Source: a virus
Lineage: Duplodnaviria > Heunggongvirae > Uroviricota > Caudoviricetes
Length of the DNA stretch: 48,101 nucleotides
Reading direction: 5' to 3' (one strand)
IMG/VR virus record: IMGVR_UViG_2939521961_000008
The notes beneath the pieces were generated by a model that searched no databases, was not told where the DNA came from, and was given only the letters and a program-made list of their open reading frames with translations. How positions within the stretch are numbered: position 1 is the first letter of the stretch; each line of letters starts with the position of its first letter. Made by a program: the position numbers and the translations under genes. Below, one piece after another: positions 1 through 48,101 of this stretch.

Positions 1-1236
1 CTATGATAACCGCGCATTCAACATGGCTATCTGTTCGTCGTTCATGTCATCAATCCACATACCGTAAATTTCATACACCATCTGCGCAGTTTCATGCCCC
101 ATTTGGCTGGCTATAAATGCCGGGTTCGCTCCTGCCGTCAACAGCCAGCAGGCAAAAGTATGCCGCGTATGGTACGGATTACGGCGGCGAATACCAGCAC
201 GTTTTACTGCTGCATTCCACCTTGCCCCCAAACTGCTTACCGAGTAATAAGGTTTTTGTTTTCCGTTACACACCCTGGGCATGAAAACAAAATGCAGTTT
301 TTGCTTTTCGGTTCTGCCGTACTCCCGATGATAAAAGGTGATTTCGCTTTTGCGATGATGCCCGGTCAGTTTGTATTGCTCCTTCAGTGCTTCAAGAGCA
401 GGCTGCAGTAGTGTTACTGTCCGGATCCCGGCATTTGTTTTTGGGGGACCGAACATATCAAGTATCGTCAGGTTTCTTCTGACATTCACTATTCCCTTTT
501 CGAGATCCACATCCTCCCACGCCAGAGCTGCCAGTTCCCCGTGACGAAGTCCTGAGTAAACTGCAAATTTCCACATGTTCTGGCTCTGTCCTTTTTCACT
601 TTCCATTAATGCATTGAATTCTGTTTTAGATAACGGATCAGGCTTTATTCTGTTTCGCTGTAATTTTTTTACTCCTTCAAATGGTTTGGTTGATATAAAT
701 CCCGACTGATACGCAAAACGTAACAGCGAACAGAGCAGGGCGATATAGTTATCAACTGTGCGCACGGTTCTTCCTTTTTTGTTGGATCTTGGATTATCCA
801 GGTAAAGCGTTTCTCCATGCAGCAGTTCATTCCGGTAGTTTAAGATATCGCTATAACGAATATGTGATATCAGGGTACTTTCACAAATTATTATTCTGAG
901 TGTTTTTAATTGTGATTTCGTTTTCTTCATTGTGTTTGTTGTTAACTCTGTCTCTTTAATTTTTGTCCAGATATCACAAAGCTCTCCGAACGTTTTTATG
1001 ACTCTCGTTGTCACCATTTTTGCCCCAGTGCTGGACTGGGGAAAACGTCTTAAATACTCAAATTCACCGGAGTTTATTTCATGAACTATCAGCGCTCTTA
1101 AATTTCCGGCCTTTTTAATATTACTGTTTGTAATCTCCCAGCCTTTTAATGTTTCCCGACATCGTTTTCCTCGAAACATGAACCAGATGCGAATGTATCT
1201 ACCTCTAATCTCGACACCTGTTGGTAATTTAGACAT
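1..1236 (-). CDS. int: phage tyrosine integrase (Rac IntR-like), 411 aa
   Basis: 411-aa ORF ending at the window edge; C-terminal region RHTFACW...YEIYG fits the tyrosine-recombinase HxxR/Y catalytic pattern; adjacent to excisionase at the prophage end. Confidence 0.9.
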   Translation of the reverse strand: MSKLPTGVEIRGRYIRIWFMFRGKRCRETLKGWEITNSNIKKAGNLRALIVHEINSGEFEYLRRFPQSSTGAKMVTTRVIKTFGELCDIWTKIKETELTTNTMKKTKSQLKTLRIIICESTLISHIRYSDILNYRNELLHGETLYLDNPRSNKKGRTVRTVDNYIALLCSLLRFAYQSGFISTKPFEGVKKLQRNRIKPDPLSKTEFNALMESEKGQSQNMWKFAVYSGLRHGELAALAWEDVDLEKGIVNVRRNLTILDMFGPPKTNAGIRTVTLLQPALEALKEQYKLTGHHRKSEITFYHREYGRTEKQKLHFVFMPRVCNGKQKPYYSVSSLGARWNAAVKRAGIRRRNPYHTRHTFACWLLTAGANPAFIASQMGHETAQMVYEIYGMWIDDMNDEQIAMLNARLS

Positions 1237-1237
1237 A

Positions 1238-1477
1238 TCATGAGTCTTTGATAAACTGATTTATCTTTGGATAGTTGTACCAGATAATCCCTCGTTTGCT
1301 GTCTGGCTTACCTAAAGGAGATACTCGTTTGAAGTGGAAGCCCTCCACCCAACAGTTCTGGCGGTATGCTTCAATTTGTCTGGCCCCCAGACCAGTGCGA
1401 AGCATCAGGCCGTATTCAACCATCCACTCTTCATTAAAGATTACTTGTGCCATCGCATCACCTCTGGCAGGCGCCAA
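1238..1477 (-). CDS. xisR: excisionase-like protein (XisR/YdaQ-like); true start may be the internal Met at 1453
   Basis: 79-aa ORF immediately upstream of int on the same strand; sequence [18 protein letters not shown]... matches my recollection of Rac YdaQ. Confidence 0.7.
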
Positions 1478-1552
1478 TGTTAGACTGAAATTGACGCCCG
1501 ATGTTGATTATTAATAATCAGCTATGAAGTTTTAATTTGAATACAATGCAAT

Positions 1553-1753
1553 TCACGAGGACTGAAGTTTCTCGCAATTAAAATTTATCAGTTTTACTTT
1601 CTGCTCTCTGGAAACGCCTGCTTCTTTTTTACCTGAGAGCATTTTTTCGCATTCTGATTTCGTTAGTTTAGATTTTGAATATCTTGTCCAGTTAGTAGGA
1701 GTGCCACCTTCCTTTTCAATAGTGGCGGTAATTTTATACATGAACACCTCCAT
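1553..1753 (-). CDS. ydaC: small Rac-type protein YdaC-like (start chosen at internal Met MEVFMYK)
   Basis: ORF track 1553..1813; synteny between xis and ralR; overlaps ralR 3' end by about 20 nt. Confidence 0.55.
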   Translation of the reverse strand: MEVFMYKITATIEKEGGTPTNWTRYSKSKLTKSECEKMLSGKKEAGVSREQKVKLINFNCEKLQSS

Positions 1754-1928
1754 TATTATTTCCAGTGGTTCGTTTATTTCATCGTTCGAGTGCTTCTTTT
1801 TCACTTCCACCATAACCGGTTCGGGATTCGCATCCGTTACACTTCGCTCGGTAATATCCTGAAATGGCTTTCACCGTTACTGATGGACAACCACAAAATG
1901 GACATGGTTTAACATTGTCATATCTCAT
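1734..1928 (-). CDS. ralR: restriction alleviation protein RalR/Lar, 64 aa (alternative start at 1940)
   Basis: Hand translation of minus strand gives MRYDNVKPCPFCGCPSVTVKAISGYYRAKCNGCESRTGYGGSEKEALERWNKRTTGNNNGGVHV with CxxC...CxxC; below the 60-aa cutoff of the ORF track. Confidence 0.75.
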
Positions 1929-1983
1929 AATTTTTCTCATAAAAATATTTCAAGTTGGCGGTGCATTACACCGCCAGGCTGAA

Positions 1984-2793
1984 TTATTCCTCTGAATTAT
2001 CGATTACACTGTATTCCCCGGTTAATACAGAGGAATCTGCAGGATCGATTGTCAGTGGTTCCTTTTCATCCATTGATACTGCACGCTGGATCTCAATTGA
2101 TACGGGCAGATATTTGAACAGGCGACGAATAGCCGTTTTCTTTGCCATTTCTTCCCAGTGAGTTACCCACGGCCCGTTATTACCAGCTTTACTCTGGCTG
2201 CGCACCAGCTCAATCTGTTTGCGCGTCATAACTTCAAACTGAGTACCTCCGTCTTTCAGTCTTGCGACAGCATAGACGTGGGTAACAGGGGCATCTTCGT
2301 TTTCTCCTGGGCGGTGTATTAACTTTTCATCAAGGCCAAATTCGAAATTAAACTCGTCACCTTCACGGACAACACGGGCTGACAGGCTGGCGATTTGACC
2401 TGAACGGCGAGCCAGATCAATCATGCCGCGATAGCCAATGATTAGCTGAACGTTTTTTTTACCGCTCTTTTCGTTTTTATTACCAAAAGGCAGTAAATAT
2501 GCATGACCGAGGGCGCTACCGGGCTCAAGTCCGAGCTGTGAACACTGTACGATTGCACTGACAAAACTCATAGTGTCACAGTTTCCTAACGCCGGAACTT
2601 TACGAATTTCTGTGGTGGCGATACGGATCATACGTTCAGCCGTCATATGGCGTGGAAGAGCTGCTGCCAGTTGCTCTTTCATTGATGGCTGGTTAATAAA
2701 ACTAATCACGTCGTTATTTTTAATTGCTGCTGGTGCACGGTTTCCCTGAGTTTTTTGCAGATCGGCTTTTGCGATTGGTGGTTGCTTAGTCAT
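1984..2793 (-). CDS. recT: RecT single-strand annealing recombinase, 269 aa
   Basis: Translation from [25 protein letters not shown]... matches Rac RecT over its length; ORF track extends to 2850 but the Met at 2793 gives the canonical 269 aa. Confidence 0.95.
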
Positions 2794-5386
2794 TTGCATA
2801 TTCCTTAGCCCAGCGGGGCAGTGATAACGTCTTAATAGCTGGCCATTCATCGGTATTGAGGCAGTCAGCCAGGGTTCGCAGATTGCGGTGATATTCCAGC
2901 TGACCTGCCAGTTTTGCTTCTTCGCCCATCATGAAAATTTCAACCGGATAACGTCCGCATTCAATAGTTGTGCTGGCAACCAGAAAAACGAAAGTTGGCT
3001 GCACTCCAAACTGTGCTTCATAACCGTCACTGTAGAATGCATCCTGAACGTGATAGCGGTAGTCGTAATAAGCGGTTTTGAATCGTTGAATATCCGCCGT
3101 AGTTTTCACGTCCATGATCCAGTGAAATTCAGGGATAATTTTGTCCGGACGGCACCGACACAAAATTGCTGTTTCAGGATCTTCCCAGTAAATTGATGAT
3201 TCAGCGTGTCCGGCGCTTTCAACAAGCCATTGCCCCAGCGGCAAAGCCATAACGCTCTGATACATGAGTTCAATTTTCCGGCCTTCTTCGGCAGTGATAA
3301 CCGTTTTTCCTGTGCTTGCGCATTCCCTCAGAAACGCTTTCTCTTCTTCTTTTCCGGAGTTTGTCCGGCGGTTAAATTCAGGTGCTACGATAAAGCGGTT
3401 ACTGAATTCTTCCGGCTCAAGTACCCGGCAGTGGAAAGCGGTTCCTAAATCGAGCGTTTTTGTCTTTGTGGTGTCCACGGGGGCATTTTTACGCCACAAA
3501 TACAGTGCCGGAGTATCAGCAATGTCATCGAGCTGAGACTTACTGACACCGGGACCCGCGTGGTAATTCTCATTCGAAATTCCGTAATAAATACCTGGCT
3601 CTATGTCTTCTACGATTACGGGATCTGCGACTTCGCCAGTTTCATCACTGCAATCGCGATGCGGATCGCTGCCAGCATTCTCATTGTGCGGATGTTCAGC
3701 GCCTTCCATTTCCTCCGGATCATTTTCCTTAGCTTCAACCTGACTCTCTTCATCGAATGTTTCCTGGTATGTTGCGTCGCCCATCACCGCACCACAGTCA
3801 GGGCAGTTATCCCCGCCAGTCTGGCCGCAGGCATTGCAGGCTATTTCCGGTTCCTGTTGCACTATTGGCTCAGGTTGATTCATATCCGGGCTGGTTTTTT
3901 CCGTTTCTGGCTGGTTCTGGTACACACAATCGCGAGTCTGGATCCCCTTTACCCATTTCGGATCGTTCGGGTCGCTAATTCTGTCAACAAATTCACCACG
4001 TGATGCAGCAAGCAATTTATCGGCATCGACAGGATTTTTTGATGGAATGTTTTTCCGGGCTTCATGGAGTTCTGCCCGCAGTTCCTGATATTTCGCATCA
4101 ACAGAATTTACCTGTGACTGAGCATCCAGCGGCTGCGTGTCCTGATGATGTTCAGTTGCGTCCGGTTCCATTGTTTCAGCCTCTCCCTGTTCAACTGCCG
4201 TTGTTCCAGATGGTTGCGGTTTTTCTTCATAATCCTGTTTTCCTTCTTCTGTTACTCGCTGCGGCATCGGGGCAGAGGAGCGACCGCAGGCAATATCCAC
4301 GATTTCCGGATCAGGGTTGGCATGATCGGTTTCAGTCAGTACTTTGTTCAGATATTCAGTGACGTGCGCGGGGATGACCTCGATCCCAATTGGTGCTTCT
4401 TTTACGGACGCAACCACGATGGCGCGGGAATAATCCAGCCCGCCAGGCATGGTGATGAATTTGTCGCGGAAAACAGAAAAGGGCGGTTTATTTTCAGCGA
4501 TAATTTCCTCAATGCGTTTAGCGTGTGCCGGATGAAGGTTATAGATGTCCAGATCCATTGAACGGGCCAGTACGCCAGTGGCTACGTCCCGCGCCAGTGA
4601 CGTCAGATCGTGTACGAAACCTTCGCCGCGATCGGTGAGGTTTCCGCCGCCAGCATTAGCACCGGAAGCCGTGCGAGTGATGTGTGAAACACGATTACCC
4701 TTCATCCACTCTTTTGTCAGCAGTCCTCGATCGGTGTAGTCAGCGTTCAGGTATGCTTCGAAAAAAGCAGTTATCAGTCCCAGGTTTGAATTACCAGGAT
4801 TAGGGAAAACTTTGTCAGTGTCACGAACCAGTTTGTGGAGTTCGCGAATTTCCAGCGGGTCGAGCAGGCTGGTTTTGTGGGAAACAGCCAGGGCAGTAAC
4901 AGCCGGTAGTTCTTCAGCCCGAGCAATGTGTAATGCCTGGAGTCCGTCGCGTGAAACGTGCGTTACCGGTTTTTCGCTGCCGTGTTGAGCAAGCCAACGA
5001 ATGGGCAGTTCCTGGCCAGAAATTGGGAGTAGCATATTCTCCTCAATCTCAGTCATGTCTTCGCCGTTGACGTTGGTATTGCCTTGATAGTGAGCGTTGT
5101 CTGGTGCTGCTCCCGGTTTTAGTTCCCATGTCATGGAGTCTTTGCTGAGTTGATAGCGTTCACTCCAGGTAAAATCGATCTCACCTTCAGCGGGCAGGTC
5201 ATTAACGACAGGAAAATTCGTGGCAACAGCTTTAAAATAGCTGCTCAGTTTTTTACCTGACTTAACGATCAGGTAGTCCAGAGTGGCACAGGTCGATTCA
5301 AAATCGTTGCTTGCCCACAGGACGACGTCAGGTTCACCGGATGATTTTTTCGCTTTCCGTAACAGGAAGAGTGGTTTTGTGCTCAT
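2786..5386 (-). CDS. recE: RecE exonuclease VIII, full-length 866 aa
   Basis: 866-aa [32 protein letters not shown]... with C-terminal nuclease region; 8-bp overlap with recT as in Rac. Confidence 0.95.
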
Positions 5387-5487
5387 TGTTTTTTAACCTC
5401 AACTCAGATTAAAATTCGTTTTGTTCAGTGAATGATCTTGCCGGATACACACTGTTCATAGCCTGCGCCATACGCAGGCTATTTCTT

Positions 5488-5763
5488 TCAGATTTCACCT
5501 TTTAATTTCATTGCAATTAGAGTTGCCAGAAATTCGGCTTTTTTTTCTGCGGGCAGATTCTTTCCGATATGCACCAGGCACATTTTTTTGACACCTTCAT
5601 CAAGTGTTTTTACGTTGCCTGATGGACCATCGATATCAACCACAGTGAATGGGGTTTCTTTATTTTCTGTTTTAATTACGTAGCCAATGCGCTTTCCTTC
5701 CAGATTCACCTCGTGAACAATGTCATCGGTAGTTACAACAGTGGCTTCATAATTGGTAATCAT
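5488..5763 (-). CDS. racC: RacC-like protein, 91 aa
   Basis: Internal Met MITNYEATVVTTDDIVHEVN... of ORF 5488..5811; position upstream of recE. Confidence 0.8.
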   Translation of the reverse strand: MITNYEATVVTTDDIVHEVNLEGKRIGYVIKTENKETPFTVVDIDGPSGNVKTLDEGVKKMCLVHIGKNLPAEKKAEFLATLIAMKLKGEI

Positions 5764-5837
5764 GTTTTTCTCCTTAATTAAGGTTGAGCGAATACCTGCC
5801 ATTTCTGGCATAAATTCAGTTTCGAATAGTCAATTAA

Positions 5838-6008
5838 TTAAAGTTCATGTGCCATCTGGTCTTTTTCGGCACAAGCTTCACTGCAATATTTTCTCGGTTC
5901 GTCTTTTGATAAAATCCCGTGCATGAAGTGAAGCATTCTTTCAATAGCTTTGCTTTCTTCAACGTCTTTTTTGCAAAGGTGGTAAGCACATTTTATTTTC
6001 TTAGTCAT
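5838..6008 (-). CDS. ydaE: YdaE-like small Cys-rich protein, 56 aa
   Basis: Hand translation [56 protein letters not shown]; ATGA start overlap with kilR stop; under 60 aa so absent from the ORF track. Confidence 0.7.
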   Translation of the reverse strand: MTKKIKCAYHLCKKDVEESKAIERMLHFMHGILSKDEPRKYCSEACAEKDQMAHEL

Positions 6009-6229
6009 CACCATGACTCCGCCTTTACAGGTAAACCATCACGACCGAGGAAGACTTTAATCATGCGGTCAGTAATGCATGTTTTTGTGGTCAGGTTACG
6101 AATATATAGTTTTCGCTTTTTAATATTGTTTGCCGAGGCAATATATGTCCGGCCTTCATGAAGAACATAATCGCCAGGAGTCACACACTGACGTGGTATT
6201 TCATCAGTTCCGAAGTGATGTGCAATCAT
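6008..6229 (-). CDS. kilR: KilR cell-division inhibitor, 73 aa
   Basis: [32 protein letters not shown]... from internal Met of ORF 6008..6241; first gene of the leftward operon. Confidence 0.85.
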
Positions 6230-6649
6230 AATTATCTCCATTTTTACAAATGAACTTTGTTGATGCGGTGCCTGGTGCCTCCAGGTGACTGCAACCAGTT
6301 AACAATTACAGTCGGCTTTCCCACCCAAACCAATAAGGACTAACATGACTTTTAACTGTGCCGCGTGCGCTTAGCCGCATTCACCGCATCACAAAATTCA
6401 CTTTAAAAAGGGCGGACATCAGTCGAACTTCAAGAAAAAACTGATGCCGCCAAGACTACACACAGCAGTGTTGTTATTCACAACCGGAGGCGCACTCCCA
6501 CCATTTAAATTTAACAGACAAGACCGACTCTTTATGGATACCGGAAATGCGCCTTCGTGTTGTGCCCGGTTTTATTTCACCACCTCCGGGCTTTGGTGGC
6601 CTCGGCTATACCCCTACAGCAAGAATATTGAATTAATCCAATAAATGGT

Positions 6650-6889
6650 TTAGCTGGTATTTTTGGCAAGCCAGCGACGGGCACCATTTTCGGTTTTAAA
6701 CGTTTTGCTTTTGGTATACGTCATTGCGGTGAACGTGCCGTCCTGGTTTGGAAACACGCCGTACACCAGAGATGCGTTGTTGCCAAGATCGATAGTATCC
6801 ATGCTGACCTCATTTCCCCTTAACGCCGGGGTAGCGGAACAAAAACCTGCTGCATAGTTATTAAAGTTGAACCCTGCCGTCATGTTCAT
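6650..6889 (-). CDS. hypothetical small protein (possible YdaF/YdaG-like); start uncertain
   Basis: 79-aa ORF in the leftward operon between the repressor and kilR; no recognisable domain. Confidence 0.35.
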   Translation of the reverse strand: MNMTAGFNFNNYAAGFCSATPALRGNEVSMDTIDLGNNASLVYGVFPNQDGTFTAMTYTKSKTFKTENGARRWLAKNTS

Positions 6890-7100
6890 ACGCCTCGGGC
6901 TGGCTACTTAACCCCTGACCACTGCCGGGTAACTCGAAGTATTGCCCTGCGTTCTGTGGGGCGGGGTGGGTTGGTAGGTATATAATGTACTTTGTGTTCA
7001 TTGATGTAAAGTACTTTAAGTACATTTTGTGTGTAAAAAAATGAGATGGGATAAAGTGAAGCACAAACCCGGAGGGGGACGCTACCGGATTTATGCTGGT

Positions 7101-7520
7101 TTAAGAGGCTTTTTGTTTTTTCTTTCGTGCTAGCTCTTCGTAAATTGCATTGTACTTCTGTTTTTTCTCCTCAAGAGTTTTTAAAAGTTCATCTGTCTCA
7201 CTGTCAGGGAGCTCGTCCAGAAGGTCAATGATGATTTTTTGTCTTGGATTTAACTCCTGATAGAAACGTACCTGTCCACTTTCTTCTGTATCCTCTCCCA
7301 AAAGATAGGTTGGTGTTGTTCCAATGAGTGTTGCTAATTCCCTTAATTTCTCTCGGCGAGGAATTGTTTCGCCATTAAACCATTTGCTAACCGCTTTTGG
7401 TGTTAATTTCATTCGACGGGCAATTTCTGCCTGCCTTCCATGTTGTTCATAACCAGCGTTTTCACAGGCTAGCGCAAGCCTACTGGCGAACTCTTTACGC
7501 GCTTTATCTTCATGAACCAT
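7101..7520 (-). CDS. prophage repressor, XRE-family HTH without a peptidase domain (RacR/DicA-like architecture)
   Basis: 139 aa; HTH segment GRQAEIARRMKLTPKAVSKWFNGE; divergently arranged with a Cro-like gene across a 79-bp operator region. Confidence 0.7.
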   Translation of the reverse strand: MVHEDKARKEFASRLALACENAGYEQHGRQAEIARRMKLTPKAVSKWFNGETIPRREKLRELATLIGTTPTYLLGEDTEESGQVRFYQELNPRQKIIIDLLDELPDSETDELLKTLEEKKQKYNAIYEELARKKKQKAS

Positions 7521-7599
7521 AAGTTCAATGATATTCGCTCTTGAATGTACTGTCAGTTCTGTTATAGCATGTACTCAAAGTTCACATTGTGAGGGTGAT

Positions 7600-7854
7600 A
7601 TGAACCAGAAAACACTTGAAGATGTAATCAAAACTGTTCGCGTTTCTGTTGTGGCCGACGTTTGTGGTGTCAGCCAAAGAGCAATCTACAAATGGATGGA
7701 TAACGGAAAATTGCCTCGCACAGAATATACCGGCGAAACAAATTACGCTGAAAAAATCGCTCATGCATCAAACGGATTATTTTCTGCTGATGTAATTTTA
7801 ACTATTGGCAGAAATAAAACTACTACGAAAAAGCTGATGGGAGTTGATTCATGA
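7600..7854 (+). CDS. ydaS: YdaS-like Cro-type HTH protein
   Basis: Start at MNQKTLEDVIK with upstream GAGGGTGA; HTH CGVSQRAIYKWMDNGKLP; divergent from repressor. Confidence 0.7.
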   Translation: MNQKTLEDVIKTVRVSVVADVCGVSQRAIYKWMDNGKLPRTEYTGETNYAEKIAHASNGLFSADVILTIGRNKTTTKKLMGVDS

Positions 7855-8273
7855 AAATCAAGCATGAGCACATCGAGTCAGTGTTGTTAGCCCTGGCAGC
7901 CGAAAAAGGGCAGGCATGGGTAGCCAATGCCATTACTGAAGAATATCTGCGCCAGGGGGGCGGCGAATTGCCCCTGGTACCAGGCAAGGACTGGAATAAT
8001 CAGCAGAATATCTATCACCGTTGGTTGAAAGGTGAAACGAAAACGCAAAGAGAAAAAATTCAGAAGCTGATCCCAGCAATTCTGGCAATCCTTCCGCGCG
8101 AGCTGCGTCACCGACTCTGCATCTTCGATACCCTGGAACGCCGTGCATTACTGGCGGCGCAGGAAGCGTTAAGTACGGCAATTGATGCGCATGATGATGC
8201 AGTCCAAGCCGTTTACCGGAAAGCGCATTTCAGCGGCGGCGGGTCTTCCGACGATTCTGTCATTGTTCATTAA
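7851..8273 (+). CDS. ydaT: YdaT-like protein (CII-like position), 140 aa
   Basis: ATGA overlap with ydaS stop; 140 aa as in Rac YdaT. Confidence 0.65.
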   Translation: MKIKHEHIESVLLALAAEKGQAWVANAITEEYLRQGGGELPLVPGKDWNNQQNIYHRWLKGETKTQREKIQKLIPAILAILPRELRHRLCIFDTLERRALLAAQEALSTAIDAHDDAVQAVYRKAHFSGGGSSDDSVIVH

Positions 8274-8285
8274 GCAAAAGTTTCC

Positions 8286-8776
8286 ATGCTGTTTGTGCTT
8301 ATTCTAAGCCACCGGGCAGCATCATACGGGGCAATTATGGCCGCATTACCATACATGCAACTGTACATAGCTGATTACCTGGCTGACACCATGCATTTGT
8401 CAGCAGAGGAGCATGGTGCGTATTTGTTGCTGATGTTCAATTACTGGCAAACAGGAAAGCCAATACCTAAAAACAGGCTGGCAAAAATTGCCCGTCTGAC
8501 TAACGAGCGATGGGCTGATGTTGAACCATCCTTGCAGGAGTTTTTTTGCGATAACGGCGAGGAATGGGTGCATCTTCGGATTGAGGAAGATCTGGCATCA
8601 GTCAGGGAAAAATTAACCAAAAAATCAGCCGCAGGAAAAGCATCTGTTCAGGCCAGAAGAAGCAGAAAGGAAGCAGATGTTCAAACAAAACAAGAGAGAA
8701 ATTTAACAGGTGTTCAAACAGATGTTGAAGTGGTGTTTGAACATGATGTCAACACAAAGGCAACTAATAAAGATAC
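8286..8776 (+). pseudogene. ydaU: ydaU-like (DUF1376) replication gene, N-terminal part, truncated by IS insertion
   Basis: ORF reads MAALPYMQLYIADYLADTMHLSAEEHGAYLLLMFNYWQTGKPIP... and runs directly into the IS inverted repeat at 8777. Confidence 0.6.
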
Positions 8777-8818
8777 TGAACCGCCCCGGGTTTCCTGGAG
8801 AGTATTTTATCTGTGAAC

Positions 8819-9709
8819 TCAGGCTGCCAGATCATTATTTCCGATGGAAGCATAATAAGCTTTTTCTGCTTCTGCCGGAGGAATATGGCCCAGCCTTTCC
8901 AGCAATCGTCGATTGTTATACCAGTCCACCCACGTTAGTGTGGCCAGTTCCACTTCTGTCCGGTTTTTCCAGCTATTACGGTGTATTACCTCCGCTTTGT
9001 AAAGACCATTGATGCTCTCAGCCATCGCGTTGTCATACGAGTCGCCAGTACTCCCTGTTGATGCCAGTAATCCGGCTTCCTTAAGCCGCTGCGTGTAGGC
9101 CAGCGATACATACTGAGAACCTTTATCACTGTGATGGATTGTGCCGGACGGCCGACGGGCCCACAACGCCTGCTCCAGTGCATCCAGCACGAATGTTGTT
9201 TCCATGGATGATGAGACCTGCCATCCCACGATGTATCCGGCGAACACATCAATGATGAACGCCACATAAACGAAGCCCTGCCATGTGCTTACCCAGGTAA
9301 AATCAGCCACCCACAACTGGTCTGGACGTTCTGCCACGAACTGACGGTTTACGCGGTCGCATGCGGCAACGGCTTTCCGGCTGACGGTAGTGCGGACCTT
9401 TTTACCCCGGAGAACACCGGCAAGTCCCATAACTGCCATGAGACGTGCCACAGTGCATCTGGCCACTCTGATACCTTCCCGTAACAACTGACGCCAGACT
9501 TTACGCACACCGTATACCTGGTGATTTTCATCGTATACGCGCTGTATCTCTTTCTTCAGCCAGTCATCGTGCTGCGCACGGGCACTGCGTTTATCCGGAT
9601 GATGTCGCTGTTGCTGACAATGGTAATACGTTGACGGGGCAATATGCAGTTCGCTGCATACCGGTCCGACCCCGTACTGCTCACGCAGCTTATCCAGCAG
9701 TGGCATCAT
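8819..9709 (-). CDS. IS3-family transposase OrfB (DDE integrase domain), 296 aa
   Basis: DDE-type catalytic core (…WVADFTW…, …HSDKGSQY…, …DNAMAES…); overlaps orfA end. Confidence 0.9.
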
Positions 9710-10032
9710 TTTTTCCAGAGGCGGTCGAACTCCGCCTTCGCAAAATAAGCGGAAGCCTGGCGAAGGATATCGTTACTGCGGCGCAGTTCACGATTTTCAC
9801 GTTCCAGCTCTTTCAGACGCTGACGTTCAGCACTGGTGAGCCCACCATCACCGCCCCCGGTATCCCGCTCATGCTGGCGAACCCAGACACGCAGAGTCTC
9901 CGGCGTACAGCCAATCTTTGGGGCAATGGAACAAATTGCCGCCCACTGTGAGTCATATTCATCCTGACTTTCCAGAACCATACGAATCGCCCGCTGACGG
10001 ACTTCGGGGGAAAAACGAGTATTTTTAGTCAT
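9706..10032 (-). CDS. IS3-family transposase OrfA (HTH), 108 aa
   Basis: [22 protein letters not shown]... with leucine-zipper-like C-terminus; ends in GGAAAAAATGA where orfB begins (frameshift window). Confidence 0.9.
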
Positions 10033-10095
10033 CCTGTTTACCTCTTTCTCAGGGAGTTTAGTCTCCAGGATTTCCGGGGCGGTTCATACAGATAA

Positions 10096-10455
10096 AGATC
10101 TAAAAACAGATCCCCCCCTAAATCCCCCCGGGGGAATCGAGGTGTCAAAAAGTTTGACCCTCTGGATATTGCTTTGCCGAACTGGATTTCTGTCTCGCTT
10201 TGGCGTGAGTGGGTTGAATTTCGCCAGGCATTGCGAAAACCGATTCGAACGGAGCAGGGCGCTAACGGGGCGATACGGGAGCTGGAAAAATTCCGCCAGC
10301 AGGGTTTTTCACCTGAGCAGGTGATTCGACACAGCATCGCCAATGAATACCAGGGCTTGTTCGCGCCGAAAGGTGTTCGACCTGAGACGTTACTCCGACA
10401 GGTTAACACCGTCTCGTTACCGGATAGTGCGATCCCGCCAGGCTTCAGGGGGTAA
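10096..10455 (+). pseudogene. ydaU: ydaU-like replication gene, C-terminal part downstream of the IS (different frame from the N-terminal part)
   Basis: Open frame from 10096 giving ...VKKFDPLDIALPNWISVSLWREWVEFRQALRKPIRTEQGANGAIRELEKFRQQGF...; no start codon of its own except TTG. Confidence 0.5.
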
Positions 10456-10461
10456 CTGACC

Positions 10462-11208
10462 ATGAAAAATATTGCGACAGGCGACGTTCTTGAACGTATC
10501 CGCAGACTGGCCCCGTCACATGTAACCGCGCCATTCAAGACGGTAGCGGAGTGGCGCGAGTGGCAACTTTCCGAAGGCCAGAAACGTTGTGAGGAGATCA
10601 ACCGTCAGAATCGTCAGTTGCGGGTGGAAAAAATTCTGAATCGCTCTGGCATCCAGCCATTGCACCGCAAATGCTCGTTTTCGAATTACCAGGTGCAGAA
10701 CGAAGCGCAGCGATACGCGTTGAGTCAGGCGAAATCCATCGCTGATGAACTGATGACCGGGTGTACAAATTTTGCGTTCAGCGGAAAACCTGGTACCGGG
10801 AAGAACCACTTAGCGGCAGCTATCGGGAATCGCCTGCTGAAAGACGGTCAGACAGTGATTGTGGTTACCGTGGCTGATGTTATGAGTGCCCTGCACGCCA
10901 GCTATGACGATGGGCAGTCAGGCGAAAAATTTTTGCGGGAACTATGCGAAGTGGATCTGCTGGTTCTTGATGAAATTGGCATTCAGCGCGAGACGAAAAA
11001 CGAGCAGGTGGTGCTGCACCAGATTGTTGATCGCCGGACAGCGTCGATGCGCAGCGTGGGGATGCTGACAAACCTGAACTATGAGGCCATGAAAACATTG
11101 CTCGGCGAGCGGATTATGGATCGCATGACCATGAACGGCGGGCGATGGGTGAATTTTAACTGGGAGAGCTGGCGTCCGAATGTCGTCCAGCCAGGAATTG
11201 AGAAGTAA
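10462..11208 (+). CDS. ydaV: DnaC-like helicase loader (AAA+ ATPase), 248 aa
   Basis: Walker [16 protein letters not shown] and Walker B LLVLDEIG motifs; follows the ydaU-like gene. Confidence 0.85.
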
Positions 11209-11230
11209 TTTTTACCGGGAGGAAATTTTT

Positions 11231-11992
11231 ATGGAGACTGTTTTTGACGCACTGAAAGCAATGGGAAAAGCCACATCCATAGAACTTGCTGCGCGACTTG
11301 ATATCAGTCGTGAAGAAGTGCTGAACGAACTATGGGAACTGAAAAAAGCTGGTTTCGTTGATAAAAGCGCGTACACCTGGCGTGTGGCTGATAACAACGT
11401 TCAGCAGGAACAGCCAATGCAGGCAGAACTGCCGGAAGAAACCACCACGGCAACAGAAGCGAAAATCTCAGAGTGCGATTTAACCGCGACGATTGAACAA
11501 CGCGGACCACAAACGGCGGATGAACTGGCTACGCTGTTCGGTACAACATCCCGCAAAGTTGCTTCAACGCTGGCAATGGCAATCAGCAAAGGTCGTCTGA
11601 TTCGCGTAAACCAGAACGGTAAAATTCGTTACTGCATACCAGGTGATAATTTACCAGCAGAGCCGAAAGTTGAATCGGTAGCGGAAACTGATGGTAAAGC
11701 CTTTCCTCAGCCAGCCGGTGTTGCGTTACCAGTACAGGAAGCGGCAACACAGGAAGATATTAAAACAGAAACTGTGGCGGACATTGTGCAGTCGCTGCCA
11801 TCGTTTACTGAAACGCAAGCGGATGACCTAGTTTTACCATCGCTGCATATGGCAAACCGCGAACTGCGTCGGGCGAAAAATCATGTCCAGAAGTGGGAGC
11901 GAGTCTGCGCCGCGCTGCGGGAGCTGAACAAGCACCGGGATATTGTCCGACAGATTGTCGATTCCTCCAGTCGTATTGTGTCGGAAAAGTGA
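11231..11992 (+). CDS. hypothetical protein with two winged-helix-like segments and a C-terminal helical region
   Basis: ATG preceded by GGGAGG; segments [30 protein letters not shown] and [32 protein letters not shown]. Confidence 0.55.
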
Positions 11993-12007
11993 TTGCCGGA
12001 GGCGCTT

Positions 12008-12430
12008 ATGGCAAAAGTTTTTACACAGGAAGAGCGTGAAAAAATTAAGGAGCAGGTTGTTGAGTTGGTACGCCAGAGTGGGCGCGAGACGTTAAGGCAA
12101 CTGGAGGCCAAGACAGGTGCGACAAGATATCTGATGAGCATTCTTGCCAGAGAGTTGGTTGCCAGTGGCGATGTATACAACTCTGGCTATGGGTTATTCC
12201 CGTCTGAACAGGCTCGTAAGGATTGGAAAAACGCCCGCAAAAAACTATCCAGGGCAAAGGTGAAAAAAACGGTTGTGGTTGATCCTGACCTTATCTGGTC
12301 ATTACCAGACGGAGAAATACGCCGCTATGACAGGCGTCAGAACATAATTTGTCGTGAGAGCAGGAGGAGCGAAGTTATGCAGCGTGTGCTGGCGTTCTAT
12401 CGGGGAAACTTTCAGGAGGTGATGGAGTGA
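12008..12430 (+). CDS. hypothetical protein
   Basis: ATG at 12008 preceded by GGAGG; ORF track frame 11993..12430. Confidence 0.5.
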   Translation: MAKVFTQEEREKIKEQVVELVRQSGRETLRQLEAKTGATRYLMSILARELVASGDVYNSGYGLFPSEQARKDWKNARKKLSRAKVKKTVVVDPDLIWSLPDGEIRRYDRRQNIICRESRRSEVMQRVLAFYRGNFQEVME

Positions 12431-12723
12431 GGGTGAGAGTTTATATTGCCGGTCCAATGACGGGATATGAAAATTTCAACCGTGAGGCATTTCACAAGGT
12501 GGAAGAGGAACTGAAACGGGAAGGGCATACCGTCTTAAACCCGGCAGTACTTCCGGACGGGCTGACACAGCCGCACTACATGGATATTTGCATGGCAATG
12601 ATTCGTTGTGTGGATGCGATTTACATGCTGAATGGCTGGCAGCGGTCAGCGGGCGCTAAGGCAGAGCTGGCACTGGCGGAGAAACTGGGGCATGCGGTGA
12701 TTTATCAGGAGGTGGCTCAATGA
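12427..12723 (+). CDS. DUF4406-family protein (nucleoside 2-deoxyribosyltransferase-like fold)
   Basis: 98 aa, VYIAGPMTG...NPA motif pattern typical of this family; GTG start overlapping upstream stop. Confidence 0.65.
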   Translation: MRVRVYIAGPMTGYENFNREAFHKVEEELKREGHTVLNPAVLPDGLTQPHYMDICMAMIRCVDAIYMLNGWQRSAGAKAELALAEKLGHAVIYQEVAQ

Positions 12724-13181
12724 GAGAGGTTAACTATGAGGCGCTTCGTGAGGCAGCACAAAACTATCAGTCGACGCTGGCGTGGTATCAGGCTACCCCG
12801 GACAGCCCAAATGCTGAACGGGATTGTGATGCGGCTCTTGCTGCGTTTAAGCGTCATATCCGTCATCGGGAAGCGGATATTATCGCTGGTTTGCTGGATG
12901 GACTGGAAGAAGCAAAATCACAACTCAACGAGCAGCGTGAGTATTACGAAGGCGTTATCTCTGATGGGAGCAAGCGTATTGCTGAACTGGATGCGCGGGA
13001 AGTTCAATTACCGACTCGCTACGACCTTCGATATGGACACCCGATAAATGCAGATGAGCGACATGTCATGATACCTAAAGAAAATGGCAGTTGGCTTTAC
13101 CTGATTGACCTAGAACACGCATTACGCGTCGCTGGCATTCGCATCAAAGGAGAGGAGCATGGAAATAAAACCAGAGGATGA
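12720..13181 (+). CDS. hypothetical protein
   Basis: 153-aa ORF, ATGA overlap with upstream gene, RBS GGAGG. Confidence 0.5.
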   Translation: MREVNYEALREAAQNYQSTLAWYQATPDSPNAERDCDAALAAFKRHIRHREADIIAGLLDGLEEAKSQLNEQREYYEGVISDGSKRIAELDAREVQLPTRYDLRYGHPINADERHVMIPKENGSWLYLIDLEHALRVAGIRIKGEEHGNKTRG

Positions 13182-13515
13182 GTTAAGCAATATCGTTTTA
13201 TTTCCGGTAAAAGAGGATGACCCTCGTAATCAGGTTAATTTTCTTTATGAGCCATCGGAAAGACCATATTGTCATCACGCCTCTGTCCGGGTTGACGAAA
13301 AAGAGCGTCAGGTCCGCTGTAAAATCTGCGGTGCAGTTGTGGAGCCATTTGACTGGATGCTCTCTGTGGCGAAAAGAGAAACTAGGCTGGCAGATGATGT
13401 AAAGCTATTGCGCCAGGAGGAACAGGAAAGGCGGAAAAATATAGAAAAGTTAATTCAGATTGAGCGTAACGCGAAAGCGCGGATACGCAGGGTGACAAAA
13501 TCCAGAACTGAATAA
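13159..13515 (+). CDS. hypothetical protein with possible zinc ribbon (CHH...CKICG) and basic coiled-coil tail
   Basis: 118-aa ORF with GGAGAGGAG RBS. Confidence 0.5.
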   Translation: MEIKPEDELSNIVLFPVKEDDPRNQVNFLYEPSERPYCHHASVRVDEKERQVRCKICGAVVEPFDWMLSVAKRETRLADDVKLLRQEEQERRKNIEKLIQIERNAKARIRRVTKSRTE

Positions 13516-13565
13516 ATAAATTTAGCGCTGTAAATAAAATCTAATCCTTAACTGGAGGTATATTT

Positions 13566-13778
13566 ATGTTAAATACACAGAAAGCCATTAATGCGGAAAA
13601 ATATAACGAGTGGGCAAGAAAATTCTCTGAGCAGATTTTTAAAATTACTGGCGATGAGAATGCGGCAAAAAATGAATTAGAACCGTGGACGCCTGAAGGA
13701 GCCGACCCAAATTATTGCTGGAGGGAGGTTGATCCAGTTGATGCTGCAAATGAAGCTATGAGTTATCACAACGATTAA
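13566..13778 (+). CDS. hypothetical protein, 70 aa
   Basis: RBS CTGGAGGT upstream; followed by a CCGCCC-GAAA-GGGCGG hairpin. Confidence 0.5.
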   Translation: MLNTQKAINAEKYNEWARKFSEQIFKITGDENAAKNELEPWTPEGADPNYCWREVDPVDAANEAMSYHND

Positions 13779-14029
13779 TGTCAGGAGGCCGCCCGAAAGG
13801 GCGGTAATGAATGGTCACATTATTTAGAAAAAATATCCGCGAAAGAGTAGAACAACAGAATTTCTGTTTCTCATTCTGTTTATCGTGTTGATGATACCGA
13901 TATCCCCGTTAATCCTAGTCTGGATAATCGGAAAAATAATTGAGCCAGTTATTGAATTGTATAACGACGTGGTATGGGCGTCATTCAACACACTGCACAA
14001 TAAAATTAATCCGTATAAGGAAAACTGAT

Positions 14030-14293
14030 ATGGCAACTTTGACAAAAAAAGAACGGGCATGGTTGAACGAATTACAGGAAGTTCTTGATCGCTGTCCATC
14101 ACCGAAAAAAATTGGCTTTTACACCATTGGCGATAAAAGCATTTACCTGTATGACCTACGCCGCATGGATGAAATCATGGAGGCTCTTGATAATCGTTCG
14201 TCGATGGATTGGTGTGTTGCTGTTCATGATATGAATGCAGGGTTTGATGAAAAGATTTTGTTCCCCTCATCAGTTGAAAGCACTGCGGGTTAA
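14030..14293 (+). CDS. hypothetical protein, 87 aa (start at MATLTKKERAW)
   Basis: Internal Met of ORF 13940..14293 preceded by AAGGAAAA; same orientation as neighbours. Confidence 0.5.
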   Translation: MATLTKKERAWLNELQEVLDRCPSPKKIGFYTIGDKSIYLYDLRRMDEIMEALDNRSSMDWCVAVHDMNAGFDEKILFPSSVESTAG

Positions 14294-14303
14294 GGAGTAA
14301 CAC

Positions 14304-15173
14304 ATGACCACTATTACCAAAGAACGTATTGAATTGTTCATTAAAAATCCGCTTGAAAACGGGCTTACCCGTGGTGAACAAATGGAACTGGCACGGATTG
14401 CGCTGGCATCGCTGGAAGCAGAGCCGGTGGCAAAGATTATAGCTCATTACCCATTAGGGGTTGACGTAGGCAAACAAAAATTTGTACAGGCCATTAGAGA
14501 GCTTCCTGACTTTGGCGGATATCTATTTGCCGCCCCTCCAGCGCCGATAGTGCCGGAAGAAATGTATTGGCAGGATGCGCCAGTTGAAGGCAGCAGCAAA
14601 GCGGCTGCATACGCTACAGGCTGGAACGATTGCCGCGAAGCCATGTTTCAGTCCGGAAACTTTCGGGAAAATAAAGATTCGTCAACCAATAATTTTCGGA
14701 AAATCCCGGAAGCGTCAACCAGCTCTCCGGTAACTCCGGCTCTTCTGCCTGGTGGTTTCACCATTGAGGAGGCGAAGGAATTACATGAAGACCTGGCACG
14801 CAGCCACATAAGCAAGGCCTTAAGTGGCGAAAAGATGAAAAAGAAAGATCGCGATGCTGATTTGCGCTGGATTCATGGCGTTATAGTTCAGGCAGCGTGG
14901 TTTGTAAAAGCATCACTGGAGCAGAATGCACTATCGGGCAACTATCCGGTAACTCCGGATAGTTGGATAAGCTGTAGTGAGCGAATGCCGGATACCAAAA
15001 CAGCCGTTCTTGTTGCCAGGGATTTTGGCAGGAAAGGTGACTGGCGAATGAAATGGGCGACTTACATCCCGGGGCATCCTGACGCTAATGATGGGTGGAT
15101 AATACCTGGTGCGTCGTGGATACCATCACACTGGATGCCTCTACCAGAACCGCCGCAGGAGGTGCGCCAATGA
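14304..15173 (+). CDS. hypothetical phage protein with C-terminal DUF551-like domain
   Basis: Strong RBS TAAGGAG; C-terminal segment SWISCSERMPDTKTAVLVARDFGRKGDWRMKW...GWIIPGASWIPSHWMPLPEPP. Confidence 0.6.
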   Translation: MTTITKERIELFIKNPLENGLTRGEQMELARIALASLEAEPVAKIIAHYPLGVDVGKQKFVQAIRELPDFGGYLFAAPPAPIVPEEMYWQDAPVEGSSKAAAYATGWNDCREAMFQSGNFRENKDSSTNNFRKIPEASTSSPVTPALLPGGFTIEEAKELHEDLARSHISKALSGEKMKKKDRDADLRWIHGVIVQAAWFVKASLEQNALSGNYPVTPDSWISCSERMPDTKTAVLVARDFGRKGDWRMKWATYIPGHPDANDGWIIPGASWIPSHWMPLPEPPQEVRQ

Positions 15174-15639
15174 ACTGGCCTGAAGCATTTGCAATTACAG
15201 GCGTTGCTATGGCTATCGCTTTTTTAGTATATGTTATTTGTCGGTGAGGGTAAAAACGTTCGCCGGGATTAACACCAAAGGAGGGAATATGTCGGATGAT
15301 ATATCACTGGCAATGGAAGGTGCGCTGGCTGTTGTTGCTGTTGTGGGCGTTTACTGCCTGGTTGTGTTTTTGATGGATCGACTAGGGAACTGAATTCATT
15401 ACGATATGGGAATTCCCATATCGGGTAAAAACGGTTTGCGGGAAAAGGAGAGTTAAGTAGAATTGCTGCGGGTGCTTGAGGCTATCTGTCTCAGGCATGA
15501 ACACCAAAAGGCAGATAGAGAAAAGCCCCAGTTAACATTACGCGTCCTGCAAGACGCTTAACATTAATCTGAGGCCCAATCTATGTCTCACAAATGTAGG
15601 TTAGCCTCTTACGTGCCGAAAGGCAAGGAGAAGCAGGCT

Positions 15640-15795
15640 ATGAAGCAGCAAAAGGCGATGTTAATCGCCCTGATCGTCATCTGTTTAACCGTCATAGTGA
15701 CGGCACTGGTAACGAGGAAAGACCTCTGCGAGGTACGAATCCGAACCGGCCAGACGGAGGTCGCTGTCTTCACAGCTTACGAACCTGAGGAGTAA
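15640..15795 (+). CDS. hokD: Hok/Gef-family type I toxin (HokD/RelF-like), 51 aa; overlapping mok-like frame begins at 15583
   Basis: MKQQKAMLIALIVICLTVIVTALVTRKDLCEVRIRTGQTEVAVFTAYEPEE: single TM helix plus conserved Hok periplasmic tail; longer overlapping ORF in the same frame. Confidence 0.8.
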   Translation: MKQQKAMLIALIVICLTVIVTALVTRKDLCEVRIRTGQTEVAVFTAYEPEE

Positions 15796-15863
15796 GAGAC
15801 CCGGCGGGGGAGAAATCCCTCGCCACCGCTGATGTGTCAGGCATCCTCAACGCACCCGCACTT

Positions 15864-15890
15864 AACCCGCTTCGGCGGGTTTTGTTTTTT
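15864..15890 (+). terminator. rho-independent terminator after hok
   Basis: AACCCGC-TTCG-GCGGGTT hairpin followed by TTTGTTTTTT. Confidence 0.6.
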
Positions 15891-15962
15891 CTGGTCGTTC
15901 TGGTTTACAATCCATCCGTCAGCCTGAACAACTGGCACCTGCTGCGCCAGCAGAGAAAACAG

Positions 15963-16241
15963 ATGGCGCACGATACCAAATTTTACAATTCGGATAACTC
16001 TGCCGCCCCTGCCAGCAGGCACGGGCGGCGTTCCCGCACTTTCAAATCTGACTGGTTCCAGCACCCCCCATGCACTGAAGAACAGGCCGAGTGGCTAATT
16101 CAGTGCTACCGCAGACACGGATACGAGATTAAGAAAGCCCTCAGCCTCGATTATCGTCACTGGATAATCTCCGTCAGGCTTCCTTACTCCGAACGACCAC
16201 CGCGTCCGTCCCGCACATTCCAGCAACGCATCTGGAGGTAA
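15963..16241 (+). CDS. hypothetical protein, 92 aa (start placed after the hok terminator)
   Basis: ORF track frame 15834..16241 contains the terminator hairpin, so the Met at 15963 is preferred. Confidence 0.45.
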   Translation: MAHDTKFYNSDNSAAPASRHGRRSRTFKSDWFQHPPCTEEQAEWLIQCYRRHGYEIKKALSLDYRHWIISVRLPYSERPPRPSRTFQQRIWR

Positions 16242-16242
16242 C

Positions 16243-17292
16243 GTGCGGGTATTACTTCGACCTGTTCTGGTACCGGAACTCGGGCTGGTGATCGTTAAGC
16301 CGGGCCGTGAATCCATGCCGGTATTCCACAATACCCGGGTACTGGTGGAGCCGGAACCGAAAAGCATGCGTAATCTGCCGTCCGGGGTCGTTCCTGCCGT
16401 TCGCCAGCCGCTGGCGGAGGATAAATCACTGCTGCCATTTTTCAGCGATGAGCGGGTGATTCGTGCAGCTGGCGGCGCTGGTGCACTGTCTGACTGGTTA
16501 TTACGTCACGTGAAATCCTGCCAGTGGCCACACGGCGATTATCATCACAGCGAAACCGTTATTCACAGTTACGGTGCTGGCGCAATGGTGTTGTGCTGGC
16601 ACTGCGACAACCAGCTGCGCGACCAGACCTCCGAATCACTTGAGCAACTTACTCAACAAAATCTGACAGCCTGGATGATTGACGTCATACGCCATGTAAT
16701 GAATGGCACGCAGGAGCGGGAATTATCGCTGGCTGAATTATCCTGGTGGGCAGTCTGCAATCAGGTGGTGGACGCATTACCTGAGGCAGTATCGCGTCGC
16801 TCTCTGGGATTACCGGCGGAAAAAATCCGCTCCGTATACCGTGAAAGCGACATCATACCGGGAGAACAGACCGCCACCAGCATACTGAAGCAGCGCACAA
16901 AAAATATTGCGCTACCGCCTCACACCCACCAGCAACAGAACCCACCACAGGAAAAGACGGTGGTCAGCATTGCCGTTGATCCGGAGTCTCCGGAATCCTT
17001 CATGAAACGACCTAAACGTCGCCGCTGGGTAAATGAGAAATACACACGCTGGGTAAAGACACAGCCGTGTGCGTGTTGTGGTAAGCCAGCGGACGATCCT
17101 CATCATCTGATTGGTCATGGTCAGGGTGGAATGGGAACAAAATCCCACGATATTTTCACGCTACCGCTGTGTCGGGAGCATCACAACGAGCTTCATGCGG
17201 ATCCGCTGGCGTTCGAAGAAAAGCATGGTTCCCAGGTTGATTTAATTTTTCGTTTTCTTGATCACGCCTTTGCAACCGGCGTGCTCGGGTAA
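16243..17292 (+). CDS. ydfU: DUF968-family protein (YdfU-like) with C-terminal Cys/His motif
   Basis: 349 aa; GTG start after GGAGG; C-terminal CACCGKPADDPHHLIGHGQGGMGTKSHDIFTLPLCREHHNELH. Confidence 0.7.
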   Translation: MRVLLRPVLVPELGLVIVKPGRESMPVFHNTRVLVEPEPKSMRNLPSGVVPAVRQPLAEDKSLLPFFSDERVIRAAGGAGALSDWLLRHVKSCQWPHGDYHHSETVIHSYGAGAMVLCWHCDNQLRDQTSESLEQLTQQNLTAWMIDVIRHVMNGTQERELSLAELSWWAVCNQVVDALPEAVSRRSLGLPAEKIRSVYRESDIIPGEQTATSILKQRTKNIALPPHTHQQQNPPQEKTVVSIAVDPESPESFMKRPKRRRWVNEKYTRWVKTQPCACCGKPADDPHHLIGHGQGGMGTKSHDIFTLPLCREHHNELHADPLAFEEKHGSQVDLIFRFLDHAFATGVLG

Positions 17293-17304
17293 AAGAGGTT
17301 ACTG

Positions 17305-17679
17305 ATGCGTATAGAGTTTGTTTTGCTTTACCCGCCGACGGTGAACACCTACTGGCGACGTCGTGGCAGCACATATTTTGTATCAAAAGCCGGTGAGCGT
17401 TATCGCCGGGCTGTGGCGCTTATTGTTCGCCAGCAGCGGCTGAAATTAAGCCTGTCCGGAAGGCTGGCGATAAAGATTATTGCCGAGCCACCGGATAAGC
17501 GCCGCCGTGACCTGGACAATATTCTGAAAGCGCCGCTGGATGCGCTGACGCATGCGGGAGTGTTAATGGACGATGAGCAGTTTGATGAAATCAATATCGT
17601 TCGTGGTCAGCCAGTATCTGGTGGACGTCTGGGGGTGAAGATTTACCCCATAATGCTTGAAGGGCTGGTCAAAAAATGA
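17305..17679 (+). CDS. rusA: RusA-type Holliday junction resolvase
   Basis: 124 aa; conserved RRRDLDN acidic catalytic motif and overall RusA length. Confidence 0.85.
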   Translation: MRIEFVLLYPPTVNTYWRRRGSTYFVSKAGERYRRAVALIVRQQRLKLSLSGRLAIKIIAEPPDKRRRDLDNILKAPLDALTHAGVLMDDEQFDEINIVRGQPVSGGRLGVKIYPIMLEGLVKK

Positions 17680-18497
17680 AACTGGAAGATTTACCGAAAT
17701 ACTACTCCCCAAAATCCCCCGGCCTGACTGATGCATCGGCCTCAACGTCGAAAGATACGCTGAGTATCACTGATGTGATGGCCGCGCAGGGCATGACACA
17801 GAATTGGGCTGAGATGGGGTTTTCTGCGTTCCTTGGGAAAATGGGCATTAGTATGAATGACAGAGAGCGGGCAACAGAATTGCTGACAGAATATGCACTC
17901 AGTCGGTGTGATCGCGTGGCGGCGTTAAGAAAACTCCCGGCAGAAATAAAACCGGCAGTGATGCGTATTATGGCTTCGTATGCGTTTGAAGATTATGCCC
18001 GTAGCGCGGCGAGCAAAAAACAGTGCCCCTGTTGTCACGGAAAAAAATTTATTGAAAGCGAGGTTTTTACAAACAAGATCCAGTATCCGGATGGTAAGCC
18101 GCCAGTGTGGGCAAAGTGCACAAAAGGCGTGTATCCGTCTTACTGGGAGGAATGGAAAAAAGTCAGGGAGGTGGTAAAAGTTGCCTGTCCGGAGTGTGGA
18201 GGGAAGGGGGAGGTTTCCACCGCCTGTAAAGATTGTCGTGGGCGCGGTGTTGCCATTCATCGTGAAGAGTCGGTAAAACGTGGTATGCCTGTTATCAGAG
18301 ACTGCCAGCGTTGTGGTGGTCGTGGCTATGAAAGATTACCTTCAACGGAGGCATTTAATGCCATATGTAATGTAACCGATGCCATATCTCTTGATACATG
18401 GAAAAAAACAGTTAAACGTTTTTACGATACGCTGGTGGTGCAGTTTGATATTGAAGAAGCATGGGCAGAACAACAACTGAAAAAGGTGACCAGATAG
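17676..18497 (+). CDS. Q: late-gene antiterminator Q-like protein (Cys-rich zinc-binding type)
   Basis: 273 aa, multiple CxxC pairs (CPCCHGKK, CPECGGKG, CKDCRGRG, CQRCGGRG); immediately upstream of a promoter-plus-terminator arrangement. Confidence 0.65.
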   Translation: MKLEDLPKYYSPKSPGLTDASASTSKDTLSITDVMAAQGMTQNWAEMGFSAFLGKMGISMNDRERATELLTEYALSRCDRVAALRKLPAEIKPAVMRIMASYAFEDYARSAASKKQCPCCHGKKFIESEVFTNKIQYPDGKPPVWAKCTKGVYPSYWEEWKKVREVVKVACPECGGKGEVSTACKDCRGRGVAIHREESVKRGMPVIRDCQRCGGRGYERLPSTEAFNAICNVTDAISLDTWKKTVKRFYDTLVVQFDIEEAWAEQQLKKVTR

Positions 18498-18512
18498 CTT
18501 TGTTGATTTTTC

Positions 18513-18541
18513 CCGAATCTGTGGTAAATTTGCCCTAACGA
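18513..18541 (+). promoter_or_regulatory. candidate Q-dependent late promoter (PR'-like): TTGATT-N16-TAAATT
   Basis: Hexamers 16 bp apart directly downstream of the Q stop codon. Confidence 0.4.
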
Positions 18542-18578
18542 TGGGCGTTTTATGCCTGACGTTAGAAGATTTTTTACA

Positions 18579-18601
18579 CCCGTCGCCAGGCGGGTTTTTT
18601 T
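18579..18601 (+). terminator. rho-independent terminator (tR'-like) downstream of the late promoter
   Basis: CCCGTC-GCCA-GGCGGG hairpin followed by seven T. Confidence 0.6.
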
Positions 18602-18704
18602 ATGACTGAAATCACGCCAGTACAGTAAACGCGCTGGTGGTTGTGAATACCGGTCTTTCAGCTTGCTGGCTTTTTCGACAAGAGTTATTGGTGTGTCACG
18701 TTAA

Positions 18705-19097
18705 CCGGAAAAAGGAAAGTTTGAGAAACGCGATCTGGCACAGGCGGTTATTAATGCTGCCTACCTGGTGGCCTGTGCAGATGGTGAATGTGAGGCTTCC
18801 TAGAAAGCGAAGATCGAACAGGTACTGCGTAATCAGCCTGCGCTGTCCGCGTTTACGTCAGAAATTAATGCGATTAGCGCAACCATTATCGGTCAGCTGG
18901 ATACGAACTTTAAAATTGGTCGTCGTGCGGCGTTACGTGAGATCGAGGATGTGAAACACGATACGCGTGAAGCGGAAGATGTGCTGGATGTGGCGGTGGC
19001 CATTGCGGAGGCAGACGGCGAAATTGAGCCGGAAGAGCGCAAGGTGCTGGAAGAGATTGCCGGTGTTCTGGGTCTTCGTCTGGAGAATCACCAGTGA
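18705..19097 (+). pseudogene. TerB-like domain remnant: no start codon, in-frame amber at 18801-18803
   Basis: Frame translates ...AYLVACADGECEAS*KAKIEQVLRNQPALSAF...DVLDVAVAIAEADGEIEPEERKVLEEIAGVLGLRLENHQ, resembling the two ADG-x-E repeats of TerB/DjlA-N domains. Confidence 0.5.
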
Positions 19098-19261
19098 CGG
19101 TAAAACTGCGCCTGGCTGTGGCTGCACTCCTGCTGTTTCTGGTGGTGATGGTGGATTTCACCAGCAGAATCATGTCGGTGCTGGCGGATGGGGTGCTGGT
19201 CTGCGGCATTGTGGTATTGCTGTGGCCGGTGATAAAAAGAAACAGCCTGCATAATGCTTGA
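19094..19261 (+). CDS. candidate small membrane protein, 55 aa, two predicted TM helices
   Basis: GTG overlapping the TerB-like TGA (GTGA); MTVKLRLAVAALLLFLVVMVDFTSRIMSVLADGVLVCGIVVLLWPVIKRNSLHNA; not in the ORF track (under 60 aa). Confidence 0.35.
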   Translation: MTVKLRLAVAALLLFLVVMVDFTSRIMSVLADGVLVCGIVVLLWPVIKRNSLHNA

Positions 19262-19428
19262 TTTTTTTGTTTACTGTTTATTAAAAATACTACTGCATGG
19301 TGAATCCCCCTGTGCGGAGGGGCAATCAGCAACCAGGTATATGTGATAATCGCGGATTCAGGTGCTGATACTGAATTCACCGGGAGGCACCCGGCACCAT
19401 GCAAGAAAAAGAATGTGCATGCAAACAT

Positions 19429-19452
19429 GCCCCTCTCCGGAGGGGCTTTTTT
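19429..19452 (+). terminator. rho-independent terminator-like hairpin
   Basis: GCCCCTC-TCCG-GAGGGGC followed by TTTTTT. Confidence 0.5.
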
Positions 19453-19667
19453 ATGGGTAAAAAATGCCCGAATGGGTTCGGGCAATAGCATGAGATACTG
19501 ATATTGTTGTGTTGTTATCGTGTGGATTTTAACCAGGGTTTATCAGGCTGCGCAACTGCGTGGCCTTTTTTCATTTCTTGGGCTGTAGTCCCCGTGTGTC
19601 ATTCAGGCTTCCGGACTACAGCCCACTCCATATCTGATTTAATACACTATCCCGGCCGGGAGGAATA

Positions 19668-21518
19668 ATGACATTTAAACATTATGATGTTGTCAGGGCG
19701 GCGTCGCCGTCAGACCTTGCGGAAAAGCTGACACACAAACTGAAAGAGGGCTGGCAGCCGTTTGGGAGTCCGGTGGCCATAACCCCTTATACCCTGATGC
19801 AGGCGATTACAGCAGAAGGTGATGTGGTGGTCAGTGGTGCAACTGAGCCGGAGTGGTACTACGTCATCGTACTGGCCGGGCAGTCCAATGCCATGGCTTA
19901 CGGTGAAGGGCTTCCGCTGCCGGATTCATACGATGCTCCGGATCCGCGCATTAAACAGCTGGCGCGCCGCAGTACAGTGACGCCGGGTGGGGCTGCCTGC
20001 AGATATAACGATATTATTCCGGCCGACCACTGCCTGCATGATGTGCAGGATATGAGTACGCTGAATCATCCGAAGGCAGACCTGAGCAAAGGGCAGTACG
20101 GCTGTGTCGGCCAGGGGTTACATATTGCCAAAAAACTGCTCCCGTATATCCCGAATAACGCGGGGATCCTGCTGGTACCATGCTGTCGTGGTGGTTCGGC
20201 ATTCACCCAGGGCGCGGAGGGGACATTCAGTGCGGACACGGGGGCCAGCCAGGATTCGGCACGCTGGGGTGTGGGTAAACCGTTATATCAGGACCTGATT
20301 GCGCGCACTAAAGCTGCATTACAGAAGAACCCGAAAAATGTGTTGCTGGCGGTGTGCTGGATGCAGGGAGAGTTTGACATGAGCGCCGCCACCCACGCAC
20401 AGCAACCTGCGCTGTTTACAGCCATGCTGACACAGTTTCGTGCTGACCTCTCCGTGTTTAACGCGCAGTGCCATGGTGGCAGTGCTGCAGATGTGCCGTG
20501 GATTTGTGGTGACACGACGTATTACTGGAAAAATACATACGCTACCCAGTACGACACCGTGTACGGCGGGTATAAAAACAGGGAGAGTGAGGGCGTTTAT
20601 TTTGTGCCCTTCATGACAGACGGTAACGGTGTCAATACCGCCACTAACGCGCCGGCAGAAGATCCGGATATTCCGGCATCAGGATATTACGGTGCGGCAT
20701 CGAGAACGAATGGAAACCAGGTATCATCAAACCGCCCGACACATTTCAGTTCATGGGCGCGCAGGAGCATTATTCCGGATCGTCTGGCAACCGCTATTCT
20801 GAACGCAGCCGGGCGCACCTCCGCCTTCATCAGTGGTAAGGCACCGGAAATCAAACCCTCGCCCGGCGGCAACACGCCATCGGGTCCGTCTGCAGATACG
20901 TCCGTTCGCACAATCTCCCTGCTGCCGGCAGCCGGAGAGGCTGCTGCGCAGGGCTGGAGCATTAAGGATGGCGGAATTCAGTTGTCAGATGGTGTATTTA
21001 AGATCACCAAGCAGAGCAATAAAACCTGGTCCCTGACGCATCCGGTGGATGACGCAATTACCCTGCTGACACAGGGCGGCAGACTGACCTGTAAGTTCCG
21101 CCTGTCAGGCGCACTGACCAACAATCAGTTCGGGCTGGGGATTTATCTGTATACGGATGCTCCCGTTCCTGATGGTGTGGCGATGACGGGTACCGGTAAT
21201 CCGTTCCTGATGTCGTACTTCACTCAGACCACTGACGGCAGAGTGAATCTGATGCATCACAGGAAAGCCGGAAACACGAAGCTGGGGGAGTTCGGCGATT
21301 ACGGTAACGACTGGCAGACGCTGGAGCTGGTGTTCACCGCCGGCAGTGCCACGGTTACTCCGAAACTGAATGGAGTGGCTGGCCCGGCATTCCAGGTTAT
21401 AAAAGACAGTCTGACACTGGGACTGAATGCGCTGACGCTGACGGATGTTACAAAAAATGCAGCGTATGGCGTTGAGATAGAAAGTCTGATGCTGGAGATA
21501 AATGCACCGGCAGCATAA
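19668..21518 (+). CDS. nanS: prophage sialate O-acetylesterase (NanS-p / YjhS-like), 616 aa
   Basis: RBS GGGAGG; N-terminal small domain followed by an SGNH-hydrolase-type GQSNA motif (VLAGQSNAMAYGEG); size and position between Q and lysis genes as in Stx-type phages. Confidence 0.75.
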   Translation: MTFKHYDVVRAASPSDLAEKLTHKLKEGWQPFGSPVAITPYTLMQAITAEGDVVVSGATEPEWYYVIVLAGQSNAMAYGEGLPLPDSYDAPDPRIKQLARRSTVTPGGAACRYNDIIPADHCLHDVQDMSTLNHPKADLSKGQYGCVGQGLHIAKKLLPYIPNNAGILLVPCCRGGSAFTQGAEGTFSADTGASQDSARWGVGKPLYQDLIARTKAALQKNPKNVLLAVCWMQGEFDMSAATHAQQPALFTAMLTQFRADLSVFNAQCHGGSAADVPWICGDTTYYWKNTYATQYDTVYGGYKNRESEGVYFVPFMTDGNGVNTATNAPAEDPDIPASGYYGAASRTNGNQVSSNRPTHFSSWARRSIIPDRLATAILNAAGRTSAFISGKAPEIKPSPGGNTPSGPSADTSVRTISLLPAAGEAAAQGWSIKDGGIQLSDGVFKITKQSNKTWSLTHPVDDAITLLTQGGRLTCKFRLSGALTNNQFGLGIYLYTDAPVPDGVAMTGTGNPFLMSYFTQTTDGRVNLMHHRKAGNTKLGEFGDYGNDWQTLELVFTAGSATVTPKLNGVAGPAFQVIKDSLTLGLNALTLTDVTKNAAYGVEIESLMLEINAPAA

Positions 21519-21810
21519 TAAAAAAAGCCAGCGACTGACCTGAAAAAGAAGACGCTGGCTAAAAGGCCTTATATGTTTGTAGAGACTTATTTTTCACAGA
21601 CAGCAATGATGCCTGTCAATATATTATCAATATGCGGATTGTTTCAGTTACAGATGCCTTATTAAGGAAAAAAACAGCCAGCACTGACTTTCGGTGGAGA
21701 GGTGCTGGCTCAAAAGGATAGATGTACTTCACATGTTGCTTCTATATGGCAGTACATTTTCTGACAGACAGTGACGGATGTTGTCAAGATATTGTGTCAT
21801 TTATAACCTG
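21519..21810. repeat. two imperfect direct repeats of about 145 bp, each starting with an A-run plus a GCCAGC...GCTGGC hairpin
   Basis: Copy 1 around 21519-21667, copy 2 around 21668-21810; shared blocks AAAAAAA-GCCAGC-ACTGAC, GCTGGCT-AAAAGG, TTTTC-ACAGACAG, TGTCAA-ATATT. Confidence 0.6.
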
Positions 21811-21965
21811 AATCAGGGGAGGCCGGAATGTTATCTGGCATTTTTAGCAGAGCCTGAATGCCATAATCACGGCTCCCGGCGTTGGCCGTCAGTGGGTGAC
21901 ACTGGCGGCTTTTTTGTTTTTCTTTACTTTCATTTTCTGTCGGCGGTGACGGAGACATACATCAG

Positions 21966-22172
21966 ATGGAAAAAATCACAACAGGTGTGTCATACACCAC
22001 GTCAGCGGTGGGGACGGGATACTGGTTACTGCAGCTGCTGGACAAAGTCTCTCCGTCCCAGTGGGTGGCAATAGGTGTGCTGGGAAGTCTGCTGTTTGGC
22101 CTGCTGACGTATCTGACAAATCTTTATTTCAAGATTAAAGAAGATAAGCGTAAGGCTGCGAGAGGTGAATAA
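21966..22172 (+). CDS. S: class II holin, phage-21 S-type pinholin, 68 aa
   Basis: [68 protein letters not shown] closely resembles S21. Confidence 0.85.
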
Positions 22173-22669
22173 TGTCGCCGTCATTACGCAAGGCTGTTGC
22201 AGCTGCTATTGGTGGTGGGGCTGTTGCCATAGCGTCTGTGCTCATCACTGGTCCAGGTGGTAACGATGGTCTGGAAGGTGTCAGCTACATACCATACAAA
22301 GATATCGTTGGCGTATGGACTGTATGTCACGGACACACCGGAAAAGACATCATGCCCGGTAAAACGTATACCGAAGCAGAATGCAAAGCCCTCCTGAATA
22401 AAGACCTTGCCACGGTCGCCAGACAAATTAACCCGTACATCAACGTCGATATACCGGAAACAACGCGCGGCGCTCTTTACTCGTTCGTTTACAACGTGGG
22501 CGCTGGCAATTTCAGAACATCGACGCTTCTTCGCAAAATAAACCAGGGCGATATCAAAGGCGCATGTGATCAGCTACGGCGCTGGACATACGCTGGCGGT
22601 AAGCAATGGAAAGGGCTGATGACTCGCCGCGAGATTGAGCGTGAAGTCTGTTTGTGGGGGCAACAATGA
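22172..22669 (+). CDS. R: SAR endolysin (lysozyme with N-terminal signal-anchor-release segment)
   Basis: ATGA overlap with holin; hydrophobic Gly/Ala-rich N-terminus [20 protein letters not shown] followed by a lysozyme-like domain. Confidence 0.8.
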
Positions 22670-23103
22670 GCAGGGTAACCGTTATTATCTCCGCTCTGGT
22701 TATCTGCATTATCGCCTGCCAGTCATGGGCTGTTAATCATTACCGTGATAACGCCATCGCCTACAAAGAGCAGCGCGATAAAGCCACATCCATCATCGCT
22801 GATATGCAGAAGCGGCAACGTGATGTAGCAGAACTTGACGCCAGATACACAAAGGAGCTTGCTGATGCTAATGCGACTATCGAAAGTCTCCGTGCTGATG
22901 TTTCTGCTGGGCGTAAGCGCCTGCAAGTCTCCGCCACCTGTGCAAAGTCAACGACCGGAGCCAGCAGCATGGGCGATGGAGAAAGCCCAGGACTTACATC
23001 AGATGCTGAACTCAATTATTACCGTCTCCGAGGTGGAATCGACAAGATAACCGCGCAGGTTAACTACCTGCAGGAATACATCAGGACGCAGTGCTTAAAA
23101 TAA
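22666..23103 (+). CDS. Rz: Rz-like inner-membrane spanin
   Basis: N-terminal TM helix then coiled-coil rich periplasmic region; follows endolysin. Confidence 0.75.
22871..23050 (+). CDS. Rz1: Rz1-like outer-membrane lipoprotein spanin embedded in the +1 frame of Rz
   Basis: [18 protein letters not shown] lipobox followed by Pro-rich segment [16 protein letters not shown]; start codon choice uncertain (22865 or 22871). Confidence 0.6.
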
Positions 23104-23140
23104 TTTTAATTTCACTGAAATTTAACAAGTGACTTTCAGG

Positions 23141-23169
23141 AAAATGCCTCGCAGATGCGGGGCATTTTT
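23141..23169 (+). terminator. terminator-like hairpin after the lysis cassette
   Basis: AAAATGCC...GGCATTTTT with A-run and T-run flanks (potentially bidirectional). Confidence 0.45.
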
Positions 23170-23321
23170 GTACCGGTATTTCACCGCGCACCGCAGCGCA
23201 CAATAAACACCGAACCTGACCCTTTGGAATGGGCCTTTGAGGATACCAGTTAGTGCTGGCGAGCCTCGGTGGGCTGGTTTCCTGTGCGGCAAAGGTTCAT
23301 TTCAAAGAAGCAGGCAACGCC

Positions 23322-23870
23322 ATGAATGAATTAATTGCGAATCATGACTTCGACTTTCGCCAGTTAGTTACCGCAGCAGAAGGTCAACCGGTAACTGACA
23401 CCTTCCAGATTGCCAGGGCATTTGGTAAACGCCATCAGCATGTGATTAGGGCTATTAAATGTTTGAGATGTTCTGAGGAATTCTCGACAACCCATTTTTG
23501 GGCCGTCGAGAAAATCAATGACTTAGGTATTTTTGACAAGAAACAGATTTACTACCGCATGGACTTTAGTGGCTTCGTTATGCTGGTTATGGGATTTAAC
23601 GGGGCAAAAGCCGATGCTGTTAAAGAAGCCTATATCAATGCGTTTAACTGGATGTCAGCAGAACTCCGTAAGTACAGCGAAAGTTATGAAGCAGAACGTA
23701 ACGCCGTAATGCTGGAGTACATGAAAGAGAAGGATGTCGCCAGCATGTCAGGCCGTCTGCTCAATCGCTGGGGGAGAACGAAAAAACCTCAATTGCTTGC
23801 AAAGCTGGAACGTCTGGAGAGACAGGGACAGTTTTTATTACCGGGATTCGATAAAGGTATTCAAGCCTGA
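23322..23870 (+). CDS. rha: Rha-family phage regulatory protein (ORF track begins at GTG 23253)
   Basis: N-terminal segment VTDTFQIARAFGKRHQHVIRAIKCL typical of the Rha/ORF6N domain. Confidence 0.65.
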   Translation: MNELIANHDFDFRQLVTAAEGQPVTDTFQIARAFGKRHQHVIRAIKCLRCSEEFSTTHFWAVEKINDLGIFDKKQIYYRMDFSGFVMLVMGFNGAKADAVKEAYINAFNWMSAELRKYSESYEAERNAVMLEYMKEKDVASMSGRLLNRWGRTKKPQLLAKLERLERQGQFLLPGFDKGIQA

Positions 23871-24057
23871 CACATTATGCGCTGTATCGTCGCCGTATTC
23901 CCGCATTAACCATGACCGTAGCCCGACGGGGAATTCCTTCTGCGTGAGTGTGCGGGAATAATCAAAAACGATGCACACCGGGTTTTACTGTGCTGACAGA
24001 CGCAGGGTTACCCTCATAGTCGCTTTTCCGGTGCGATGGTGGAAGAAACCGGGATGT

Positions 24058-24252
24058 TCATCCATCATCACTTTGGATTGATGTATATGCTCTCTTTTCT
24101 GACGTTAGTCTCCGACGGCAGGCTTCAATGACCCAGGCTGAGAAATTCCCAGACCCTTTTTGCTCAAGAGCGATGTTAATTTGTTCAATCATTTGGTTAG
24201 GAAAGCGGATGTTGCGGGTTGTTGTTCTGCGGGTTCTGTTCTTCGTTGACAT
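24058..24252 (-). CDS. DUF3950/YlcI-like small DNA-binding protein, 64 aa
   Basis: Opposite strand to all neighbours; MSTKNRTRRTTTRNIRFPNQMIEQINIALEQKGSGNFSAWVIEACRRRL resembles small ribbon-helix-helix-type prophage proteins found between lysis and terminase genes. Confidence 0.55.
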   Translation of the reverse strand: MSTKNRTRRTTTRNIRFPNQMIEQINIALEQKGSGNFSAWVIEACRRRLTSEKRAYTSIQSDDG

Positions 24253-24451
24253 GAGGTTGCCCTGTATTCAGTGTCGCTGATTTGTATTGTCTGAAGTTGT
24301 TTTTACGTTAAGTTGATGCAGATCAATTAATACGATACCTGCGTCATAATTGATTATTTGACGTGGTTTGATGGCGTAGATGCACGTTGTGACATGTAGA
24401 TGATAATTATTATCATTTTGCGGGTCCTTTCCGGCGATCCGACAGGTTACG

Positions 24452-24463
24452 GGGCGGCGACCT
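24452..24463 (+). other. cosN cohesive-end site (lambda-type 12-nt overhang GGGCGGCGACCT); cosB lies downstream toward Nu1
   Basis: CGACAGGTTACG|GGGCGGCGACCT|CGCGGGTTTTCGCTATTTATGAAAATTTTCCGG reproduces the lambda right-end/left-end junction as I recall it. Confidence 0.85.
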
Positions 24464-24640
24464 CGCGGGTTTTCGCTATTTATGAAAATTTTCCGGTTTA
24501 AGGCGTTTCCGTTCTTCTTCGCCGTAACCTAATGTTTTTATTTAAAACACCCCCTGAAAAGAAAGGAAACGACAGGTGCTGAAAACGAGCTTTTTGGCCT
24601 CTGTCGTTTCCTTTCTCTGTTTTTGTCCGTGGAATGAACA

Positions 24641-25160
24641 ATGGAAGTCAACAAAAAGCAGCTGGCTGACATTTTCGGTGCGAGTATCCGTACCATTCAG
24701 AACTGGCAGGAACAGGGAATGCCCGTTCTGCGAGGCGGTGGCAAGGGTAATGAGGTGCTTTATGACTCTGCCGCCGTCATAAAATGGTATGCCGAAAGGG
24801 ATGCTGAAATTGAGAACGAAAAGCTGCGCCGGGAAGTTGAAGAACTGCGGCAGGCCAGCGAGACAGATCTCCAGCCAGGGACTATTGAGTACGAACGCCA
24901 TCGACTTACGCGTGCGCAGGCCGACGCACAGGAGCTGAAAAATGCCAGAGACTCCGCTGAAGTGGTGGAAACCGCATTCTGTACTTTCGTGCTGTCGCGG
25001 ATCGCAGGTGAAATTGCCAGTATTCTCGACGGGATCCCCCTGTCGGTGCAGCGGCGTTTTCCGGAACTGGAAAACCGACATGTTGATTTCCTGAAACGGG
25101 ATATCATCAAAGCCATGAACAAAGCAGCCGCGCTGGATGAACTGATACCGGGGTTGCTGA

Positions 25161-25186
<26 letters not shown>
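24641..25186 (+). CDS. Nu1: terminase small subunit Nu1, 181 aa
   Basis: MEVNKKQLADIFGASIRTIQNWQEQGMPVL... essentially lambda Nu1. Confidence 0.95.
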
Positions 25187-28867
<3,681 letters not shown>

Positions 28868-28887
<20 letters not shown>

Positions 28888-30187
28888 TCTCCCGCATATT
28901 GCCAGCATGGCTTTTAATGAGCCGCTGATGCTTGAACCCGCCTATGCGCGGGTTTTCTTTTGTGCGCTTGCAGGCCAGCTTGGGATCAGCCGCCTGACGG
29001 ATGCAGTATCCGGCGACAGCCTGACTGCCGGAGAGGCACCCGCGGCGCTGGCGTTATCCGGTGATGATGACGGACCACGACAGGCCCGGAGTTATCAGGT
29101 CATGAACGGCATCGCCGTGCTGCCGGTGTCCGGTACGCTGGTCAGCCGGACGCGGGCGCTGCAGCCGTATTCGGGGATGACCGGTTACAACGGCATTATC
29201 GCCCGTCTGCAACAGGCTGCCAGCGACCCGATGGTGGACGGCATTCTGCTCGATATGGACACACCGGGCGGAATGGTGGCGGGAGCATTTGACTGTGCTG
29301 ACATCATCGCCCGTGTGCGTGACATAAAACCGGTATGGGCGCTGGCCAACGACATGAACTGCAGTGCAGGTCAGCTGCTTGCCAGCGCCGCCTCCCGGCG
29401 TCTGGTCACGCAGACCGCCCGGACAGGCTCCATCGGCGTCATGATGGCTCACAGTAATTACGGTGCTGCCCTGGAGAAACAGGGCGTGGAAATCACGCTG
29501 ATTTACAGCGGCAGCCATAAGGTGGATGGCAACCCCTACAGCCATCTACCGGGTGATGTCCGGGAAACACTGCAGTCCCGGATGGATGCAACCCGCCGGA
29601 TGTTTGCGCAGAAGGTGTCGGCATATACCGGCCTGTCCGTGCAGGCTGTGCTGGATACCGAGGCTGCAGTGTACAGCGGTCAGGAGGCCATTGATGCCGG
29701 ACTGGCTGATGAACTTGTCAACAGCACCGATGCGATCACCGTTATGCGTGATGCACTGGATGCACGTAAATCCCGTCTCTCAGGAGGGCGAATGACCAAA
29801 GAGACTCAATCAACAACTGTTTCAGCCACTGCTTCGCAGGCTGACGTTACTGGCGTGGTGCCAGCGATGGAGGGCGAAAACGCCAGCGCGGCGCAGCCGG
29901 ACGTGAACGCGCAGATCACCGCTGCGGTTGCGGCAGAAAACAGCCGCATTATGGGGATCCTCAACTGTGAGGAGGCTCACGGACGCGAAGAACAGGCCCG
30001 CGTGCTGGCAGAAACCCCCGGTATGACCGTGGAAACGGCCCGCCGCATTCTGGCCGCAGCACCACAGAGTGCACAGGCGCGCAGTGATACTGCGCTGGAT
30101 CGTCTGATGCAGGGGGCACCGGCACCGCTGGCTGCAGGTAACCCGGCATCTGATGCCGTTAACGATTTGCTGAACACACCAGTGTAA
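28868..30187 (+). CDS. C: prohead protease/scaffold protein C, GTG start, 439 aa
   Basis: GTG-initiated MTAELRNLPHIASMAFNEPLML...; ORF track frame extends upstream to 28733. Confidence 0.9.
29582..30187 (+). CDS. Nu3: scaffolding protein Nu3 (in-frame internal start within C)
   Basis: ATG at 29582 (MDATRRMF...) in frame with C, matching the lambda C/Nu3 nested arrangement. Confidence 0.65.
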   Translation: MDATRRMFAQKVSAYTGLSVQAVLDTEAAVYSGQEAIDAGLADELVNSTDAITVMRDALDARKSRLSGGRMTKETQSTTVSATASQADVTGVVPAMEGENASAAQPDVNAQITAAVAAENSRIMGILNCEEAHGREEQARVLAETPGMTVETARRILAAAPQSAQARSDTALDRLMQGAPAPLAAGNPASDAVNDLLNTPV

Positions 30188-30196
30188 GGGATGTTT

Positions 30197-30529
30197 ATGA
30201 CGAGCAAAGAAACCTTTACCCATTACCAGCCGCTGGGCAACAGTGACCCGGCTCATACCGCAACCGCGCCCGGCGGATTGAGTGCGAAAGCGTCTGCAAT
30301 GACCCCGCTGATGCTGGACACCGCCACCCGTAAGCTGGTTGCGTGGGATGGCACCACCGACGGTGCTGCCGTTGGCATTCTTGCGGTTGCTGCTGACCAG
30401 ACCAGCACCACGCTGACGTTCTACAAGTCCGGCACGTTCCGTTATGAGGATGTGCTCTGGCCGGAGGCTGCCAGCGACGAGACGAAAAAACGGACCGCGT
30501 TTGCCGGAACGGCAATCAGCATCGTTTAA
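30197..30529 (+). CDS. D: head decoration protein D, 110 aa
   Basis: [32 protein letters not shown]... near-identical to lambda gpD. Confidence 0.95.
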
Positions 30530-30549
30530 CCTTACCCTTCATCACTAAA

Positions 30550-30571
30550 GGCCGCCTGTGCGGCTTTTTTT
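30550..30571 (+). terminator. intergenic hairpin plus T-run between D and E (partial terminator or RNA processing element)
   Basis: GGCCGC-CTGT-GCGGC followed by TTTTTTT. Confidence 0.45.
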
Positions 30572-30584
30572 ACGGGATTTTTTT

Positions 30585-31610
30585 ATGTCGATGTACACAA
30601 CCGCCCAGCTGCTGGCGGCAAATGAGCAGAAATTTAAGTTTGATCCGCTGTTTCTGCGTCTCTTTTTCCGTGAGAGCTATCCCTTCACCACGGAGAAAGT
30701 CTATCTCTCACAAATTCCGGGACTGGTAAACATGGCGCTGTACGTTTCGCCGATTGTTTCCGGTGAGGTTATCCGTTCCCGTGGCGGCTCCACCTCTGAA
30801 TTTACGCCGGGATATGTCAAGCCGAAGCATGAGGTGAATCCGCAGATGACCCTGCGTCGCCTGCCGGATGAAGATCCGCAGAATCTGGCGGACCCGGCTT
30901 ACCGCCGCCGTCGCATCATCATGCAGAACATGCGTGACGAAGAGCTGGCCATTGCCCAGGTCGAAGAGATGCAGGCAGTTTCTGCCGTGCTTAAGGGCAA
31001 ATACACCATGACCGGTGAAGCCTTTGATCCGGTTGAGGTGGATATGGGCCGCAGTGCGGCAAACAACATCACACAGTCCGGTGGCACGGAGTGGAGCAAG
31101 CGTGACAAGTCCACGTATGACCCGACCGACGATATCGAAGCCTACGCGCTGAACGCCAGCGGCGTGGTGAATATCATCGTGTTTGATCCGAAAGGATGGG
31201 CGCTGTTCCGTTCCTTCAAAGCCGTCAGGGATAAGCTGGATACCCGTCGCGGCTCTCATTCCGAGCTGGAGACAGCGGTAAAAGACCTGGGCAAAGCGGT
31301 GTCTTATAAGGGAATGTATGGCGATGTGGCCATCGTCGTGTATTCCGGACAGTACGTGGAAAACGGCGTCAAAAAGAACTTCCTGCCGGACAACACGATG
31401 GTGCTGGGGAACACTCAGGCACGCGGTCTGCGTACCTATGGCTGTATTCAGGATGCGGACGCACAGCGCGAAGGCATTAACGCCTCTGCCCGTTACCCGA
31501 AAAACTGGGTGACTACCGGCGATCCGGCGCGAGAGTTCACCATGATTCAGTCAGCACCGCTGATGCTGCTGGCTGACCCTGATGAGTTCGTGTCTGTACA
31601 ACTGGCGTAA
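30585..31610 (+). CDS. E: major capsid protein E, 341 aa
   Basis: MSMYTTAQLLAANEQKFKFDPLFLRLFFRESYPF... near-identical to lambda gpE. Confidence 0.95.
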   Translation: MSMYTTAQLLAANEQKFKFDPLFLRLFFRESYPFTTEKVYLSQIPGLVNMALYVSPIVSGEVIRSRGGSTSEFTPGYVKPKHEVNPQMTLRRLPDEDPQNLADPAYRRRRIIMQNMRDEELAIAQVEEMQAVSAVLKGKYTMTGEAFDPVEVDMGRSAANNITQSGGTEWSKRDKSTYDPTDDIEAYALNASGVVNIIVFDPKGWALFRSFKAVRDKLDTRRGSHSELETAVKDLGKAVSYKGMYGDVAIVVYSGQYVENGVKKNFLPDNTMVLGNTQARGLRTYGCIQDADAQREGINASARYPKNWVTTGDPAREFTMIQSAPLMLLADPDEFVSVQLA

Positions 31611-31651
31611 TCATGGCCCTTCGGGGCCATTGTTTCTCTGTGGATGAGTCC

Positions 31652-32047
31652 ATGACGAAAGATGAACTGATTGCCCGTCTCCGCTCGCTGGGTGAACAAC
31701 TGAACCGTGATGTCAGCCTGACGGGGACGAAAGAAGAACTGGCGCTCCGTGTGGCAGAGCTGGAAGAGGAGCTTGATGACACGGATGACGCAGCCGGTCA
31801 GGACACGTCTGTCAGCCCGGAAAATGCGCTGACCGGACATGAAAATGAGGTGGTATCAGCACAGACGGATACCGTGACTGATACGGCTGCTCTGGTCACG
31901 GTTGTGGCACTGGTGACGCTGCATACCGATGCACTTCACGCCACGCGGGATGAACCTGTGGCATTTGTGCTGCCGGGAACGGCGTTTCGTGTCTCTGCCG
32001 GTGTGGCAGCCGAAATGACAGAACGTGGCCTGGCCAGAATGCAATAA
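31652..32047 (+). CDS. FI: DNA packaging protein FI
   Basis: MTKDELIARLRSLGEQLNRDVSLTGTKEELALRVAELEEELDD... Confidence 0.9.
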   Translation: MTKDELIARLRSLGEQLNRDVSLTGTKEELALRVAELEEELDDTDDAAGQDTSVSPENALTGHENEVVSAQTDTVTDTAALVTVVALVTLHTDALHATRDEPVAFVLPGTAFRVSAGVAAEMTERGLARMQ

Positions 32048-32058
32048 CGGGAGGCGCT

Positions 32059-32412
32059 GTGGCTGATTTCGATAACCTGTTCGATGCTGCCATTGCCCGC
32101 GCCGATGAAACGATACGCGGGTACATGGGAACGTCAGCCACCATGACATCCGGTGAGCAGTCCGGCGCAGTAATACGTGGTGTTTTTGATGACCCTGAAA
32201 ATATCAGCTATGCCGGACAGGGCGTGCGCGTTGAAGGCTCCAGCCCGTCCCTGTTTGTCCGGACTGATGATGTGCGGCAGCTGCGGCGTGGAGACACGCT
32301 GACCATCGGTGAGGAAAACTTCTGGATAGACCGGATTTCGCCGGATGATGGCGGAAGCTGTCATCTCTGGCTTGGGCGTGGCGTGCCGCCTGCCGTTAAC
32401 CGTCGCCGCTGA
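32059..32412 (+). CDS. FII: head-tail connector FII, 117 aa
   Basis: Lambda order and size. Confidence 0.9.
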   Translation: MADFDNLFDAAIARADETIRGYMGTSATMTSGEQSGAVIRGVFDDPENISYAGQGVRVEGSSPSLFVRTDDVRQLRRGDTLTIGEENFWIDRISPDDGGSCHLWLGRGVPPAVNRRR

Positions 32413-32423
32413 AAGGGGGATGT

Positions 32424-33002
32424 ATGGCCATAAAAGGTCTTGAGCAGGCCGTTGAAAACCTCAGCCGTATCAGCAAAACGGCGGTGCCCGGTGCGTCAGC
32501 AATGGCCATTAACCGCGTTGCTTCATCCGCGATATCGCAGTCTGCGTCACAGGTTGCCCGTGAGACAAAGGTACGCCGGAAACTGGTAAAGGAAAGGGCC
32601 AGGCTGAAAAGGGCCACGGTTAAAAATCCGCAGGCCAGAATCAAGGTTAACCGGGGGGATTTGCCCGTAATCAAGCTGGGGAATGCGCGGGTTGTCCTGT
32701 CCCGACGCAGGCGTCGTAAAAAGGGGCAGCGTTCATCCCTGAAAGGTGGCGGCAGCGTGCTTGTGGTGGGAAACCGTCGTATTCCCGGCGCGTTTATTCA
32801 GCAACTGAAAAATGGGCGGTGGCATGTCATGCAGCGTGTGGCCGGGAAAAACCGTTACCCCATTGATGTGGTGAAAATCCCGATGGCGGTGCCGCTTACC
32901 ACGGCGTTTAAACAGAATATTGAACGGATACGGCGTGAACGTCTTCCGAAAGAGCTGGGCTATGCGCTGCAGCATCAACTGAGAATGGTAATAAAGCGAT
33001 GA
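32424..33002 (+). CDS. Z: tail completion protein Z, 192 aa
   Basis: Lambda order and size. Confidence 0.9.
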   Translation: MAIKGLEQAVENLSRISKTAVPGASAMAINRVASSAISQSASQVARETKVRRKLVKERARLKRATVKNPQARIKVNRGDLPVIKLGNARVVLSRRRRRKKGQRSSLKGGGSVLVVGNRRIPGAFIQQLKNGRWHVMQRVAGKNRYPIDVVKIPMAVPLTTAFKQNIERIRRERLPKELGYALQHQLRMVIKR

Positions 33003-33394
33003 AACATACTGAACTCCGTGCAGCCGTACTGGATGCACTGGAGAAGCATGACACCGGGGCGACGCTTTTTGATGGTCGCCCCGCTGTTTTTGATGAGGCG
33101 GATTTTCCGGCAGTTGCCGTTTATCTCACCGGCGCTGAATACACGGGCGAAGAGCTGGACAGCGATACCTGGCAGGCGGAGCTGCATATTGAAGTTTTCC
33201 TGCCTGCTCAGGTGCCGGATTCAGAGCTGGATGCGTGGATGGAGTCCCGGATTTATCCGGTGATGAGCGATATCCCGGCACTGGCAGGACTGATTACCAC
33301 GATGGTTACGCAGGGCTATGAGTATCGTCGTGATGACGATATGGCGTTATGGAGTTCTGCAGATCTGACTTATTCCATTACATACGAGATGTGA
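32999..33394 (+). CDS. U: tail terminator protein U, 131 aa
   Basis: Lambda order and size; ATGA overlap with Z. Confidence 0.9.
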
Positions 33395-33401
33395 GGACGA
33401 T

Positions 33402-34154
33402 ATGGCAACACCAAATCCCCTTGAGCCGGTAAAAGGTGCCGGTACCACTCTGTGGGTTTACAACGGCAAGGGTGATGCTTATGCAAACCCGTTGTCAGAC
33501 GATGACTGGCAGCGACTGGCTAAGGTGAAGGATCTGACGCCGGGCGAGATGACGGCAGAACCCTACGATGATAACTACCTGGATGATGAAGACGCGGACT
33601 GGACCGCGACCGGGCAGGGGCAGAAGTCTGCAGGAGATACCGGTTTTACGCTGGCCTGGAAACCGGGAGAAGAAGGTCAGAAAGGGCTTATAGGCTGGTT
33701 TGAAAGCGGGGATGTGCGGGCCTATAAAATCCGTTTCCCAAATGGCACGGTGGATGTGTTCCGTGGCTGGGTCAGCAGTATCGGTAAGGCCGTGACGGCG
33801 AAAGAAGTGATCACCCGCACGGTGAAAGTGACCAACGTGGGCAAACCTTCTGTAGCGGAAGAACGCAGCAAAATTACGCCGGTCACTGCGATTAAGGTGA
33901 CGCCGACATCCGGTACGGTGGCAAAAGGGAAAACAACCACCCTGACGGTTTCTTTTGAGCCGGAAAGTGCAACCGACAAGACGTTCAGAGCGGTTTCCGC
34001 CGATCCGTCGAAAGCCACCATTAGTGTGAAAGATATGACAATTACGGTAAACGGCGTGGCGACAGGTAAGGTGCAGATCCCTGTGGTGAGCGGAAATGGT
34101 CAGTTCGCCGCAGTGGCTGAAGTCACCGTTACTGAAGCGGGCGCTGCAGGGTAA
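33402..34154 (+). CDS. V: major tail protein V with C-terminal Ig-like domain
   Basis: Strong similarity to lambda gpV core ([10 protein letters not shown]...[20 protein letters not shown]). Confidence 0.95.
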
Positions 34155-34167
34155 ACGGAGGTAATAC

Positions 34168-34599
34168 ATGTTTCTGAAAACAGAACAATTTGAATATAAC
34201 GGTGTGTCCGTCACGCTTTCCGAGCTGTCTGCGCTGCAGCGTATCGAGCATCTTGCCCTGCTGAAACGACGGGCAGAACAGGCTGAAGCCAGCGGTAACC
34301 TGCAGGTGAGCGTGGAAGACCTTGTCAGAACCGGCGCGTTTCTGGTGGCGATGTCCCTGTGGCATAACCATCCACAGAAAACGGAGTCACCATCAATGAA
34401 TGAGGCTGTGATGCAGATCGAACAGGAGGTGCTCACCACCTGGCCTGCTGATGCCATTGCCCGGGCGGAAGACGTGGTGTTGCGTCTGTCCGGGATGAGC
34501 GGGGCTGTTCATGTGGATACGGATATCACCGAAGTGGCGAAAAATAACGCGCTTACTGATGATGATTTTTCTGCGGGAAAGTCTTCGACGGCGAGCTGA
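34168..34599 (+). CDS. G: tail assembly chaperone G
   Basis: Lambda order; contains slippery heptamer near its 3' end. Confidence 0.9.
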   Translation: MFLKTEQFEYNGVSVTLSELSALQRIEHLALLKRRAEQAEASGNLQVSVEDLVRTGAFLVAMSLWHNHPQKTESPSMNEAVMQIEQEVLTTWPADAIARAEDVVLRLSGMSGAVHVDTDITEVAKNNALTDDDFSAGKSSTAS

Positions 34600-35039
34600 A
34601 TTTTGCCCTCAGACTGGCGCGAGAGATGGGGAGGCCTGACTGGCGCGCCATGCTTGCCGGGATGACATCCACCGAATATGCCGACTGGCGACATTTTTAC
34701 CGCACGCATTATTTTCAGGATACCCAACTGGATATGCATTTTTCCGGGCTGATGTACGCTGTACTCAGCCTGTTTTTTTGCGATCCGGATATGCATCCCT
34801 CTGATTTCAGTCTGCTTGTCCCCCGGCATGAGGAAGAGCAGGTGGAGAGGCTGGATGAGGACAAAATGCTGATGCAGAAAGCGGCAGGACTTGCCGGAGG
34901 CGTCCGGTTCGGTGGGGACGGAGGGGGCGATATTTTATCGTCTGCGGATGTGGCGGATGTCATGGTGGATGATGCCGCATTAATGATGGCTTCAGCGGGG
35001 ATTCCGGGAGGTGTGAGATATGTCCCAGCCGGTTGGTGA
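34581..35039 (+). CDS. T: T frame, expressed only as G-T fusion by -1 programmed frameshift at GGGAAAG (34575-34581)
   Basis: -1 frame open from the slippery site to 35039; lambda G-T arrangement. Confidence 0.8.
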   Translation, partial: VFDGELNFALRLAREMGRPDWRAMLAGMTSTEYADWRHFYRTHYFQDTQLDMHFSGLMYAVLSLFFCDPDMHPSDFSLLVPRHEEEQVERLDEDKMLMQKAAGLAGGVRFGGDGGGDILSSADVADVMVDDAALMMASAGIPGGVRYVPAGW

Positions 35040-37599
35040 TCTTATTATTGACCTGAGTCTGGATGCGGTCCGTTTCGATGAGCAGATGAGCCGGGTAAGG
35101 CGTCATTTTTCAGGACTGGATACTGACGCCAGAAAAACCGCCACTGCTGTTGAACAGGGCCTGAGCCGTCAGGCGCTGGCTGCGCAAAAAGCCGGGATTT
35201 CCGTCGGACAGTATAAAGCGGCCATGCGCACCCTGCCCGCACAGTTTACGGATATCGCCACGCAGCTTGCCGGTGGTCAGAATCCCTGGCTGATCCTGCT
35301 GCAACAGGGCGGTCAGGTGAAGGACTCCTTCGGCGGGATGATCCCCATGCTCAGGGGGCTTGCCGGTGCGATCACCCTGCCGATGGTCGGGGTCACCTCG
35401 CTGGCGGTGGCGACAGGTGCGCTGGCGTACGCCTGGTACCAGGGGGATTCCACGCTTTCAGCGTTTAATAAAACCCTGGTTCTTTCCGGTAATCAGTCCG
35501 GACTGACTGCCGATCGTATGCTGACTCTCTCAAGAGCCGGGCAGGCAGCAGGGCTGACGTTTAACCAGGCGAGAGAGTCACTGGCAGCCCTGGTGAATGC
35601 CGGTGTGCGTGGTGGTGAACAGTTTGATGCCATCAACCAGAGTGTCGCGCGTTTTGCGTCTGCATCCGGTGTGGAGGTGGATAAAGTCGCTGAAGCCTTC
35701 GGGAAGCTGACCACTGACCCGACGTCGGGACTGATGGCGATGGCGCGCCAGTTCCGTAACGTGACGGCAGAGCAGATTGCGTATGTTGCACAGCTGCAGC
35801 GTTCCGGAGACGAGGCCGGGGCATTGCAGGCGGCGAACGATATCGCCACGAAAGGCTTTGATGAGCAGACCCGTCGCCTGAAAGAAAACATGGGAACACT
35901 GGAGACCTGGGCGGATAAAACAGGGAAGGCATTCAAATCGATGTGGGATGCCATTCTGGATATCGGTCGTCCGGAATCCTCAGCGGATATGCTCGCCAGT
36001 GCGCAGAAGGCATTTGATGAGGCGGATAAAAAATGGCAGTGGTACCAGAGTCGGAGCCAGCGCCGCGGTAAAACCTCCTCTTTCCGGGCCAACCTTCAGG
36101 GCGCATGGAATGACCGGGAAAATGCCCGTCTGGGGCTGGCAGCGGCCACGCTGCAGTCGGATATGGAAAAAGCCGGTGAACTGGCCGCCAGGGACCGGGC
36201 CGAACGGGACGCATCACAGCTGAAGTATACCGGAGAGGCGCAGAAGGCGTATGAGCGTCTGCTGACGCCGCTGGAGAAATATACCGCCCGTCAGGAAGAA
36301 CTGAATAAGGCCCTGAAAGACGGGAAAATCCTGCAGGCGGATTACAACACGCTGATGGCGGCGGCGAAAAAGGATTATGAATCGACGCTGAAAAAGCCGA
36401 AGTCGTCAGGAGTCAAAGTGTCAGCCGGTGAGCGTCAGGAAGACCAGGCGCATGCTGCCCTGCTGGCGCTTGAAACCGAGCTCCGGACGCTGGAAAAACA
36501 CAGCGGTGCGAATGGGAAAATCAGCCAGCAGCGTCGCGATTTATGGAAAGCGGAAAATCAGTATGCGGTCCTGAAAGAGGCAGCCACGAAACGGCAGTTA
36601 TCTGAGCAGGAAAAATCCCTGCTGACCCATGAGAAAGAGACGCTGGAGTACAAACGCCAGCTGGCTGAGCTGGGAGACAAAGTTGAACACCAGAAACGGC
36701 TGAATGAGCTGGCACAGCAGGCTGCGCGGTTTGAGCAGCAGCAGGGCGCGAAGCAGGCGGCAATCAGTGCCCAGGCGCGGGGCCTCACCGACCGTCAGGT
36801 GCAGCGGGAGTCGGAAGAGCAGCGCCTTCGTGACGTGTACGGTGATAATCCGGATGCGCTGGCGAAGGCCACATCTGCACTGAAGAACACCTGGTCTGCG
36901 GAGGAGCAGCTTCGTGGAAGCTGGATGGCCGGTCTGAAGTCCGGCTGGGGCGAGTGGGCAGAAAGTGCGACGGACAGTTTTTCGCAGGTTAAAAGCGTGG
37001 CCACGCAGACCTTTGACGGTATTGCACAGAATATGGCAGCGATGCTGACCGGCAGCGAACAGAGCTGGCGTGGTTTCACCCGTTCTGTGCTCTCCATGCT
37101 GACAGAGATTTTTCTGAAGCAGGCCATGGTGGGGATTGTCGGGAGTATTGGCAGCGCCATGGGTGGTGCTTTCGGTGGTGGGGCGTCTGCCTCCACGGGG
37201 ACGGCCATTCAGGCTGCGGCGGCGAACTTCCATTTCGCGACCGGAGGATTTACGGGAACCGGTGGCAAATACGAACCTGCCGGTATTGTCCACCGCGGGG
37301 AGTTTGTCTTCACGAAGGAGGCAACCAGCCGGATTGGCGTCGGCAACCTGTATCGTCTGATGCGCGGGTATGCGGAAGGTGGTTATGTGGGCGGTGCCGG
37401 AAGTCCGGCGCAGATGCGGCGGGCGGAAGGCATTAGTTTTAATCAGAACAATCACGTGGTGATTCAGAACGACGGCACCAACGGACAGGCGGGGCCGCAG
37501 CTGATGAAGGCGGTGTATGACATGGCCCGCAAGGGGGCGCAGGATGAGATTCAGGCGCAGATGCGTGATGGCGGCGTCTTTTCCGGAGGCAGGCGATGA
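35020..37599 (+). CDS. H: tail tape measure protein H, 859 aa
   Basis: Long helical, Ala/Gln-rich protein in lambda H position. Confidence 0.95.
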   Translation: MSQPVGDLIIDLSLDAVRFDEQMSRVRRHFSGLDTDARKTATAVEQGLSRQALAAQKAGISVGQYKAAMRTLPAQFTDIATQLAGGQNPWLILLQQGGQVKDSFGGMIPMLRGLAGAITLPMVGVTSLAVATGALAYAWYQGDSTLSAFNKTLVLSGNQSGLTADRMLTLSRAGQAAGLTFNQARESLAALVNAGVRGGEQFDAINQSVARFASASGVEVDKVAEAFGKLTTDPTSGLMAMARQFRNVTAEQIAYVAQLQRSGDEAGALQAANDIATKGFDEQTRRLKENMGTLETWADKTGKAFKSMWDAILDIGRPESSADMLASAQKAFDEADKKWQWYQSRSQRRGKTSSFRANLQGAWNDRENARLGLAAATLQSDMEKAGELAARDRAERDASQLKYTGEAQKAYERLLTPLEKYTARQEELNKALKDGKILQADYNTLMAAAKKDYESTLKKPKSSGVKVSAGERQEDQAHAALLALETELRTLEKHSGANGKISQQRRDLWKAENQYAVLKEAATKRQLSEQEKSLLTHEKETLEYKRQLAELGDKVEHQKRLNELAQQAARFEQQQGAKQAAISAQARGLTDRQVQRESEEQRLRDVYGDNPDALAKATSALKNTWSAEEQLRGSWMAGLKSGWGEWAESATDSFSQVKSVATQTFDGIAQNMAAMLTGSEQSWRGFTRSVLSMLTEIFLKQAMVGIVGSIGSAMGGAFGGGASASTGTAIQAAAANFHFATGGFTGTGGKYEPAGIVHRGEFVFTKEATSRIGVGNLYRLMRGYAEGGYVGGAGSPAQMRRAEGISFNQNNHVVIQNDGTNGQAGPQLMKAVYDMARKGAQDEIQAQMRDGGVFSGGRR

Positions 37600-37925
37600 A
37601 AACATTTCGCTGGAAAGTGAAGCCGGATATGGAGGTGAACTCGCAGCCATCGGTGCGTGAAGTGCGTTTTGGTGACGGGTATTCGCAGCGTATGGCGGCG
37701 GGGCTGAATGCTGACCTGAAAACATACCGTGTGACGCTTTCCGTGACCCGGGAGGAGGCCCGACATCTGGAGGCATTCCTGGCAGAGCACGGTGGCTGGA
37801 AGGCGTTTCTGTGGACACCGCCTTATGCCTGGCGGCAGATAAAGGTGACCTGTGCCGCCTGGTCATCACGGGTTCGCATGCTGCGGGTTGAATTCAGCGC
37901 GGAGTTTAAGCAGGTGGTGAACTGA
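37596..37925 (+). CDS. M: minor tail protein M, 109 aa
   Basis: Lambda order and size. Confidence 0.9.
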   Translation: MKTFRWKVKPDMEVNSQPSVREVRFGDGYSQRMAAGLNADLKTYRVTLSVTREEARHLEAFLAEHGGWKAFLWTPPYAWRQIKVTCAAWSSRVRMLRVEFSAEFKQVVN

Positions 37926-38623
37926 TGCAGGATATTCACGAAGAAAGTCTGAACGAGTCGGTTAAATCAGAGCAGTCACCGCGGGTGGTACTCTGGGAAA
38001 TCGACCTGACGGTACAGGGTGGTGAGCGGTATTTTTTCTGCAATGAGCTGAATGAAAAAGGGGAGGCGGTTACCTGGCAGGGGCGGCAATATCAGGCATA
38101 CCCGATTGACGGCAGTGGCTTTGAGATGAACGGGAAGGGCAGCAGTGCCCGCCCGTCGCTGACGGTGTCGAATCTGTTCGGTCTGGTCACCGGAATGGCG
38201 GAGGACCTGCAGAGCCTGGTGGGGGCCACGGTGGTCCGCCGCCGGGTGTATGCGCGTTTTCTGGATGCGGTGAATTTCGTTGCGGGCAATCCGGAGGCGG
38301 ACCCGGAGCAGGAGCTGAGTGACCGCTGGGTGGTGGAGCAGATGTCGCAGCTGACAGCCATGACGGCCTCGTTTGTGCTGGCTACACCGACCGAGACGGA
38401 TGGGGCGCTGTTTCCCGGTCGCATCATGCTGGCGAACACCTGTATGTGGGATTACCGGGGAGATGAATGCGGGTATAACGGTCCTGCGGTGGCGGATGAG
38501 TTCGATAAACCCACCACCGATATCCGTAAGGACAGATGCAGCAAGTGCATGCGCGGGTGTGAGATGCGCGGCATGGTGGCTAATTTTGGCGGTTTCCTTT
38601 CCATTAACAAACTTTCGCAGTAA
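37925..38623 (+). CDS. L: minor tail protein L, 232 aa
   Basis: Lambda order and size. Confidence 0.9.
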   Translation: MQDIHEESLNESVKSEQSPRVVLWEIDLTVQGGERYFFCNELNEKGEAVTWQGRQYQAYPIDGSGFEMNGKGSSARPSLTVSNLFGLVTGMAEDLQSLVGATVVRRRVYARFLDAVNFVAGNPEADPEQELSDRWVVEQMSQLTAMTASFVLATPTETDGALFPGRIMLANTCMWDYRGDECGYNGPAVADEFDKPTTDIRKDRCSKCMRGCEMRGMVANFGGFLSINKLSQ

Positions 38624-38628
38624 ATCCA

Positions 38629-39372
38629 ATGACACAGACAGAATCAGCGATTCTGGCGCATGCCCGGCGGTGTGCGCCTGCGGAGTCGTGCGGCTTCGTG
38701 ATAAGCACGCCGGAGGGGGAGTGGTATATCCCTTGTGTGAATATTTCTGCAGAGCCGGAGGCGTATTTTCGTATCGCACCGGAAGACTGGCTGCGGGCAG
38801 AGATGCAGGGGGAGATTGTGGCACTGGTCCACAGTCATCCCGGTGGGCTGCCCTGGCTGAGCGAGGCCGACCGGCGGCTGCAGATAAAAAGTGCACTGTC
38901 CTGGTGGCTGGTCTGCCGGGGGGAAATTCATAAATTCCGCTGTGTGCCACATCTGACAGGACGGCGCTTTGAGCACGGGGTGACGGACTGTTACACGCTG
39001 TTCCGGGATGCATACCATCTGGCGGGAATTGATATGCCGGATTTTGAGCGTGAGGATGACTGGTGGCGCAACGGTCAGAACCTTTACCTGGACAATATGG
39101 CGGTCACCGGCTTTTACCGGGTGCCCCTGTCCTCTGCACAGGCGGGCGATATCCTGCTGTGCTGCTTTGGCGCATCGGTGGCCAATCATGCCGCCATTTA
39201 CTGCGGCAACGGTGAACTGCTTCACCATCTGCCTGAACAACTGAGTAAACGGGAGAGGTATTCCGAAAAATGGCAACGACGAACGCATTCTGTCTGGCGT
39301 CACCGCCACTGGCACGCATCTGCCTTCACGGGGATTTGCAACGATTTGGCCGCCGCCTCAGCCTGTATGTGA
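38629..39372 (+). CDS. K: tail tip assembly protein K (JAMM/MPN motif HSHPGG...SEAD plus NlpC/P60-like C-terminal half)
   Basis: 247-aa ORF; JAMM-like motif; overlaps I by about 100 nt as in lambda. Confidence 0.9.
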   Translation: MTQTESAILAHARRCAPAESCGFVISTPEGEWYIPCVNISAEPEAYFRIAPEDWLRAEMQGEIVALVHSHPGGLPWLSEADRRLQIKSALSWWLVCRGEIHKFRCVPHLTGRRFEHGVTDCYTLFRDAYHLAGIDMPDFEREDDWWRNGQNLYLDNMAVTGFYRVPLSSAQAGDILLCCFGASVANHAAIYCGNGELLHHLPEQLSKRERYSEKWQRRTHSVWRHRHWHASAFTGICNDLAAASACM

Positions 39373-39950
39373 ACACGGCAGCGGAAGCCATCCGTGCCCT
39401 GTCGATGCAGATGCCGGGATTCCGCCGTCAGATGAACGAAGGCTGGTACCAGATACGTATTGCCGGTTATGACATGGCACCGGAGGCGGTGTATGCCCGC
39501 CTTCACGAACAACTGGGTGAGGGAACGGTCATCCATATTGTGCCGCGACTGGCCGGTGCAGGGAAAGGCGGACTGCAGATTGTGCTGGGGGCGGCAGCCA
39601 TCGTGGGCTCTTTCTTCACCGCCGGCGCAACGATGGCGTTATGGGGTTCAGCCCTGGCAGCCGGCGGTTTTTCTGCCACCACGATGCTGTTTTCACTGGG
39701 GGCCAGCATGATACTGGGCGGTGTGGCCCAGATGCTGGCCCCGAAGGCAAAGACGCCGGAGTACAAAAGTACGGATAACGGTAAACAGAACACGTATTTT
39801 TCGTCACTGGACAACATGATTGCCCAGGGGAACCCGATGCCGGTGCCTTACGGTGAAATGCTGGTTGGCTCCCGGCGAATCTCCCAGGACATCAGCACCC
39901 GTGATGAAGGTGGTGGCGGGAAGGTGGTGGTTATCGGGCGGCAGGGGTAA
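39270..39950 (+). CDS. I: tail tip assembly protein I
   Basis: Lambda order; Gly/Ala-rich hydrophobic middle segment. Confidence 0.9.
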   Translation: MATTNAFCLASPPLARICLHGDLQRFGRRLSLYVNTAAEAIRALSMQMPGFRRQMNEGWYQIRIAGYDMAPEAVYARLHEQLGEGTVIHIVPRLAGAGKGGLQIVLGAAAIVGSFFTAGATMALWGSALAAGGFSATTMLFSLGASMILGGVAQMLAPKAKTPEYKSTDNGKQNTYFSSLDNMIAQGNPMPVPYGEMLVGSRRISQDISTRDEGGGGKVVVIGRQG

Positions 39951-40195
39951 AGCATAAAAAAATCCCGCAGTGTATGGAGGCTGCGGGAACAGAAAATGAA
40001 GATTAACCACAGGGGGTTTTGTTTTTATTGGCCCGAAAAAACTGTAACGCCCGGGAATGATATCTGCCACGGGGCGTACAGAAAATGTGAAGAAATTCAG
40101 AAATTTTATTCCGTCATGACACAGGCACCCTCCGGGGTGCCTGTCGTTTTTGGGGCATAAACAGATTCAGACATCAGACAGGAGAGGGGGACAGA

Positions 40196-43100
40196 GTGGG
40201 TAAAGGTGGCGGCAGGGCGCACACGCCGGTAGAGGCAAAGGACAATCTTAAGTCCACGCAGATGATGAGCGTGATTGACGCCATTGGTGAAGGGCCGATT
40301 GAAGGTCCGGTGAAGGGGCTGCAGAGTATTCTGGTGAACAAAACCCCGCTGACGGACACGGACGGTAATCCTGTGATACATGGTGTGACAGCGGTCTGGC
40401 GCGCCGGGGAGCAGGAGCAGACACCGCCGGAAGGTTTTGAGTCATCCGGCTCTGAAACCGCACTGGGCGTGGAAGTGACGAAGGCAAAGCCGGTGACGCG
40501 CACCATTACGTCCGCGAACATTGACCGCCTGCGGGTCACCTTCGGGGTGCAGTCACTGGTGCAGACCACCTCACAGGGTGACCGTAACCCGGCATCCGTC
40601 CGCCTGCTGATTCAGCTGCAGCGTAACGGTAACTGGGTGACGGAAAAGGATGTCACCATTAACGGCAAGACCACCTCACAGTTCCTCGCTTCGGTGATTC
40701 TGGATAATCTGCCTCCCCGCCCCTTTAACATCCGGATGGTCAGGGAGACGGCGGACAGCACCACGGACCAGCTGCAGAATAAGACGCTCTGGTCGTCATA
40801 CACCGAAATCATCGATGTGAAACAGTGCTACCCGAACACGGCGATTGTGGGGCTGCAGGTGGATGCGGAGCAGTTTGGCGGTCAGCAGATGACGGTGAAC
40901 TACCATATCCGCGGTCGCATCATCCAGGTACCGTCAAACTATGACCCGGAAAAACGCACGTACAGCGGCATCTGGGACGGCAGCCTGAAACCGGCATACA
41001 GCAACAACCCGGCCTGGTGCCTGTGGGACATGCTGACTCACCCGCGCTACGGCATGGGAAAACGTCTGGGGGCGGCAGACGTGGACAAATGGGCGCTGTA
41101 TGCCATTGCGCAGTACTGCGACCAGACGGTCCCGGATGGTTTCGGGGGCACAGAGCCGCGGATGACCTTTAATGCGTACCTGTCACAACAGCGTAAGGCG
41201 TGGGACGTTCTCAGTGATTTCTGCTCGGCGATGCGCTGTATGCCGGTATGGAACGGCCAGACGCTGACGTTCGTTCAGGACCGCCCGTCGGATGTGGTGT
41301 GGCCGTACACCAACTGCGATGTGGTGGTGGATGATAACGGCGTGGGGTTTCGCTACAGCTTCAGCGCCCTGAAGGACCGCCACACGGCGGTGGAGGTGAA
41401 TTACACCGACCCGCAGAACGGCTGGCAGACCTCCACGGAACTGGTGGAAGACCCGGAAGCCATACTGCGCTACGGGCGCAACCTGCTGAAGATGGATGCG
41501 TTCGGTTGCACCAGTCGCGGTCAGGCCCACCGTGCCGGGCTGTGGGTGATAAAGACCGGACTGCTGGAAACGCAGACGGTGGATTTCACGCTCGGGTCAC
41601 AGGGGCTGCGTCACACACCCGGTGACATTATTGAAATCTGTGATAACGACTATGCCGGGACCATGACCGGCGGACGTATCCTGTCCATCGATGCCGCCAG
41701 CCGCACCCTGACACTGGACCGTGAGGTGACCCTGCCGGAGACAGGTGCCGCCACGGTGAACCTGATTAACGGCAGCGGTAAGCCGGTGAGCGTGGCCATC
41801 ACTGCACACCCCGCGCCGGACCGGATACAGGTCAGCACCCTGCCTGATGGTGTGGAGACATACGGTGTATGGGGACTCTCCCTGCCGTCACTGCGTCGTC
41901 GCCTGTTCCGCTGTGTCTCCATCCGGGAAAACACGGACGGCACCTTTGCCATCACGGCGGTGCAGCACGTACCGGAAAAGGAAGCCATCGTGGATAACGG
42001 GGCCAGCTTTGAGCCGCAGTCAGGCACCCTGAACAGCGTCATCCCTCCGGCAGTGCAGCACCTGACGGTGGAGGTGAGCGCAGCTGACGGTCAGTATCTG
42101 GCGCAGGCGAAATGGGACACGCCGAAGGTGGTGAAGGGCGTGAGCTTTATGCTTCGCCTGACCGTGGTCGCGGATGACGGCAGTGAGCGGCTGGTCAGCA
42201 CGGCCCGGACGACGGAAACCACATACCGCTTCACGCAACTGGCGCCGGGGAACTACAGGCTGACAGTCCGGGCGGTAAATGCGTGGGGGCAGCAGGGCGA
42301 TCCGGCGTCGGTATCGTTCCGGATTGCCGCACCGGCAGCGCCGTCACAGATTGAGCTGACACCGGGCTATTTTCAGATAACAGCGGTCCCGCGTCTTGCG
42401 GTGTATGACCCGACGGTACAGTTTGAGTTCTGGTTTTCGGAAACGCGGATTACCGATATCAGGCAGGTTGAAACCACAGCCCGCTACCTTGGCACGGGGC
42501 TGTACTGGATAGCCGCCAGTATCAATATCAAACCGGGCCATGATTATTACTTTTATATCCGCAGTGTGAACACCGTTGGCAAATCGGCATTTGTGGAGGC
42601 TGTTGGCCAGCCGAGTGATGATGCATCCGGCTATCTGGATTTTTTCAAAGGAGAGATAGGGAAAACCCATCTGGCTCAGGAGTTGTGGACTCAGATTGAT
42701 AACGGTCAGCTTGCGCCTGACCTGGCGGAAATCAGAACGTCCATCACGGATGTCAGTAATGAAATCACGCAGACCGTCAATAAGAAACTGGAAGACCAGA
42801 GTGCAGCGATCCAGCAGATACAGAAGGTTCAGGTTGATACAAATAATAATCTGAACAGCATGTGGGCTGTGAAGCTGCAACAGATGAAGGACGGACGCCT
42901 TTATATTGCGGGTATCGGTGCCGGTATTGAGAATACGCCAGCAGGAATGCAGAGTCAGGTGCTGCTGGCGGCAGACAGGATTGCGATGATTAATCCTGCG
43001 AATGGCAACACAAAGCCGATGTTTGTTGGTCAGGGCGATCAGATATTCATGAACGACGTGTTCCTGAAACGCCTGACGGCTCCCACCATTACCAGCGGCG

Positions 43101-43672
43101 GTAATCCTCCGGCATTTTCCCTGACACCGGACGGAAAGCTGACCGCTAAAAATGCAGATATCAGTGGCAGTGTGAATGCGAACGCCGGGACGCTCAACAA
43201 TGTCACAATTAATGAGAACTGTCAGATTAAGGGGAAACTGTCAGCCAACCAGATTGAAGGCGATATAGTCAAAACAGTGGGTAAGGCTTTTCCGCGGGAC
43301 TCCCGGGCACCGGAGCGGTGGCCATCAGGGACCATTACCGTCAGGGTTTATGACGATCAGCCGTTTGACCGGCAGATTGTTATTCCGGCGGTGGCATTCA
43401 GTGGCGCTAAGCATGAGAGAGAGCATACTGATATTTACTCCTCATGCCGTCTGATAGTGCGGAAAAACGGTGCTGAAATTTATAACCGTACCGCGCTGGA
43501 TAATACGCTGATTTACAGTGGCGTTATTGATATGCCTGCCGGTCACGGTCACATGACGCTGGAGTTTTCGGTATCAGCATGGCTGGTGAATAACTGGTAT
43601 CCCACAGCAAGTATCAGCGATTTGCTGGTTGTGGTGATGAAGAAATCCACAGCAGGCATCAGTATCAGCTGA
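40196..43672 (+). CDS. J: host specificity / central tail fibre protein J, GTG start, 1158 aa
   Basis: Colinear with lambda J over almost the whole length; central part [40 protein letters not shown] differs from what I recall of lambda. Confidence 0.95.
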
Positions 43673-43691
43673 ATTTTATAACCCATATACG

Positions 43692-43715
43692 GGCGCCAGA
43701 AATGGCGCCTTTTTT
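43692..43715 (+). terminator. rho-independent terminator after J
   Basis: GGCGCC-AGAAAT-GGCGCC followed by TTTTTT. Confidence 0.6.
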
Positions 43716-43739
43716 ATTGCAGAAAAGCGAGAGGTAATT

Positions 43740-44339
43740 ATGCGTAAAGTTTGTGCAGCCATTTTGTCCGCAGCCATCTGTCTGGCCGTATCCGGTGCGC
43801 CTGCATGGGCGTCTGAGCAGCAGGCCACGCTGAGCGCGGGGTATCTTCATGTCTCGACGAACGTTCCTGGCAGCGATGAACTGAACGGGATTAACGTGAA
43901 ATACCGTTATGAGTTTACGGACACACTGGGGATGGTGACGTCGTTCAGCTATGCAGGAGACAAGAATCGCCAGCTGACCCATTACAGCGATACCCGCTGG
44001 CATGAAGATTCCGTGCGTAACCGCTGGTTCAGCGTAATGGCGGGGCCGTCTGTGCGCGTGAATGAATGGTTCAGTGCGTATGCGATGGCGGGCGTGGCTT
44101 ACAGCCGTGTGTCGACTTTTTCCGGGGATTATCTCCGCGTAACTGACAACAAGGGGAAAACGCATGATGTGCTGACCGGAAGTGATGACGGTCGCCACAG
44201 CAACACGTCTCTGGCGTGGGGGGCTGGCGTGCAGTTTAACCCGACCGAATCCGTGGCCATTGATATTGCTTATGAAGGCTCCGGCAGTGGCGACTGGCGC
44301 ACTGACGGTTTCATCGTGGGTGTCGGCTATAAATTCTGA
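43740..44339 (+). CDS. lom: Lom outer-membrane protein (Ail/Lom family beta-barrel), 199 aa
   Basis: Signal peptide MRKVCAAILSAAICLAVSGAPAWA; terminal aromatic residue (GVGYKF). Confidence 0.9.
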   Translation: MRKVCAAILSAAICLAVSGAPAWASEQQATLSAGYLHVSTNVPGSDELNGINVKYRYEFTDTLGMVTSFSYAGDKNRQLTHYSDTRWHEDSVRNRWFSVMAGPSVRVNEWFSAYAMAGVAYSRVSTFSGDYLRVTDNKGKTHDVLTGSDDGRHSNTSLAWGAGVQFNPTESVAIDIAYEGSGSGDWRTDGFIVGVGYKF

Positions 44340-44365
44340 TTAGCCAGGTAACACAGTGTTATGAC

Positions 44366-44392
44366 AGCCCGCCGGTTCAGGCGGGCTTTTTT
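44366..44392 (+). terminator. rho-independent terminator after lom
   Basis: AGCCCGCC-GGTTCAG-GCGGGCT followed by TTTTTT. Confidence 0.6.
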
Positions 44393-44403
44393 GTGGGGTG
44401 AAT

Positions 44404-48101: not shown

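Follow-up and report, generated by a model that had tools for sequence, protein, structure and literature searches.

A divided ydaU gene in a Rac-type prophage

The window, by which we mean the whole stretch of 48,101 nucleotides that was analysed, holds a prophage that, judged by comparison of its sequence, is a lambdoid prophage of the Rac type integrated at ttcA, of O26:H11 type and nearly identical to that of strain 11368. In it the ydaU gene lies in two parts, separated by an insertion sequence (IS) of the IS3 family and followed by ydaV (Table 1). An earlier sequence-only reading had placed the insertion and its duplication at 8774-10089, in a DUF1376 gene directly upstream of a DnaC-like loader; these coordinates are exact, with TAC on either side of the element, and profile matches to ydaU and ydaV agree with the gene assignments.

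Table 1. Features of the ydaU-ydaV region, in window coordinates
Feature	Position	Strand	Evidence or remark
ydaU 5′ part, DUF1376 domain and linker, 164 native codons	8286..8776	+	ORF list, Pfam
Iteron-like repeats in ydaU linker, predicted origin element	8638..8744	.	repeat search, intact allele
A+T-rich linker tract, left half, IS target region	8745..8776	.	composition profile
Target-site duplication TAC, left copy	8774..8776	.	single TAC in 11368 empty site
Complete IS629-type element (IS3 family, IS629/IS1203/IS3411 group, O26-type isoform)	8777-10086	-	1310 bp
Terminal inverted repeat IRR, orfB end of IS, TGAACCGCCCCGGGTTTCCTGGAGA	8777..8801	.	inverted repeat alignment
orfB, 296 aa, DDE integrase-core transposase part	8819..9709	-	Pfam rve and HTH_21, NCBIfam
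ALIL frameshift-stimulating pseudoknot	9635..9751	-	Rfam RF01497
orfA, 108 aa, HTH DNA-binding transposase part	9706..10032	-	Pfam HTH_Tnp_1
Terminal inverted repeat IRL, orfA end of IS	10062..10086	.	inverted repeat alignment
Target-site duplication TAC, right copy	10087..10089	.	paired with 8774-8776
ydaU 3′ part, O-like/DnaT-like C-terminal domain	10090..10455	+	translated reconstructed empty site, PHROG
Second poly-C tract, C6 here, C7 in intact alleles	10124..10129	.	tract table, 13 loci
ydaV, intact DnaC-like helicase loader	10462..11208	+	Pfam, NCBIfam, PHROG

The open frame of the ydaU 5′ part, whose true start is likely the ATG at 8337, runs on to 8816 and so gains 12 residues from the IS before it stops. 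The window fragment and intact YdaU have a 164-aa prefix in common, and the fragment keeps the DUF1376 domain (PF07120, E 2.7e-26), which occupies residues 22-104 of the intact protein. PHROG searches with intact YdaU returned phrog_6451 "primosomal protein" (1e-123) and phrog_678 "replication initiation O-like" (9e-25), the O-like match covering residues 112-259; a DnaT match to the C-terminal domain was weak (E 0.003). This C-terminal domain matches, at 87%, coliphage "replication protein O" genes that bear another N-terminal domain, and an isolated phage encodes a YdaU that is 99.6% identical. The ydaV product, which has no amino acid differences from that of 11368, was matched by Pfam IstB_IS21, NCBIfam PRK12377 (504 bits), and the PHROG family of DnaC-like helicase loaders, and its gene has a GGGGG Shine-Dalgarno sequence inside the 3′ end of ydaU. 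The order of initiator followed by DnaC-like loader is also found in Pseudomonas phages; the gene downstream of the Bordetella phage homolog is annotated as hypothetical only. The profile matches and gene order suggest that YdaU is a DUF1376 plus O/DnaT-like replication initiator encoded next to a DnaC-like loader, with initiator activity as a prediction. Located at a TAC in the interdomain linker, the IS parts the DUF1376 N-terminal domain, presumed to bind the origin, from the O/DnaT-like C-terminal domain, and 1.3 kb of antisense DNA now stands between the intact ydaV and the early-right promoter region.

Window positions 1-8776 and 10086-48101 are collinear with the 11368 prophage, which has one TAC, with a single indel, and removal of the IS together with one TAC leaves a sequence that equals O26:H11 11368 except for one base. 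The sequence-only reading had proposed alignment to an uninterrupted ydaU as a check, and when this was run, the flanks of 8776 and 10090 proved to be adjacent in intact ydaU alleles, contiguous across a single TAC. The reconstructed empty-site ydaU was covered to 80% or more in 715 genomes; among the matches listed, 39 of 40 span 807 bp and read "YdaU family protein." All 61 of the 61 coding sequences compared with 11368 are open and have four or fewer amino acid changes each, so that every other prophage gene intact in 11368 is intact here. These include the integrase and excisionase, Q, lysis, head, and tail genes, in keeping with the earlier statement that integration/excision, lysis, and morphogenesis genes had been spared. 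Strain E2865 is 100% identical to the window over 9.7 kb and differs in the late region; in this identical stretch RefSeq describes the 5′ half of the gene as "YdaU family protein, missing C-terminus" and the 3′ half as "frameshifted; missing N-terminus."

The module is that of the Rac prophage of K-12. The uninterrupted O26 ydaU differs from the K-12 gene by 1 nt in 858, and the O26 module shares with K-12 the linker repeats, the C7/C7/G5 tract, and the neighbors racR-like, ydaS, ydaT, and ydaV. The curated K-12 record has no feature inside ydaU. Unlike in K-12 Rac, ydaU is split by an IS here; K-12 Rac is truncated, whereas the present prophage has its full length and includes genes for Q, lysis, head, and tail.

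An O26-type IS629 element

The criteria used for the IS3 family were a length of about 1.2-1.55 kb, imperfect 5′-TG...CA-3′ terminal inverted repeats, orfA and orfB with a -1 frameshift, and a target duplication of 3-4 bp. The element agrees with them in length, ends, overlapping ORFs, and short target-site duplication, the frameshifting being predicted. It begins TGAACCGCCCCGG and finishes CCGGGGCGGTTCA, as imperfect TG...CA repeats; both inverted repeats begin TGAACCGCCCCGG, with 13 of the first 13 positions matching and 22 of 25 overall. On the minus strand, orfA (10032..9706) overlaps orfB (9709..8819), and both are intact. The orfA product matched Pfam HTH_Tnp_1 (E 2.4e-12) and that of orfB matched rve (E 2.4e-26) and HTH_21, with 312 bits for NCBIfam transpos_IS3 against a cut-off of 160. 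The ALIL pseudoknot was detected with 121.5 bits (E 2e-32; gathering score 50), and within the ALIL region TTTTG (9745..9741) and A6 (9714..9709) are candidate sites for a -1 slip, which at either one is predicted to give a 404-aa OrfAB fusion. The ends, ORFs, ALIL, and profile matches thereby bear out the description of a complete 1310-bp IS3-family element with imperfect inverted repeats and a TAC duplication. Elements of this family move by copy-out/paste-in, and IS629 is a frequent one in Shiga-toxin E. coli.

Over positions 1-1310 the IS is 99.8% identical to an element of the Stx1 phage BP-4795 that its depositors named IS629 OrfA/OrfB, and this full-length match upholds the earlier assignment as an IS629-type element with IS629 ends. 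Another copy elsewhere is 100% identical, and copies in unrelated contexts align over their whole 1310 bp at 99.8-100%, an agreement from one end to the other that is not chance similarity. Identity falls to 96.1% with the F3113 copy, which is of the O157/IS1203 type (RefSeq "IS1203 family"), and to 93.7% with the RM9154 type. By these alignments the element is an O26-type IS629 isoform, about 96% identical to the O157/IS1203-type copy, and it owes its name to the BP-4795 depositors' IS629, not to ISfinder entries. This divergence from the O157/IS1203 and RM9154 copies accounts for the RefSeq label being only "IS3 family transposase," given with "programmed frameshift" at the same site in E2865. 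IS629 subtypes with 4-5% divergence, one of them of O26:H11 type, have been described, as have target duplications of 3-4 bp (Rump et al. 2011, PMC3271280). The window copy resembles IS629 of EHEC O157, O26, O111, and O103 and of Shigella (isoforms IS1203 and IS3411) in its 1310 bp, inverted repeats, 3-bp duplication, orfA/orfB, and ALIL. Like 62% of the copies that Rump et al. (2011, PMC3271280) counted in four O157:H7 genomes, it lies in a prophage.

A predicted origin in the ydaU linker

The linker into which the IS inserted contains four direct repeats of about 14 nt (AAnCAGnTGTTSAA) at 8638, 8671, 8704, and 8716 and one inverted copy at 8734-8744. Exact copies of TGTTCAAACA occur only three times in the 48-kb window, at 8678, 8711, and 8734 (minus strand), all of them in the linker. 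The 11-mer repeat pattern gave 12 matches against 3.6 expected, a number that none of 100 shuffles reached. Directly after the repeats comes an A+T-rich tract that holds the IS target; rejoined with 10090-10111, it forms the lowest-GC 40 bp of ydaU (25% GC) and spans the insertion point. The composition profile of the intact allele places this tract at 25-30% GC; the 40 bp around the target have 27.5% GC. Among phage genes from E. coli, Pseudomonas, and Bordetella, which are 32-47% identical in amino acids, arrays with a GTTSAAC core occupy relative positions of 0.43-0.51, whereas a coliphage gene with another N-terminal domain has GTTAC/GTAAC repeats instead of such an array, a comparison that covers a small sample of four plus one genes.

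The lambda O gene, which contains ori-lambda, has a similar arrangement: repeats and then an A+T-rich tract lie in the linker between the two domains of the initiator, and the helicase-loader gene comes directly downstream. O too is a two-domain initiator with a swappable, origin-specific N-terminal domain and a C-terminal domain that recruits the loader. Unlike in lambda O/P, the N-terminal domain of YdaU is DUF1376 and the loader is DnaC-like rather than P; the ydaU repeats are also short (10-14 nt, GTTSAA core), unlike those of ori-lambda, and their origin function is a prediction only. On this architecture, the ydaU linker, with its TGTTCAAACA repeats and A+T-rich tract, has a lambda-ori-like layout and is a predicted origin. 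A limited literature search found no mapped position for Rac oriJ and no report of YdaU function or initiator activity.

A broader reading is that the linker is an oriJ-type origin of Rac conserved as far as Pseudomonas and Bordetella phages, that the IS bisects its unwinding tract, with loss both in cis and in trans, and that IS629-family elements in the O26, O157, and O145 lineages have repeatedly struck the origin core of some 70 bp, with a bias in orientation. We put this forward tentatively and regard it in its entirety as somewhat doubtful. Were the origin architecture confirmed, DUF1376/YdaU proteins would gain a defined DNA target and a role that can be tested, which would be of modest wider value. 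As to the target, three independent choices fall within 68 bp and in the same orientation: the O26 insertion at TAC; an insertion in O157:H7 F3113 with its own duplication, AAG, at the window equivalent of 8728-8730; and one in O145 RM9154-C1 with its junction at the window equivalent of 10108|10109. The three elements are 94-96% identical isoforms, all antisense to ydaU, and a junction search able to join up to about 1.35 kb found no insertion elsewhere in ydaT, ydaU, or ydaV. However, these are three events only, their detection needed flanks similar to the present allele, and selection for lost prophage replication could enrich insertions in ydaU generally. Rump et al. (2011, PMC3271280) reported no strict target consensus for IS629, and targeting of the IS911 kind, in which the target resembles the IS ends, was rejected because the target matched the ends at chance level (7 matches versus 5.1 expected). 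We judge it unlikely that IS629-family elements prefer this origin-like core of roughly 70 bp in ydaU as a regional target, rather than having hit it at random.

Reading frame, replication, and occurrence of the insertion

The 3′ part of ydaU had been read as out of phase with the 5′ part once the IS and one TAC are removed, and the reconstructed empty site, at 806 bp, is indeed one base shorter than the 807 bp of intact alleles. For this the sequence-only reading had offered either a homopolymer change or an IS boundary off by one; the former is correct, as C6 in place of C7 in the second poly-C tract, and the latter is not. Because the empty site is that of 11368 bar one C in this tract, the boundary of the IS had been set correctly and the loss of frame stems from a change in a homopolymer: the C6 tract puts the 3′ part out of phase. 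The first poly-C tract (10112-10118) is an unchanged C7. Both tracts are C7 in 11368, K-12, RM10386, 6629, F3113, 2015C-4944, and the loci L019 and L020, and the combination C7/C6 is found in the window, E2865, 2014C-3057, and 97-3250 (CP027599). A boundary or duplication mis-set by one base could at first sight arise from a trivial ambiguity (ATAC stands at 8773-8776 and again at 10086-10089, where its first base is the terminal A of the IS), but any parsing of the junction leaves 1313 bp of net extra DNA, the missing C lies 35 to 40 bp downstream of it in sequence otherwise equal to 11368, and IS alleles with the same junction and C7 (RM10386, 6629, L019, and L020) are in phase. We rejected this explanation, the chance of which we consider negligible. 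The out-of-phase 3′ half has a cause of its own, irrelevant to function, either slippage in a dead gene or a homopolymer error of assembly.

Between these two causes the evidence is divided. Strain 97-3250 reads C6 with a "frameshifted" note in one assembly (CP027599) and C7 with an intact YdaU in another (CP074773), the two differing at this very tract. C6 could therefore have arisen in assembly, and the 3′ frameshift is not to be over-interpreted. Assemblies in the CP027xxx range have other G/C shortenings (C6/C6 in 2012C-4606; G5 to G4 within the IS in 2015C-4944), most alleles bearing the same IS have C7, and the two poly-C runs of the intact sequence are the only G/C homopolymers of at least 7 nt in the 48-kb window, hence the hardest positions to call. 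If the true DNA is C7, for which we see an even chance, removal of the IS would give an in-frame gene. Against an artefact, C6 is the only indel relative to 11368 in 46.8 kb and none of 21 A/T runs of 7-8 nt differs, so the window assembly does not look generally error prone; C6 is present too in E2865 and in 2014C-3057 (no flank differences), which could reflect a real mutation inherited from a common ancestor. A real slipped-strand deletion, later than the IS or independent of it, in an already inactive gene would suit its standing as the sole indel in the window and the recurrence of C7/C6 in three IS-bearing assemblies that come from different laboratories and have the same flanks; long homopolymers are prone to slippage, and nothing keeps a dead gene from decaying. 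The artefact evidence, above all the one strain with both readings, speaks against it, and we give a real deletion a little short of an even chance. If it is real, precise excision of the IS could not restore ydaU.

Whichever holds for the tract, no functional initiator would be made from the split ydaU, and the origin is probably damaged in cis as well, because the IS interrupts the A+T-rich tract next after the iteron-like repeats. With both defects, the induced prophage should be unable to replicate alone, and we think it reasonable to infer a loss of prophage replication; the prophage, which carries an NleG-type effector, is predicted to be locked in the chromosome unless helped. The explanation as a whole, of an IS629-type insertion in the ydaU linker with replication lost in consequence and a separate cause for C6, we hold to be very probable. 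The insertion could nevertheless have little functional consequence if a co-resident lambdoid prophage provided the initiator or replication in trans, or if IS629 were excised in a subpopulation through IEE. O26 genomes have a second ydaU-like locus (two places per record), which might supply initiator in trans, IEE, a promoter of IS629 excision, has been reported in O26:H11 genomes (PMC9943667), and all other prophage genes are intact. An origin in the ydaU linker would, however, be damaged in cis and could not be complemented, the second YdaU copy may differ in specificity, and a real C6 would leave the frame broken after excision; we judge an insertion of little consequence to be improbable. 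As for the intact ydaV, it has its own ribosome-binding site, and on the ydaU strand no convincing terminator was seen inside the IS (7 terminator-like sites in the region versus 4.9 expected), so polarity on ydaV is not established; in the promoter and terminator scans for such polarity, counts were not above those of shuffles.

The same insertion is present in other genomes. A junction query was covered to at least 80% in 27 complete genomes, 25 of which carry the IS at the junction; RefSeq annotates a split YdaU in all four of the IS-bearing genomes looked at, and the truncated YdaU product occurs in 93 blocks of an assembly collection. Strain 2014C-3057 was considered as a second independent insertion at the same TAC and rejected as such, its IS ends (1-267 and 1243-1310) and both flanks being identical to the window. 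Only an internal patch of its IS is of the RM9154 type, and by this pattern of identities the insertion is the one seen in the window, altered later by IS-IS gene conversion. The insertion is already annotated by RefSeq in about 25 complete genomes, and it appears to be an ordinary prophage-disabling event. IS629-inactivated lambdoid prophages were reportedly described by Asadulghani and colleagues in 2009 in the defective prophage pool of EHEC O157, where IS629 likewise interrupts a lambdoid prophage, complete in other respects, in one of its early or replication genes; the present host lineage is of O26 type, the prophage is a different one, and the consequences are predicted. The disabling of lambdoid prophages by IS629 is well documented in EHEC genomes, and the case as given here carries little weight. 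One practical use is as a lineage marker within O26:H11-type strains.

An IS629 element between the two domains of YdaU

A full-length lambdoid prophage of the Rac type makes up the window; it adjoins ttcA and has the gene order intR, xisR, ralR, recT, recE, racC, kilR, racR-like repressor, ydaS-like, ydaT, ydaU, ydaV, Q, lysis genes, terminase, head, tail, J, lom, tail fibre, and three DUF1076 genes. Intact YdaU is a 285-aa protein of two domains, with DUF1376 at residues 22-104; its C-terminal half matches the PHROGs 'primosomal protein' and 'replication initiation O-like' and, weakly, DnaT (E 0.003), and over residues 173-285 YdaU shares 87% identity with 'replication protein O' genes of coliphages in which the N-terminal domain is unrelated. 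The isolated phage vB_EcoS-683R6 encodes a YdaU that is 99.6% identical. The insertion sequence (IS) lies after ydaU codon 164, between the two domains, leaving on the left an ORF of 164 native and 12 IS-encoded residues and beyond the IS a promoterless 3′ half; profile matches assign the ydaV product to the DnaC-like loaders. The sequence-only reading had placed the element in a DUF1376 gene upstream of such a loader and had considered the int/xis, lysis, and morphogenesis genes intact, and both statements hold: all 61 other coding sequences intact in the prophage of O26:H11 strain 11368, in which ydaU is uninterrupted, have open reading frames in the window, none with more than four amino acid changes.

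The junctions read ...AATAAAGATAC + TGAACCGCCCCGGG...(1310 bp)...CCGGGGCGGTTCA + TACAGATAAAGATC..., and the element starts with TG and ends with CA. Its terminal inverted repeats, described earlier as imperfect, are identical at 13 of the first 13 positions and at 22 of the first 25. The orfB product matches NCBIfam transpos_IS3 with 312 bits (cut-off 160), and a computed −1 slip at either candidate site produces a 404-aa OrfAB, the RefSeq-annotated length of the IS transposase. Because ends, ORFs, pseudoknot, and slip sites are all present, the element is complete, as had been proposed for an IS3-family member of 1310 bp, and from its sequence looks functional.

Features of the insertion and of the predicted origin (window positions unless stated)
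Feature	Position	Strand	Remarks
IS element	8777-10086	minus-strand ORFs	1310 bp
Target duplication TAC	8774-8776 and 10087-10089		two copies flanking the IS
orfA	10032..9706	minus	108 aa; HTH_Tnp_1; overlaps orfB
orfB	9709..8819	minus	296 aa; HTH_21 + rve DDE core
ALIL frameshift pseudoknot	9751..9635	minus	Rfam, 121.5 bits; gathering score 50
Candidate −1 slip sites	TTTTG 9745..9741; A6 9714..9709	minus	both inside the Rfam match span
Origin-like layout	8638-8776 + 10090-10134		intact ydaU form (L004) 1302-1486

The name IS629-like was confirmed by a copy in Stx1 phage BP-4795, 99.8% identical across the full 1310 bp and named IS629 OrfA/OrfB by its depositors; a 100% identical copy is present in one unrelated record. 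The copy in O157:H7 F3113, labeled 'IS1203 family' by RefSeq, is 96.1% identical to the window IS, and that in O145 RM9154-C1, a third type, 93.7%. These identities fit the published divergence of three IS629 sub-types, 4-5% apart (IS1203-like, Shigella-like, and O26:H11-like), and IS629 is described as making target duplications of 3-4 bp and as having 62% of its copies in prophages (Rump et al. 2011, PMC3271280). In strain 2014C-3057 (L007 1678-2987), the insertion site, both IS ends, and the flanks are identical to those of the window, and IS positions 268-1242 carry 67 differences and are of the RM9154 type; the element is a mosaic, for which gene conversion within one genome, from one IS629 isoform to another, is the best explanation.

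Reading frame and the second poly-C run

Window 1-8776 aligned to the 11368 prophage with one mismatch; for window 10086-48101 the alignment had 67 mismatches and one indel. The flanks therefore adjoin in an uninterrupted homolog with one TAC, in agreement with the proposed TAC target duplication. The downstream frame had been reported out of phase and attributed to either a misplaced IS boundary or a frameshift in the homopolymer tract. Indeed, the reconstructed empty-site ydaU, from its second ATG, is 806 bp long; in 39 of the 40 genomes listed, the match is 807 bp and annotated 'YdaU family protein'. It is the second poly-C run that lacks a base. Where intact alleles have C7-TAAAT-C7-G5 (in frame, ...DTDKDLKTDPPLNPPRGNRGVKKFDPLDIALPNW...), the window has C7-TAAAT-C6-G5, with C6 at 10124-10129. 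Since strains RM10386, 6629, and 2015C-4944 and two further loci (L019 and L020) have the same IS and junction with C7 and are in phase, the homopolymer alternative is correct and the boundary is not at fault.

The C6 run may be an assembly artefact of DNA that is truly C7, or it may be a real change. In favor of an artefact, strain 97-3250 has been deposited both as CP027599, with C6 and a frameshifted pseudogene, and as CP074773, with C7 and an intact YdaU; two other strains whose accessions also fall in the CP027xxx range have short tracts, 2012C-4606 reading C6/C6 and 2015C-4944 having G4 for G5 inside IS orfA, which shortens its annotated transposase. The two poly-C runs are also the sole G/C homopolymers of at least 7 nt in the intact-sequence window, a further point for an artefact. 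A real change is favored by the comparison with 11368, in which the missing C is the only indel over 46.8 kb and all 21 A/T runs of 7-8 nt in the window agree, and by strains E2865 and 2014C-3057, which also have C6 with identical flanks. The difference is trivial and without bearing on function, because ydaU is already split by the IS; where a pseudogene is labeled 'frameshifted' at a tract of this kind, the label should be confirmed from reads.

A predicted origin in the ydaU linker and its interruption

The intact linker contains, in order, four direct copies of a ~14-nt repeat (AAnCAGnTGTTSAA), of which three are spaced 33 bp apart, plus one inverted copy; the lowest-GC 40 bp of ydaU (25% GC), with a GATC; and the two poly-C runs. 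Exact copies of TGTTCAAACA occur three times in the 48-kb window, all within 66 bp (8678-8743), and a looser 11-mer has 12 matches against 3.6 expected, a number reached in 0 of 100 shuffles. YdaU homologs of a Bordetella phage and two Pseudomonas phages (only 32-47% protein identity) keep this order at the same relative position: GTTSAAC-core repeats precede a low-GC, A-rich tract, which is followed by a C-rich segment coding for proline. GATC is present in the two Pseudomonas homologs only. The coliphage O gene with the swapped N-domain has no GTTSAA cores and instead has GTTAC/GTAAC repeats. Repeats followed by a low-GC tract inside an initiator gene are the layout of ori-lambda within gene O, and because the ydaU linker resembles it, we place a likely replication origin there, presumably the oriJ of Rac. 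The ydaU repeats are shared by K-12 Rac, whose copy of the gene is 1 nt different, and no feature is annotated inside that copy in the curated K-12 record.

With no full-length initiator, autonomous replication of the prophage is not expected, and because the IS interrupts the lowest-GC tract at its middle, it probably also damages the predicted origin in cis. As to a possible polar effect of the IS on ydaV, this gene retains its own GGGGG ribosome-binding site, and a scan found terminator-like sites no richer than in shuffles. Two circumstances could soften the defect. O26-type genomes match ydaU at two places, the second belonging to another prophage whose ydaU-like locus could complement the initiator in trans; and IEE, which promotes IS629 excision, occurs in O26:H11 genomes (PMC9943667). 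The insertion is an ordinary IS629 event, with split ydaU and transposase already annotated in RefSeq; of the features described, only the predicted origin layout is possibly worth following up.

IS629-family elements have entered this linker elsewhere. O157:H7 F3113 (L006 1632-2941) has an independent insertion with target duplication AAG between two of the repeats, at window-equivalent 8728-8730, 46 bp upstream of the O26 site. In O145 RM9154-C1 (L008 1501-2810), the junction lies directly before GATCCCCCCC (window-equivalent 10108|10109), the 5′ two-thirds of ydaU is deleted, and there is no target duplication, which looks like an IS-associated deletion. The three target choices fall within 68 bp, a ~70-bp stretch of ydaU, all antisense to the gene; the junction search could have joined hits as far as ~1.35 kb away, and it found no others in ydaT, ydaU, or ydaV. 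With three events and allele-dependent detection, a regional preference for the linker is only suggested, and selection may contribute to the clustering. Likeness between target and IS ends was not beyond chance.

Distribution and prophage mosaicism

The junction query is covered to 80% or more in 27 of 5,426 complete genomes. Of these, 23 carry this IS at the ydaU site of the window; in 2014C-3057 that site holds the internally converted IS, UTAK-23 retains the right junction alone with ydfJ on the other side, and F3113 and RM9154-C1 have different sites. The truncated YdaU product was found in 93 blocks of a large assembly collection, gut metagenomes included. In three draft or metagenome contigs (L021, L022, and L024), the IS ends at window-equivalent 9816, inside orfA, and beyond that point come unrelated DNA and a gene for an MFS transporter; together with UTAK-23, these forms point to IS-associated deletions or inversions at the ydaU locus.

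The closest complete genome in the collection is strain 6629 (99.9%), and none reaches 100%. The early region of E2865 (L005), including the IS and C6, is identical over 9.7 kb, and its late region differs from window 15886-48101, having genes for tRNA-Ile and tRNA-Arg, a different Q/lysis module, and structural genes 87-97% identical. Judged from these alignments, this is prophage mosaicism, with recombination downstream of ~15.9 kb. Relative to 11368, the 67 substitutions form clusters, as at 16429-16578, 38675-38868, 41678-41796, and 44652-44865, with 22 of them in 150 bp of the DUF968 gene and other clusters in K, J, and the tail-fibre gene. They look more like the product of recombination in short patches than of point mutation.

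Two further loci bear on gene names and cargo. ydaT (7851-8273), named 'toxin YdaT family' by RefSeq and Pfam, matches the PHROG 'CII-like transcriptional activator' (3e-37) and lies where lambda cII would be. The three tandem DUF1076 genes, which we take to belong to the NleG-type effector family, occupy 46101-48101 at the prophage right end, the last stopping exactly at the window end; they are cargo of a prophage that is probably unable to replicate.

Follow-up and report, generated by a model that had tools for sequence, protein, structure and literature searches.

Related phages and genomic setting of the block

In bacteriophage lambda, the ren and nin genes occupy the stretch of the PR operon between P and Q and have been published as a non-essential "chain of interlinked" genes. 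Two-hybrid assays reportedly detected interactions of Rex proteins with lambda O and Ren. Published work on lambda Ea22, encoded in the exo-xis region of the leftward operon, describes a pro-lysogenic phenotype (PMC7093339, PMC10834534). Among Rac prophages, the copy in Escherichia coli K-12 has a truncated ydaW and none of the genes that would follow it, and phage Rac-SA53 carries the order ydaV, ydaW, lygF, a DUF4406-sized gene, and an ead-type gene.

We analyzed a 48,101-nucleotide stretch of viral DNA (the window) and focused on an accessory block at positions 11231 to 15173. The block is 100% identical to part of a Rac-like prophage that E. coli O26:H11 carries at its ttcA locus. In that prophage it is preceded by annotated int/xis/recET/kil genes and ydaT-ydaU-ydaV, the last of these, just before the block, encoding a DnaC-like loader; it is followed by hokD, DUF968, RusA, and antiterminator Q. 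The position thus resembles lambda ren-nin, with small, overlapping genes on one strand between the gene for a helicase loader and those for the Holliday-junction resolvase and Q, and with a Ren-family gene near the start. Unlike lambda nin, the block lacks homologues of NinB, C, D, E, F, G, H, and I, and searches of Pfam, PHROGs, and NCBIfam assigned none of its ORFs to a Nin family. Its cargo consists of DUF1627, DUF4406, Ea22-like, and DUF551 cassettes, some of which lambda and Stx phages carry in their early-left exo-xis region. A preliminary description had called the block nin-like; this holds for its position between ydaU/ydaV and hokD-DUF968-RusA-Q, but not for its gene content. The annotated features are as follows.

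11231-11992, + strand: ORF1, 253 aa, DUF1627/YdaW family, two winged-helix domains plus a C-terminal helical segment (Pfam, PHROG)
12008-12430, + strand: ORF2, 140 aa, basic (pI 9.9), DUF977/"LygF"/Ren-like winged-helix protein (Pfam, PHROG)
12427-12723, + strand: ORF3, 98 aa, DUF4406, minimal nucleoside-deoxyribosyltransferase (NDT) fold, GTGA-coupled to ORF2 (Pfam)
12720-13181, + strand: ORF4, 153 aa, Ea22 homologue, ATGA-coupled to ORF3 (Pfam, BLASTP)
13159-13515, + strand: ORF5, 118 aa, Zn-knuckle (C-x-H...C-x-x-C) followed by one long conserved basic helix (PHROG, alignment, model)
13566-13778, + strand: ORF6, 70 aa, acidic (pI 4.5), GC 0.40, phrog_4659 (PHROG)
13784-13813, + strand: DUF4014 translation-initiation region, Shine-Dalgarno (SD) GGAGG 13784-13788, hairpin 13788-13805, ATG 13811 (sequence, folding)
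13811-14028, + strand: DUF4014 pseudogene, small membrane protein family (Pfam, alignment, RefSeq)
14030-14293, + strand: ORF8, 87 aa, acidic (pI 4.9), phrog_1714 (PHROG)
14304-15173, + strand: ORF9, 289 aa, mosaic, C-terminal DUF551 at residues 220-285 (Pfam, PHROG)

The eight intact genes and one pseudogene are closely spaced, as first described, with stop/start overlaps of the GTGA (12427) and ATGA (12720, 15170) types, a 23-nt overlap of the ORF4 and ORF5 reading frames (13159-13181), and a strong SD 5' of each intact ORF. In a sequence scan of the block, promoter-like and terminator-like sites occurred at chance level, and the layout is explicable by ordinary operon packing alone. GC content is 0.37 to 0.44 over ORF5 to ORF8 versus 0.50 elsewhere. 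Upstream, within the window, an IS3-family element interrupts the ydaU initiator gene; transcription from the early promoter may therefore stop short of the block, and the prophage itself could be defective.

Two winged-helix proteins and a DUF4406 protein

ORF1 matches Pfam DUF1627 (E = 1e-98) and phrog_630 (E = 2e-130), and concordant HTH profile matches at residues 4-46 and 84-139 agree with its initial reading as a protein with two winged helix-turn-helix domains. Residues 1-151 are 95% identical to K-12 YdaW (b1361), and the identical ORF1 protein is found on 820 contigs. ORF2 starts at ATG 12008; a start at TTG 11993 was considered and rejected. It matches DUF977 (E = 1.5e-29) and phrog_142, "Ren-like exclusion protein" (E = 5e-45), and its counterpart in Rac-SA53 is named LygF. 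Lambda Ren falls in the same PHROG (E = 1.6e-41) and gave no match to Pfam DUF977. This shared PHROG, together with a C-terminal 20-residue motif common to both proteins, points to a putative relationship between ORF2 and lambda Ren. ORF1 and ORF2 most likely bind DNA or replication/exclusion proteins.

The assignment of ORF3 to DUF4406, with a nucleoside deoxyribosyltransferase fold, was upheld (Pfam E = 2e-37; structure model pLDDT of 91). Its strand-loop-helix motif, S-x-G-A-x-x-E, is kept family-wide, with S74 conserved in 100% and E80 in 98.6% of 146 diverse representatives of a superfamily comprising 17,798 clusters. In fold and motif ORF3 resembles the NDT/MilB/Rcl (DNPH1) superfamily, and the motif is reminiscent of D92...E98 of NDT and S87...E93 of Rcl. 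With just 98 residues, ORF3 differs from NDT in missing the C-terminal third, which in NDT completes the active site; hhalign detected no sequence-profile match to L. leichmannii NDT. Among related phage proteins, some carry an NDT or CMP hydrolase annotation and others are joined to a MazZ-like pyrophosphatase domain. None of the ten longest close ORF3 relatives tested carried an informative domain fusion, and a literature search found no characterized DUF4406 member. Motif and topology suggest that S74 and E80 are counterparts of the catalytic residues of NDT or Rcl. ORF3 is most likely an active N-glycosidase acting, like MilB and Rcl, on a nucleoside 5'-monophosphate-type substrate, in which Glu80 would be the nucleophile and Ser74 a phosphate ligand.

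An Ea22 homologue paired with a Zn-knuckle protein

ORF4 matches Pfam Ead_Ea22 (43.5 bits; cutoff, 27 bits) and is 40% identical to lambda Ea22 over residues 1-108 by BLASTP (E = 5e-17); its RseB-domain name comes from a marginal match (23.3 versus 22.3 bits). The block had been described as uncharacterized, which does not apply to ORF4, nor to ORF2 with its place in the lambda Ren PHROG. ORF4 shares with lambda Ea22 the N-terminal segment and coiled-coil core, whereas its C-terminal domain is unrelated; it is mosaic at the C terminus, like the published Ea22 variants of Stx phages, and its final 17 aa also occur in ArgO145 gp18. Unlike lambda ea22, the ORF4 gene lies in the rightward operon and is followed by a Zn-knuckle gene, ORF5.

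The Zn-ribbon/coiled-coil protein of the preliminary description corresponds to ORF5 (phrog_1621; E = 1e-55), in which C38, H40, C54, and C57 are invariant and the motif LRxEExxRRxNIEKLIQIERNAKARIRR is conserved. In the structure model (pLDDT of 74), a small beta ribbon accompanies a helix spanning residues 63-117; the sole fold match was a weak one to the TFIIB Zn-ribbon. The family was found only in Enterobacterales; likeness to lambda Ea8.5 extends over only 13 residues. The ORF4-ORF5 junction is kept in ArgO145. The pair travels as a two-gene cassette and, judging from homology to lambda Ea22, most likely has a modulating role in the choice between lysis and lysogeny.

Variable genes and a frameshifted DUF4014 cassette

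ORF6 (phrog_4659; E = 3e-50) has no Pfam match and is homologous to gp16 in the early-left region of ArgO145. ORF8 (phrog_1714; E = 1e-50) has no relatives in Pfam or PDB, and the identical protein occurs on about 1,000 contigs. The DUF551 assignment of ORF9 applies to its C-terminal domain (Pfam E = 7e-19); separate PHROG matches cover the N terminus (residues 1-50 and 1-120), the middle (99-147), and the C terminus. The reading frame is intact and preceded by an AAGGAG SD, and the identical 289-aa protein occurs on at least 999 contigs; RefSeq annotates it as three fragments.

A 45-aa hydrophobic ORF at 13891-14028 had been proposed as an independent gene. We rejected this candidate: the ORF aligns to positions 28-72 of the 72-position Pfam DUF4014 profile, no SD lies 5' of 13891, and the absent N terminus is encoded in a different frame from ATG 13811. 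Alignment and translations against intact ArgO145 gp12 reveal the frameshift, a one-base loss in an A-run at 13828-13833 (A6 here, A7 in the closest intact allele, and AAAAGAA in ArgO145), and RefSeq likewise flags the gene as "frameshifted." Since the 45-aa ORF is the C-terminal remnant of this gene, the block comprises eight intact genes and one pseudogene.

The GNRA-loop hairpin noted previously is real: it has a 7-bp stem and a GAAA loop, and folding of the 61-nt context gave -19.7 kcal/mol (z = -3.65). No T-run follows it, and the terminator scan made no call. The same SD-hairpin-ATG layout precedes DUF4014 alleles that lie behind varied upstream genes, and a C-to-T difference between alleles preserves pairing. 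The hairpin thus travels with the DUF4014 cassette, between its SD and start codon. T4 genes 38 and 25 have split ribosome-binding sites with a hairpin between SD and AUG. Similarly, the DUF4014 SD and ATG are 22 nt apart with a stable 18-nt hairpin between them; by analogy, folding would restore normal SD-ATG spacing. Unlike in T4, the gene that follows here is a pseudogene.

Mosaicism and distribution

Across 80 E. coli viral contigs carrying DUF4406, gene order was fixed and content variable. DUF4406 was accompanied by DUF977 in 61, DUF1627 in 53, the Zn protein in 47, and Ead in 44, and counterparts of ORF6 to ORF9 were present in only 8 to 13. Rac-SA53 is 91% identical to the block at the DNA level over 1.5 kb, and its cassettes differ after the third gene (ydaW-lygF-rac19-ead...). 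The Stx2 phage ArgO145 has homologues of ORF5, ORF6, and DUF4014 in its early-left region. Among 80 loci from other species, DUF4406 lay among replication, methylase, and lysis genes with no constant neighbor, and neighborhood comparison did not find the block genes as a conserved unit outside Escherichia. The block is probably a chain of horizontally shuffled cassettes rather than one system.

Interpretation of the block

We consider it likely that the block is the counterpart of nin, an accessory segment in the early-rightward operon of a Rac-family lambdoid prophage from E. coli O26, assembled from independent, shuffled cassettes. If the lambda pattern applies, its transcription would start at the rightward early promoter once the prophage is induced and run through the replication genes toward the Q antiterminator, with translation by coupling. 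It would comprise three layers: an ORF1-ORF2-ORF3 trio linked to the replication module and common in Escherichia prophages; the Ea22-like ORF4 with the Zn-knuckle/long-helix ORF5; and four variable cassettes, namely, ORF6, ORF8, the frameshifted DUF4014, and the DUF551 mosaic ORF9.

An unlikely alternative is that the block is a counter-defence island in which most genes each neutralize an immunity system, such as Rex-type exclusion, retrons, or nucleotide signaling. The position is typical of accessory regions, ORF6 and ORF8 are small and acidic, and ORF3 has a fold in common with NDT/TIR-type enzymes, by which nucleotide signals are produced or degraded. Two links to counter-defence, both indirect, are the Ren family name of ORF2 and the K-12 ydaW product, equivalent to ORF1 residues 1-151, which relieved the toxicity of retron-Sen2 RcaT in a plasmid-library screen; the latter, however, was an overexpression result with a truncated protein. 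Older literature links Ren to Rex in lambda itself, but our literature search did not recover this link and found none to defence for DUF4406, DUF977, or DUF4014. The phenotype of the ORF4 homologue Ea22 concerns lysis-lysogeny rather than anti-defence, PADLOC returned no significant match, and the block genes are not co-inherited outside Escherichia. Given the Ren family name and the ydaW-RcaT result, the ORFs do not all reduce to housekeeping nin families devoid of any defence link; neither PADLOC nor gene co-occurrence gave positive evidence of anti-defence activity. Individual genes may nonetheless act in host takeover or counter-defence.

More doubtful still is a reading in which the prophage is defective and the block its decaying cargo, made up of remnants without current function. 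The split ydaU, the frameshifted DUF4014 gene, the RefSeq treatment of ORF9 as fragments, and the K-12 Rac prophage, with its truncated ORF1 copy and deletion of the remainder, would all fit such decay. However, of the nine ORFs all but one are undamaged and preceded by a strong SD, the exact proteins occur on hundreds to about 1,000 contigs, and homologues are carried by plaque-forming or inducible phages (Rac-SA53, ArgO145, and the vB_EcoS series). Moreover, specific residues of ORF3 and ORF5 are conserved throughout their families, which points to purifying selection. Least probable of all is a single ORF1-ORF2-ORF3 module in which the winged-helix proteins regulate or target the DUF4406 enzyme: the order is fixed, E. 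coli co-occurrence is frequent, and ORF2 and ORF3 are translationally coupled, but many E. coli DUF4406 loci have just one of the two partners, DUF1627 or DUF977/Ren-like neighbors occur in only 1 to 2 of the 80 other-species loci, and no neighbor family is conserved.

As a shuffled accessory segment the block is ordinary, with all of its genes in catalogued phage families. A few of them are reasonable candidates for counter-defence tests. The best gene to follow up is ORF3, the DUF4406 gene.

A densely packed block in a Rac-family prophage

The interval at 11231-15173 was 100% identical to chromosomal sequence from Escherichia coli O26:H11 and related strains. In strain 11368, the matching prophage is integrated and adjoins ttcA (RefSeq annotation); there the block is preceded by intR, xisR, ralR, recT, recE, racC, ydaE, kilR, a repressor pair, ydaT, ydaU, and ydaV and is followed by hokD, a DUF968 protein, RusA, an antitermination protein, lysis genes, and terminase. 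The prophage that carries the block is a Rac-family lambdoid prophage. Upstream of the block in the window, an IS3-family element with two overlapping transposase ORFs (8819-10040, − strand) interrupts a ydaU-like replication initiator gene, the C-terminal remainder of which lies at 10174-10455. This arrangement was present in 26 of 5,426 complete E. coli genomes, a subset to which the window belongs. The prophage is probably replication defective through this insertion, which may also be polar on the block.

Genes of the block, with window coordinates, strand, and start codon
ORF1, 11231-11992, + strand, ATG: DUF1627 (YdaW) protein
ORF2, 12008-12430, + strand, ATG rather than an upstream TTG: DUF977, Ren-like protein
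ORF3, 12427-12723, + strand, GTG: DUF4406 protein
ORF4, 12720-13181, + strand, ATG: Ead/Ea22 family protein
ORF5, 13159-13515, + strand, ATG: protein with a zinc knuckle and a long helix
ORF6, 13566-13778, + strand, ATG: small acidic protein
DUF4014 remnant, 13811-14028, + strand, ATG: frameshifted gene
ORF8, 14030-14293, + strand, ATG: small acidic protein
ORF9, 14304-15173, + strand, ATG: mosaic protein with DUF551

Every intact gene lies on the + strand behind a strong Shine-Dalgarno (SD) sequence. The tight same-strand packing with GTGA/ATGA overlaps noted in the preliminary description was confirmed at 12427, 12720, and 15170; ORF4 and ORF5 share 23 nt, and the other gaps span 1 to 15 nt except for 50- and 112-nt cassette boundaries. 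GC content shifts from approximately 0.50 to 0.37-0.44 over ORF5 to ORF8. In a scan of the interval, promoter-like and terminator-like sites were not more common than in shuffled sequence. No credible Rfam family was detected in the interval (two chance-level matches, E = 0.3 to 0.5), and none of six further antisense or alternative-frame ORFs had a PHROG match.

Two tiny hydrophobic ORFs follow ORF9 (15170-15247, 25 aa; 15289-15393, 34 aa). The former is ATGA-coupled to ORF9 and absent from the RefSeq annotation, and the latter is a RefSeq hypothetical protein. Just 3′ of the block, 15470-15795 and 15804-15885 contain a sok antisense RNA (120 bits), hokD, and then an isrK-like match, which is subthreshold (27 bits, E = 0.008) and has a clean terminator at its end (15864-15881).

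Position, gene content, and mosaicism

The block had been likened to the nin region of lambda, where ren-nin, located between P and Q, comprises nonessential, interlinked delayed-early genes. Its position (by RefSeq gene order) and accessory nature agree with this comparison, whereas its gene content does not. Like lambda nin, the block lies between replication genes and a Q-type antiterminator on the same strand, as seen from the RefSeq gene order in the identical O26 prophage, and consists of small genes that overlap or lie close together. No homologue of NinB through NinI was found among the Pfam, PHROG, and NCBIfam matches of any ORF. DNA-processing functions, which in lambda reside in nin, are here supplied by RusA and the downstream DUF968 protein (16243-17292), a full-length match to phrog_96 “HNH endonuclease” (E = 2e-175).

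The presence of block genes varies among related prophages, which fits dispensability for plaque formation. Among 80 E. coli viral contigs chosen for DUF4406, many of them partial so that counts are lower bounds, DUF977 occurred in at least 61, DUF1627 in 53, the zinc protein in 47, Ead in 44, and ORF6 to ORF9 in 8 to 13. Across these contigs the order DnaC-like, DUF1627, DUF977, DUF4406, Ead, zinc protein, ..., DUF968, RusA was kept. Stx2 phages carry the ORF5, ORF6, and DUF4014 cassettes on the opposite arm, within the early-left region. We also examined 80 DUF4406 loci in other species, drawn from Enterobacterales, Vibrio, Shewanella, Aeromonas, Firmicutes, Chloroflexota, and Planctomycetota. 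Neighbor clustering across these 80 loci detected no constant DUF4406 neighbor: replication, repressor, methylase, and lysis genes were found alongside it, with DUF1627 or Ren-like neighbors at only 1 or 2 of the 80. The block is not one system.

Mosaicism extends into single genes. The DUF551 domain previously assigned to ORF9 was recovered as the C-terminal end of a protein assembled in frame from three or more modules. The exact 289-aa protein is encoded on about 1000 contigs; RefSeq (PGAP) nevertheless divides 14304-15173 into two fragments annotated as partial pseudogenes and a 62-aa DUF551 protein, although the 289-codon ORF is intact. ORF6 and ORF8 are small, acidic, and members of PHROGs of unknown function.

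ORF1 is YdaW and ORF2 belongs to the Ren-like family

ORF1 matched DUF1627 far above threshold (327.6 bits against a 28.1-bit cutoff, E = 1e-98; Pfam), and many concordant helix-turn-helix profiles support the two winged-helix regions proposed for it, the second of which also gave a weak match to phrog_142 (E = 3e-4). The protein and K-12 YdaW, a truncated copy, share 95% identity over 151 residues; the rest of the block is absent from K-12 Rac. We rejected the equation of YdaW with DUF977, since K-12 YdaW matches ORF1 and not ORF2.

ORF2 is a DUF977 protein (Pfam) that aligned to phrog_142, “Ren-like exclusion protein,” over profile positions 2 to 115 of 116 (E = 5e-45), a profile that lambda Ren also matched (E = 1.6e-41). 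With lambda Ren and ORF2 as separate queries, phmmer converged on the same proteins from two further species. The pairwise match between ORF2 and lambda Ren was confined to a C-terminal motif, and lambda Ren fell below the Pfam threshold for DUF977. A place directly behind the helicase-loader gene would be expected of a Ren-family gene; here ORF1, whose second winged helix gave the weak phrog_142 match noted above, stands between the loader gene ydaV and ORF2. In other phage records ORF2 is named LygF, a name without a function, and a literature search for DUF977, DUF4014, and LygF returned no functional studies. Work by Toothman and Herskowitz from 1980 reportedly found that lambda Ren gives resistance to Rex exclusion.

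A frameshifted DUF4014 gene behind a hairpin

A 45-aa micro-ORF (13891-14028) had been listed as a gene, a call that did not hold. It covers only positions 28 to 72 of the 72-position DUF4014 profile (Pfam), and no ribosome-binding site was found in the sequence preceding 13891. Alignment with the intact gp12 of Stx2 phage ArgO145 showed the loss of one base from an A-run (13828-13833), which is A6 in the window and A7 in the closest intact allele among viral contigs; adding one base to the run yielded full-length DUF4014. RefSeq also labels the gene frameshifted. The true start of DUF4014 is the ATG at 13811. The A6 allele was found in six independent viral contigs and is thus an inherited or recurrent slippage variant. 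An antisense ORF (13824-14102, − strand) matching phrog_20982 (E = 7e-28) was set aside, as it most likely represents a shadow of DUF4014 that some annotations of phage genomes list as a gene.

The hairpin reported upstream is real (13788-13805; 7 bp, GAAA loop) and folded within its 61-nt context at −19.7 kcal/mol (z = −3.65). An intrinsic terminator was rejected: the stem is followed by AATGAATGGTCAC rather than a T-run, and the terminator scan did not report the site. The hairpin is located between GGAGG (13784-13788) and the ATG at 13811, an SD-to-ATG distance of 22 nt. This SD-hairpin-ATG unit precedes DUF4014 alleles with differing upstream genes, and a C-to-T change among them keeps the pairing; alleles that lack the hairpin carry an ordinary ribosome-binding site instead. 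We infer that the hairpin belongs to the cassette's translation start, as a putative split ribosome-binding site like those of T4 genes 38 and 25.

ORF4 and ORF5, an apparent two-gene cassette

ORF4 matched Ead/Ea22 (43.5 bits against a 27-bit cutoff; Pfam) and aligned with lambda Ea22 at 40% identity over the N-terminal segment and coiled coil (E = 5e-17; BLASTP). Judged by sequence, ORF4 and lambda Ea22 are truly homologous in this segment and the coiled coil. The alignment stops at residue 108, beyond which the C-terminal domain of lambda Ea22 is unrelated to that of ORF4; the mosaic pattern described for Ea22 variants of Stx phages is thus also seen here. Ea22 has been reported to favor lysogeny (PMC7093339, PMC10834534). 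The RefSeq name “RseB domain” for ORF4 reflects a marginal match (23.3 against 22.3 bits) and was rejected; Ea22 homology explains the rest. The C-terminal 17 residues of ORF4, whose codons run into the start of ORF5, also occur in ArgO145 gp18, and gp18 likewise precedes an ORF5 homologue with an identical overlap. ORF4 and ORF5 therefore travel together like a two-gene cassette.

ORF5, listed earlier as a Zn-ribbon/coiled-coil protein, carries an invariant zinc knuckle (C-x-H...C-x-x-C) accompanied by an extremely conserved basic helix. The structural model comprised a disordered N terminus, a small ribbon, and a single helix of about 55 residues; in a Foldseek search of the PDB, it gave only a weak match to the TFIIB zinc ribbon (E = 0.4). 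The family was detected in Enterobacterales only. Residues 36 to 48 (13264-13302), the first zinc-ligand segment PYCHHASVRVDEK, resemble lambda Ea8.5 PCRHHEGVYVDEG, whose gene, like ORF5, directly follows an ea22-type gene. Alignment of the ORF5 profile with lambda Ea8.5 by hhalign returned only this 13-residue motif at 5% probability, a lead rather than homology.

ORF3 is a predicted nucleotide N-glycosidase

The assignment of ORF3 to DUF4406 was upheld by profile match. This family comprises 17,798 clusters at 50% identity (E ≤ 1e-3). The ORF3 model (pLDDT 91, from a 40-sequence alignment) was predicted to adopt the flavodoxin-like fold of nucleoside deoxyribosyltransferase (NDT). Among 146 aligned representatives, S74 was conserved in 139/139 (100%) and E80 in 137/139 (98.6%). 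Together with G76 and A77, these residues define an S-x-G-A-x-x-E signature that spans the loop and helix following strand 3; G9, F22, N18, R19, and Y51 were likewise nearly invariant. In the model, E80 would occupy the strand-loop-helix position expected for a catalytic glutamate, which would head the helix behind the penultimate strand; this placement is based on motif and topology. We take the spacing of the signature to match D92...E98 of NDT and S87...E93 of Rcl, in both of which the glutamate serves as nucleophile; the serine of Rcl contacts the 5′-phosphate. Alignment of the DUF4406 profile by hhalign with an approximate L. leichmannii NDT sequence was not meaningful.

Among related viral proteins, some carry NDT or CMP hydrolase annotations and others are joined to MazZ-like pyrophosphatase domains; no second domain was detected by Pfam in the ten longest close DUF4406 relatives. 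Matches to the ORF3 model in BFVD included uncultured-phage proteins that combine a DUF4406-fold domain with a MazZ-type dATP/dGTP diphosphohydrolase N-terminal domain. DUF551 has also been reported fused to MazZ (PMC10834534), and the MazZ fusions hint at a nucleotide-pool context for DUF4406 and DUF551, two otherwise unrelated cassettes. Our literature search returned no paper characterizing any DUF4406 member. From modeled fold and motif, we predict that ORF3 is a nucleotide N-glycosidase.

Counter-defense potential of the block

No significant match to a PADLOC-DB defense model was obtained for any ORF; ORF1 gave subsignificant winged-helix matches (E = 1.5e-4 and above, 15 to 20 bits) and the other eight sequences none. 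The NCBIfam search returned nothing significant, and PDB sequences included no solved relative of ORF1 to ORF5, ORF8, or ORF9, nor of the ORF3 and ORF5 profiles. The hypothesis of an anti-defense activity draws on the Ren family assignment of ORF2 and on an overexpression screen in which K-12 ydaW was found to block the retron-Sen2 toxin RcaT; both supports are indirect, and neither establishes such an activity for a protein of the window. Two-hybrid contacts between Rex and Ren have been reported for lambda.

A more specific reading, which we consider very improbable, casts ORF3 as a minimal N-glycosidase or NDT/TIR-fold mimic that temperate phages direct against nucleotide-based immunity, with the nearby YdaW-type protein, the K-12 fragment of which blocked RcaT in the screen above, as partner. 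ORF3 would then degrade an alarm signal derived from NAD or nucleotides or, alternatively, interfere with NDT-fold effectors such as RcaT, which has an NDT-like fold. The start of the block would thereby be a counter-retron or counter-signaling pair attached to the replication module.

The block is ordinary and already catalogued, its sequence being in RefSeq and each gene assigned to a named family. What it offers to screens of accessory genes in EHEC prophages is a cleaner list of targets: (i) one “gene” is dropped as a frameshifted remnant; (ii) one Ea22 homologue and one Ren relative are identified; and (iii) the K-12 “ydaW” retron-blocker result corresponds to ORF1 rather than to DUF977. 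The single item of the block worth a bench experiment is DUF4406: given its confidently modeled fold and evident catalytic motif, one enzyme assay could name the family.

Follow-up and report, generated by a model that had tools for sequence, protein, structure and literature searches.

A very probable complete hok/mok/sok cassette of the full-length hokD form in a Rac-type lambdoid prophage

Between about 15435 and 15890 of the window (the whole 48,101-nucleotide stretch of Caudoviricetes DNA analyzed here, IMGVR_UViG_2939521961_000008) lies what is very probably a complete type I cassette of the hok/mok/sok kind, in the full-length "hokD" form and closely related to hokW–mokW–sokW. The analysis establishes the open reading frames, the families to which peptide and leader belong, where Sok and its promoter lie (through near-identity to a homologue that has been annotated and tested), and that the two ends of the mRNA are complementary; that the locus is transcribed in this host, that its mRNA is processed at the 3′ end, that mok and hok are translationally coupled and that Hok is toxic, we infer. 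The locus is already known, being annotated as hokD in identical genomes and belonging to a family studied since the 1980s, and its discovery value is small, a 94%-identical prophage locus having been characterized experimentally. RefSeq here annotates the hok coding sequence only; exact coordinates can now be given for mok, Sok, the sok promoter and the fbi element.

First, the toxin gene (15640–15795, plus strand) encodes 51 amino acids, MKQQKAMLIALIVICLTVIVTALVTRKDLCEVRIRTGQTEVAVFTAYEPEE, behind a Shine–Dalgarno sequence AAGGAG at 15625–15630. The peptide matches the Pfam family PF01848 (HOK_GEF) along the entire profile (positions 1–42 of 42; E = 1.2e-23; 82.9 bits against a cut-off of 22) as well as PHROG 251, "MokW-like host killing" (E = 2.8e-33), and is 100% identical to K-12 HokD/RelF by tblastn, matches that place the predicted product in the Hok/Gef family, just as an earlier sequence-only reading of this DNA had called it a Hok toxin. 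The HokD peptide also served as a toxic control in a 2026 preprint (10.1101/2025.08.07.668861). The codon for Tyr47 is a TAC within a TACG motif (15778–15781, plus strand), and a 9-nt loop of the predicted local fold contains its A; in TadA-edited hok genes such a looped TACG encodes a tyrosine at the position aligned with the second cysteine (Bar-Yaacov 2017), and the site is thereby a candidate for A-to-I editing from Tyr to Cys. The K-12 hokD coding sequence is identical at this point, and editing at this tyrosine has been reported for hokC, hokD (that of K-12) and hokE (PMC5630033). The Pfam label PTR2 for a 25-residue reading frame was dismissed, its 18 bits lying under the cut-off.

Second, the toxin gene is overlapped from upstream by a longer frame and preceded by a structured leader. 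As had been proposed from the letters, a mok frame begins at 15583 (15583–15795, plus strand; 70 codons in the open reading frame list, MSHKCRLASYVPKGKEKQA followed by Hok) and shares the reading frame and stop codon of hok, an arrangement likewise annotated for K-12 mokC/hokC and 933W mokW/hokW, where mok is 69 and 70 residues long, respectively. The 5′ end of Sok overlaps mok codons 1–3, as it does in mokC/sokC and mokW/sokW, and the start region of this overlapping frame would be the Sok target, as is characteristic of hok/sok loci. The predicted full-length hok mRNA (15470–15890, plus strand; about 421 nt) runs from position 1 of the Rfam model to the U-run of the terminator and folds at −167.3 kcal/mol (z = −6.0) with its 5′ and 3′ ends paired. 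Its leader (15470–15645, plus strand) matches Rfam RF01794 end to end (model 1–157 of 157; 120.1 bits, gathering score 59; E = 2.8e-28), in the orientation of hok; though named "sok", this family describes the leader, on the plus strand, as far as the AUG of hok. Judged by that E value, the match to the cassette lies far beyond chance, and the same model finds K-12 hokC and hokB, 933W hokW and plasmid loci at 93–120 bits.

Within the leader lie tac at the 5′ end, a stretch complementary to the terminator hairpin of Sok, the hairpin at the mok start (sokT) and one that includes the hok Shine–Dalgarno sequence. The sokT or mok translation-initiation hairpin (15571–15608, plus strand), third in the Rfam alignment, also forms in the minimum free energy fold, with the mok AUG in the stem beside the loop and GAGG at 15571–15574 as the likely mok Shine–Dalgarno sequence. 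The loop, CUCACAA, contains a CUCA motif of the YUNR type, a reading that draws on the R1 system (Franch et al. 1999). For the mRNA itself we can point to a putative weak promoter at 15435–15463 (plus strand; −35 TTTGCG at 15435–15440, a 17-nt spacer and −10 TAGAAT at 15458–15463), which lies 6 nt upstream of the first mRNA nucleotide (15470), is the same in 933W over the aligned stretch, and has TATAAT at the aligned place in hokC. A consensus promoter and terminator scan of 15100–16000 did not return it because its −35 matches at only three of six positions.

Third, the antisense RNA can be positioned on the minus strand from 15591 to 15521 (about 71 nt), with coordinates carried over by alignment from the annotated sokW (AF125520, 58664–58734) and with K-12 sokC and sokB at the equivalent position. 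The sequence-only reading had expected Sok on this strand around 15550–15640; that interval does contain the sok promoter and the first half of the RNA, whereas the terminator hairpin runs about 30 nt beyond it. The predicted RNA opens with a single-stranded 5′ tail, GUGAGACAU, whose sequence complements the first codons of mok, and continues into a long terminator hairpin (15577–15523, minus strand) that ends in UUUU, the whole folding at −32.2 kcal/mol (z = −6.25). Its promoter (15598–15626, minus strand) comprises a −35 TTGCCT (15626–15621), a 17-nt spacer and a −10 TAACCT (15603–15598), with a start G at 15591. The sokB promoter has the same layout (TTGCCG-17-TAAGAT), and that of sokC reads TTGACC-17-CACTCT, in which the −10 is a poor match.

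Does the consensus scan speak against this promoter? It returned no site on the minus strand between 15520 and 15640, and this could be taken as evidence that there is no sok promoter, a conclusion we reject. The site was missed because TAACCT matches at only three of six positions, and the negative scan is further discounted because the annotated sokC promoter hexamers, as read, would fail its thresholds too. The 45 nt 5′ of the Sok start differ from those of 933W sokW by a single base. The Sakai prophage Sp5 is one that we take to be near-identical to 933W. Mutations in the sokW promoter of Sp5 abolished antitoxin activity (Takada 2021, PMC8621323). The check that the earlier reading had proposed, for a promoter and a terminator antisense to the leader, hence comes out in favor of a cis-antisense Sok predicted to have both of its own, as in other hok/sok loci.

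Fourth, the two ends of the mRNA can pair with each other, and the tac and fbi elements that had been suggested as something to look for in the folds are both present. The 5′-terminal tac element, GGGUGCUUGAGG (15470–15481, plus strand), has three mutually exclusive partners, namely fbi, the AAGCCCC at 15523–15529 (with which it pairs as the tac stem of the Rfam consensus structure) and a neighboring metastable hairpin. With the fold-back inhibition element fbi, CCUCAACGCACCC (15845–15857, plus strand), it forms 12 base pairs with one bulge in the minimum free energy fold. The duplex energy with fbi is −21.5 kcal/mol, against −10.7 kcal/mol with AAGCCCC and −17.6 kcal/mol in the metastable hairpin; a duplex search gives −25.8 kcal/mol for fbi. 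In a random control 13 of 1977 window pieces paired equally well (0.7%), and the duplex energy by itself is only moderately unusual; in hokB and in two R1-type plasmid loci the same search found the 5′–3′ pairing preserved through compensatory substitutions. These folds are consistent with a fold-back pairing upstream of the terminator of the kind that hok/sok loci have. When the mRNA is shortened at its 3′ end (15470–15843), the minimum free energy fold has the 5′ end in the metastable hairpin and does not reproduce the tac stem known from R1. The Rho-independent terminator claimed for 15864–15890 (plus strand) is indeed there, with a 7-bp stem (15864–15881) containing five G–C pairs followed by TTGTTTTTTC, and is kept in K-12 hokD. 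A weak Rfam match to isrK at 15804–15885 (27 bits against a cut-off of 50) was set aside as a chance likeness of two hairpins. The hairpins in question are the hok 3′ stem-loop and the terminator.

The upstream limit needs correction. The locus had been drawn from 15170, some 260–300 nt too far upstream, as homology to other hok cassettes begins at about 15427 (933W) or 15470 (P1-like plasmids). The piece from 15170 to 15427, which contains two short hydrophobic open reading frames and a palindrome, was rejected as part of the cassette, occurring in 674 genomes as against 4942 for the hok region; it was found in no record of the phage collection. The 501-bp hok region, in turn, is 100% identical to chromosomes of O26/O103 STEC and other E. 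coli, in which the coding sequence is annotated as type I toxin HokD, and of 5426 complete E. coli genomes, 4942 contain a match of some kind. About 3800 genomes carry at least 80% of the 501-bp query, and the leader is therefore usually present too. The 20 records listed are all 100% identical and have 5–7 matching places each; 103 records are at least 99% identical. On one side of the locus lie replication genes of the ydaU/ydaV type and on the other DUF968, RusA and Q antiterminator genes; judged from these neighbors, a Rac-type lambdoid prophage carries the cassette in its early-right region, which is nin-like, as had been proposed. No defence genes flank the locus. In this copy of the prophage an IS lies inside a ydaU-like replication gene, and the prophage may be non-inducible.

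How the cassette would work can be modeled on plasmid R1. A weak promoter would yield a stable hok mRNA of about 420 nt, whose 5′ end would be locked to fbi and therefore neither be translated nor bind Sok. Slow trimming from the 3′ end would take off fbi, upon which the 5′ end would refold and the mok start hairpin would become exposed. As long as the short, unstable Sok is supplied from its own promoter, it would pair with this hairpin and the duplex would be cleaved; Sok would thus block translation of mok and therefore the coupled translation of hok. Once the supply of Sok ends, Mok and Hok would be translated, and the 51-residue Hok would enter the inner membrane and collapse it. Editing of the TACG at Tyr47 by TadA might add a cysteine form of the toxin.

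What purpose might such a device serve in a prophage? Stabilization or an abortive-infection-like function had been suggested, and experiments on the only near-identical prophage locus studied so far point instead to help with lysis and phage release upon induction. [quoted passage not shown] By analogy, the likeliest single role here, which we put forward tentatively and which may well prove wrong, is that Hok would be freed at prophage induction and hasten lysis and phage release; maintenance killing and phage exclusion seem less likely than such help in lysis. The homologue that supplies the lysis role lies at the other end of its prophage and in the opposite orientation.

Among the alternatives, the cassette could be an intact but physiologically silent selfish passenger, from which Hok release is never enough and which is kept by prophage recombination and carriage. 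Both promoters are weak consensus matches, K-12 tolerates a copy without the whole leader, and the IS in the replication gene of this prophage copy also fits a passenger; we nonetheless consider it unlikely, given that all regulatory elements are intact, that the sok promoter is one base off a promoter shown to matter, that the region is fully conserved in the 20 listed records (at least 99% in 103) with the leader usually kept, and that deletion of hokW–sokW has a measurable phenotype. Prophage stabilization by post-segregational killing, in which Sok is lost first and Hok made from the long-lived mRNA kills, is improbable as well. R1 hok/sok classically acts in this way, the 933W record labels hokW "prophage maintenance", and the layout of stable mRNA and unstable antisense RNA is complete, with fbi, terminator and Sok all in place. 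However, a single-copy integrated prophage is lost via excision, not mis-segregation, and Takada et al. saw a pro-lysis role instead (PMC8621323); moreover, hokA of E. coli C, hokB of K-12 and hokC of ECOR24, with their elements intact, reportedly gave neither post-segregational killing nor activation by rifampicin (Pedersen & Gerdes 1999). Abortive infection, in which a lytic phage would shut off host transcription, deplete Sok and let Hok kill early, is very doubtful. R1 hok/sok on a high-copy plasmid did lower T4 plating (by 42%) and shrink plaques (by about 85%; cited in PMC8621323), but this is a weak effect that requires high copy number; hok shows no enrichment beside known defence systems, and no defence genes flank it here.

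Returning to Hok-assisted lysis, one can consider a more specific idea, for which we hold out little expectation, namely that antiterminated early-right read-through would meet the sok promoter head-on and silence it, while the diverged 5′ tail of Sok could insulate this copy. If read-through acts in this way, Hok release would be tied to early-right transcription and the cassette would be a built-in lysis accelerator; if the tail insulates, it would keep this copy apart from further hok/sok loci of its STEC genome. STEC genomes hold several such cassettes, and the effect on induction and lysis has been tested in only one. Any such effect bears on the spread of phages that carry toxins or effectors.

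Set against known systems, the locus is 93.8% identical at the nucleotide level, over 434 nt, to hokW–mokW–sokW of the Stx2 phage 933W (AF125520, 58460–58734; hokW does not lie within 1–26000 of that record), in an alignment that takes in the promoter, leader, coding sequence and fbi. Both have a 70-residue in-frame Mok, a 51-residue Hok and a 71-nt Sok with the same extended hairpin. They differ in four C-terminal Hok residues (…VFTAYEPEE here versus …VFVDYESEK in HokW), in Mok codons 2–4, and in the Sok 5′ tail, where four of the first nine nucleotides are changed (GUGAGACAU versus GUUCAGCAU in sokW); the 3′ end and terminator diverge from about 15863 on. The present locus lies in the nin region, co-oriented with the early-right genes, whereas the 933W copy lies near attR on the opposite strand.

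In K-12, hokD (relF) of the cryptic prophage Qin encodes an identical Hok and is 98.9% identical in nucleotides from the hok Shine–Dalgarno sequence (15626) through fbi and the terminator, with the same downstream neighbors (a small open reading frame, rem in K-12, a DUF968/ydfU gene and a Q-type antiterminator gene). It lacks everything upstream of 15626, that is, the hok promoter, leader, mok start, Sok and the sok −10, and the relBE operon occupies the place of the missing leader. The locus in the window is therefore the complete form and K-12 hokD a truncated remnant; it shows what hokD looked like before relBE replaced the leader. The hokC/mokC/sokC (gef) locus, which is chromosomal and adjoins nhaA, unlike the prophage-borne locus here, has a leader that fits RF01794 at 118 bits, an identical 5′ end (GGGUGCUUGAGGCU), a mok in frame and co-terminal with hok, and a Hok peptide 82% identical to the present one; SokC, however, at 59 nt has a hairpin without the 18-nt palindromic extension, and the hokC 3′ region is different.

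Finally, hok/mok/sok (parB) of R1 and the R1-type loci share the same logic of a Hok/Gef peptide, an RF01794 leader, a Sok opposite the mok start and an mRNA that folds back on itself. Two R1-type loci (L011 and L013) have leaders that score 93–99 bits against RF01794, and identity reaches about 87% over a 47-nt block that spans the region of the sok promoter and the Shine–Dalgarno sequence of hok. In hokB and a further R1-type locus (L012, where it is annotated as DUF5431) mok is out of frame and ends inside hok, whereas it is in frame here. HokW is 92% identical to the present Hok, yet only 44% identical to R1 Hok (PMC8621323), and in R1, where the cassette resides on a plasmid, its role in maintenance is proven.

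The cassette at about 15435-15890 is a type I toxin-antitoxin locus that is already known and already annotated: the 501 bases of 15400-15900 recur at 100% identity in chromosomes of O26:H11, O103 and other E. coli, whose CDS carries the annotation 'type I toxin-antitoxin system toxin HokD'. The toxin gene hok (plus strand, 15640-15795, 51 codons, AAGGAG upstream) encodes MKQQKAMLIALIVICLTVIVTALVTRKDLCEVRIRTGQTEVAVFTAYEPEE, and its proposed identity as a Hok toxin is borne out by Pfam PF01848 (Hok/Gef; 82.9 bits, cut-off 22, E 1.2e-23), by PHROG 251, 'MokW-like host killing' (E 2.8e-33), and by 100% identity to K-12 HokD/RelF in tblastn. The overlapping mok frame, which the sequence-only reading had started at 15583, indeed runs on the plus strand from an ATG there to 15795, 70 aa in frame and co-terminal with hok in the ORF list. 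The 501-base region has some match in 4942 of 5426 complete E. coli genomes (at a median of two places per genome), in 79 phage records, where it goes by the names host killer, MokW or HokD, and in 1456 plasmid records, including ~96-kb plasmids with a gene annotated hokD. PP818812.1, deposited as Actinobacillus pleuropneumoniae phage vB_Apl-pPE4, carries it at 99.1% identity. In a phage of the Pasteurellaceae this would be odd, which points to a mis-assigned host or to a prophage of E. coli. In RefSeq the hok CDS is the only feature listed at this locus; what is added here is a base-level map of mok, Sok, the sok promoter, the 3' fold-back element fbi and an editing motif. The observation of a hok cassette is confirmed, and its first interpretation is supported.

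The antisense antitoxin RNA Sok, expected on the minus strand, was placed by alignment with the Stx2 phage 933W, whose sokW is annotated at 58664-58734. It spans 71 nt from 15591 to 15521 on that strand, behind a promoter with -35 box TTGCCT (15626-15621), a 17-nt spacer and -10 box TAACCT (15603-15598); the 45 nt upstream of the Sok start differ from those of sokW by one base. The sokB promoter (TTGCCG-17-TAAGAT) has the same layout, and that of sokC (TTGACC-17-CACTCT) has a -10 box that is a poor match. The predicted Sok fold (-32.2 kcal/mol, z -6.25) leaves the 5' tail unpaired ahead of a long hairpin that ends in a U-run. A crude consensus scan reported neither a sok promoter nor a sok terminator, missing the promoter because its -10 box matches at only three of six positions; this result is not read as absence of either, and the minus-strand signals, negative by that scan, are positive by the sokW alignment and by the hairpin with its U-run. 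The Sok 5' tail is GUGAGACAU in the window versus GUUCAGCAU in sokW, a divergence that could limit cross-talk among the several hok/sok copies of STEC genomes.

On the plus strand, Rfam RF01794 ('sok') matches 15470-15645 over its full length (120.1 bits, E 2.8e-28; gathering score 59 bits). Because the match shares its strand with hok and stops at the hok AUG, what this family models is the leader of the hok mRNA, the middle of which is complementary to Sok; scores of 93-120 bits were also obtained with it for K-12 hokC, K-12 hokB, 933W hokW and four plasmid loci. A putative weak hok promoter read from the sequence, TTTGCG-17-TAGAAT, stops 6 nt before 15470 on the plus strand and is identical in 933W. 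The promoter/terminator scan recovered the terminator claimed at 15864-15890 (plus strand), and just upstream of it lies fbi (CCUCAACGCACCC, 15845-15857, plus strand), which pairs with the mRNA 5' end, GGGUGCUUGAGG, in the predicted fold of the full-length hok mRNA (15470-15890; z -6.0). Equivalent 5'-3' pairings, with compensatory substitutions, occur in hokB (GGGUGCCUGAGA with UCUCAUGGCACCC) and in two R1-type plasmid loci (GGCGCUUGAGGC with GCCUGAAGCGCC or GCCGCAAGCGCU). In a control with 1977 random 230-nt pieces from the window, 13 paired with the 5' end equally well. Duplex energy alone is weak evidence, and it is position and covariation that carry the fold-back argument. Folding of the leader had been proposed as a check for fbi and for the 5'-end element tac; besides the fold-back, the tac partner AAGCCCC is present at 15523-15529 (plus strand), an alternative to fbi for the 5' end that corresponds to the tac stem of the Rfam consensus. 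Rfam also gives a match below threshold to IsrK, a prophage sRNA of Salmonella, at 15804-15885 (plus strand; 27 bits, cut-off 50, E 0.0025); it spans the hok 3' stem-loop and terminator, and is probably just a resemblance of two similar hairpins.

Every sequence requirement of the R1 model is present and the model applies step by step; from this we infer transcription, processing, coupling and toxicity at the locus. The 5'-3' fold-back would hold a stable full-length hok mRNA inert until 3' trimming released the 5' end, whereupon the mok start hairpin (15571-15608, plus strand) would open up. The loop of this hairpin, CUCACAA, contains CUCA, which is reportedly of the YUNR type described by Franch et al. 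1999. Binding of the Sok 5' tail there would block translation of mok and with it that of hok; once Sok synthesis ended, Hok would be made and would damage the inner membrane. Within hok, a TACG motif in a predicted loop at the Tyr47 codon (15778-15781, plus strand) coincides with the site at which A-to-I editing by TadA is reported to recode Tyr to Cys in K-12 hokD (PMC5630033), and such an extra layer is likely here.

The claim of a locus from 15170 to 15900 stands for the cassette and fails for 15170-15427, which is not part of it: homology to other hok cassettes starts at about 15427 (933W) or 15470 (plasmids), and the upstream stretch is present in only 674 of 5426 E. coli genomes, with O157:H7, O55:H7 and O111:H11 among the listed examples, and is absent from every record of the phage collection. 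It holds two very short hydrophobic ORFs, each behind a strong Shine-Dalgarno sequence, one of 25 codons (15170-15247, MNWPEAFAITGVAMAIAFLVYVICR, AGGAGG upstream), whose ATG overlaps the stop of a DUF551 gene, and one of 34 codons (15289-15393, MSDDISLAMEGALAVVAVVGVYCLVVFLMDRLGN, GGAGGG upstream), the only one of the two annotated in RefSeq, as hypothetical; neither had a Pfam match above the family cut-off or a PHROG match. A perfect, spacerless 22-bp palindrome at 15402-15423, CGATATGGGAATTCCCATATCG, lies directly upstream of the start of the 933W homology and, since it adjoins that start, may mark a junction or bind a protein. The DUF551 gene itself is an unbroken 289-aa ORF (14304-15173, plus strand) with the domain at its C-terminus; in the identical sequence of O26:H11 11368, RefSeq gives two partial pseudogene fragments and a 62-aa DUF551 protein, apparently an artefact of annotating a mosaic gene.

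The prophage in the window, which lies beside ttcA, is lambdoid and of Rac type. Except at a 1.3-kb insertion, the whole window is colinear with positions 1,870,473-1,917,261 of E. coli O26:H11 str. 11368. Its genes run int, xis, ralR, recET, kilR, repressor, ydaT/U/V, hok cassette, then DUF968, rusA and Q, followed by lysis, head, tail and nleG-type (DUF1076) genes, an order that upholds the claimed nin-like setting between ydaT/U/V and DUF968/rusA/Q. The insertion (8777-10085) carries minus-strand IS3-family OrfA and OrfB frames (9706-10032 and 8819-9709) and an ALIL frameshift pseudoknot (RF01497, 9635-9751), and since it breaks the ydaU-like replication gene, this prophage copy may have become incapable of replication. 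A second type I system is formed by ralR and the adjoining RalA antitoxin sRNA (RF02694, 1557-1735, plus strand, 225 bits). The prophage has no stx genes; the place that these have in Stx phages, downstream of the Q antiterminator gene, is taken by two prophage sRNAs, STnc100 (19269-19458, plus strand, 148 bits) and the anti-GcvB sRNA AgvB (19459-19520, minus strand, 96.5 bits), with a nanS-p-type esterase gene next. At the right end, after the tail-fibre genes, stand three tandem DUF1076 genes (46101-48101), which we take to encode NleG-type type III effectors and which therefore mark the prophage as an effector carrier.

What the cassette does for the prophage is the uncertain part of this account. 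In the Sakai prophage Sp5, whose hokW-sokW is 94% identical to the window locus, HokW is toxic and is neutralised by SokW in a partly RNase III- and Hfq-dependent manner, mitomycin C leads to loss of sokW RNA and then to RecA-dependent production of HokW, and deletion of hokW-sokW halves phage release (Takada et al., PMC8621323). Earlier-tested chromosomal hok loci, as a later summary of Pedersen & Gerdes 1999 has it, gave no post-segregational killing. From these results, help with lysis on induction ranks first, as a tentative reading. Killing in the service of maintenance, against which the chromosomal loci speak, is improbable, a silent passenger equally so, and phage exclusion is still less probable. 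For help with lysis the analogy is imperfect: hokW lies near attR on the opposite strand, whereas the window copy is co-oriented with the early-right operon that contains it, so that read-through on induction might collide with the sok promoter.

Among known loci, K-12 mokC/hokC and 933W mokW/hokW have the same annotated in-frame, co-terminal arrangement as the window, whereas in hokB and one R1-type plasmid locus mok is out of frame and stops within hok; in-frame mok is therefore a mark of the hokC/hokD/hokW subgroup. The hokD of K-12, a gene of the Qin prophage, shares 98.9% identity with the window over 15626-15889 and is unrelated upstream, the relE stop lying 58 nt ahead of the break. Since the similarity ends at 15626, K-12 lacks the hok promoter, leader, mok start, Sok and sok -10 box that the window has; downstream, both have a small ORF, a DUF968 (ydfU) gene and a Q-type antiterminator. 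In the window the locus is complete; K-12 hokD is its truncated remnant.

What the first reader, a model, noticed from the sequence alone, without database searches (positions are those of the whole stretch)
15170..15423. Two unannotated hydrophobic micro-ORFs and a 22-bp perfect palindrome just upstream of hok
15170-15247 (MNWPEAFAITGVAMAIAFLVYVICR, ATGA-coupled to the DUF551 gene) and 15289-15393 (MSDDISLAMEGALAVVAVVGVYCLVVFLMDRLGN, preceded by AAAGGAGGG) both encode single-TM peptides below the ORF-track cutoff. They are followed by the perfect palindrome CGATATGGGAATTCCCATATCG (15402-15423). Small membrane peptides next to a type I toxin could be additional toxins, entry-exclusion factors or membrane-depolarising abortive-infection peptides.
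Basis: seen in the sequence. Interest (0 to 1): 0.45.

Follow-up and report, generated by a model that had tools for sequence, protein, structure and literature searches.

The report
Two membrane micro-genes plus orphan KilA-N palindrome
The 254 bases upstream of the prophage hok toxin gene hold two very small membrane-protein genes that look real, plus a 22-base palindrome that appears to be the stranded remnant of a conserved DNA palindrome normally buried inside phage KilA-N genes, and none of the three shows evidence of being an extra toxin.

Summary
All three features are at the stated coordinates. The window is a defective Rac-like prophage, 100% identical to E. coli O26 RM10386.

- **ORF1 (15170-15247).** It is a 2-codon-truncated copy of a largely unannotated 27-aa family (MxWPEAF…YSICRWG). 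The family occurs in 99 phage records. Its start always overlaps the stop of the upstream gene (ATGA), behind at least four unrelated upstream genes, with a Shine-Dalgarno (SD) ribosome-binding motif. pN/pS is about 0.4, and about half of copies have no hok nearby.
- **ORF2 (15289-15393).** RefSeq already annotates it as hypothetical protein WP_001278454.1. All 86 sampled copies are intact (pN/pS 0.25-0.45). A diverged 29-aa form also sits directly upstream of hok promoters, so ORF2 travels with lambdoid hok cassettes.
- **Palindrome (15402-15423).** It lies at -68 to -47 from the hok mRNA start, but 51 of 78 sampled hok loci lack it. The same 22-mer sits inside KilA-N genes from many phyla. 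There a 20-bp palindrome with a GGAATTCC core shows strong compensatory covariation, including at synonymous sites. In E. coli 95NR1 an intact KilA-N gene sits between ORF1 and hok in the matching orientation.

The window copy is most likely an orphaned remnant at a mosaic joint. Neither micro-ORF matches any toxin or defence family, and their functions are untested.

The parts
14304..15173 (+). 289-aa ORF with a C-terminal DUF551 domain. Its TGA stop overlaps the ORF1 start (ATGA).
   Evidence: Pfam PF04448, E = 6.7e-19, on residues 220-285. PGAP splits this ORF into two partial pseudogenes plus a 62-aa DUF551 CDS at 14985-15173, so it is a mosaic.
15157..15162 (+). AGGAGG Shine-Dalgarno motif for ORF1, embedded in the last codons of the upstream gene, 7 nt before the ATG.
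   Evidence: Read. Of 37 distinct upstream sequences in the ORF1 family, 35 carry at least 4 nt of AGGAGG at -18 to -4, across unrelated upstream genes.
15170..15247 (+). ORF1: a 25-aa truncated allele (W26 to stop) of a conserved 27-aa single-pass membrane microprotein, M[TNS]WPEAF..VG.A.AVA..VYSICRWG.
   Evidence: tblastn finds it in 99 phage records. In the IMG/VR sample, 137 of 150 copies are exactly 27 codons. pN/pS is 0.38-0.43, against 0.9-1.8 in the other two frames.
15248..15268 (+). Direct repeat D1, copy 1 (GGGTAAAAACGTTCGCCGGGA): the normal sequence that follows the ORF1 stop.
   Evidence: It is homologous to the ORF1/hok junction of 933W and pPE4.
15277..15285 (+). AAAGGAGGG Shine-Dalgarno motif for ORF2.
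   Evidence: It is conserved in all type A alleles in the alignment.
15289..15393 (+). ORF2 (type A): a 34-aa single-pass membrane peptide, annotated in RefSeq as hypothetical protein WP_001278454.1, belonging to the left arm of lambdoid hok cassettes.
   Evidence: All 68 type A copies are intact, with pN/pS 0.25. The 29-aa type B homologue lies directly upstream of hok promoters. The family is narrow: 15 hits among 1.84 billion representatives.
15387..15426 (.). Block shared by hok loci that have unrelated upstream DNA. Positions 15391-15426 are 89% identical to the KilA-N gene of E. coli 95NR1; on the minus strand they read DMGIPIS**IQ.
15402..15423 (.). Perfect 22-bp palindrome with a GGAATTCC core: an orphan copy of the palindrome found inside KilA-N genes. 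It lies at -68 to -47 from the hok mRNA 5' end.
   Evidence: As RNA it folds into a 9-bp stem with an AAUU loop, -14.5 kcal/mol, z = -3.9.
15423..15443 (+). Direct repeat D1, copy 2 (GGGTAAAAACGGTTTGCGGGA): remnant of the ORF1-end/hok-promoter junction. It runs into the hok -35 region.
   Evidence: In 933W and pPE4 the ORF1 stop runs straight into this sequence.
15435..15463 (+). Inferred hok promoter: -35 TTTGCG at 15435-15440, a 17-nt spacer, and -10 TAGAAT at 15458-15463.
   Evidence: This is an inference from the position of the Rfam-defined leader start and from conservation of GTTAAGTAGAATTGC across hok loci. The promoter scan did not call it.
15470..15645 (+). hok mRNA leader (mok/sok region).
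   Evidence: Rfam RF01794, 120 bits, E = 2e-28, full-length model.
15640..15795 (+). Hok toxin CDS, annotated hokD by PGAP.

Best explanation
The interval is a mosaic joint in the nin-type region, between the replication genes and the Q antiterminator, of a defective Rac-like prophage. It is built from three independent parts.

**1. ORF1.** It belongs to a conserved 27-aa bitopic membrane microprotein family.
- It is the last cistron of early 'ea/DUF551-type' gene blocks.
- It is probably made by termination-reinitiation coupling: the ATG overlaps the upstream TGA, and an SD motif sits in the last codons of the upstream gene.
- Its presence in a strictly lytic phage argues that it acts during lytic growth.
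- The window allele lacks the conserved C-terminal Trp-Gly and may be impaired.

**2. ORF2.** It is a 34-aa membrane peptide under purifying selection that is inherited with lambdoid hok/sok cassettes.
- In this lineage a 175-bp piece (linker + ORF2 + palindrome) sits between the ORF1 stop and the hok promoter.
- That piece is bounded by a ~21-bp direct repeat of the original ORF1/hok junction.
- Both peptides would be translated from the rightward early transcript, not as independently regulated toxins.

**3. The palindrome.** It is an orphan copy of a DNA-level palindrome (GGAATTCC core with symmetric arms) that is conserved inside KilA-N genes.
- A related phage has an intact, oppositely oriented KilA-N gene between ORF1 and hok.
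- The gene appears to have been lost on both sides of the palindrome, leaving about 36 bp.
- Here it is most likely a recombination remnant carried along with the hok cassette, not a hok operator or terminator.

**Shown.** The anatomy, conservation, selection signatures, synteny and covariation.

**Inferred.** Translation, membrane insertion, the order of rearrangements and the lack of a present-day function for the palindrome.
For: **ORF1**
- tblastn finds full-length 63-70% identical copies in 99 phage records from Escherichia, Shigella, Salmonella and Klebsiella phages and Stx phages.
- It is unannotated in 933W, VT1-Sakai, Av-05 and pPE4, where it starts at the stop of four different upstream proteins.
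- In an IMG/VR sample of 150 copies there are 39 distinct peptides, and 137 copies are exactly 27 codons.
- Over codons 8-27, pN/pS is 0.43, against 0.9-1.8 in the other frames.
- SD motifs are present in 35 of 37 distinct upstream sequences.
- Downstream context is hok at +123 in 42 copies, ORF2 + palindrome + hok in 34 copies, and no hok in 65 copies, where a terminator often follows.

**ORF2**
- At least 638 E. coli genomes carry the block that includes it.
- All 68 type A and all 18 type B copies are intact, with third-position-biased variation. pN/pS is 0.25, 0.43 and 0.45 for type A, type B and A versus B, and the other two frames are closed by stops.
- Type B abuts the hok -35 in a different upstream context and in four isolated phages.
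- About 32 of 78 sampled hok loci have an ORF2-type gene.

**Insertion and direct repeat:**

**Palindrome**
- The exact 22-mer occurs in KilA-N (PF04383) genes.
- In 70 KilA-N sequences sampled without reference to the palindrome, the best 20-mer about 60 nt upstream of the QGTWVHP motif has 10/10 complementary pairs in 14 sequences, 9/10 in 14 and 8/10 in 14. Control windows never exceed 8.
- 77% of cells are paired against 56% in shuffles (0 of 500 shuffles reach the observed value). The covariation score is 0.459 against 0.162. All 10 pairs show double changes, and sliding the partner columns collapses the signal.
- Synonymous sites are constrained: GGA is used 79% of the time against a 21% background, ATT 89% against 31%, and Pro is only CCC or CCG.

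**Synteny:** 95NR1 has DUF551, a hypothetical gene, ORF1, a terminator, KilA-N on the opposite strand, then hok. Window positions 15391-15426 align to its palindrome region.
Against: **No experiments.** No expression or localisation data exist for either ORF, and no paper mentions these sequences.

**ORF1**
- The family sample was retrieved with a pattern that fixes codons 1-7.
- pN/pS of about 0.4 is moderate.
- One locus has a nonsense codon at position 3, and the window allele is truncated.

**ORF2**
- Diversity is shallow: E. coli only, at least 82% identity within type A.
- Some hok loci keep only its last 6 codons, so it is dispensable for hok.
- The collection method could not detect frameshifted copies.

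**Palindrome**
- It is better conserved than its immediate flanks in hok loci.
- It is kept behind three different upstream sequences.
- Free-standing copies occur elsewhere, next to terminators.
- Both putative deletion end-points hug it.

These four points fit a site that is still used, or a recombination hot spot, as well as they fit a passive scar.
Confidence: 0.55

Rival explanations
1. The orphan palindrome is still a working DNA site. It would be the recognition sequence of KilA-N-type DNA-binding proteins, or of another dimeric protein, made by co-resident or incoming phages. Bound at about -57, it would modulate the hok promoter or block read-through from the early operon into hok.
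For: - Selection on the palindrome inside KilA-N genes acts at the nucleotide level and includes the central GGAATTCC, which would form the loop of a hairpin.
- G.U pairs make up only about 10% of non-Watson-Crick cells. This count is derived and fits duplex DNA better than RNA.
- Free-standing copies are kept in three hok contexts and in a stop-palindrome-terminator module of other phages.
- In hok loci the palindrome varies less than its flanks.
- The E. coli KilA-N gene with the identical 22-mer is present in 137 of 5426 genomes.
Against: - No binding data exist, and the DNA specificity of phage KilA-N domains is unknown to me.
- 51 of 78 hok loci lack the palindrome.
- 6 of 26 hok-linked copies carry a 1-nt deletion in one arm.
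- The window has no KilA-N gene.
- Many different arm sequences occur in KilA-N genes. A single conserved specificity does not explain this easily.
Confidence: 0.22
2. One reading: ORF1 and/or ORF2 are additional membrane toxins, superinfection-exclusion factors or abortive-infection peptides that work with or alongside Hok.
For: - Both are short, single hydrophobic helices of the size of type I toxins.
- The ORF2 family is found almost only next to hok.
- hokW-sokW of Sp5 has been reported to aid phage release (PMC8621323), so a membrane-active partner is conceivable.
Against: - Neither matches any toxin or defence model.
- Neither has an antisense RNA or a structured leader; the only Rfam hit is the hok leader.
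- ORF1 is coupled to upstream early genes with a strong SD motif, which is unlike tightly silenced toxins. It also occurs in the virulent phage Av-05 and lacks hok in 65 of 150 cases.
- ORF2 is missing or truncated at many hok loci.
- Natural ORF1-ORF2 fusions exist.
Confidence: 0.13
3. The palindrome acts as an RNA hairpin in the early read-through transcript. It would be a 3' stabiliser of the ORF2 message, or a pause or processing site that insulates hok.
For: - It forms a stable hairpin of -14.5 kcal/mol, z = -3.9.
- It begins 8 nt after the ORF2 stop.
- In other phages a copy sits 7-13 nt after a stop codon and just before an intrinsic terminator.
Against: - No U-tract follows it, and the terminator scan does not call it.
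- Wobble pairs are not enriched, and the loop bases are constrained in KilA-N genes.
- In the paa context it lies downstream of a terminator.
Confidence: 0.07
4. The micro-ORFs are not genes. Their conservation would reflect recent common descent or other constraints on the DNA.
For: - ORFs of this size abound by chance.
- ORF2 type A alleles are at least 82% identical.
- ORF1 is disrupted or truncated in some loci.
Against: - ORF1 keeps exactly 27 codons at about 65% amino-acid identity, behind unrelated upstream genes, in 99 phage records.
- Substitutions in both ORFs are biased towards synonymous changes, while the other frames are closed by stops or show pN/pS of about 1 or more.
- ORF2 types A and B differ at 63% of synonymous sites but stay open, each with its own SD motif and start codon.
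Confidence: 0.05

Closest known systems
hokW/sokW of phage 933W / Sp5 and other lambdoid hok-sok loci (type I toxin-antitoxin)
   Same: The window carries the same cassette: a leader matching Rfam RF01794 and a Hok CDS. In 933W the ORF1 homologue ends 44 nt before the hokW transcript start region, and the junction sequence is the same.
   Different: The published locus description covers hok, mok and sok only. ORF1, ORF2 and the palindrome are not part of it. Neither micro-ORF matches the Hok/Gef family.
Small bacterial inner-membrane proteins of under 50 aa that are missed by annotation (e.g. KdpF, AcrZ, MgtS), named from my own knowledge and from review PMC12648545 listed
   Same: Size, a single hydrophobic helix, frequent absence from annotation, and location at the end of an operon with coupled translation.
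   Different: There is no sequence relationship. The KdpF model scores 14.7 bits against a cut-off of 26.85. These genes are phage-borne, and no partner protein is known.
Morons and mosaic module junctions of lambdoid phages (established concept; my own knowledge)
   Same: A short self-contained insert (ORF2 + palindrome) lies between the end of one gene block and the next promoter, is flanked by a short direct repeat, and neighbours differ between relatives.
   Different: ORF2 has no promoter or terminator of its own that the scans could find. The joint also contains a fragment of a gene from the opposite strand.
KilA-N domain (Pfam PF04383), the DNA-binding domain of phage and large-virus proteins that is related to fungal APSES factors
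   Same: The window's 22-mer is identical to the stretch encoding DMGIPIS in E. coli prophage KilA-N genes, and it lies in the same place and orientation relative to ORF1 and hok.
   Different: The window has no KilA-N ORF. I found no description of a conserved, covarying palindrome inside KilA-N genes in the searchable literature or in Rfam.
Intrinsic (Rho-independent) terminators
   Same: A G+C-containing perfect hairpin right after a stop codon.
   Different: No U-tract follows it, and the terminator scan does not call it. The real hok terminator is at 15864-15881.

Membership tests
Hok/Gef type I toxins (Pfam PF01848; NCBIfam NF007279) | The peptide matches the Hok/Gef profile. | tested here: not met
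   ORF1 and ORF2 give no Hok/Gef hit in Pfam or NCBIfam. The neighbouring Hok does: NF007279, E = 5.7e-13, 48.5 bits, which is below that model's curated 73-bit cut-off.
Hok/Gef type I toxins | A long structured leader with an overlapping mok frame and an antisense Sok RNA. | tested here: not met
   Rfam at E <= 1 over 14800-16300 hits only 15470-15645, the hok leader. Nothing lies over 15170-15423.
Other type I toxins / small toxic membrane peptides (Ldr, Ibs, TisB, ShoB, DinQ, Zor …) | Sequence family match, and an own promoter with a cis- or trans-encoded antisense RNA. | tested here: not met
   No NCBIfam or Pfam family reaches its cut-off. ORF1 is ATGA-coupled to the upstream gene. No + strand promoter was predicted in the interval. 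Toxicity itself was not testable.
Known anti-phage defence proteins (PADLOC-DB) | Match to a defence-system protein model. | tested here: not met
   The only hit is a chance-level Cmr5 match, E = 0.04.
ORF1 microprotein family (defined here: M-x-WPEAF … Y-S-I-C-R-W-G, 27 aa) | Length of 27 codons, with the N-terminal WPEAF and C-terminal CRWG motifs. | tested here: inconclusive
   The window copy has WPEAF and …VICR but stops at codon 26, so it is 25 aa. 6 of 150 sampled copies share this truncation.
ORF1 microprotein family | Start codon overlapping the stop of the upstream gene, with an SD motif inside that gene. | tested here: met
   ATGA at 15170-15173 and AGGAGG at 15157-15162. The same arrangement holds family-wide.
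PHROG phrog_38566 (unknown function) | Significant profile match. | tested here: inconclusive
   E = 0.005, 17.7 bits, over residues 7-25 only.
ORF2 peptide family (defined here: …ALA..AV…YCL.V.LM[DE][RH]L[GS][ND]) | The conserved core, and a position directly upstream of a lambdoid hok promoter. | tested here: met
   The window ORF2 is the type A representative, and hok follows. Types A and B share 13 of 24 core residues.
KilA-N intragenic palindrome (defined here) | A 20-22 bp inverted repeat with a GGAATTCC core. | tested here: met
   15402-15423 is identical to the E. coli KilA-N version.
KilA-N intragenic palindrome | Location inside a KilA-N ORF, about 60 nt upstream of the QGTWVHP codons. 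| tested here: not met
   The window has no KilA-N gene. tblastn similarity is limited to DMGIPIS**IQ. It is therefore filed as an orphan copy, not as a member in situ.
KilA-N intragenic palindrome | Same position and orientation as a KilA-N gene in a related phage. | tested here: met
   In 95NR1 the order is ORF1 homologue, terminator, KilA-N on the opposite strand, then hok. Window 15391-15426 aligns at 89% identity.
Intrinsic terminator | A G+C-rich hairpin followed by a U-tract. | tested here: not met
   The hairpin is present, but it is followed by GGGUAAAAACGG and was not called by the scan.
Operator / activator site of the hok promoter | Present at hok promoters generally, and bound by a regulator. 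| tested here: inconclusive
   The site is present, exact or variant, in 27 of 78 sampled hok loci and absent from 51. Binding is not testable with these tools.

The most novel reading that the evidence does not exclude
The 22-bp palindrome is one free-standing copy of a previously undescribed cis-element. That element is a GGAATTCC-centred DNA palindrome maintained by compensatory changes inside KilA-N genes from many bacterial phyla and their phages, even at the cost of correlated amino-acid changes and in two different reading frames. If it is the recognition site of the KilA-N domain, used for auto-regulation or as a recombination or homing target, then orphan copies such as the one at -57 of this hok promoter would wire other phage modules to KilA-N proteins supplied in trans, or would mark hot spots where phage modules are exchanged.
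Probability: 0.3. Interest if true: 0.8.

Novelty: new member of a known kind. Interest (0 to 1): 0.58.

Why it matters
- **Annotation.** A 27-aa gene present in about a hundred sequenced phages, including 933W, VT1-Sakai and BP-4795, is missing from nearly all annotations. Adding it and the ORF2 family would correct the gene maps of Shiga-toxin phages and prophages.
- **hok biology.** Lambdoid hok cassettes often come with a conserved companion membrane peptide. hokW-sokW has been reported to influence phage release (PMC8621323), so the companion is an obvious candidate to test with it.
- **A possible new cis-element.** Tracing the palindrome led to an unexpected regularity. KilA-N genes across phyla carry a DNA palindrome that is preserved by covariation at synonymous and non-synonymous sites. 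This is a rare case of a nucleic-acid element shaping a protein sequence. It gives a direct handle on what KilA-N domains bind, and perhaps on how phage mosaic joints form.

Tried and rejected
- **Word-indexed protein search with the bare peptides.** It was repeated with the longer in-frame window ORFs.
- **tblastn of ORF2 type A against phages and plasmids.** It found nothing. I do not read this as absence, because the low-complexity filter can mask this Ala/Val-rich peptide, and the type B query did find four phages.
- **Literature.** Searches for the accession numbers, peptide strings and the palindrome found nothing. The hokW-sokW paper does not discuss the upstream region.
- **Palindrome as a terminator.** Rejected, because there is no U-tract and the scan does not call it.
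- **Palindrome as a general hok operator.** Rejected as a general feature, because 51 of 78 hok loci lack it.
- **ORF2 as the antisense of a decayed KilA-N C-terminal region.** Rejected, because tblastn and blastn show no similarity beyond 11 codons.
- **ORF2 as a tandem duplicate of ORF1.** Both are hydrophobic, but I found no alignment beyond composition. The direct repeat D1 lies after ORF1 and after the palindrome, not at equivalent ORF ends.
- **ORF1 as a frameshift-added C-terminal anchor of the upstream protein.** Judged unlikely. No slippery site is shared by the four unrelated upstream genes, whereas the ATG and SD motif are always kept.
- **The KilA-N palindrome as a by-product of a conserved peptide.** Rejected for three reasons. 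The Gly, Ile and Pro wobble positions are constrained and covary. The palindrome persists where the peptide differs (VVQICTT, AVLISTA, DAANAAS). In Saprospiraceae it is read in another frame.
Full report
**Setting.** The window is 100% identical to a prophage of E. coli O26 str. RM10386.
- It is a Rac-like lambdoid element carrying intR, xisR, ralR, recET, kilR and ydaSTUV.
- It looks defective: an IS3 sits in ydaU, and the portal and tape-measure genes are frameshifted.
- The finding lies in the nin-type region between the replication genes and the Q-like antiterminator. All genes there are on the + strand.

**Observation.**
- The palindrome is far beyond chance. About 0.01 are expected per 48 kb (my arithmetic), none appear in 100 shuffles, and it is unique in the window at up to 3 mismatches.
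- Small ORFs are not beyond chance on their own: 68 ORFs of at least 20 aa overlap the surrounding 4 kb.
- The hok leader begins at 15470 (Rfam RF01794, 120 bits), so the palindrome spans -68 to -47.
- By alignment to other hok loci I infer a -35 (TTTGCG, 15435-15440) and a -10 (TAGAAT, 15458-15463). The generic promoter scan did not call them.

**ORF1.**
- *Length.* Among loci that share the block, most alleles read …ICRWG* at 27 aa. The window and a few others have TGG changed to TGA at codon 26, and one locus has a stop at codon 3.
- *Distribution.* tblastn with the 27-aa form finds full-length matches of 63-70% identity in 99 phage records. These include Stx phages (VT1-Sakai, BP-4795, YYZ-2008), Klebsiella, Salmonella and Shigella phages, and the virulent Vequintavirinae phage Av-05.
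- *Coupling.* In pPE4, VT1-Sakai, Av-05 and 933W the homologue is unannotated. It begins exactly at the stop codon of four different upstream proteins.
- *Sample.* An IMG/VR sample anchored only on the first seven codons gave 150 copies and 39 distinct peptides. 137 copies are exactly 27 codons, with consensus M[TNS]WPEAFTTVGIAMAVALVVYSICRWG.
- *Selection.* For codons 8-27, which the search pattern did not fix, pooled pN/pS is 0.43. The other two frames give 0.9 and 1.8, and one of them is mostly closed by stops.
- *Ribosome binding.* 35 of 37 distinct upstream sequences carry at least 4 nt of AGGAGG at -18 to -4, although they lie in unrelated coding sequences.
- *Downstream context.* hok starts at +123 in 42 copies. 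ORF2 + palindrome + hok follows in 34 copies. There is no hok in 65 copies, and a terminator hairpin often follows there.
- *Reading.* I take ORF1 to be a real terminal cistron of early gene blocks. It would be made by coupled translation and act in lytic growth. It is not tied functionally to hok.
- *Family status.* No Pfam, NCBIfam or PADLOC family reaches its cut-off, and one PHROG of unknown function matches weakly.

**ORF2.**
- *Annotation and spread.* PGAP annotates it as hypothetical protein WP_001278454.1. The exact peptide and close variants are seen on about 1000 or more contigs. The 381-bp block 15100-15480 is at least 80% covered in 638 of 5426 complete E. coli genomes.
- *Breadth.* The word-indexed search found only E. 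coli proteins of at least 82% identity. An exhaustive profile search of 1.84 billion representatives found 15 hits, including 29-30-aa relatives such as MLAALKGFVAILAVVAIYCLVVVLMDRLSD.
- *Type B.* Sampling hok loci by their leader sequence revealed a second form: GTG start with its own AGGAGG, sequence VLVLKCALAIAAVMAIYCLAVVLMDHLSD. Its stop lies 35 nt before the conserved TTGCTGCGGG of the hok promoter/leader. It has no palindrome and a quite different upstream neighbour, for example a 604-aa ORF. It is also present, unannotated, in the isolated phages Tritos, Evi, mEp460_ev081 and HannyBb, and in HannyBb hok follows it.
- *Selection.* All 68 type A and all 18 type B copies are open. Variable sites favour third positions (9/6/17 and 2/4/8 by codon position). 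pN/pS is 0.25 and 0.43 within types and 0.45 between types at pS = 0.63. The other two frames contain stops.
- *Link to hok.* Of 78 leader-sampled hok loci, 20 have type A and 12 have type B. Four more keep only the last six codons of type B, and about 18 have ORF1 running straight into the promoter. One genome has ORF1 + ORF2 followed by ibrBA-like genes instead of hok.
- *Reading.* ORF2 is a conserved companion of lambdoid hok cassettes, but hok does not need it.
- *Fusions.* A few database proteins fuse ORF1 and ORF2 into 74 aa through one extra G in the GGGGG run at the ORF1 stop. This could be sequencing error or real variation.

**How the joint was built.**
- The 21-nt direct repeat (15248-15268 and 15423-15443, 81% identical) is the sequence that in 933W and pPE4 joins the ORF1 stop to the hok promoter.
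- The 175 bp between the repeat starts (linker, ORF2, palindrome) therefore looks like an insertion into, or unequal exchange at, that junction.
- The SD motif of ORF2 (AAAGGAGGG) corresponds to AAAGGAGAG in the hok promoter spacer.

**The palindrome.**
- *Contexts of the exact 22-mer.* In IMG/VR it occurs with hok behind three unrelated upstream sequences (ORF2; the terminator of the paa adhesin gene; a third gene), and in other settings.
- *Other settings.* Most of these lie inside KilA-N genes, where it encodes DMGIPIS. Others form a non-coding module in other phage contigs: gene stop, 7-13 nt, CTACCATACAAG, palindrome, then an intrinsic terminator.
- *Taxonomic spread.* Across one genome per species, the 22-mer (centre RATY) occurs in 80 places, from Enterobacteriaceae to Nostocales, Saprospiraceae, Rhizobiales, Bacillota and Spirochaetia. 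Most are again in KilA-N genes.
- *Two reading frames.* In Saprospiraceae and Aureispira the same DNA is read in another frame (RYGNSHIA) at the homologous place in the protein.
- *Unbiased sample.* To avoid selecting on the palindrome, I sampled KilA-N genes by the QGTWVHP motif. Among 70 distinct sequences not seen before, the best 20-mer about 60 nt upstream has 10/10 complementary pairs in 14, 9/10 in 14 and 8/10 in 14. 350 control windows in the same genes never exceed 8.
- *Variety.* At least a dozen different perfect palindromes occur, for example GATATCGGAATTCCGATATC, GAAACGGGAATTCCCGTTTC, GATGCGGGAATTCCCGCATC, GTTGTGCAAATTTGCACAAC and GCGGTGCTAATTAGCACCGC. Their peptides change in step (DIGIPIS, ETGIPVS, DAGIPAS, VVQICTT, AVLISTA).
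- *Covariation.* On the alignment, 77.2% of cells pair against 56.4% in shuffles (0 of 500). The covariation score is 0.459 against 0.162 (0 of 500). All ten pairs show double changes, and sliding the partners drops pairing to 27-46%.
- *Synonymous sites.* At the centre, GGA is used in 30 of 38 cases against a 21% background, ATT in 34 of 38 against 31%, and Pro is always CCC or CCG and tracks its partner.
- *DNA or RNA.* The constraint reaches the four central bases, which would form the loop of a hairpin. G.U pairs are not enriched among mismatches (derived). Both points lean towards a duplex-DNA site rather than an RNA hairpin, but this is an inference.
- *Prior description.* I found no Rfam family and no paper describing the element.

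**Why the window copy is probably a remnant.**
- The window has no KilA-N gene. Similarity is limited to 15391-15426, which on the minus strand reads DMGIPIS**IQ against DMGIPISELIQ.
- In E. coli 95NR1 the homologous region reads DUF551, a hypothetical gene, the ORF1 homologue, a bidirectional terminator, an intact KilA-N gene on the opposite strand, then hok. This is the same place and orientation.
- Loss of the gene on both sides of the palindrome would give the window's arrangement.
- That both break-points hug the palindrome is what keeps the 'still functional or recombination hot spot' reading alive, together with three other facts. It is better conserved than its flanks in hok loci. Orphan copies recur elsewhere. 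The ORF1-ORF2-palindrome block is in at least 638 E. coli genomes, against 137 for this KilA-N gene.

**Verdict.**
- The interpretation as extra toxins or exclusion factors is not supported, although ORF2's linkage to hok is real.
- The micro-ORFs are new members of a known kind, namely unannotated small membrane proteins of phages.
- The palindrome is an orphan of an apparently undescribed intragenic DNA element of KilA-N genes. That element is the most interesting lead to follow.

Noticed in passing
KilA-N genes in loci L446-L534 (alignment A1) and L366-L445; not in the window: KilA-N (PF04383) genes from many phyla carry a 20-22 bp DNA palindrome with a GGAATTCC core about 60 nt upstream of the QGTWVHP codons. 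It is maintained by compensatory changes, including at synonymous sites, and in Saprospiraceae it is read in a different frame.
   Followed up: partly
e.g. L349 about 6050-6150, L358, L344, L313, L302 (alignment): A conserved non-coding module in other phage contigs: gene stop, 7-13 nt, CTACCATACAAG, the same palindrome (centre RATY), ACAGCCAGG, then the terminator GGCCTCTTCGGAGGCCTTTTT. Variable DNA follows, including a LexA-box-like CTGTATGAATATACAG.
   Followed up: partly
window 14304-15173: The 289-aa open frame that ends in DUF551 is annotated by PGAP as two partial pseudogenes (14304-14453, 14634-14720) plus a short DUF551 CDS (14985-15173). It is an in-frame mosaic of fragments.
   Followed up: no
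window 15243-15252 (run of G at the ORF1 stop in relatives); proteins P0038, P0045, P0046: A one-base difference in the G-run at the ORF1 stop fuses ORF1 and ORF2 into a 74-aa two-helix protein in a few database entries. Whether this is sequencing error or real variation was not resolved.
   Followed up: no
window 8818-10031 and 27286-28886, 35019-37597: An IS3-family element (with an annotated AL1L frameshift pseudoknot) interrupts the ydaU-like gene, and the portal and tape-measure genes are frameshifted. The prophage is probably defective.
   Followed up: no
window 1778-1927, 6007-6228, 46099-48099: Other small toxic or effector genes are present in the same prophage: the ralR type I toxin, kilR, and three tandem DUF1076 genes at the right end.
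   Followed up: no
window 15804-15885: A weak Rfam match to isrK (27 bits, below the gathering score of 50) lies over the region between the hok stop and its terminator (15864-15881). It is probably just the hok 3' fold-back and terminator.
   Followed up: no
L398 and L432 (uncultured Alcaligenaceae contigs), positions 23-44: The 22-mer is followed immediately by GGCGGGTTCGAGTCC, which looks like a tRNA T-arm. The palindrome may sit where a long variable arm would be.
   Followed up: no
L427 (Tolypothrix) around 4455: The palindrome is flanked by near-copies of itself (…CCCGTATCGATATGGGAATTCCCATATCGATACGGGAATTCCC…), suggesting tandem or nested palindromic repeats in some cyanobacteria.
   Followed up: no
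L232, L235, L239, L259 (hok loci): Only the last six codons of ORF2 type B (ATGGATCACCTTTCTGATTGA, MDHLSD*) remain upstream of the hok promoter. A module break-point therefore falls inside ORF2.
   Followed up: partly
L002 (E. coli JNEC-KY177) 2501-4785: ORF1 and ORF2 are followed by a palindrome with one mismatch (GGGAATTTCC), then by ibrB/ibrA-like genes on the opposite strand instead of hok.
   Followed up: no

Follow-up and report, generated by a model that had tools for sequence, protein, structure and literature searches.

Gene content downstream of the Q antiterminator

The window analyzed here is the whole 48,101-nucleotide stretch of the Caudoviricetes record IMGVR_UViG_2939521961_000008. 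The locus lies downstream of the gene for the antiterminator Q (17676 to 18497, plus strand, 273 amino acids), which was recognized by matches to PF03589 Antiterm (E = 4.7e-50) and PF00684 (E = 4e-7) and is annotated as "antitermination protein" in identical genomes. This Q carries a DnaJ-type CxxCxGxG zinc-finger region along with the PF03589 domain, and the same downstream module goes with unrelated Q types of 113, 131, and 229 amino acids in other prophages. Next comes a putative late promoter pR' (18503 to 18530, plus strand; TTGATT, a 16-nt spacer, and TGgTAAATT with an extended -10), which was picked out only by eye; a consensus promoter scan did not flag it (8 of 12 positions, against a threshold of 9 of 12), and the segment is approximately 94% conserved downstream of the same Q type in many prophages. 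A terminator scan placed a tR'-like intrinsic terminator at 18578 to 18602 (plus strand), with a 7-bp stem containing five G-C pairs followed by a run of seven T residues. The leader between both signals (approximately 18537 to 18602) is predicted to give a transcript of approximately 65 nt that would be the analog of the StxS sRNA in Stx2 phages, and an Rfam match to mmgR/suhB over this leader was dismissed as insignificant (E = 0.58).

After the terminator comes a second leader (18603 to 18716, plus strand), homologous to L005:2612-2726 and L003:830-951 (L numbers denote the comparison loci), which in other prophages leads to a 65-aa ORF and is cut here just before the ATG of that ORF. It runs into the remnant of a TerB-family gene, tciA (18717 to 19097, plus strand), whose stop codon overlaps the start of an intact gene for a small membrane protein, tciB (19094 to 19261, plus strand); the names tciA and tciB rest on homology only. 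The gene for the sRNA STnc100 (19269 to 19458, plus strand; Rfam RF02076, 147.8 bits, E = 5e-34), including its terminator (19429 to 19446 plus a T-run), begins 8 nt past the tciB stop, and AgvB (anti-GcvB; 19459 to 19520, minus strand; Rfam RF02702, 96.5 bits, E = 1e-18) follows, so that both sRNA genes stand back to back directly 3' of tciB. In the window and in each of the five other E. coli lambdoid loci tested, STnc100 begins 5 to 66 nt past the end of tciB, and it was not found in P1 or in tciAB loci outside E. coli; STnc100 may be an sRNA linked to the 3' UTR of the tciAB cassette. A minus-strand ORF of 193 amino acids (18910 to 19491), antisense to tciA, tciB, and STnc100, was taken as spurious from its position alone.

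The region ends at a gene for a NanS-p/YjhS-type sialate O-acetylesterase (19668 to 21518, plus strand; DUF1737, SASA, and DUF6645 domains), homologous to the yjhS gene of Stx1a phages. This esterase gene is the conserved right border of a slot that holds either stx or tciAB: in a Stx1a phage, the interval between Q and nanS-p/yjhS is filled by stx1AB, and homology to Stx1a phages resumes at position 19373 of the window. As stx1AB lies just upstream of this shared sequence, the tciAB cassette occupies the slot equivalent to that of stx, which agrees with the first-pass annotation, where the locus had been located just past the late promoter and terminator, at the position of stx. Like the stx slot of the Stx phages, it comes after Q, pR', and tR' (and after methyltransferase and tRNA genes where these are present) and before nanS-p/yjhS and the lysis genes. 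Unlike it, the window carries tciAB and no toxin as cargo, and the deletion that took the 5' end of tciA also removed the tRNA and methyltransferase genes.

The tciA remnant

The frame containing the remnant (18705 to 19097, plus strand) is closed off upstream by a TAA (18702 to 18704) and interrupted by an in-frame TAG (18801 to 18803). Between both stops there is a single potential initiator among ATG, GTG, and TTG, the GTG at 18768, which lies 11 codons before the TAG and corresponds to codon 39 of the intact TciA protein. With the TAG read as glutamate, the translation matches the Pfam TerB profile PF05099 with 55.7 bits (cutoff, 24.4) and E = 7.6e-15 over profile positions 2 to 109 of 118; this was the search, with the amber codon read through, that the first-pass annotation had suggested for its TerB-like frame. 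The homology to TerB, delimited by tblastn, begins at 18717 and comprises codons 18 to 143 plus the stop, with 97.6% identity to the intact protein. The sequence from 18603 to 18716 is unrelated to TerB, so that the feature first delimited as 18602 to 19261 was correct on its right side but included at its left edge approximately 115 nt that do not derive from the TerB gene.

TerB-family proteins of this type have two acidic repeats, described as ADGxxxxxE motifs from an alignment with no or almost no variation at D39, G40, E46, D117, G118, and E124. In the remnant, the second repeat (ADGEIEPEE) is intact. In the first one (ADGECEAS-E), the glutamate of the DGxxxxxE motif is replaced by the TAG at 18801, and alignment with the intact 143-aa homologs shows a GAG at this position; Glu46 is invariant across 12 of 12 diverse homologs, including TciA of P1. 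The earlier reading of the TAG as a change at a conserved glutamate was therefore right, as were the lack of a start codon and the upstream stop that it reported. The frame is not a complete ORF, as it has no start codon, lacks codons 1 to 17, contains an internal amber codon, and is annotated as a pseudogene by PGAP. We conclude that the copy in the window is a pseudogene derived from the TerB family and not a functional member of it.

This status, the families involved, and the cassette itself are already known from public annotation. In the RefSeq genome E2865, which is 100% identical here, PGAP describes a [quoted passage not shown] (18735 to 19097, with the note "internal stop") followed by a "DUF3927 family protein." Within the remnant, the ORF list also contains a residual GTG-initiated ORF of 48 amino acids (18951 to 19097, plus strand), which represents the C-terminal third of TciA and matches phrog_3920, a family of 48-aa proteins of unknown function. 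A GAGG lies just 2 nt before its GTG, and this ORF is probably a product of gene callers rather than a gene.

The partner gene tciB

The gene downstream of the remnant is intact and codes for a 55-aa protein of the DUF3927 family (PF13064, 62.3 bits, E = 4e-17; phrog_1470, "TciB-like," E = 4e-30). This match and that of the remnant to TerB are much too strong to be due to chance. The TGA that ends the remnant (19095 to 19097) overlaps the GTG start of tciB (19094 to 19096) in a GTGA arrangement. The protein has two hydrophobic segments (approximately residues 7 to 20 and 31 to 45; GRAVY, 1.43) separated by a polar DFTSRIMSVLADG segment, so both the coupling and the two-transmembrane character that had been proposed from the letters alone were confirmed. 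In the TciB family, residues R6, D21, F22, S28, and D32 vary hardly or not at all. The window TciB is the same protein as that found beside an intact tciA in EC4115 (WP_000216636.1), that is, tciB is unchanged at the protein level.

The pairing is well conserved. Among 25 loci with TciA-type genes, 21 have a hydrophobic ORF of 49 to 57 amino acids (79 in one case) immediately downstream, with a start that overlaps or abuts the tciA stop (GTGA, TGATG, TAATG, or ATGA), and 11 of the 13 partner ORFs tested pass as DUF3927. These 21 loci span Escherichia, Franconibacter, Pantoea, Buttiauxella, Serratia, Pectobacterium, Oceanisphaera, a Bilophila-labelled MAG, and P1. The first-pass annotation had staked its reading on TerB similarity and on the conservation of the downstream ORF beside intact homologs, and both are borne out. 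The exceptions are one Pseudomonas locus and one Paracoccus locus, where the small partner is of another kind, and two loci of Marinomonas without one. In Pseudomonas juntendi (L023, approximately 4440 to 4645) and Paracoccus (L028, approximately 4400 to 4610), a distant TerB/TciA homolog is followed with a stop-start overlap by a 67- to 68-aa protein that has a conserved C..YGY...VGC.VKT pattern and a single hydrophobic segment, at its N terminus; this protein may be an alternative small partner.

The stop-start coupling conserved in the family appears to be lost in the window. As tciB has its own GGAG (19082 to 19085), 8 nt 5' of its GTG, it may still be translated despite this loss, and it would be transcribed as part of the Q-antiterminated late transcript.

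Origin of the two lesions

Intact alleles of tciA code for 143 residues, beginning with MFGIFKKKTRRAATEIKKFEKRDL. In other prophages the genes after tR' are, in order, the 65-aa ORF, a DNA methyltransferase gene, the tRNA-Ile and tRNA-Arg genes, and then tciA. The window has lost the 65-aa ORF, the methyltransferase gene, both tRNA genes, and tciA codons 1 to 17, a stretch of approximately 1,553 bp when compared with EC4115 and of approximately 2.6 kb when compared with phage PPyecE_EH1910. The lost codons include the invariant G3 and K7 and the nearly invariant K17. The junction (18713 to 18719) falls in an A-rich microhomology, and since AAAAAG is present in both parental sequences at the breakpoints, it is a microhomology-associated deletion, which joined the leader of the 65-aa ORF, just past tR', to codon 17/18 of tciA. 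The second lesion is a G-to-T change that turned the codon of the invariant Glu46 from GAG to TAG (18801 to 18803).

Both lesions occur separately elsewhere. The identical junction is found in L032, L033, and L035, and in the first two it goes with GAG instead of TAG; the amber codon is found with a complete tciA 5' end in L034, L040, L088, and L114. As each lesion exists alone in other prophages, they are independent events that have since been combined by recombination. The amber allele is confined to one haplotype type (VACADG), and it is also found along with other inactivating lesions. Further tciA alleles include frameshifts in the A-run near codon 17 and other truncations. All this fits the "decaying accessory module" of the first-pass annotation: the 5' end is deleted, an invariant glutamate carries a nonsense mutation, the lesions are found apart in other prophages, and PGAP annotates a pseudogene.

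Relatives of the cassette

The intact TciA protein matches phrog_632 ("tellurite resistance") over its whole length (residues 1 to 143 of 143, E = 1e-68), and a profile made from 12 homologs matches the solved TerB structure 2JXU over residues 13 to 137 (E = 2e-13), including the paired ADGxxxxxE motifs. A tblastn search of phage genomes gave full-length relatives in P1, P7, D6, Erwinia jumbo phages, Klebsiella, Vibrio, and Pseudomonas phages, and others. TciA of P1 is 40.6% identical over all 143 residues (100% coverage), and the GenBank record of P1 contains tciA, tciB (with a one-base overlap), and tciC in this order, all three annotated "by homology."

The P1 pair resembles the lambdoid one in coding for a TerB-family protein of 141 to 143 amino acids followed, with a stop-start overlap, by a DUF3927 membrane protein of 54 to 55 amino acids, and in being accessory and nonessential, with tRNA genes nearby. 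The two differ in that the lambdoid cassette lies in the late operon of a prophage, that the window tciA is a pseudogene, and that in E. coli lambdoid prophages the pair is followed by STnc100. The window thus has a TciA homolog and an adjacent, overlapping TciB, and we found no counterpart of tciC: P1 TciC is a 35-aa protein (MGFWDFADKHP...), and the 30-aa ORF at 19254 to 19346 is unrelated to it and absent from the allelic variants L004 and L009.

TerB of the terZABCDE tellurite-resistance operon (2JXU, Klebsiella pneumoniae) belongs to the same Pfam family, PF05099; however, no other ter gene lies beside tciAB, and the partner of that TerB is the multipass TerC, while that of TciA is a 55-aa hairpin protein. 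The N-terminal TerB-like domain of DjlA, a membrane-anchored cochaperone, is weakly similar to the second TerB repeat (NCBIfam PRK09430, 28 bits, E = 1.4e-6) and is also paired with a membrane anchor, but the score is far under the 162-bit family cutoff, there is no J domain here, and the anchor is a separate protein. DjlA and YmfL were the only NCBIfam matches, both below threshold. Among the PADLOC defense models, TciA gave only 13.9 bits (E = 0.005) to PDC-S48 and TciB gave no match; the former is not meaningful, and we do not claim a known defense system.

Taking these comparisons together with the state of the frame, we consider it very likely that the locus consists of a nonfunctional tciA remnant and an intact tciB, the lambdoid version of the P1 tciA-tciB pair and a common "moron" cassette of the stx slot. 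The first-pass annotation did not recognize a TerB domain with a small membrane partner as classic lambdoid cargo, a view that does not hold: the pair has a homolog in P1, is present in 840 of 5,426 complete E. coli genomes, and has a published annotation in a lambdoid phage, as the non-Stx phage PPyecE_EH1910 carries an intact pair with the label "TciA/TerB-like protein."

Frequency of the cassette and its alleles

The 840 genomes with the tciAB module represent approximately 15% of the complete E. coli set, with a median of 6 places per genome and roughly 3,900 copies in total. Sequence spanning the deletion junction was found in 484 genomes of this set, and an exact 57-mer centered on the amber T in 529 E. 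coli genome records (approximately 10% of complete genomes). Intact GAG alleles coexist with the amber allele in the same species. The IMG/VR loci were the best 80 matches, a choice biased to intact genes, and were kept out of the allele frequencies. These frequencies are the pattern expected of redundant paralogous cargo that decays and is shuffled among co-resident prophages.

Alternative explanations for the disrupted frame

The alternative that survives best, although we consider it unlikely, is that the loss of tciA was selected rather than neutral, with TciA being costly or redundant in strains with many lambdoid prophages and tciB and the adjacent sRNAs being kept. It would account for the several independent tciA lesions (5' deletion, E46*, and A-run frameshifts), for an amber allele reaching approximately 10% of complete genomes, and for a TciB protein that is identical beside intact and dead tciA. 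An adaptive version of it, which we regard as equally doubtful, would have the E46 amber arise once and spread by recombination among co-resident lambdoid prophages of EHEC/STEC owing to the cost of TciA, with tciB and STnc100 kept as a TciA-free unit. However, tciB also shows recurrent nonsense or partial alleles (W44* or partial, in L035, L068, L088, L114, and L007), the median of 6 copies in carrier genomes means redundancy, which under relaxed selection explains the decay, and the set of 80 IMG/VR loci, chosen as best matches, is skewed to intact genes.

It is quite improbable that a truncated product is still functional, such as in partnering TciB or in coupling its translation, either as the 48-aa ORF or as the 120-aa form with a CTG start that is possible where the TAG is absent. 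The 48-aa ORF is open and has been called in phage genomes often enough to form PHROG 3920, the 120-aa form is accepted by PGAP as a protein, and ribosomes ending at 19097 would restore the coupling to tciB. The 48-aa piece, however, is only the last third of the TerB domain and its GAGG is poorly spaced from the GTG, while no Shine-Dalgarno sequence is suitably spaced from the CTG at 18735. A family such as phrog_3920 is in any case what gene callers are expected to produce from a pseudogene and does not count as independent evidence. The allele with the 5' deletion but no amber codon, which PGAP calls as a 120-aa protein (P0044; L032:3001-3363 and L033:1281-1643, equivalent to 18735 to 19097 of the window), is probably an over-called pseudogene, although it may be expressed.

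Even less probable, to the point of being very hard to sustain, is that the TAG is read through, by a suppressor tRNA or by programmed read-through, to give a functional TerB-domain protein. No other in-frame stop interrupts the 125 retained codons, the remaining sequence is nearly identical to the intact protein, and the allele is frequent (the 529 records mentioned above). Nevertheless, such identity is expected of a young pseudogene that recombines with intact paralogs, and the coexistence of GAG alleles in the species and the W44* alleles of tciB are both typical of drift. ARAGORN found no tRNA gene in the whole window, so no suppressor is encoded there, and an Rfam search of positions 17000 to 21000 revealed neither riboswitches nor recoding elements within the TerB region. 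Furthermore, the frame is closed by the stop at 18702, the GTG at codon 39 is the sole initiator 5' of the TAG, and the first 17 codons are gone with their conserved residues; with no initiation codon and the conserved N terminus missing, read-through would not rescue the frame. A gene dependent on suppression or recoding was rejected on these grounds (no tRNA in the window, GAG in the homologs, no start, and a lost N terminus), and with it the "suppressor-dependent or unconventional gene pair" first offered as the other option, which is also at odds with how common intact alleles are. As the window provides neither a start codon nor a suppressor tRNA, no TciA is likely to be made from the remnant, a pseudogene in ordinary decay. 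An error of sequencing or assembly can be dismissed almost entirely, as independent complete genomes contain the identical 821-nt sequence and the 529 records the amber 57-mer.

Predicted role of the intact cassette

Our search of the literature on DUF3927, tciA/tciB, and TerB in prophages or in relation to Shiga toxin found no functional study of the cassette. Even for P1, the phenotype attached to these genes was assigned by homology, and the one functional datum that came up is that tciABC of P1 is not needed for plaque formation (PMC10695390); it has been lost from about half of the subgroup-1 P1-like phage-plasmids (PMC9603915). In the intact lambdoid arrangement there is a terminator after the tRNA genes, and the promoter scan found no consensus promoter before tciA, so most expression would be expected to come, as with stx, from late transcription antiterminated by Q, and the products would appear after prophage induction. 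TciA would be a soluble, acidic protein with the TerB fold and TciB a membrane hairpin. An interaction between TerB and TerC has been reported (PMC11003894, citing Turkovicova 2016), and by analogy with it TciB would recruit TciA to the inner membrane, where TciA probably works with TciB as its membrane partner. Candidate physiological roles are protection from envelope or oxidative stress, exclusion of colicins or phages, and control of cell division.

The value of the locus as a discovery is small, and its practical value is modest. Gene callers should treat neither the 48-aa residual ORF nor the 120-aa CTG-start ORF as a real gene, and the two lesions can be used as markers of recombination among the paralogous prophages of EHEC genomes. 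As the tciAB cassette is found in the stx slot of approximately 15% of complete E. coli genomes, the intact cassette, and not the remnant, is a reasonable target for functional work.

Other alleles of tciA and tciB

Several comparison loci carry further variants of the pair. L031 (approximately 2985 to 3000) has an independent lesion, a 1-nt deletion in the A-run around codons 17 and 18 (AAAAAG to AAAAG), which is the same A-run that provided the microhomology for the deletion in the window. L034:2397-2825 (P0053 and P0099, where P numbers denote proteins) has a variant tciA 5' end whose ATG is not in frame, so that the called gene begins at a TTG 4 nt further on; the variant N terminus reads MVFLVKKARR compared with MFGIFGKKARR, and it belongs to a protein cluster of 847 member sequences. 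The tciB W44* allele (L035:2822-2953, L068, L088, and L114) codes for a 43-aa product that PGAP still names a DUF3927 family protein. Finally, P0006 (197 amino acids) and P0066 (170 amino acids) are natural TerB-DUF3927 fusions of E. coli that arose by loss of the tciA stop or by a frameshift near the overlap.

Follow-up and report, generated by a model that had tools for sequence, protein, structure and literature searches.

The open reading frame at 19668..21518 (+) of this prophage DNA raises two questions: which enzyme does it encode, and is the product made for the lysogen or for the phage particle? We analyzed the whole stretch of 48,101 nt, in the following called the window. According to the list of open reading frames and the translation, the frame extends from ATG to stop over exactly these positions and encodes 616 aa. 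A GGAGG ribosome-binding site is found at 19659-19663, 4 nt 5′ of the ATG. The initial annotation had proposed a nanS-p-like sialate O-acetylesterase of the SGNH type. Profile searches bear this out and add a third domain, as the protein consists, in this order, of DUF1737, a SASA/SGNH esterase domain related to NanS and a lectin-like C-terminal domain. The Pfam matches (DUF1737, 1e-15; PF03629 SASA in the central domain, 1e-12; DUF6645, 4e-18) all exceed the gathering scores, and the full-length protein matches PHROG 143 with E = 0; a search of NCBIfam gave no match. Elsewhere in the whole window there is no further homologue of DUF1737, SASA or DUF6645. The GC content of the gene is 0.555 versus 0.518 for the window. 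The strength of these matches is far beyond chance and the reading frame is a real and intact NanS-p gene. Judged from the Pfam and PDB sequence matches, we take the domain architecture as settled. Thus, this copy is a member of a well-known prophage esterase family, a correct but ordinary finding.

The catalytic domain is 56% identical to the chromosomal esterase NanS of E. coli (YjhS, PDB 3PT5; identity to K-12 NanS) and shares its blocks I, II, III and V, which are numbered as for NanS in PMC10792757. In the alignment G71-Q72-S73-N74-A75 corresponds to G17-Q18-S19-N20-A21 of NanS (block I), R174GGSAF179 is identical to NanS 120-125 (block II), M232QGEFD237 is identical to NanS 178-183 (block III) and R356-P-T-H359-F-S is aligned with NanS 298-303, which pairs His359 with His301 of NanS (block V). 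In block V, RPTH takes the place of the RSSH or RASH that NanS and the majority of NanS-p proteins have. By this comparison every active-site block of NanS is present in the 616-aa protein, which shows the features of the SASA/CE6 branch of SGNH hydrolases, including the (H/M)QGE motif of block III. The initial annotation had made its assignment dependent on a complete SGNH triad. The serine (Ser73, codon 19884-19886) and the histidine (His359, codon 20742-20744) are indeed present, but the demand for an aspartate is unsuited because the NanS family uses a Ser-His dyad. The Asp three residues before the block V histidine, typical of SGNH enzymes, is absent here exactly as in NanS, which has a Ser19-His301 dyad without block V Asp and in which a Gln, likewise shared, forms part of the oxyanion hole (PMC9063846, PMC9487903). 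By analogy to the family, Ser73 would be the nucleophile and His359 the base, and Gln72 together with the glycine of RGGSAF would make the "inverted" SASA oxyanion hole, positioned by MQGEFD. Its substrates would then be Neu5,9Ac2 and O-acetylated mucin sialoglycans, from which it would remove the 9-O-acetyl group. The NanS-p alleles of EDL933 and O104:H4 which have been tested are all active esterases and support growth on Neu5,9Ac2 (review PMC8065619). Chromosomal NanS differs in its setting. With 326 aa it consists of one domain, its gene belongs to the nanCMS operon and not to a prophage late region, and it has neither DUF1737 nor the lectin-like domain.

The C-terminal domain is matched by the structure of the corresponding domain of phi24B NanS-p (PDB 6YP6; aa 421-613, E = 1.1e-29) and, going by its family, the jelly-roll probably acts as a carbohydrate-binding module. 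Its binding-site aromatics Y510/Y515/Y540/F611 align with F488/Y493/F518/L584 of phi24B, and three of the four positions are still aromatic in this alignment. The coordinates of all features are collected in Table 1.

Table 1. The nanS-p gene, its domains and the surrounding late region (positions in the window)
Feature	Position	Strand	Evidence and remarks
Late-gene antiterminator Q, 273 aa	17676..18497	+	Pfam PF03589 Antiterm, E=4.7e-50; "antitermination protein" in O26 11368
Putative late promoter pR'	18503..18530	+	TTGATT, 16 nt spacer, TGgTAAATT extended -10; inferred only
tR'-like intrinsic terminator	18578..18595	+	7-bp GC-rich stem, then U7; -12 kcal/mol, z=-3.3
TerB-family (tciA-like) pseudogene	18735..19097	+	In-frame TAG in translation; RefSeq "TerB family, internal stop"
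DUF3927 (TciB-like) small membrane protein gene	19094..19261	+	RefSeq; phage 434 counterpart annotated TciB
STnc100-family sRNA	19269..19458	+	Rfam RF02076, 147.8 bits (gathering score 47)
Terminator ending the STnc100-family sRNA	19429-19446	+	-16.3 kcal/mol
AgvB anti-GcvB sRNA, convergent with STnc100	19459..19520	-	Rfam RF02702, 96.5 bits (gathering score 56)
Intrinsic terminator about 100 nt 5′ of nanS-p	19545..19566	+	-14.9 kcal/mol, z=-4.3
13-bp stem-loop in the nanS-p 5′ leader	19579..19625	+	-28 kcal/mol, z=-6.7
nanS-p, three-domain sialate O-acetylesterase gene, 616 aa	19668..21518	+	Profile, PDB, PHROG and nucleotide matches
DUF1737 domain (aa 1-51), "ITPYTLMQ" loop variant	19668..19820	+	Pfam PF08410, E=1.1e-15 (aa 3-50)
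SASA/SGNH esterase domain (aa 59-379)	19842..20804	+	PDB 3PT5 (E. coli NanS), E=4.8e-121
C-terminal lectin-like jelly-roll, DUF6645 (aa 421-616)	20928..21515	+	Pfam PF20350, E=4.4e-18
Intrinsic terminator in the nanS-p/holin gap	21884..21910	+	11-bp stem, then U-run; -21.2 kcal/mol, z=-5.3
Lysis cassette: P21-type (pin)holin, RrrD lysozyme, spanin/lysis protein	21966..23103	+	RefSeq annotation

The placement in the late operon, also claimed initially, is supported. The gene is located between Q and a P21-type holin gene (21966-22172; Pfam Phage_holin_2_1, E = 1.2e-32) and three strong intrinsic terminators on the + strand separate it from Q. The putative pR' scores 8/12, which is below the threshold of the consensus promoter scan, and was read directly from the sequence; it lies just 3′ of Q, at the same position as pR' in 933W and phi24B. 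Phage 434 has an annotated terminator 3′ of its Q at the spot equivalent to that of the tR'-like terminator. The consensus scan found no promoter-like site on the + strand in 18600-19667, including the stretch 19567-19667 next to nanS-p. As there are terminators on both sides of the gene, one of them directly upstream, and no promoter was found, nanS-p looks like late-operon cargo and not like an autonomous moron unit. Its position between Q and holin, behind three terminators, fits Q-dependent late expression. The terminator directly 5′ of nanS-p is kept in six alleles, among them those of 933W, phi24B, 434 and two Stx1a phages. The large stem-loop in the leader is kept with one mismatch in 933W and phi24B and is absent in 434. 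Since there is no covariation across the alleles and since 434 lacks it, we do not claim a regulatory role for this hairpin.

The same gene order is realized in several known phages. Q, cargo, nanS-p and holin follow each other as in 933W, in phi24B and in the viable phage 434, and the O26 Stx1a phage Stx1_14040 has the same order for the part from cargo to holin. The copies in 434, in Stx1a phages, in YYZ-2008 and in H-19B are likewise upstream of a P21-type holin. An stx operon upstream of nanS-p is absent both here and in 434. The stx slot is occupied by a TerB-family pseudogene, a gene of the DUF3927 type and the sRNAs STnc100 and AgvB, in the convergent arrangement known from Tree et al. 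2014 (PMC4104026). No tRNA genes were detected with ARAGORN and the tRNA cluster preceding stx in 933W is missing. At the protein level the SASA esterase of 434 (UMO75335.1), which also has 616 aa, is 97% identical, whereas its DUF1737 region is just 79% identical. The NanS-p proteins of 933W (L0105/Z1466) and phi24B (vb_24B_21, that is, gp84) share domain order, SASA blocks and locus with the protein described here. They differ in length (645 aa), in block V (RASH) and in sequence, with an identity of 56% in the N-terminal region, 71% in the esterase and 37% in the C-terminal domain. The present allele is thus divergent in esterase and C-terminal domain from the protein which has been studied biochemically.

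Very probably, then, the product is a sialate 9-O-acetylesterase of the NanS-p type which is carried as late-region cargo, expressed in dependence on Q and released at lysis; the activity is read from the family and the expression from the position. We suggest the following course of events. Transcription would come solely from pR' by Q-modified, terminator-resistant RNA polymerase, and NanS-p would be produced in induced cells. The protein has no apparent signal peptide or transmembrane segment (maximal 19-aa Kyte-Doolittle hydropathy 0.97) and for this reason would leave the cell at holin/endolysin lysis. Surviving sibling lysogens could then use the de-acetylated sialic acid. We take Z3342 to be the NanS-p of CP-933V, a name which the study reporting on its abundance does not give. 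In the absence of host cells Z3342, a protein of the Stx1 prophage CP-933V, was among the ten most abundant supernatant proteins of wild-type EDL933 and of T1SS, T2SS and T3SS mutants (PMC12962677). Homologues of nanS-p are induced by mitomycin C (PMC10462455), and induction is also described in PMC8065619. NanS-p enzymes give EHEC the use of O-acetylated sialic acids from gut mucus and the prophage copies sum up to large gene doses. To this picture of gene dose the present copy adds nothing new.

The allele is widespread. The exact 616-aa protein occurs on 142 contigs in public collections and the DNA is 100% identical to NC_013361 1888828-1890678 (WP_000143049.1; O26:H11 11368) and to further chromosomal copies in O26 and O103; the gene is annotated in many EHEC genomes. 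O26 Stx1a phages carry this allele under the name yjhS (e.g. LC567819), and nucleotide identity to the nanS-p genes of Stx1a phages, YYZ-2008 and H-19B, which are of equal length (616 aa), is 99.1-99.5%, the H-19B copy aligning over 5 fewer bases. Among 5426 complete E. coli genomes, 2185 have matches to nanS-p, and in 1392 of them at least 80% of the gene is covered. A single genome can have as many as 14 such places, and chromosomal nanS may be counted among them.

The window itself stems from a lambda-headed prophage which is integrated next to ttcA in an O26-type EHEC and which carries nanS-p in the late-region cargo slot between pR' and the lysis genes. From nleG cargo the initial annotation had deduced a host of the attaching/effacing type. 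Three NleG genes are indeed present at 46035-48101, and the genomes closest to the window are O26, O103 and O145 EHEC. In addition, an IS3-family element truncates a ydaU-like replication gene 7.6 kb upstream of Q, and the resulting junction is found in just 26 genomes, of which those with a serogroup label are all O26. The nleG genes and the O26-restricted junction together support an attaching/effacing host. In the cargo slot of this non-Stx prophage two mucus-related functions, the anti-sRNA AgvB and NanS-p, are thus joined beside nleG effectors.

The IS element makes the claim that the enzyme is made on induction, which fits the position, less certain for this particular copy, as the insertion upstream of Q may impair replication and possibly Q expression in cis. 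It could even be that nanS-p is an intact but effectively unexpressed passenger of a defective prophage with an IS in the early operon and pseudogenes. Besides the truncated ydaU-like gene, the TerB-family pseudogene and the frameshifted or partial genes of a near-identical O26 prophage point in this direction, and without Q the three terminators would block any read-through. Yet the reading frame is uninterrupted and has 100% identity in many genomes, and no damage is apparent in Q, in the lysis genes or anywhere in the lambda-like structural module. A polar effect of the IS on Q is an assumption. Moreover, Q/pR' of the same type occurs a second time in O26 genomes of this kind, and this further copy could activate nanS-p in trans. 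We therefore regard a silent gene as improbable and keep to late expression under Q.

Does the esterase act on mucus at all? A protein that combines an esterase with a carbohydrate-binding module and is by position expressed with the late genes might also strip O-acetyl groups from a bacterial glycan such as O-antigen, capsule or polysialic acid and, in the manner of a receptor-destroying enzyme, aid adsorption or keep the progeny from being caught on cell debris. To our knowledge, a bacterial target is not known. The gene is located outside the tail and fibre module (tail genes at about 33-46 kb, separate fibre genes at 44398-45988), its catalytic domain is nearest to NanS, whose gene belongs to the nanCMS operon for sialic acid catabolism, and the demonstrated substrates of the homologues are Neu5,9Ac2 and mucin O-glycans (PMC8065619). 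In our view an action on the bacterial surface is very improbable.

More thought has to be given to the phage particle. To call it a metabolic moron that is set free by lysis may leave out part of its role, as the phi24B homologue decorates capsids: full-length gp84 is present in fresh virions and a DUF1737 hexamer was resolved on capsid hexons (bioRxiv 10.64898/2026.04.10.717836). If DUF1737 docked NanS-p in the same way here, as a hexamer on the hexons, the released particles would bear a mucin-directed esterase together with its carbohydrate-binding module and would shed it later on, and retention in or passage through mucus would profit the phage more than nutrition profits the lysogen. 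In favor of such a tether, DUF1737 is retained and its core (aa 1-33) is nearly invariant in alignments with 933W and phi24B. The virion, however, is of a different kind. The window encodes a gpD-like decoration protein and a capsid protein with 98.5% identity to lambda gpE, and the capsid protein of the phi24B type occurs, in phages of E. coli and Shigella, only in those of the 933W/phi24B type. Lambda heads have T=7 and thus are without the flat face-centre hexon to which gp84 is restricted. In contrast to the lambda gpE head and long tail encoded here, 933W and phi24B have a podovirus head, and it is on the T=9 capsid of phi24B that gp84 is confined to this hexon (bioRxiv 10.64898/2026.04.10.717836). 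In phi24B the anchor loop, STAG-Y42-GAEFIQ, has Tyr42 as its "tooth"; the loop here, ITP-Y41-TLMQ, contains a tyrosine but is 3 aa shorter and otherwise unrelated. The SSP-containing autoprocessing motif SISSP is absent after DUF1737, and the linker, DVVVSGATEPE, is 11 aa shorter than that of phi24B. Finally, the same allele (99.5% nt identity) is paired with two different head modules, one of the gpE type and one of a protease type without a lambda gpE-type capsid protein. Weighing this up, we consider it unlikely that the enzyme is tethered to the virion and continue to prefer release at lysis.

Nevertheless, this copy touches on the question whether DUF1737 also anchors the enzyme to capsids of phages that do not belong to the phi24B group. 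Within our sample, the loop variant tracks the virion type and not the stx type. "STAGYGAEF" is found in four Sepvirinae podoviruses, one of them with stx1, and "ITPYTLMQ" in gpE-headed or other long-tailed phages. Stx1_120412, which has a gpE head, is 99% identical to phi24B from about aa 108 on, yet its N-terminus is of the ITPYT type. The counts in public records are compatible, as 207 phage records have a D1-type N-terminus and 192 a 933W-type capsid protein. The correlation between loop and virion, however, comes from a sample of about 11 sequences, and shared ancestry confounds it. Two candidate counter-examples were rejected. Of the Stx2a_JNE prophages (LC7278xx; D1-type N-terminus, 48-56 kb, long-tail genes) we examined one, LC727843, which has lost its head genes by an IS-associated deletion, contains no open reading frame of terminase, portal or capsid size between lysis and tail genes, and has its nanS-p split into frames of 268 aa and 369 aa. 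vB_EcoS_P22 has a D1-type N-terminus and at first sight resembles a siphovirus, but its classification is Traversvirus tv933W.

A tentative idea, for which we see a rather low chance, is that NanS-p is docked to the capsid in lambda-headed long-tailed phages as well, with the "ITPYTLMQ" form of DUF1737 adapted to lambda-type heads and the "STAGYGAEF" form to 933W-type heads. It draws on the small-sample correlation, which is independent of the stx type, and on a single recombination junction within the gene, at which the N-terminus has stayed with the phage backbone. Were this idea correct, DUF1737 would be a portable tether, matched to the capsid type, which loads a mucin-directed esterase on many temperate phages of E. 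coli, and the "metabolic" NanS-p genes of EHEC would primarily encode virion components. Only under a virion-tethered reading would there be a functional analogy, and nothing beyond analogy, to the haemagglutinin-esterases of influenza C virus and betacoronaviruses, SGNH-fold sialate O-acetylesterases on virus particles (PMC9063846, PMC9487903). The latter belong to another SGNH family (Hema_esterase) with a canonical triad, a conventional oxyanion hole and a lectin domain inserted in the esterase, and their homology to NanS-p is limited to the fold.

The nanS-p gene is an ATG-initiated open reading frame for 616 aa which fills exactly 19668..21518 on the + strand, with GGAGG at 19659-19663 and the start codon 4 nt further on. 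PHROG 143 covers the whole protein (E = 0). Three Pfam domains are recognized (see table), and among the solved structures E. coli NanS/YjhS (3PT5) matches residues 59-379 (E = 4.8e-121), and 6YP6, the crystal structure of a NanS-p C-terminal domain, matches residues 421-613 (E = 1.1e-29). A search of NCBIfam with the protein gave no match, and neither a signal peptide nor a hydrophobic segment was found in it (top 19-aa hydropathy 0.97). The initial annotation had described a 616-aa SGNH-type protein at this place and had proposed a profile search for DUF1737 and SGNH/NanS domains. The reading frame, PHROG, Pfam and both structure matches confirm the protein, and both domains were found (Pfam DUF1737 and SASA; 3PT5). 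The initial annotation is right in what it found and in how it read it. The NanS-p allele is already known and widely annotated, and so is this kind of location for it known.

Features of the prophage and of the NanS-p protein (aa, residues of the protein; all other positions in nucleotides)
Feature	Position	Strand	Remark
DUF1737	aa 3-50		Pfam 1.1e-15, above gathering score
SASA	aa 66-262		Pfam 1e-12, above gathering score
DUF6645	aa 467-577		Pfam 4.4e-18, above gathering score
RalA antitoxin sRNA	1557-1735	+	Rfam, 225 bits; beside ralR
IS3-family element	~8776-10086		1310 bp
orfB of IS3-family element	8819-9709	-	
orfA of IS3-family element	9706-10032	-	
ALIL frameshift pseudoknot in IS3-family element	9635-9751	-	Rfam
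sok antitoxin RNA	15470-15645	+	Rfam, 120 bits; beside hokD
Possible extended -10 promoter	18503-18530		after Q stop codon; read from sequence, inferred
Intrinsic terminator	18578-18595	+	-12 kcal/mol
TerB-family (tciA-like) pseudogene	18735-19097		in-frame TAG
DUF3927 (TciB-like) gene	19094-19261		intact; adjoins TerB-family pseudogene
STnc100 sRNA	19269-19458	+	Rfam, 147.8 bits
Intrinsic terminator	19429-19446	+	-16.3 kcal/mol
AgvB anti-GcvB sponge sRNA	19459-19520	-	Rfam, 96.5 bits; AsxR match weaker, 43 bits
Intrinsic terminator	19545-19566	+	-14.9 kcal/mol
Intrinsic terminator, 3' of nanS-p	21884-21910	+	-21.2 kcal/mol
NleG-family T3SS effector genes, tandem	46035-46676, 46749-47378, 47460-48101		E = 1e-43 to 1e-47

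For the active site we aligned the protein with its counterparts from phage 434, 933W, phi24B and K-12 NanS, using the 3PT5 block numbering of PMC10792757. Block I (G71-Q72-S73-N74-A75) corresponds to NanS 17-21, block II (R174GGSAF179) to 120-125, block III (M232QGEFD237) to 178-183 and block V (R356-P-T-H359-F-S361) to R298-S-S-H301-F-S. NanS has a Ser19/His301 dyad without a block V Asp, and its oxyanion hole is the Gln adjoining the serine, set in place by the QGE motif (PMC9063846; PMC9487903). A catalytic triad of Ser, Asp and His had been expected for the protein. Serine and histidine are present in the form that fits the family; the Asp is absent from the NanS family and was for this reason misplaced as a criterion. 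The RPTH form of block V was noted earlier in the allele of Stx2 phage 86 (PMC10462455).

EHEC genomes, those of O26 and O103 among them, have genes whose DNA is 100% identical to nanS-p and which are annotated as 'SASA family carbohydrate esterase'. Of 5426 complete E. coli genomes, 2185 contain a match (1392 of them to 80% or more of the gene), and one genome may have as many as 14 such places, a tally which may include chromosomal nanS. The exact protein, variously named YjhS, 9-O-acetyl-N-acetylneuraminic acid deacetylase or SASA family carbohydrate esterase, occurs on 142 contigs, and its 90%-identity cluster has 13,211 members. Highly similar are yjhS of the O26-type Stx1a phages (99.5%) and the genes of YYZ-2008 (99.4%) and H-19B (99.1%); the phage 434 esterase is 97% identical at the protein level. 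For the 933W/phi24B NanS-p, which has been studied biochemically and structurally, the identities are lower: 56% (N-terminal region), 71% (esterase domain) and 37% (C-terminal domain). In the last of these the aromatic residues of the binding site, Y510/Y515/Y540/F611, are aligned with F488/Y493/F518/L584.

Homology and position suggest that this allele would encode an inducible Neu5,9Ac2 esterase. We take Z3342 of EDL933 to be the NanS-p of the Stx1 prophage CP-933V, a name which the supernatant study of this strain does not give. When host cells are absent, Z3342 ranks among the ten most abundant proteins of the supernatant, both for the wild type and for T1SS, T2SS and T3SS mutants (PMC12962677), which fits release by lysis and not secretion. 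The 933W allele z1466 and every tested NanS-p allele of EDL933 and O104:H4 are active Neu5,9Ac2 esterases which support growth on this substrate and de-O-acetylate bovine mucin glycans, and z1466 is co-induced with stx (review PMC8065619). Mitomycin C raises nanS-p transcripts in most stx2a strains (PMC10462455).

The gene is preceded by RusA and then a 273-aa Q antiterminator (Pfam Antiterm, 4.7e-50) and is followed by a P21-type holin, lysozyme and spanin. The promoter scan gave no promoter-like site directly 5' of nanS-p. The promoter candidate behind Q scores below the scan threshold and is therefore only putative. Between 17600 and 22300 we found 13 terminator-like sites versus 3.8 expected, and the terminator at 19545 is kept 5' of nanS-p in 933W, phi24B, 434 and two Stx1a phages. 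The viable phage 434 has the same order, that is, Q, terminator, membrane protein, TciB, terminator, SASA esterase, terminators, pinholin, SAR endolysin and spanins. With Q upstream, lysis genes downstream and terminators between, nanS-p is by position a late-operon cargo which would depend on Q-mediated read-through, as first proposed.

Two further structures flank the gene. Its leader contains a 13-bp stem-loop (19579-19625; -28 kcal/mol, z = -6.7), which is kept in the Stx1a phages and has one mismatch in 933W and phi24B; 434 lacks it, and no covariation is seen across the alleles compared. Between nanS-p and the holin a segment of about 140 bp is imperfectly duplicated in tandem (21519-21660 / 21661-21815; 71% column identity), without an Rfam match. 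In each copy an A-run and the GCCAGC...GCTGGC hairpin behind it together resemble a - strand terminator. Two - strand terminators are annotated at the corresponding positions of phage 434, and the hairpins could be the ends of small antisense transcripts.

The slot between pR', the putative late promoter just after Q, and nanS-p holds tRNAs and stx in 933W, whereas here it holds the TerB-family pseudogene, the DUF3927 gene and an sRNA pair. In phage 434 a 248-aa gene occupies this position, and compared with it the TerB-family gene is 5'-truncated. STnc100 and AgvB are convergent and lie about 150 nt 5' of nanS-p. The same arrangement, anti-sRNAs 3' of PR' in a moron insertion site, has been described, and AgvB was found to put cells that grow in bovine rectal mucus at an advantage (Tree et al. 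2014, PMC4104026). Thus, a mucus-fitness sRNA and a mucin esterase share one cargo slot.

According to a 2026 preprint (bioRxiv 10.64898/2026.04.10.717836), fresh virions of phi24B contain its NanS-p (gp84) at full length. The DUF1737 domains are reported to form a hexamer, anchored by Tyr42, which occupies the pore of face-centre hexons in the T=9 capsid, and the protein is later autoprocessed. It appears unlikely that NanS-p of our prophage is docked in the same manner. If it were, the DUF1737 variant would possibly dock the enzyme onto lambda-type capsids, the sole aspect with some reach. The major capsid protein (30585-31610) shares 98.5% identity with lambda gpE and 100% with that of ten Stx1a phages (LC645428-37), and the prophage also encodes a gpD-like decoration protein; at the Rac site and with Rac-like early genes, it therefore has a genuine lambda-type head module. 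Further, compared with phi24B, the anchor loop (ITP-Y-TLMQ) is 3 aa shorter and the linker 11 aa shorter, and there is no SISSP motif. Stx1_14040 has the same allele with another head module (a protease-type head gene, without a lambda gpE-type capsid protein).

Among 11 aligned sequences, however, the loop type tracks the virion type. Four Traversvirus podoviruses have 'STAGYGAEF', SH2026Stx1 with its stx1 among them, and 'ITPYTLMQ' is found in our prophage, 434, Stx1_120412 (gpE 100% identical), Stx1_14040, BP-4795 and PhiR12_4; one 46-kb Stx2a phage has a third type. The NanS-p of Stx1_120412 (LC645434, locus L007, 3001-4935) has a mosaic make-up: its first ~107 aa belong to the ITPYT/long-linker type, and from about residue 108 to the end it is ~99% identical to phi24B (locus L004, 23314-25248), with only 4 differences in the last 538 aa. 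A recent recombination junction, which joins sequence of a gpE-headed phage to that of the podovirus group, therefore lies within the gene, with the ITPYT N-terminus kept. The counts are also compatible (D1-type N-terminus in 207 phage records, 933W-type capsid protein in 192). The pattern, however, comes from few sequences, and close relatives share it by descent; linkage to the upstream DNA is an alternative. From one apparent loop/head mismatch group, the examined member LC727843 (Stx2a_JNE122536) was dismissed as a counter-example, as its head genes are gone and its nanS-p is split. In this Stx2a prophage (locus L013) nanS-p (112-2049) is divided into ORFs of 268 and 369 aa, and an IS3-family element (5900-7113) lies where head genes are expected; the lambda-like tail genes come directly after the lysis genes, with no terminase-, portal- or capsid-sized ORF left between them.

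The prophage begins at an integrase of the intR type, which adjoins ttcA in the reference genome, and matches O26:H11 11368 (1870473-1910678) with 99.8-99.99% identity, bar one 1310-bp insertion. This IS3-family element, missing from 11368, cuts short a ydaU-like replication gene of the rightward early operon 5' of Q (remnant ORF 8286-8816), and the prophage is therefore probably replication-defective. The insertion could also reduce Q expression in cis. The O26 genomes with the ydaU::IS junction have two places matching the Q and pR' region, so activation by Q in trans from the second copy would be plausible. Only 26 complete genomes have the junction in full. It is 100% identical in 25 of them, including RM10386 and RM8426 (both labelled O26); the remaining one is an O157:H7 strain (90% coverage), and the other serogroup-labelled ones are O26. 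Behind the tail-fibre genes follow the three NleG-family genes (213, 209 and 213 aa), the last one ending exactly at the window edge. The nleG cargo of the initial annotation is thereby borne out, and the attaching/effacing-type host proposed there, of O26 type, is well supported.

In strain E2865 (NZ_AP018808.1) the junction is at 1877070 (+), and the sole copy of this Q with the adjoining nanS-p is at 2506680-2510522 (-). The distance of about 630 kb and the change of strand suggest a large inversion whose end points lie in prophage or IS sequence. The prophage further carries two type I toxin-antitoxin loci, ralR/RalA and hokD/sok.

Follow-up and report, generated by a model that had tools for sequence, protein, structure and literature searches.

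Between the sialate O-acetylesterase gene nanS-p and the holin gene S of phage 434 lie two diverged direct repeats, and the question raised by this locus is what they encode and on which strand they act. The window, that is the whole stretch of 48,101 nt of DNA that was analysed, shares 100% identity with phage 434 (OL657226). A sequence-only reading of it had proposed that the hairpins of the two repeats could be terminators of antisense transcription into the late operon, or RNA-level regulators of holin timing. From the evidence given below it is very probable that repeat 2 is the sRNA gene pasA and that both hairpins are terminators of minus-strand sRNAs. The feature has been described before under the names PasA and EcOnc51/52: reports of PasA, PasC and EcOnc51/52 date from 2014 and 2021, and an analysis of their distribution, synteny and structural covariation from 2026. 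What is new is limited to the PasC-like copy in tandem and to the finding that the classical phage 434 has the locus. The flanking genes are:

19668..21518, plus strand: nanS-p (SASA-family sialate O-acetylesterase), left flank
21966..22172, plus strand: class II (pin)holin gene S, right flank

Repeat architecture of the nanS-p/S spacer

The spacer between the two genes is 447 bp in length and holds both repeats. Each copy has an A7 run (21520-21526 in repeat 1 and 21668-21674 in repeat 2) followed by a hairpin, with the arms AGCCAGCG (21526-21533) and CGCTGGCT (21553-21560) in repeat 1 and AGCCAGCAC (21676-21684) and GTGCTGGCT (21702-21710) in repeat 2, and both the sequence and its predicted folding confirm that the stems differ between the copies and are complementary in each, as first noted. 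The existence of paired direct repeats, of about 150 bp, was likewise borne out. Global alignment of 21519-21668 with 21669-21818 gave 98 identities in 129 aligned columns with a further 42 gapped columns, and its score of 22 exceeded those of all 1000 dinucleotide shuffles (-15.6 +/- 5.2; z 7.3); the local alignment score of the pair had a z of 8.6 against dinucleotide shuffles. Stringent local alignment recovers the first 20 nt only, and softer scoring shows the full-length repeat. On the minus strand both copies also possess the motif AATATnTTGACA-N10-CTGTCTGT (21625->21596 and 21793->21764), for which a pattern search found only these two sites in the 48-kb window with 0 expected, and a profile search of the window with the repeat unit returned both copies and no others. 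The hairpin arms are offset by 150 nt (repeat search; D8, D11, I9) and the motif by 168 nt, this non-uniform register being due to the lack of approximately 18 nt of body in repeat 1.

The plus-strand folds of the two hairpins have energies of -15.5 and -20.8 kcal/mol (z -4.7 and -4.8). They fold on both strands, with a U run after the stem on the minus strand only, and both repeats thus have the form of an intrinsic terminator (a G+C-rich stem followed by at least five U) on the minus strand and lack it on the plus strand. The GenBank annotation of OL657226 places minus-strand terminators at both repeat hairpins and a plus-strand terminator at a third hairpin closer to S; the phage 434 genome announcement mentions neither sRNAs nor these terminators.

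A search of the whole window against Rfam at the gathering threshold gave no match in the repeat region, and a search of 21400-22050 against Rfam 15, with AgvB, AsxR, STnc100 and Esr41 among the families covered, at E <= 10 gave chance-level matches only (E >= 0.13, far under gathering scores). Evidently, the Pas sRNAs are absent from Rfam 15. Two short minus-strand open reading frames, of 38 aa (21616-21732) and 53 aa (21797-21958), occur in the spacer; the spacer RNAs are explained as non-coding. Elsewhere in the window, gathering-level matches were found to RalA (1557-1735, plus strand), the antitoxin sRNA of RalR, to sok (15470-15645, plus strand), the antitoxin of the hok/sok type I system, and to the ALIL pseudoknot (9635-9751, minus strand), which is a frameshift element of IS3-family transposases and therefore indicates an insertion sequence in the window.

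Identity of repeat 2

PasA was described in prophage PP2 of EPEC E2348/69 as a northern-validated sRNA whose stability is Hfq-dependent and which takes part in 41 RIL-seq interactions (Pearl Mizrahi et al., Sci Adv 2021, PMC8550237). Its major form of 85 nt runs on the minus strand of NC_011601 from 743499 to 743415 and its minor form of 236 nt from 743499 to 743264, with an orientation relative to its neighbors of '> < >' and with EcOnc51/EcOnc52 as EHEC homologs (Table S6, PMC8550237). The nanS-p/holin spacer of NC_011601 is also 447 bp and shows 0 mismatches over the 447 nt to that of the window; PasA is therefore encoded by 21752->21668 (minus strand). The two published 3' ends (743415 and 743264) correspond to 21668 and 21517 of the window, in the U tracts of repeat 2 and repeat 1 respectively, and the northern probe of the EPEC study, GCCAGCACTGACTTTCGGTGGAGAG (PMC8550237), has an exact match at 21677-21701. 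The features of this copy are:

21668..21752, minus strand: pasA sRNA (repeat 2), 85 nt, 85/85 identical to PasA of E2348/69
21676-21710, minus strand: pasA terminator hairpin, its U7 tail being the complement of 21668-21674
21486..21496, plus strand: CTGATGCTGGA, a published RIL-seq/MEME target site of PasA in E2348C_0688 (PMC8550237, supplementary target table), at the 3' end of nanS-p

The minus-strand fold of repeat 2 gives the PasA terminator stem and U7, and comparison with the text of fig. S5 places the PasA seed GCCAGCACCU in the 5' arm of that stem. The position of the gene, between nanS-p and the class II holin gene S and antisense to both, is the reported PasA synteny, pasA and pasC being sited between sialic acid esterase and holin genes (Zhu et al., 2026). 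Phages YYZ-2008 and 2B8, given as a PasA and a PasC phage respectively by the same authors, share 99.4% identity with the repeat region in the case of YYZ-2008 and 92% over part of its length in the case of 2B8. The Hfq-CRAC peak named EcOnc51, in prophage Sp12 of O157 Sakai, lies over the 3' portion of a PasA-like unit. The identity, strand, RNA ends and Hfq dependence of pasA are established by sequence identity in conjunction with the published data; for phage 434 itself they would follow from the identical EPEC sequence.

With the target site listed above, PasA may pair with the mRNA of its own neighbor nanS-p, 22-32 nt before the stop codon. The RIL-seq table also holds a plus-strand fragment, pasA.E2348C_0689.IGR (E2348/69 743494-743512, equal to 21747-21765 of the window), in chimeras with PasB, and thus some Hfq-bound plus-strand RNA crosses the pasA 5' region in uninduced lysogens.

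Promoter-like motifs

A pattern search, supported for pasA by an alignment of 45 variants, located a promoter-like motif on the minus strand of each unit:

21759..21793, minus strand: pasA promoter-like motif, AATATC-TTGACA, with the hexamer at 21787->21782
21591..21625, minus strand: repeat-1 promoter-like motif, AATATA-TTGACA, with the hexamer at 21619->21614 and TG in the spacer

Both units have TTGACA, a 17-nt spacer ending in CTGTCTG and a weak -10 element (TCAGAA in pasA and TGAAAA in repeat 1). An alternative 18-nt spacer would give TGn with CAGAAA or GAAAAA, and in either register both -10 elements are poor matches. With 21752 as its reported 5' end, PasA begins 6-7 nt downstream of the -10 hexamer, and by the same geometry a repeat-1 transcript is predicted to start near 21584 and to be about 67 nt in length. 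Promoter use at both motifs is putative. According to Zhu et al. (2026) the PasA 5' end would instead be a processing product of a longer precursor, and the end may arise in either way.

Repeat 1, PasC and EcOnc52

In repeat 1 the following features were assigned:

21517..21584, minus strand: repeat-1 RNA, putative PasC-derived EcOnc52-type paralog of a predicted ~67 nt, its 5' end being predicted only
21526-21560, minus strand: repeat-1 terminator hairpin, with U7 as the complement of 21520-21526, directly adjoining the nanS-p stop codon

Repeat 1 is identical to PasC at 49 of 56 aligned positions, all in the 3' two-thirds with approximately 20 nt missing at the 5' end, and to PasA at 48 of 62. 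Similarity over the full length of PasC (78-79 nt) was sought in repeat 1 and found in the 3' two-thirds only, and the window has no match to the PasC probe CGCTGGCTAAAACGGGTAGATGTAC. The copy does possess the PasC-type terminator stem GCCAGCG/CGCTGGC with its U run adjoining the nanS-p stop codon, and a stretch specific to it, CUCUACAAACAUAUAAGGCC, would be usable as a probe target.

Whether this copy is a gene in its own right is about evenly balanced. A second reading, that repeat 1 is a decaying duplicate which serves only as a back-up terminator and stops PasA read-through before it becomes antisense to nanS-p, is a serious contender and falls a little short of that. The authors of the EPEC study treat the stretch as the 3' part of the 236-nt minor PasA isoform and merged it into PasA as pasA.E2348C_0688.IGR (PMC8550237), and the body of repeat 1 is shorter by ~18-20 nt around the very position matching the PasA 5' end. 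RIL-seq chimeras with escD at 743267-743294 on the minus strand correspond to 21520-21547 of the window, the repeat-1 3' end. Chimeric fragments are approximately 40-fold fewer on repeat 1 than on PasA, at 119 vs. 4983 (PMC8550237), and this signal could stem entirely from the 236-nt read-through. Repeat 1 was also passed over as a Pas homolog by Zhu et al. (2026), who state that pasA copies are never tandem, the closest pair being 22 kb apart; their BLAST-based survey evidently missed it as a family member.

Against its being a terminator alone, the -35 hexamer and CTGTCTGTGA (TG motif) are unchanged in 91/91 repeat-1 copies examined, the few substitutions sitting in the spacer, the flanks or the RNA body, although this carries little weight because there is little divergence and the motif itself served in part to retrieve the loci. 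A further argument comes from the EcOnc52 Hfq-CRAC peak of Sakai Sp4, which sits on a repeat-1-type unit directly 3' of the nanS-p stop codon and which has an area under the curve of 1.03 million, compared to 1.09 million for EcOnc51. In Sp4 (L211, position 1131) only 24 nt separate the start of IS629 from the repeat-1 -35 hexamer downstream of it and there is no adjoining pasA; as the unit is cut off from any pasA by this element, transcription from its own repeat-1 promoter is suggested, with the proviso that the Sp12 repeat-1 copy is identical to that of Sp4 and EcOnc52 reads may be multi-mapped. Finally, a repeat-1-only copy of ~91% identity on plasmid pRM10386-2 (L002; NZ_CP028124.1, 12658-12828) has kept its promoter-like motif intact and its stem by way of a G-U wobble (GCCAGTG/CGCTGGC). 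Similar repeat-1-only copies occur on EHEC plasmids of ~83-98 kb (H82-H88), and the plasmid copies lie among IS elements, accompanied by 86 nt left over from the 3' end of nanS-p.

That repeat 1 is transcribed on its own is accordingly given an even chance and remains putative. The same chance is given to repeat 1 being an unrecognized third member of the family that has both a promoter and a 5' targeting region of its own; the locus would then be a true tandem sRNA pair, and as its own gene, repeat 1 would contradict the published statement that the copies are never tandem.

Homologs and stem covariation

Two retrievals of homologous loci were made. The first, anchored on the holin protein, gave 80 loci, and three types of spacer were distinguished: those with repeat 1, repeat 2 and tail (phage 434, E2348/69 PP2, Stx1 phages and Sakai Sp12), those with a single PasC-type or GTAC-stem unit and tail, and those with no unit at all. 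A scan of genome contigs with the nanS-p C-terminus gave 3 loci only and little added diversity. The second used the promoter-like motif as its anchor, which made it independent of the stem sequence, and gave 232 unit instances; hairpin and T run were kept in 227 of these, with the units trimmed by a hairpin-aware pattern, and 3 exceptions were IS-interrupted. Paired units were spaced at 167-169 nt in 85 cases. Among 5426 complete E. coli genomes, 671 contained a place covering at least 80% of the query, i.e., both units.

Insertion elements have hit the units repeatedly (L163, L189, L190 and Sakai Sp4). In L189 and L190 the IS629/IS3-family ends (TGAACCGCCCC...) lie within the terminator stem or RNA body, and L163 has a different insertion in the 3' arm.

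Covariation was scored on a ten-pair stem in 20 distinct hairpin variants (alignment A2). The stem cells were paired in 92.5% of cases vs. 21-53% in slid registers. The outer six pairs are essentially invariant and the two innermost pairs are held in some variants only. At pair 15-36, 12 variants have G-C and 8 have A-U; at pair 14-37, 17 have C-G, 2 have U-A and 1 has U-G. Clean compensatory changes are thus present at two stem pairs, and as the sequences are closely related they probably represent two or three independent events. Compensatory changes in a joint PasA/PasC consensus fold have already been reported (Zhu et al., 2026). The pattern is that expected of a maintained terminator stem, and the earlier suggestion that the stems are under selection for structure held up in this check of homologs.

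The covariation also bears on strand. A role in cis on the plus-strand late mRNA, where the hairpins would be stabilizers of the nanS-p 3'-UTR or processing sites involved in holin timing, was considered quite unlikely. Such a role would agree with the location of the hairpins inside the late transcript between nanS-p and S, with their good plus-strand folds (z about -4.7) and with the perfect complementarity of PasA and the repeat-1 RNA to that transcript. However, there is no plus-strand U run after either repeat hairpin, and the flanking conserved motif reads as a promoter on the minus strand only. The U-G wobbles at pairs 14-37 and 16-35 become C-A/A-C mismatches on the plus strand, and the minus-strand RNA is therefore favored as the folded species. 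Many S genes of the same family have unit-free spacers as well, and so S expression does not require them.

The suggestion of RNA-level regulation of holin timing found no backing, there being no link to it in the evidence or the papers, and the putative PasA promoter points away from S. A related idea, that on induction PasA and the repeat-1 RNA would act as cis-antisense RNAs and have the late transcript cleaved just ahead of the lysis cassette, thereby tuning the holin trigger, is considered unlikely, as is its converse, in which a flood of late mRNA would sponge PasA and free its host targets at lysis.

The proposal of terminators of antisense transcription stood in part. The hairpins are minus-strand intrinsic terminators, with published 3' ends on both U runs, but their role as free-standing insulators of the late operon against antisense transcription from or beyond the lysis genes is very unlikely. 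A canonical stem with U7 on the minus strand at each site, and the minus-strand terminators annotated at both in OL657226, would fit such insulators; however, each hairpin lies ~70-85 nt downstream of its own promoter-like motif, at which the transcripts would start, and ends an Hfq-bound sRNA, the RNAs accumulating as discrete species with dozens of trans partners. A search upstream, within 21800-22400, found no minus-strand promoter-like site. Lastly, the notion that repeat similarity and stem complementarity arose by chance in an AT-rich spacer, for which the low overall identity and the 20 nt recovered by stringent alignment might speak, can be set aside as practically nil in view of z values of 7-9, the absence of any equal among 1000 shuffles, a motif found twice with 0 expected, and the two-unit arrangement in 671/5426 genomes.

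Proposed mechanism

In the preferred reading, one prophage sRNA gene would be present here in two tandem copies that have diverged, both encoded on the minus strand, opposite to the late operon. The S-side copy, pasA, would be transcribed from its promoter-like element with a consensus -35 into an 85-nt RNA ending at a Rho-independent terminator, whose stem and U7 tail would form the usual Hfq-binding 3' module and whose 5' stem arm, GCCAGCACCU, would be the reported seed that pairs with target mRNAs in trans. The nanS-p-side copy would be a PasC-derived paralog with the same promoter-like motif and a body short by ~18-20 nt. PasA read-through would stop at its terminator to give the 236-nt form, and an EcOnc52-type, Hfq-bound RNA of ~67 nt is probably also made from this copy alone. 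The covariation of the stems would then reflect selection to keep the terminator/Hfq module in diverged paralogs. Any biological role of PasA and the repeat-1 RNA is putative.

The hairpin upstream of S

A further hairpin and T run upstream of S, also mentioned in the sequence-only reading, proved to be real and to lie on the plus strand:

21884..21921, plus strand: S-proximal terminator-like hairpin, GGCCGTCAGTG-GGTGA-CACTGGCGGC, then TTTTTTGTTTTT

Its stem covers 21884-21910 and its T run, which begins 56 nt before the S start codon, extends to ~21921; the fold has an energy of -22.8 kcal/mol (z -3.3), and the G+C-rich stem and U run of an intrinsic terminator are present on the plus strand. 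Among loci L003-L088 an equivalent hairpin was found 47-57 nt upstream of S in otherwise dissimilar spacer types, including loci without nanS-p, indicating that the element goes with S and not with the repeats. In an alignment of 25 variants (A3), compensatory double changes occurred in 5 of 10 pairs; some variants (e.g., L017, L053 and L071) keep the hairpin without a clean U run. In its simplest reading, which has about even odds, it would be an intrinsic terminator that Q-modified polymerase reads through and that keeps the lysis genes off unless transcribed from pR'. For H-19B and Stx phages, a literature search gave no relevant description of such an element upstream of S. Whatever precedes it, S in this holin family has a covarying terminator-like hairpin ~50-55 nt upstream.

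A weak plus-strand terminator-like site (GCCGGAATGTTATCTGGC, then ATTTTTAGCA) is also present at 21822-21839, on the S side of the pasA promoter and ahead of the S-proximal hairpin. Its conservation goes along with that of the tail, and it may be due to chance.

Comparison with known systems

The pasA gene of phage 434 has the same 85 nt, 447-bp spacer, flanks, orientation, terminator and seed as PasA of E2348/69 PP2 (EcOnc51 in EHEC). No sequence difference separates it from PasA of EPEC, and what differs is the host element, which is here a classical laboratory phage. Repeat 1 shares with PasC of E2348/69 PP5 the stem GCCAGCG/CGCTGGC, the stop-codon U run TTTTTTTATTATGCTGC and the promoter-like motif, and it differs in its U-rich loop (19 nt vs. 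8) and in the length of its stem (7-8 bp vs. 10); unlike PasC, it is unnamed as an sRNA and is putative. EcOnc52 of Sakai Sp4 is of the same sequence type as repeat 1. The diverged PasC-like tandem copy, missed by BLAST surveys, would explain the 236-nt minor form of PasA and identify EcOnc52.

The moron-site sRNAs STnc100/PasD and AgvB/AsxR (Tree et al., 2014) are likewise short Hfq-binding sRNAs antisense to the late operon; they are found upstream, not downstream, of nanS-p and have no sequence similarity to the repeats. This pair is present in the stx-less phage 434 as convergent STnc100 (19269-19458, plus strand, 147.8 bits) and AgvB (19459-19520, minus strand, 96.5 bits), directly upstream of nanS-p. 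The third hairpin was considered as the 3' end of the ~222-nt EcOnc04, listed with 'Ecs2262' as a homolog, and this was rejected, as EcOnc04 lies just upstream of the nanS-p start, in the STnc100/PasD position. With an exact copy of an EPEC pathogenicity-associated sRNA in addition to AgvB and STnc100, phage 434 offers a convenient K-12-compatible system for their study.

Adjacent, co-oriented paralogous sRNA genes with their own promoter and terminator are likewise found in OmrA/OmrB of E. coli and PrrF1/PrrF2 of Pseudomonas, in comparison to which the copies described here are far more diverged and the second copy's own transcription is putative. In the latter system PrrH is a longer RNA spanning prrF1-prrF2 that results from read-through of the first terminator, and it parallels the 236-nt read-through form of PasA. 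The Pas sRNAs had been explicitly contrasted with the tandem pairs OmrA/OmrB and PrrF1/PrrF2 (Zhu et al., 2026).
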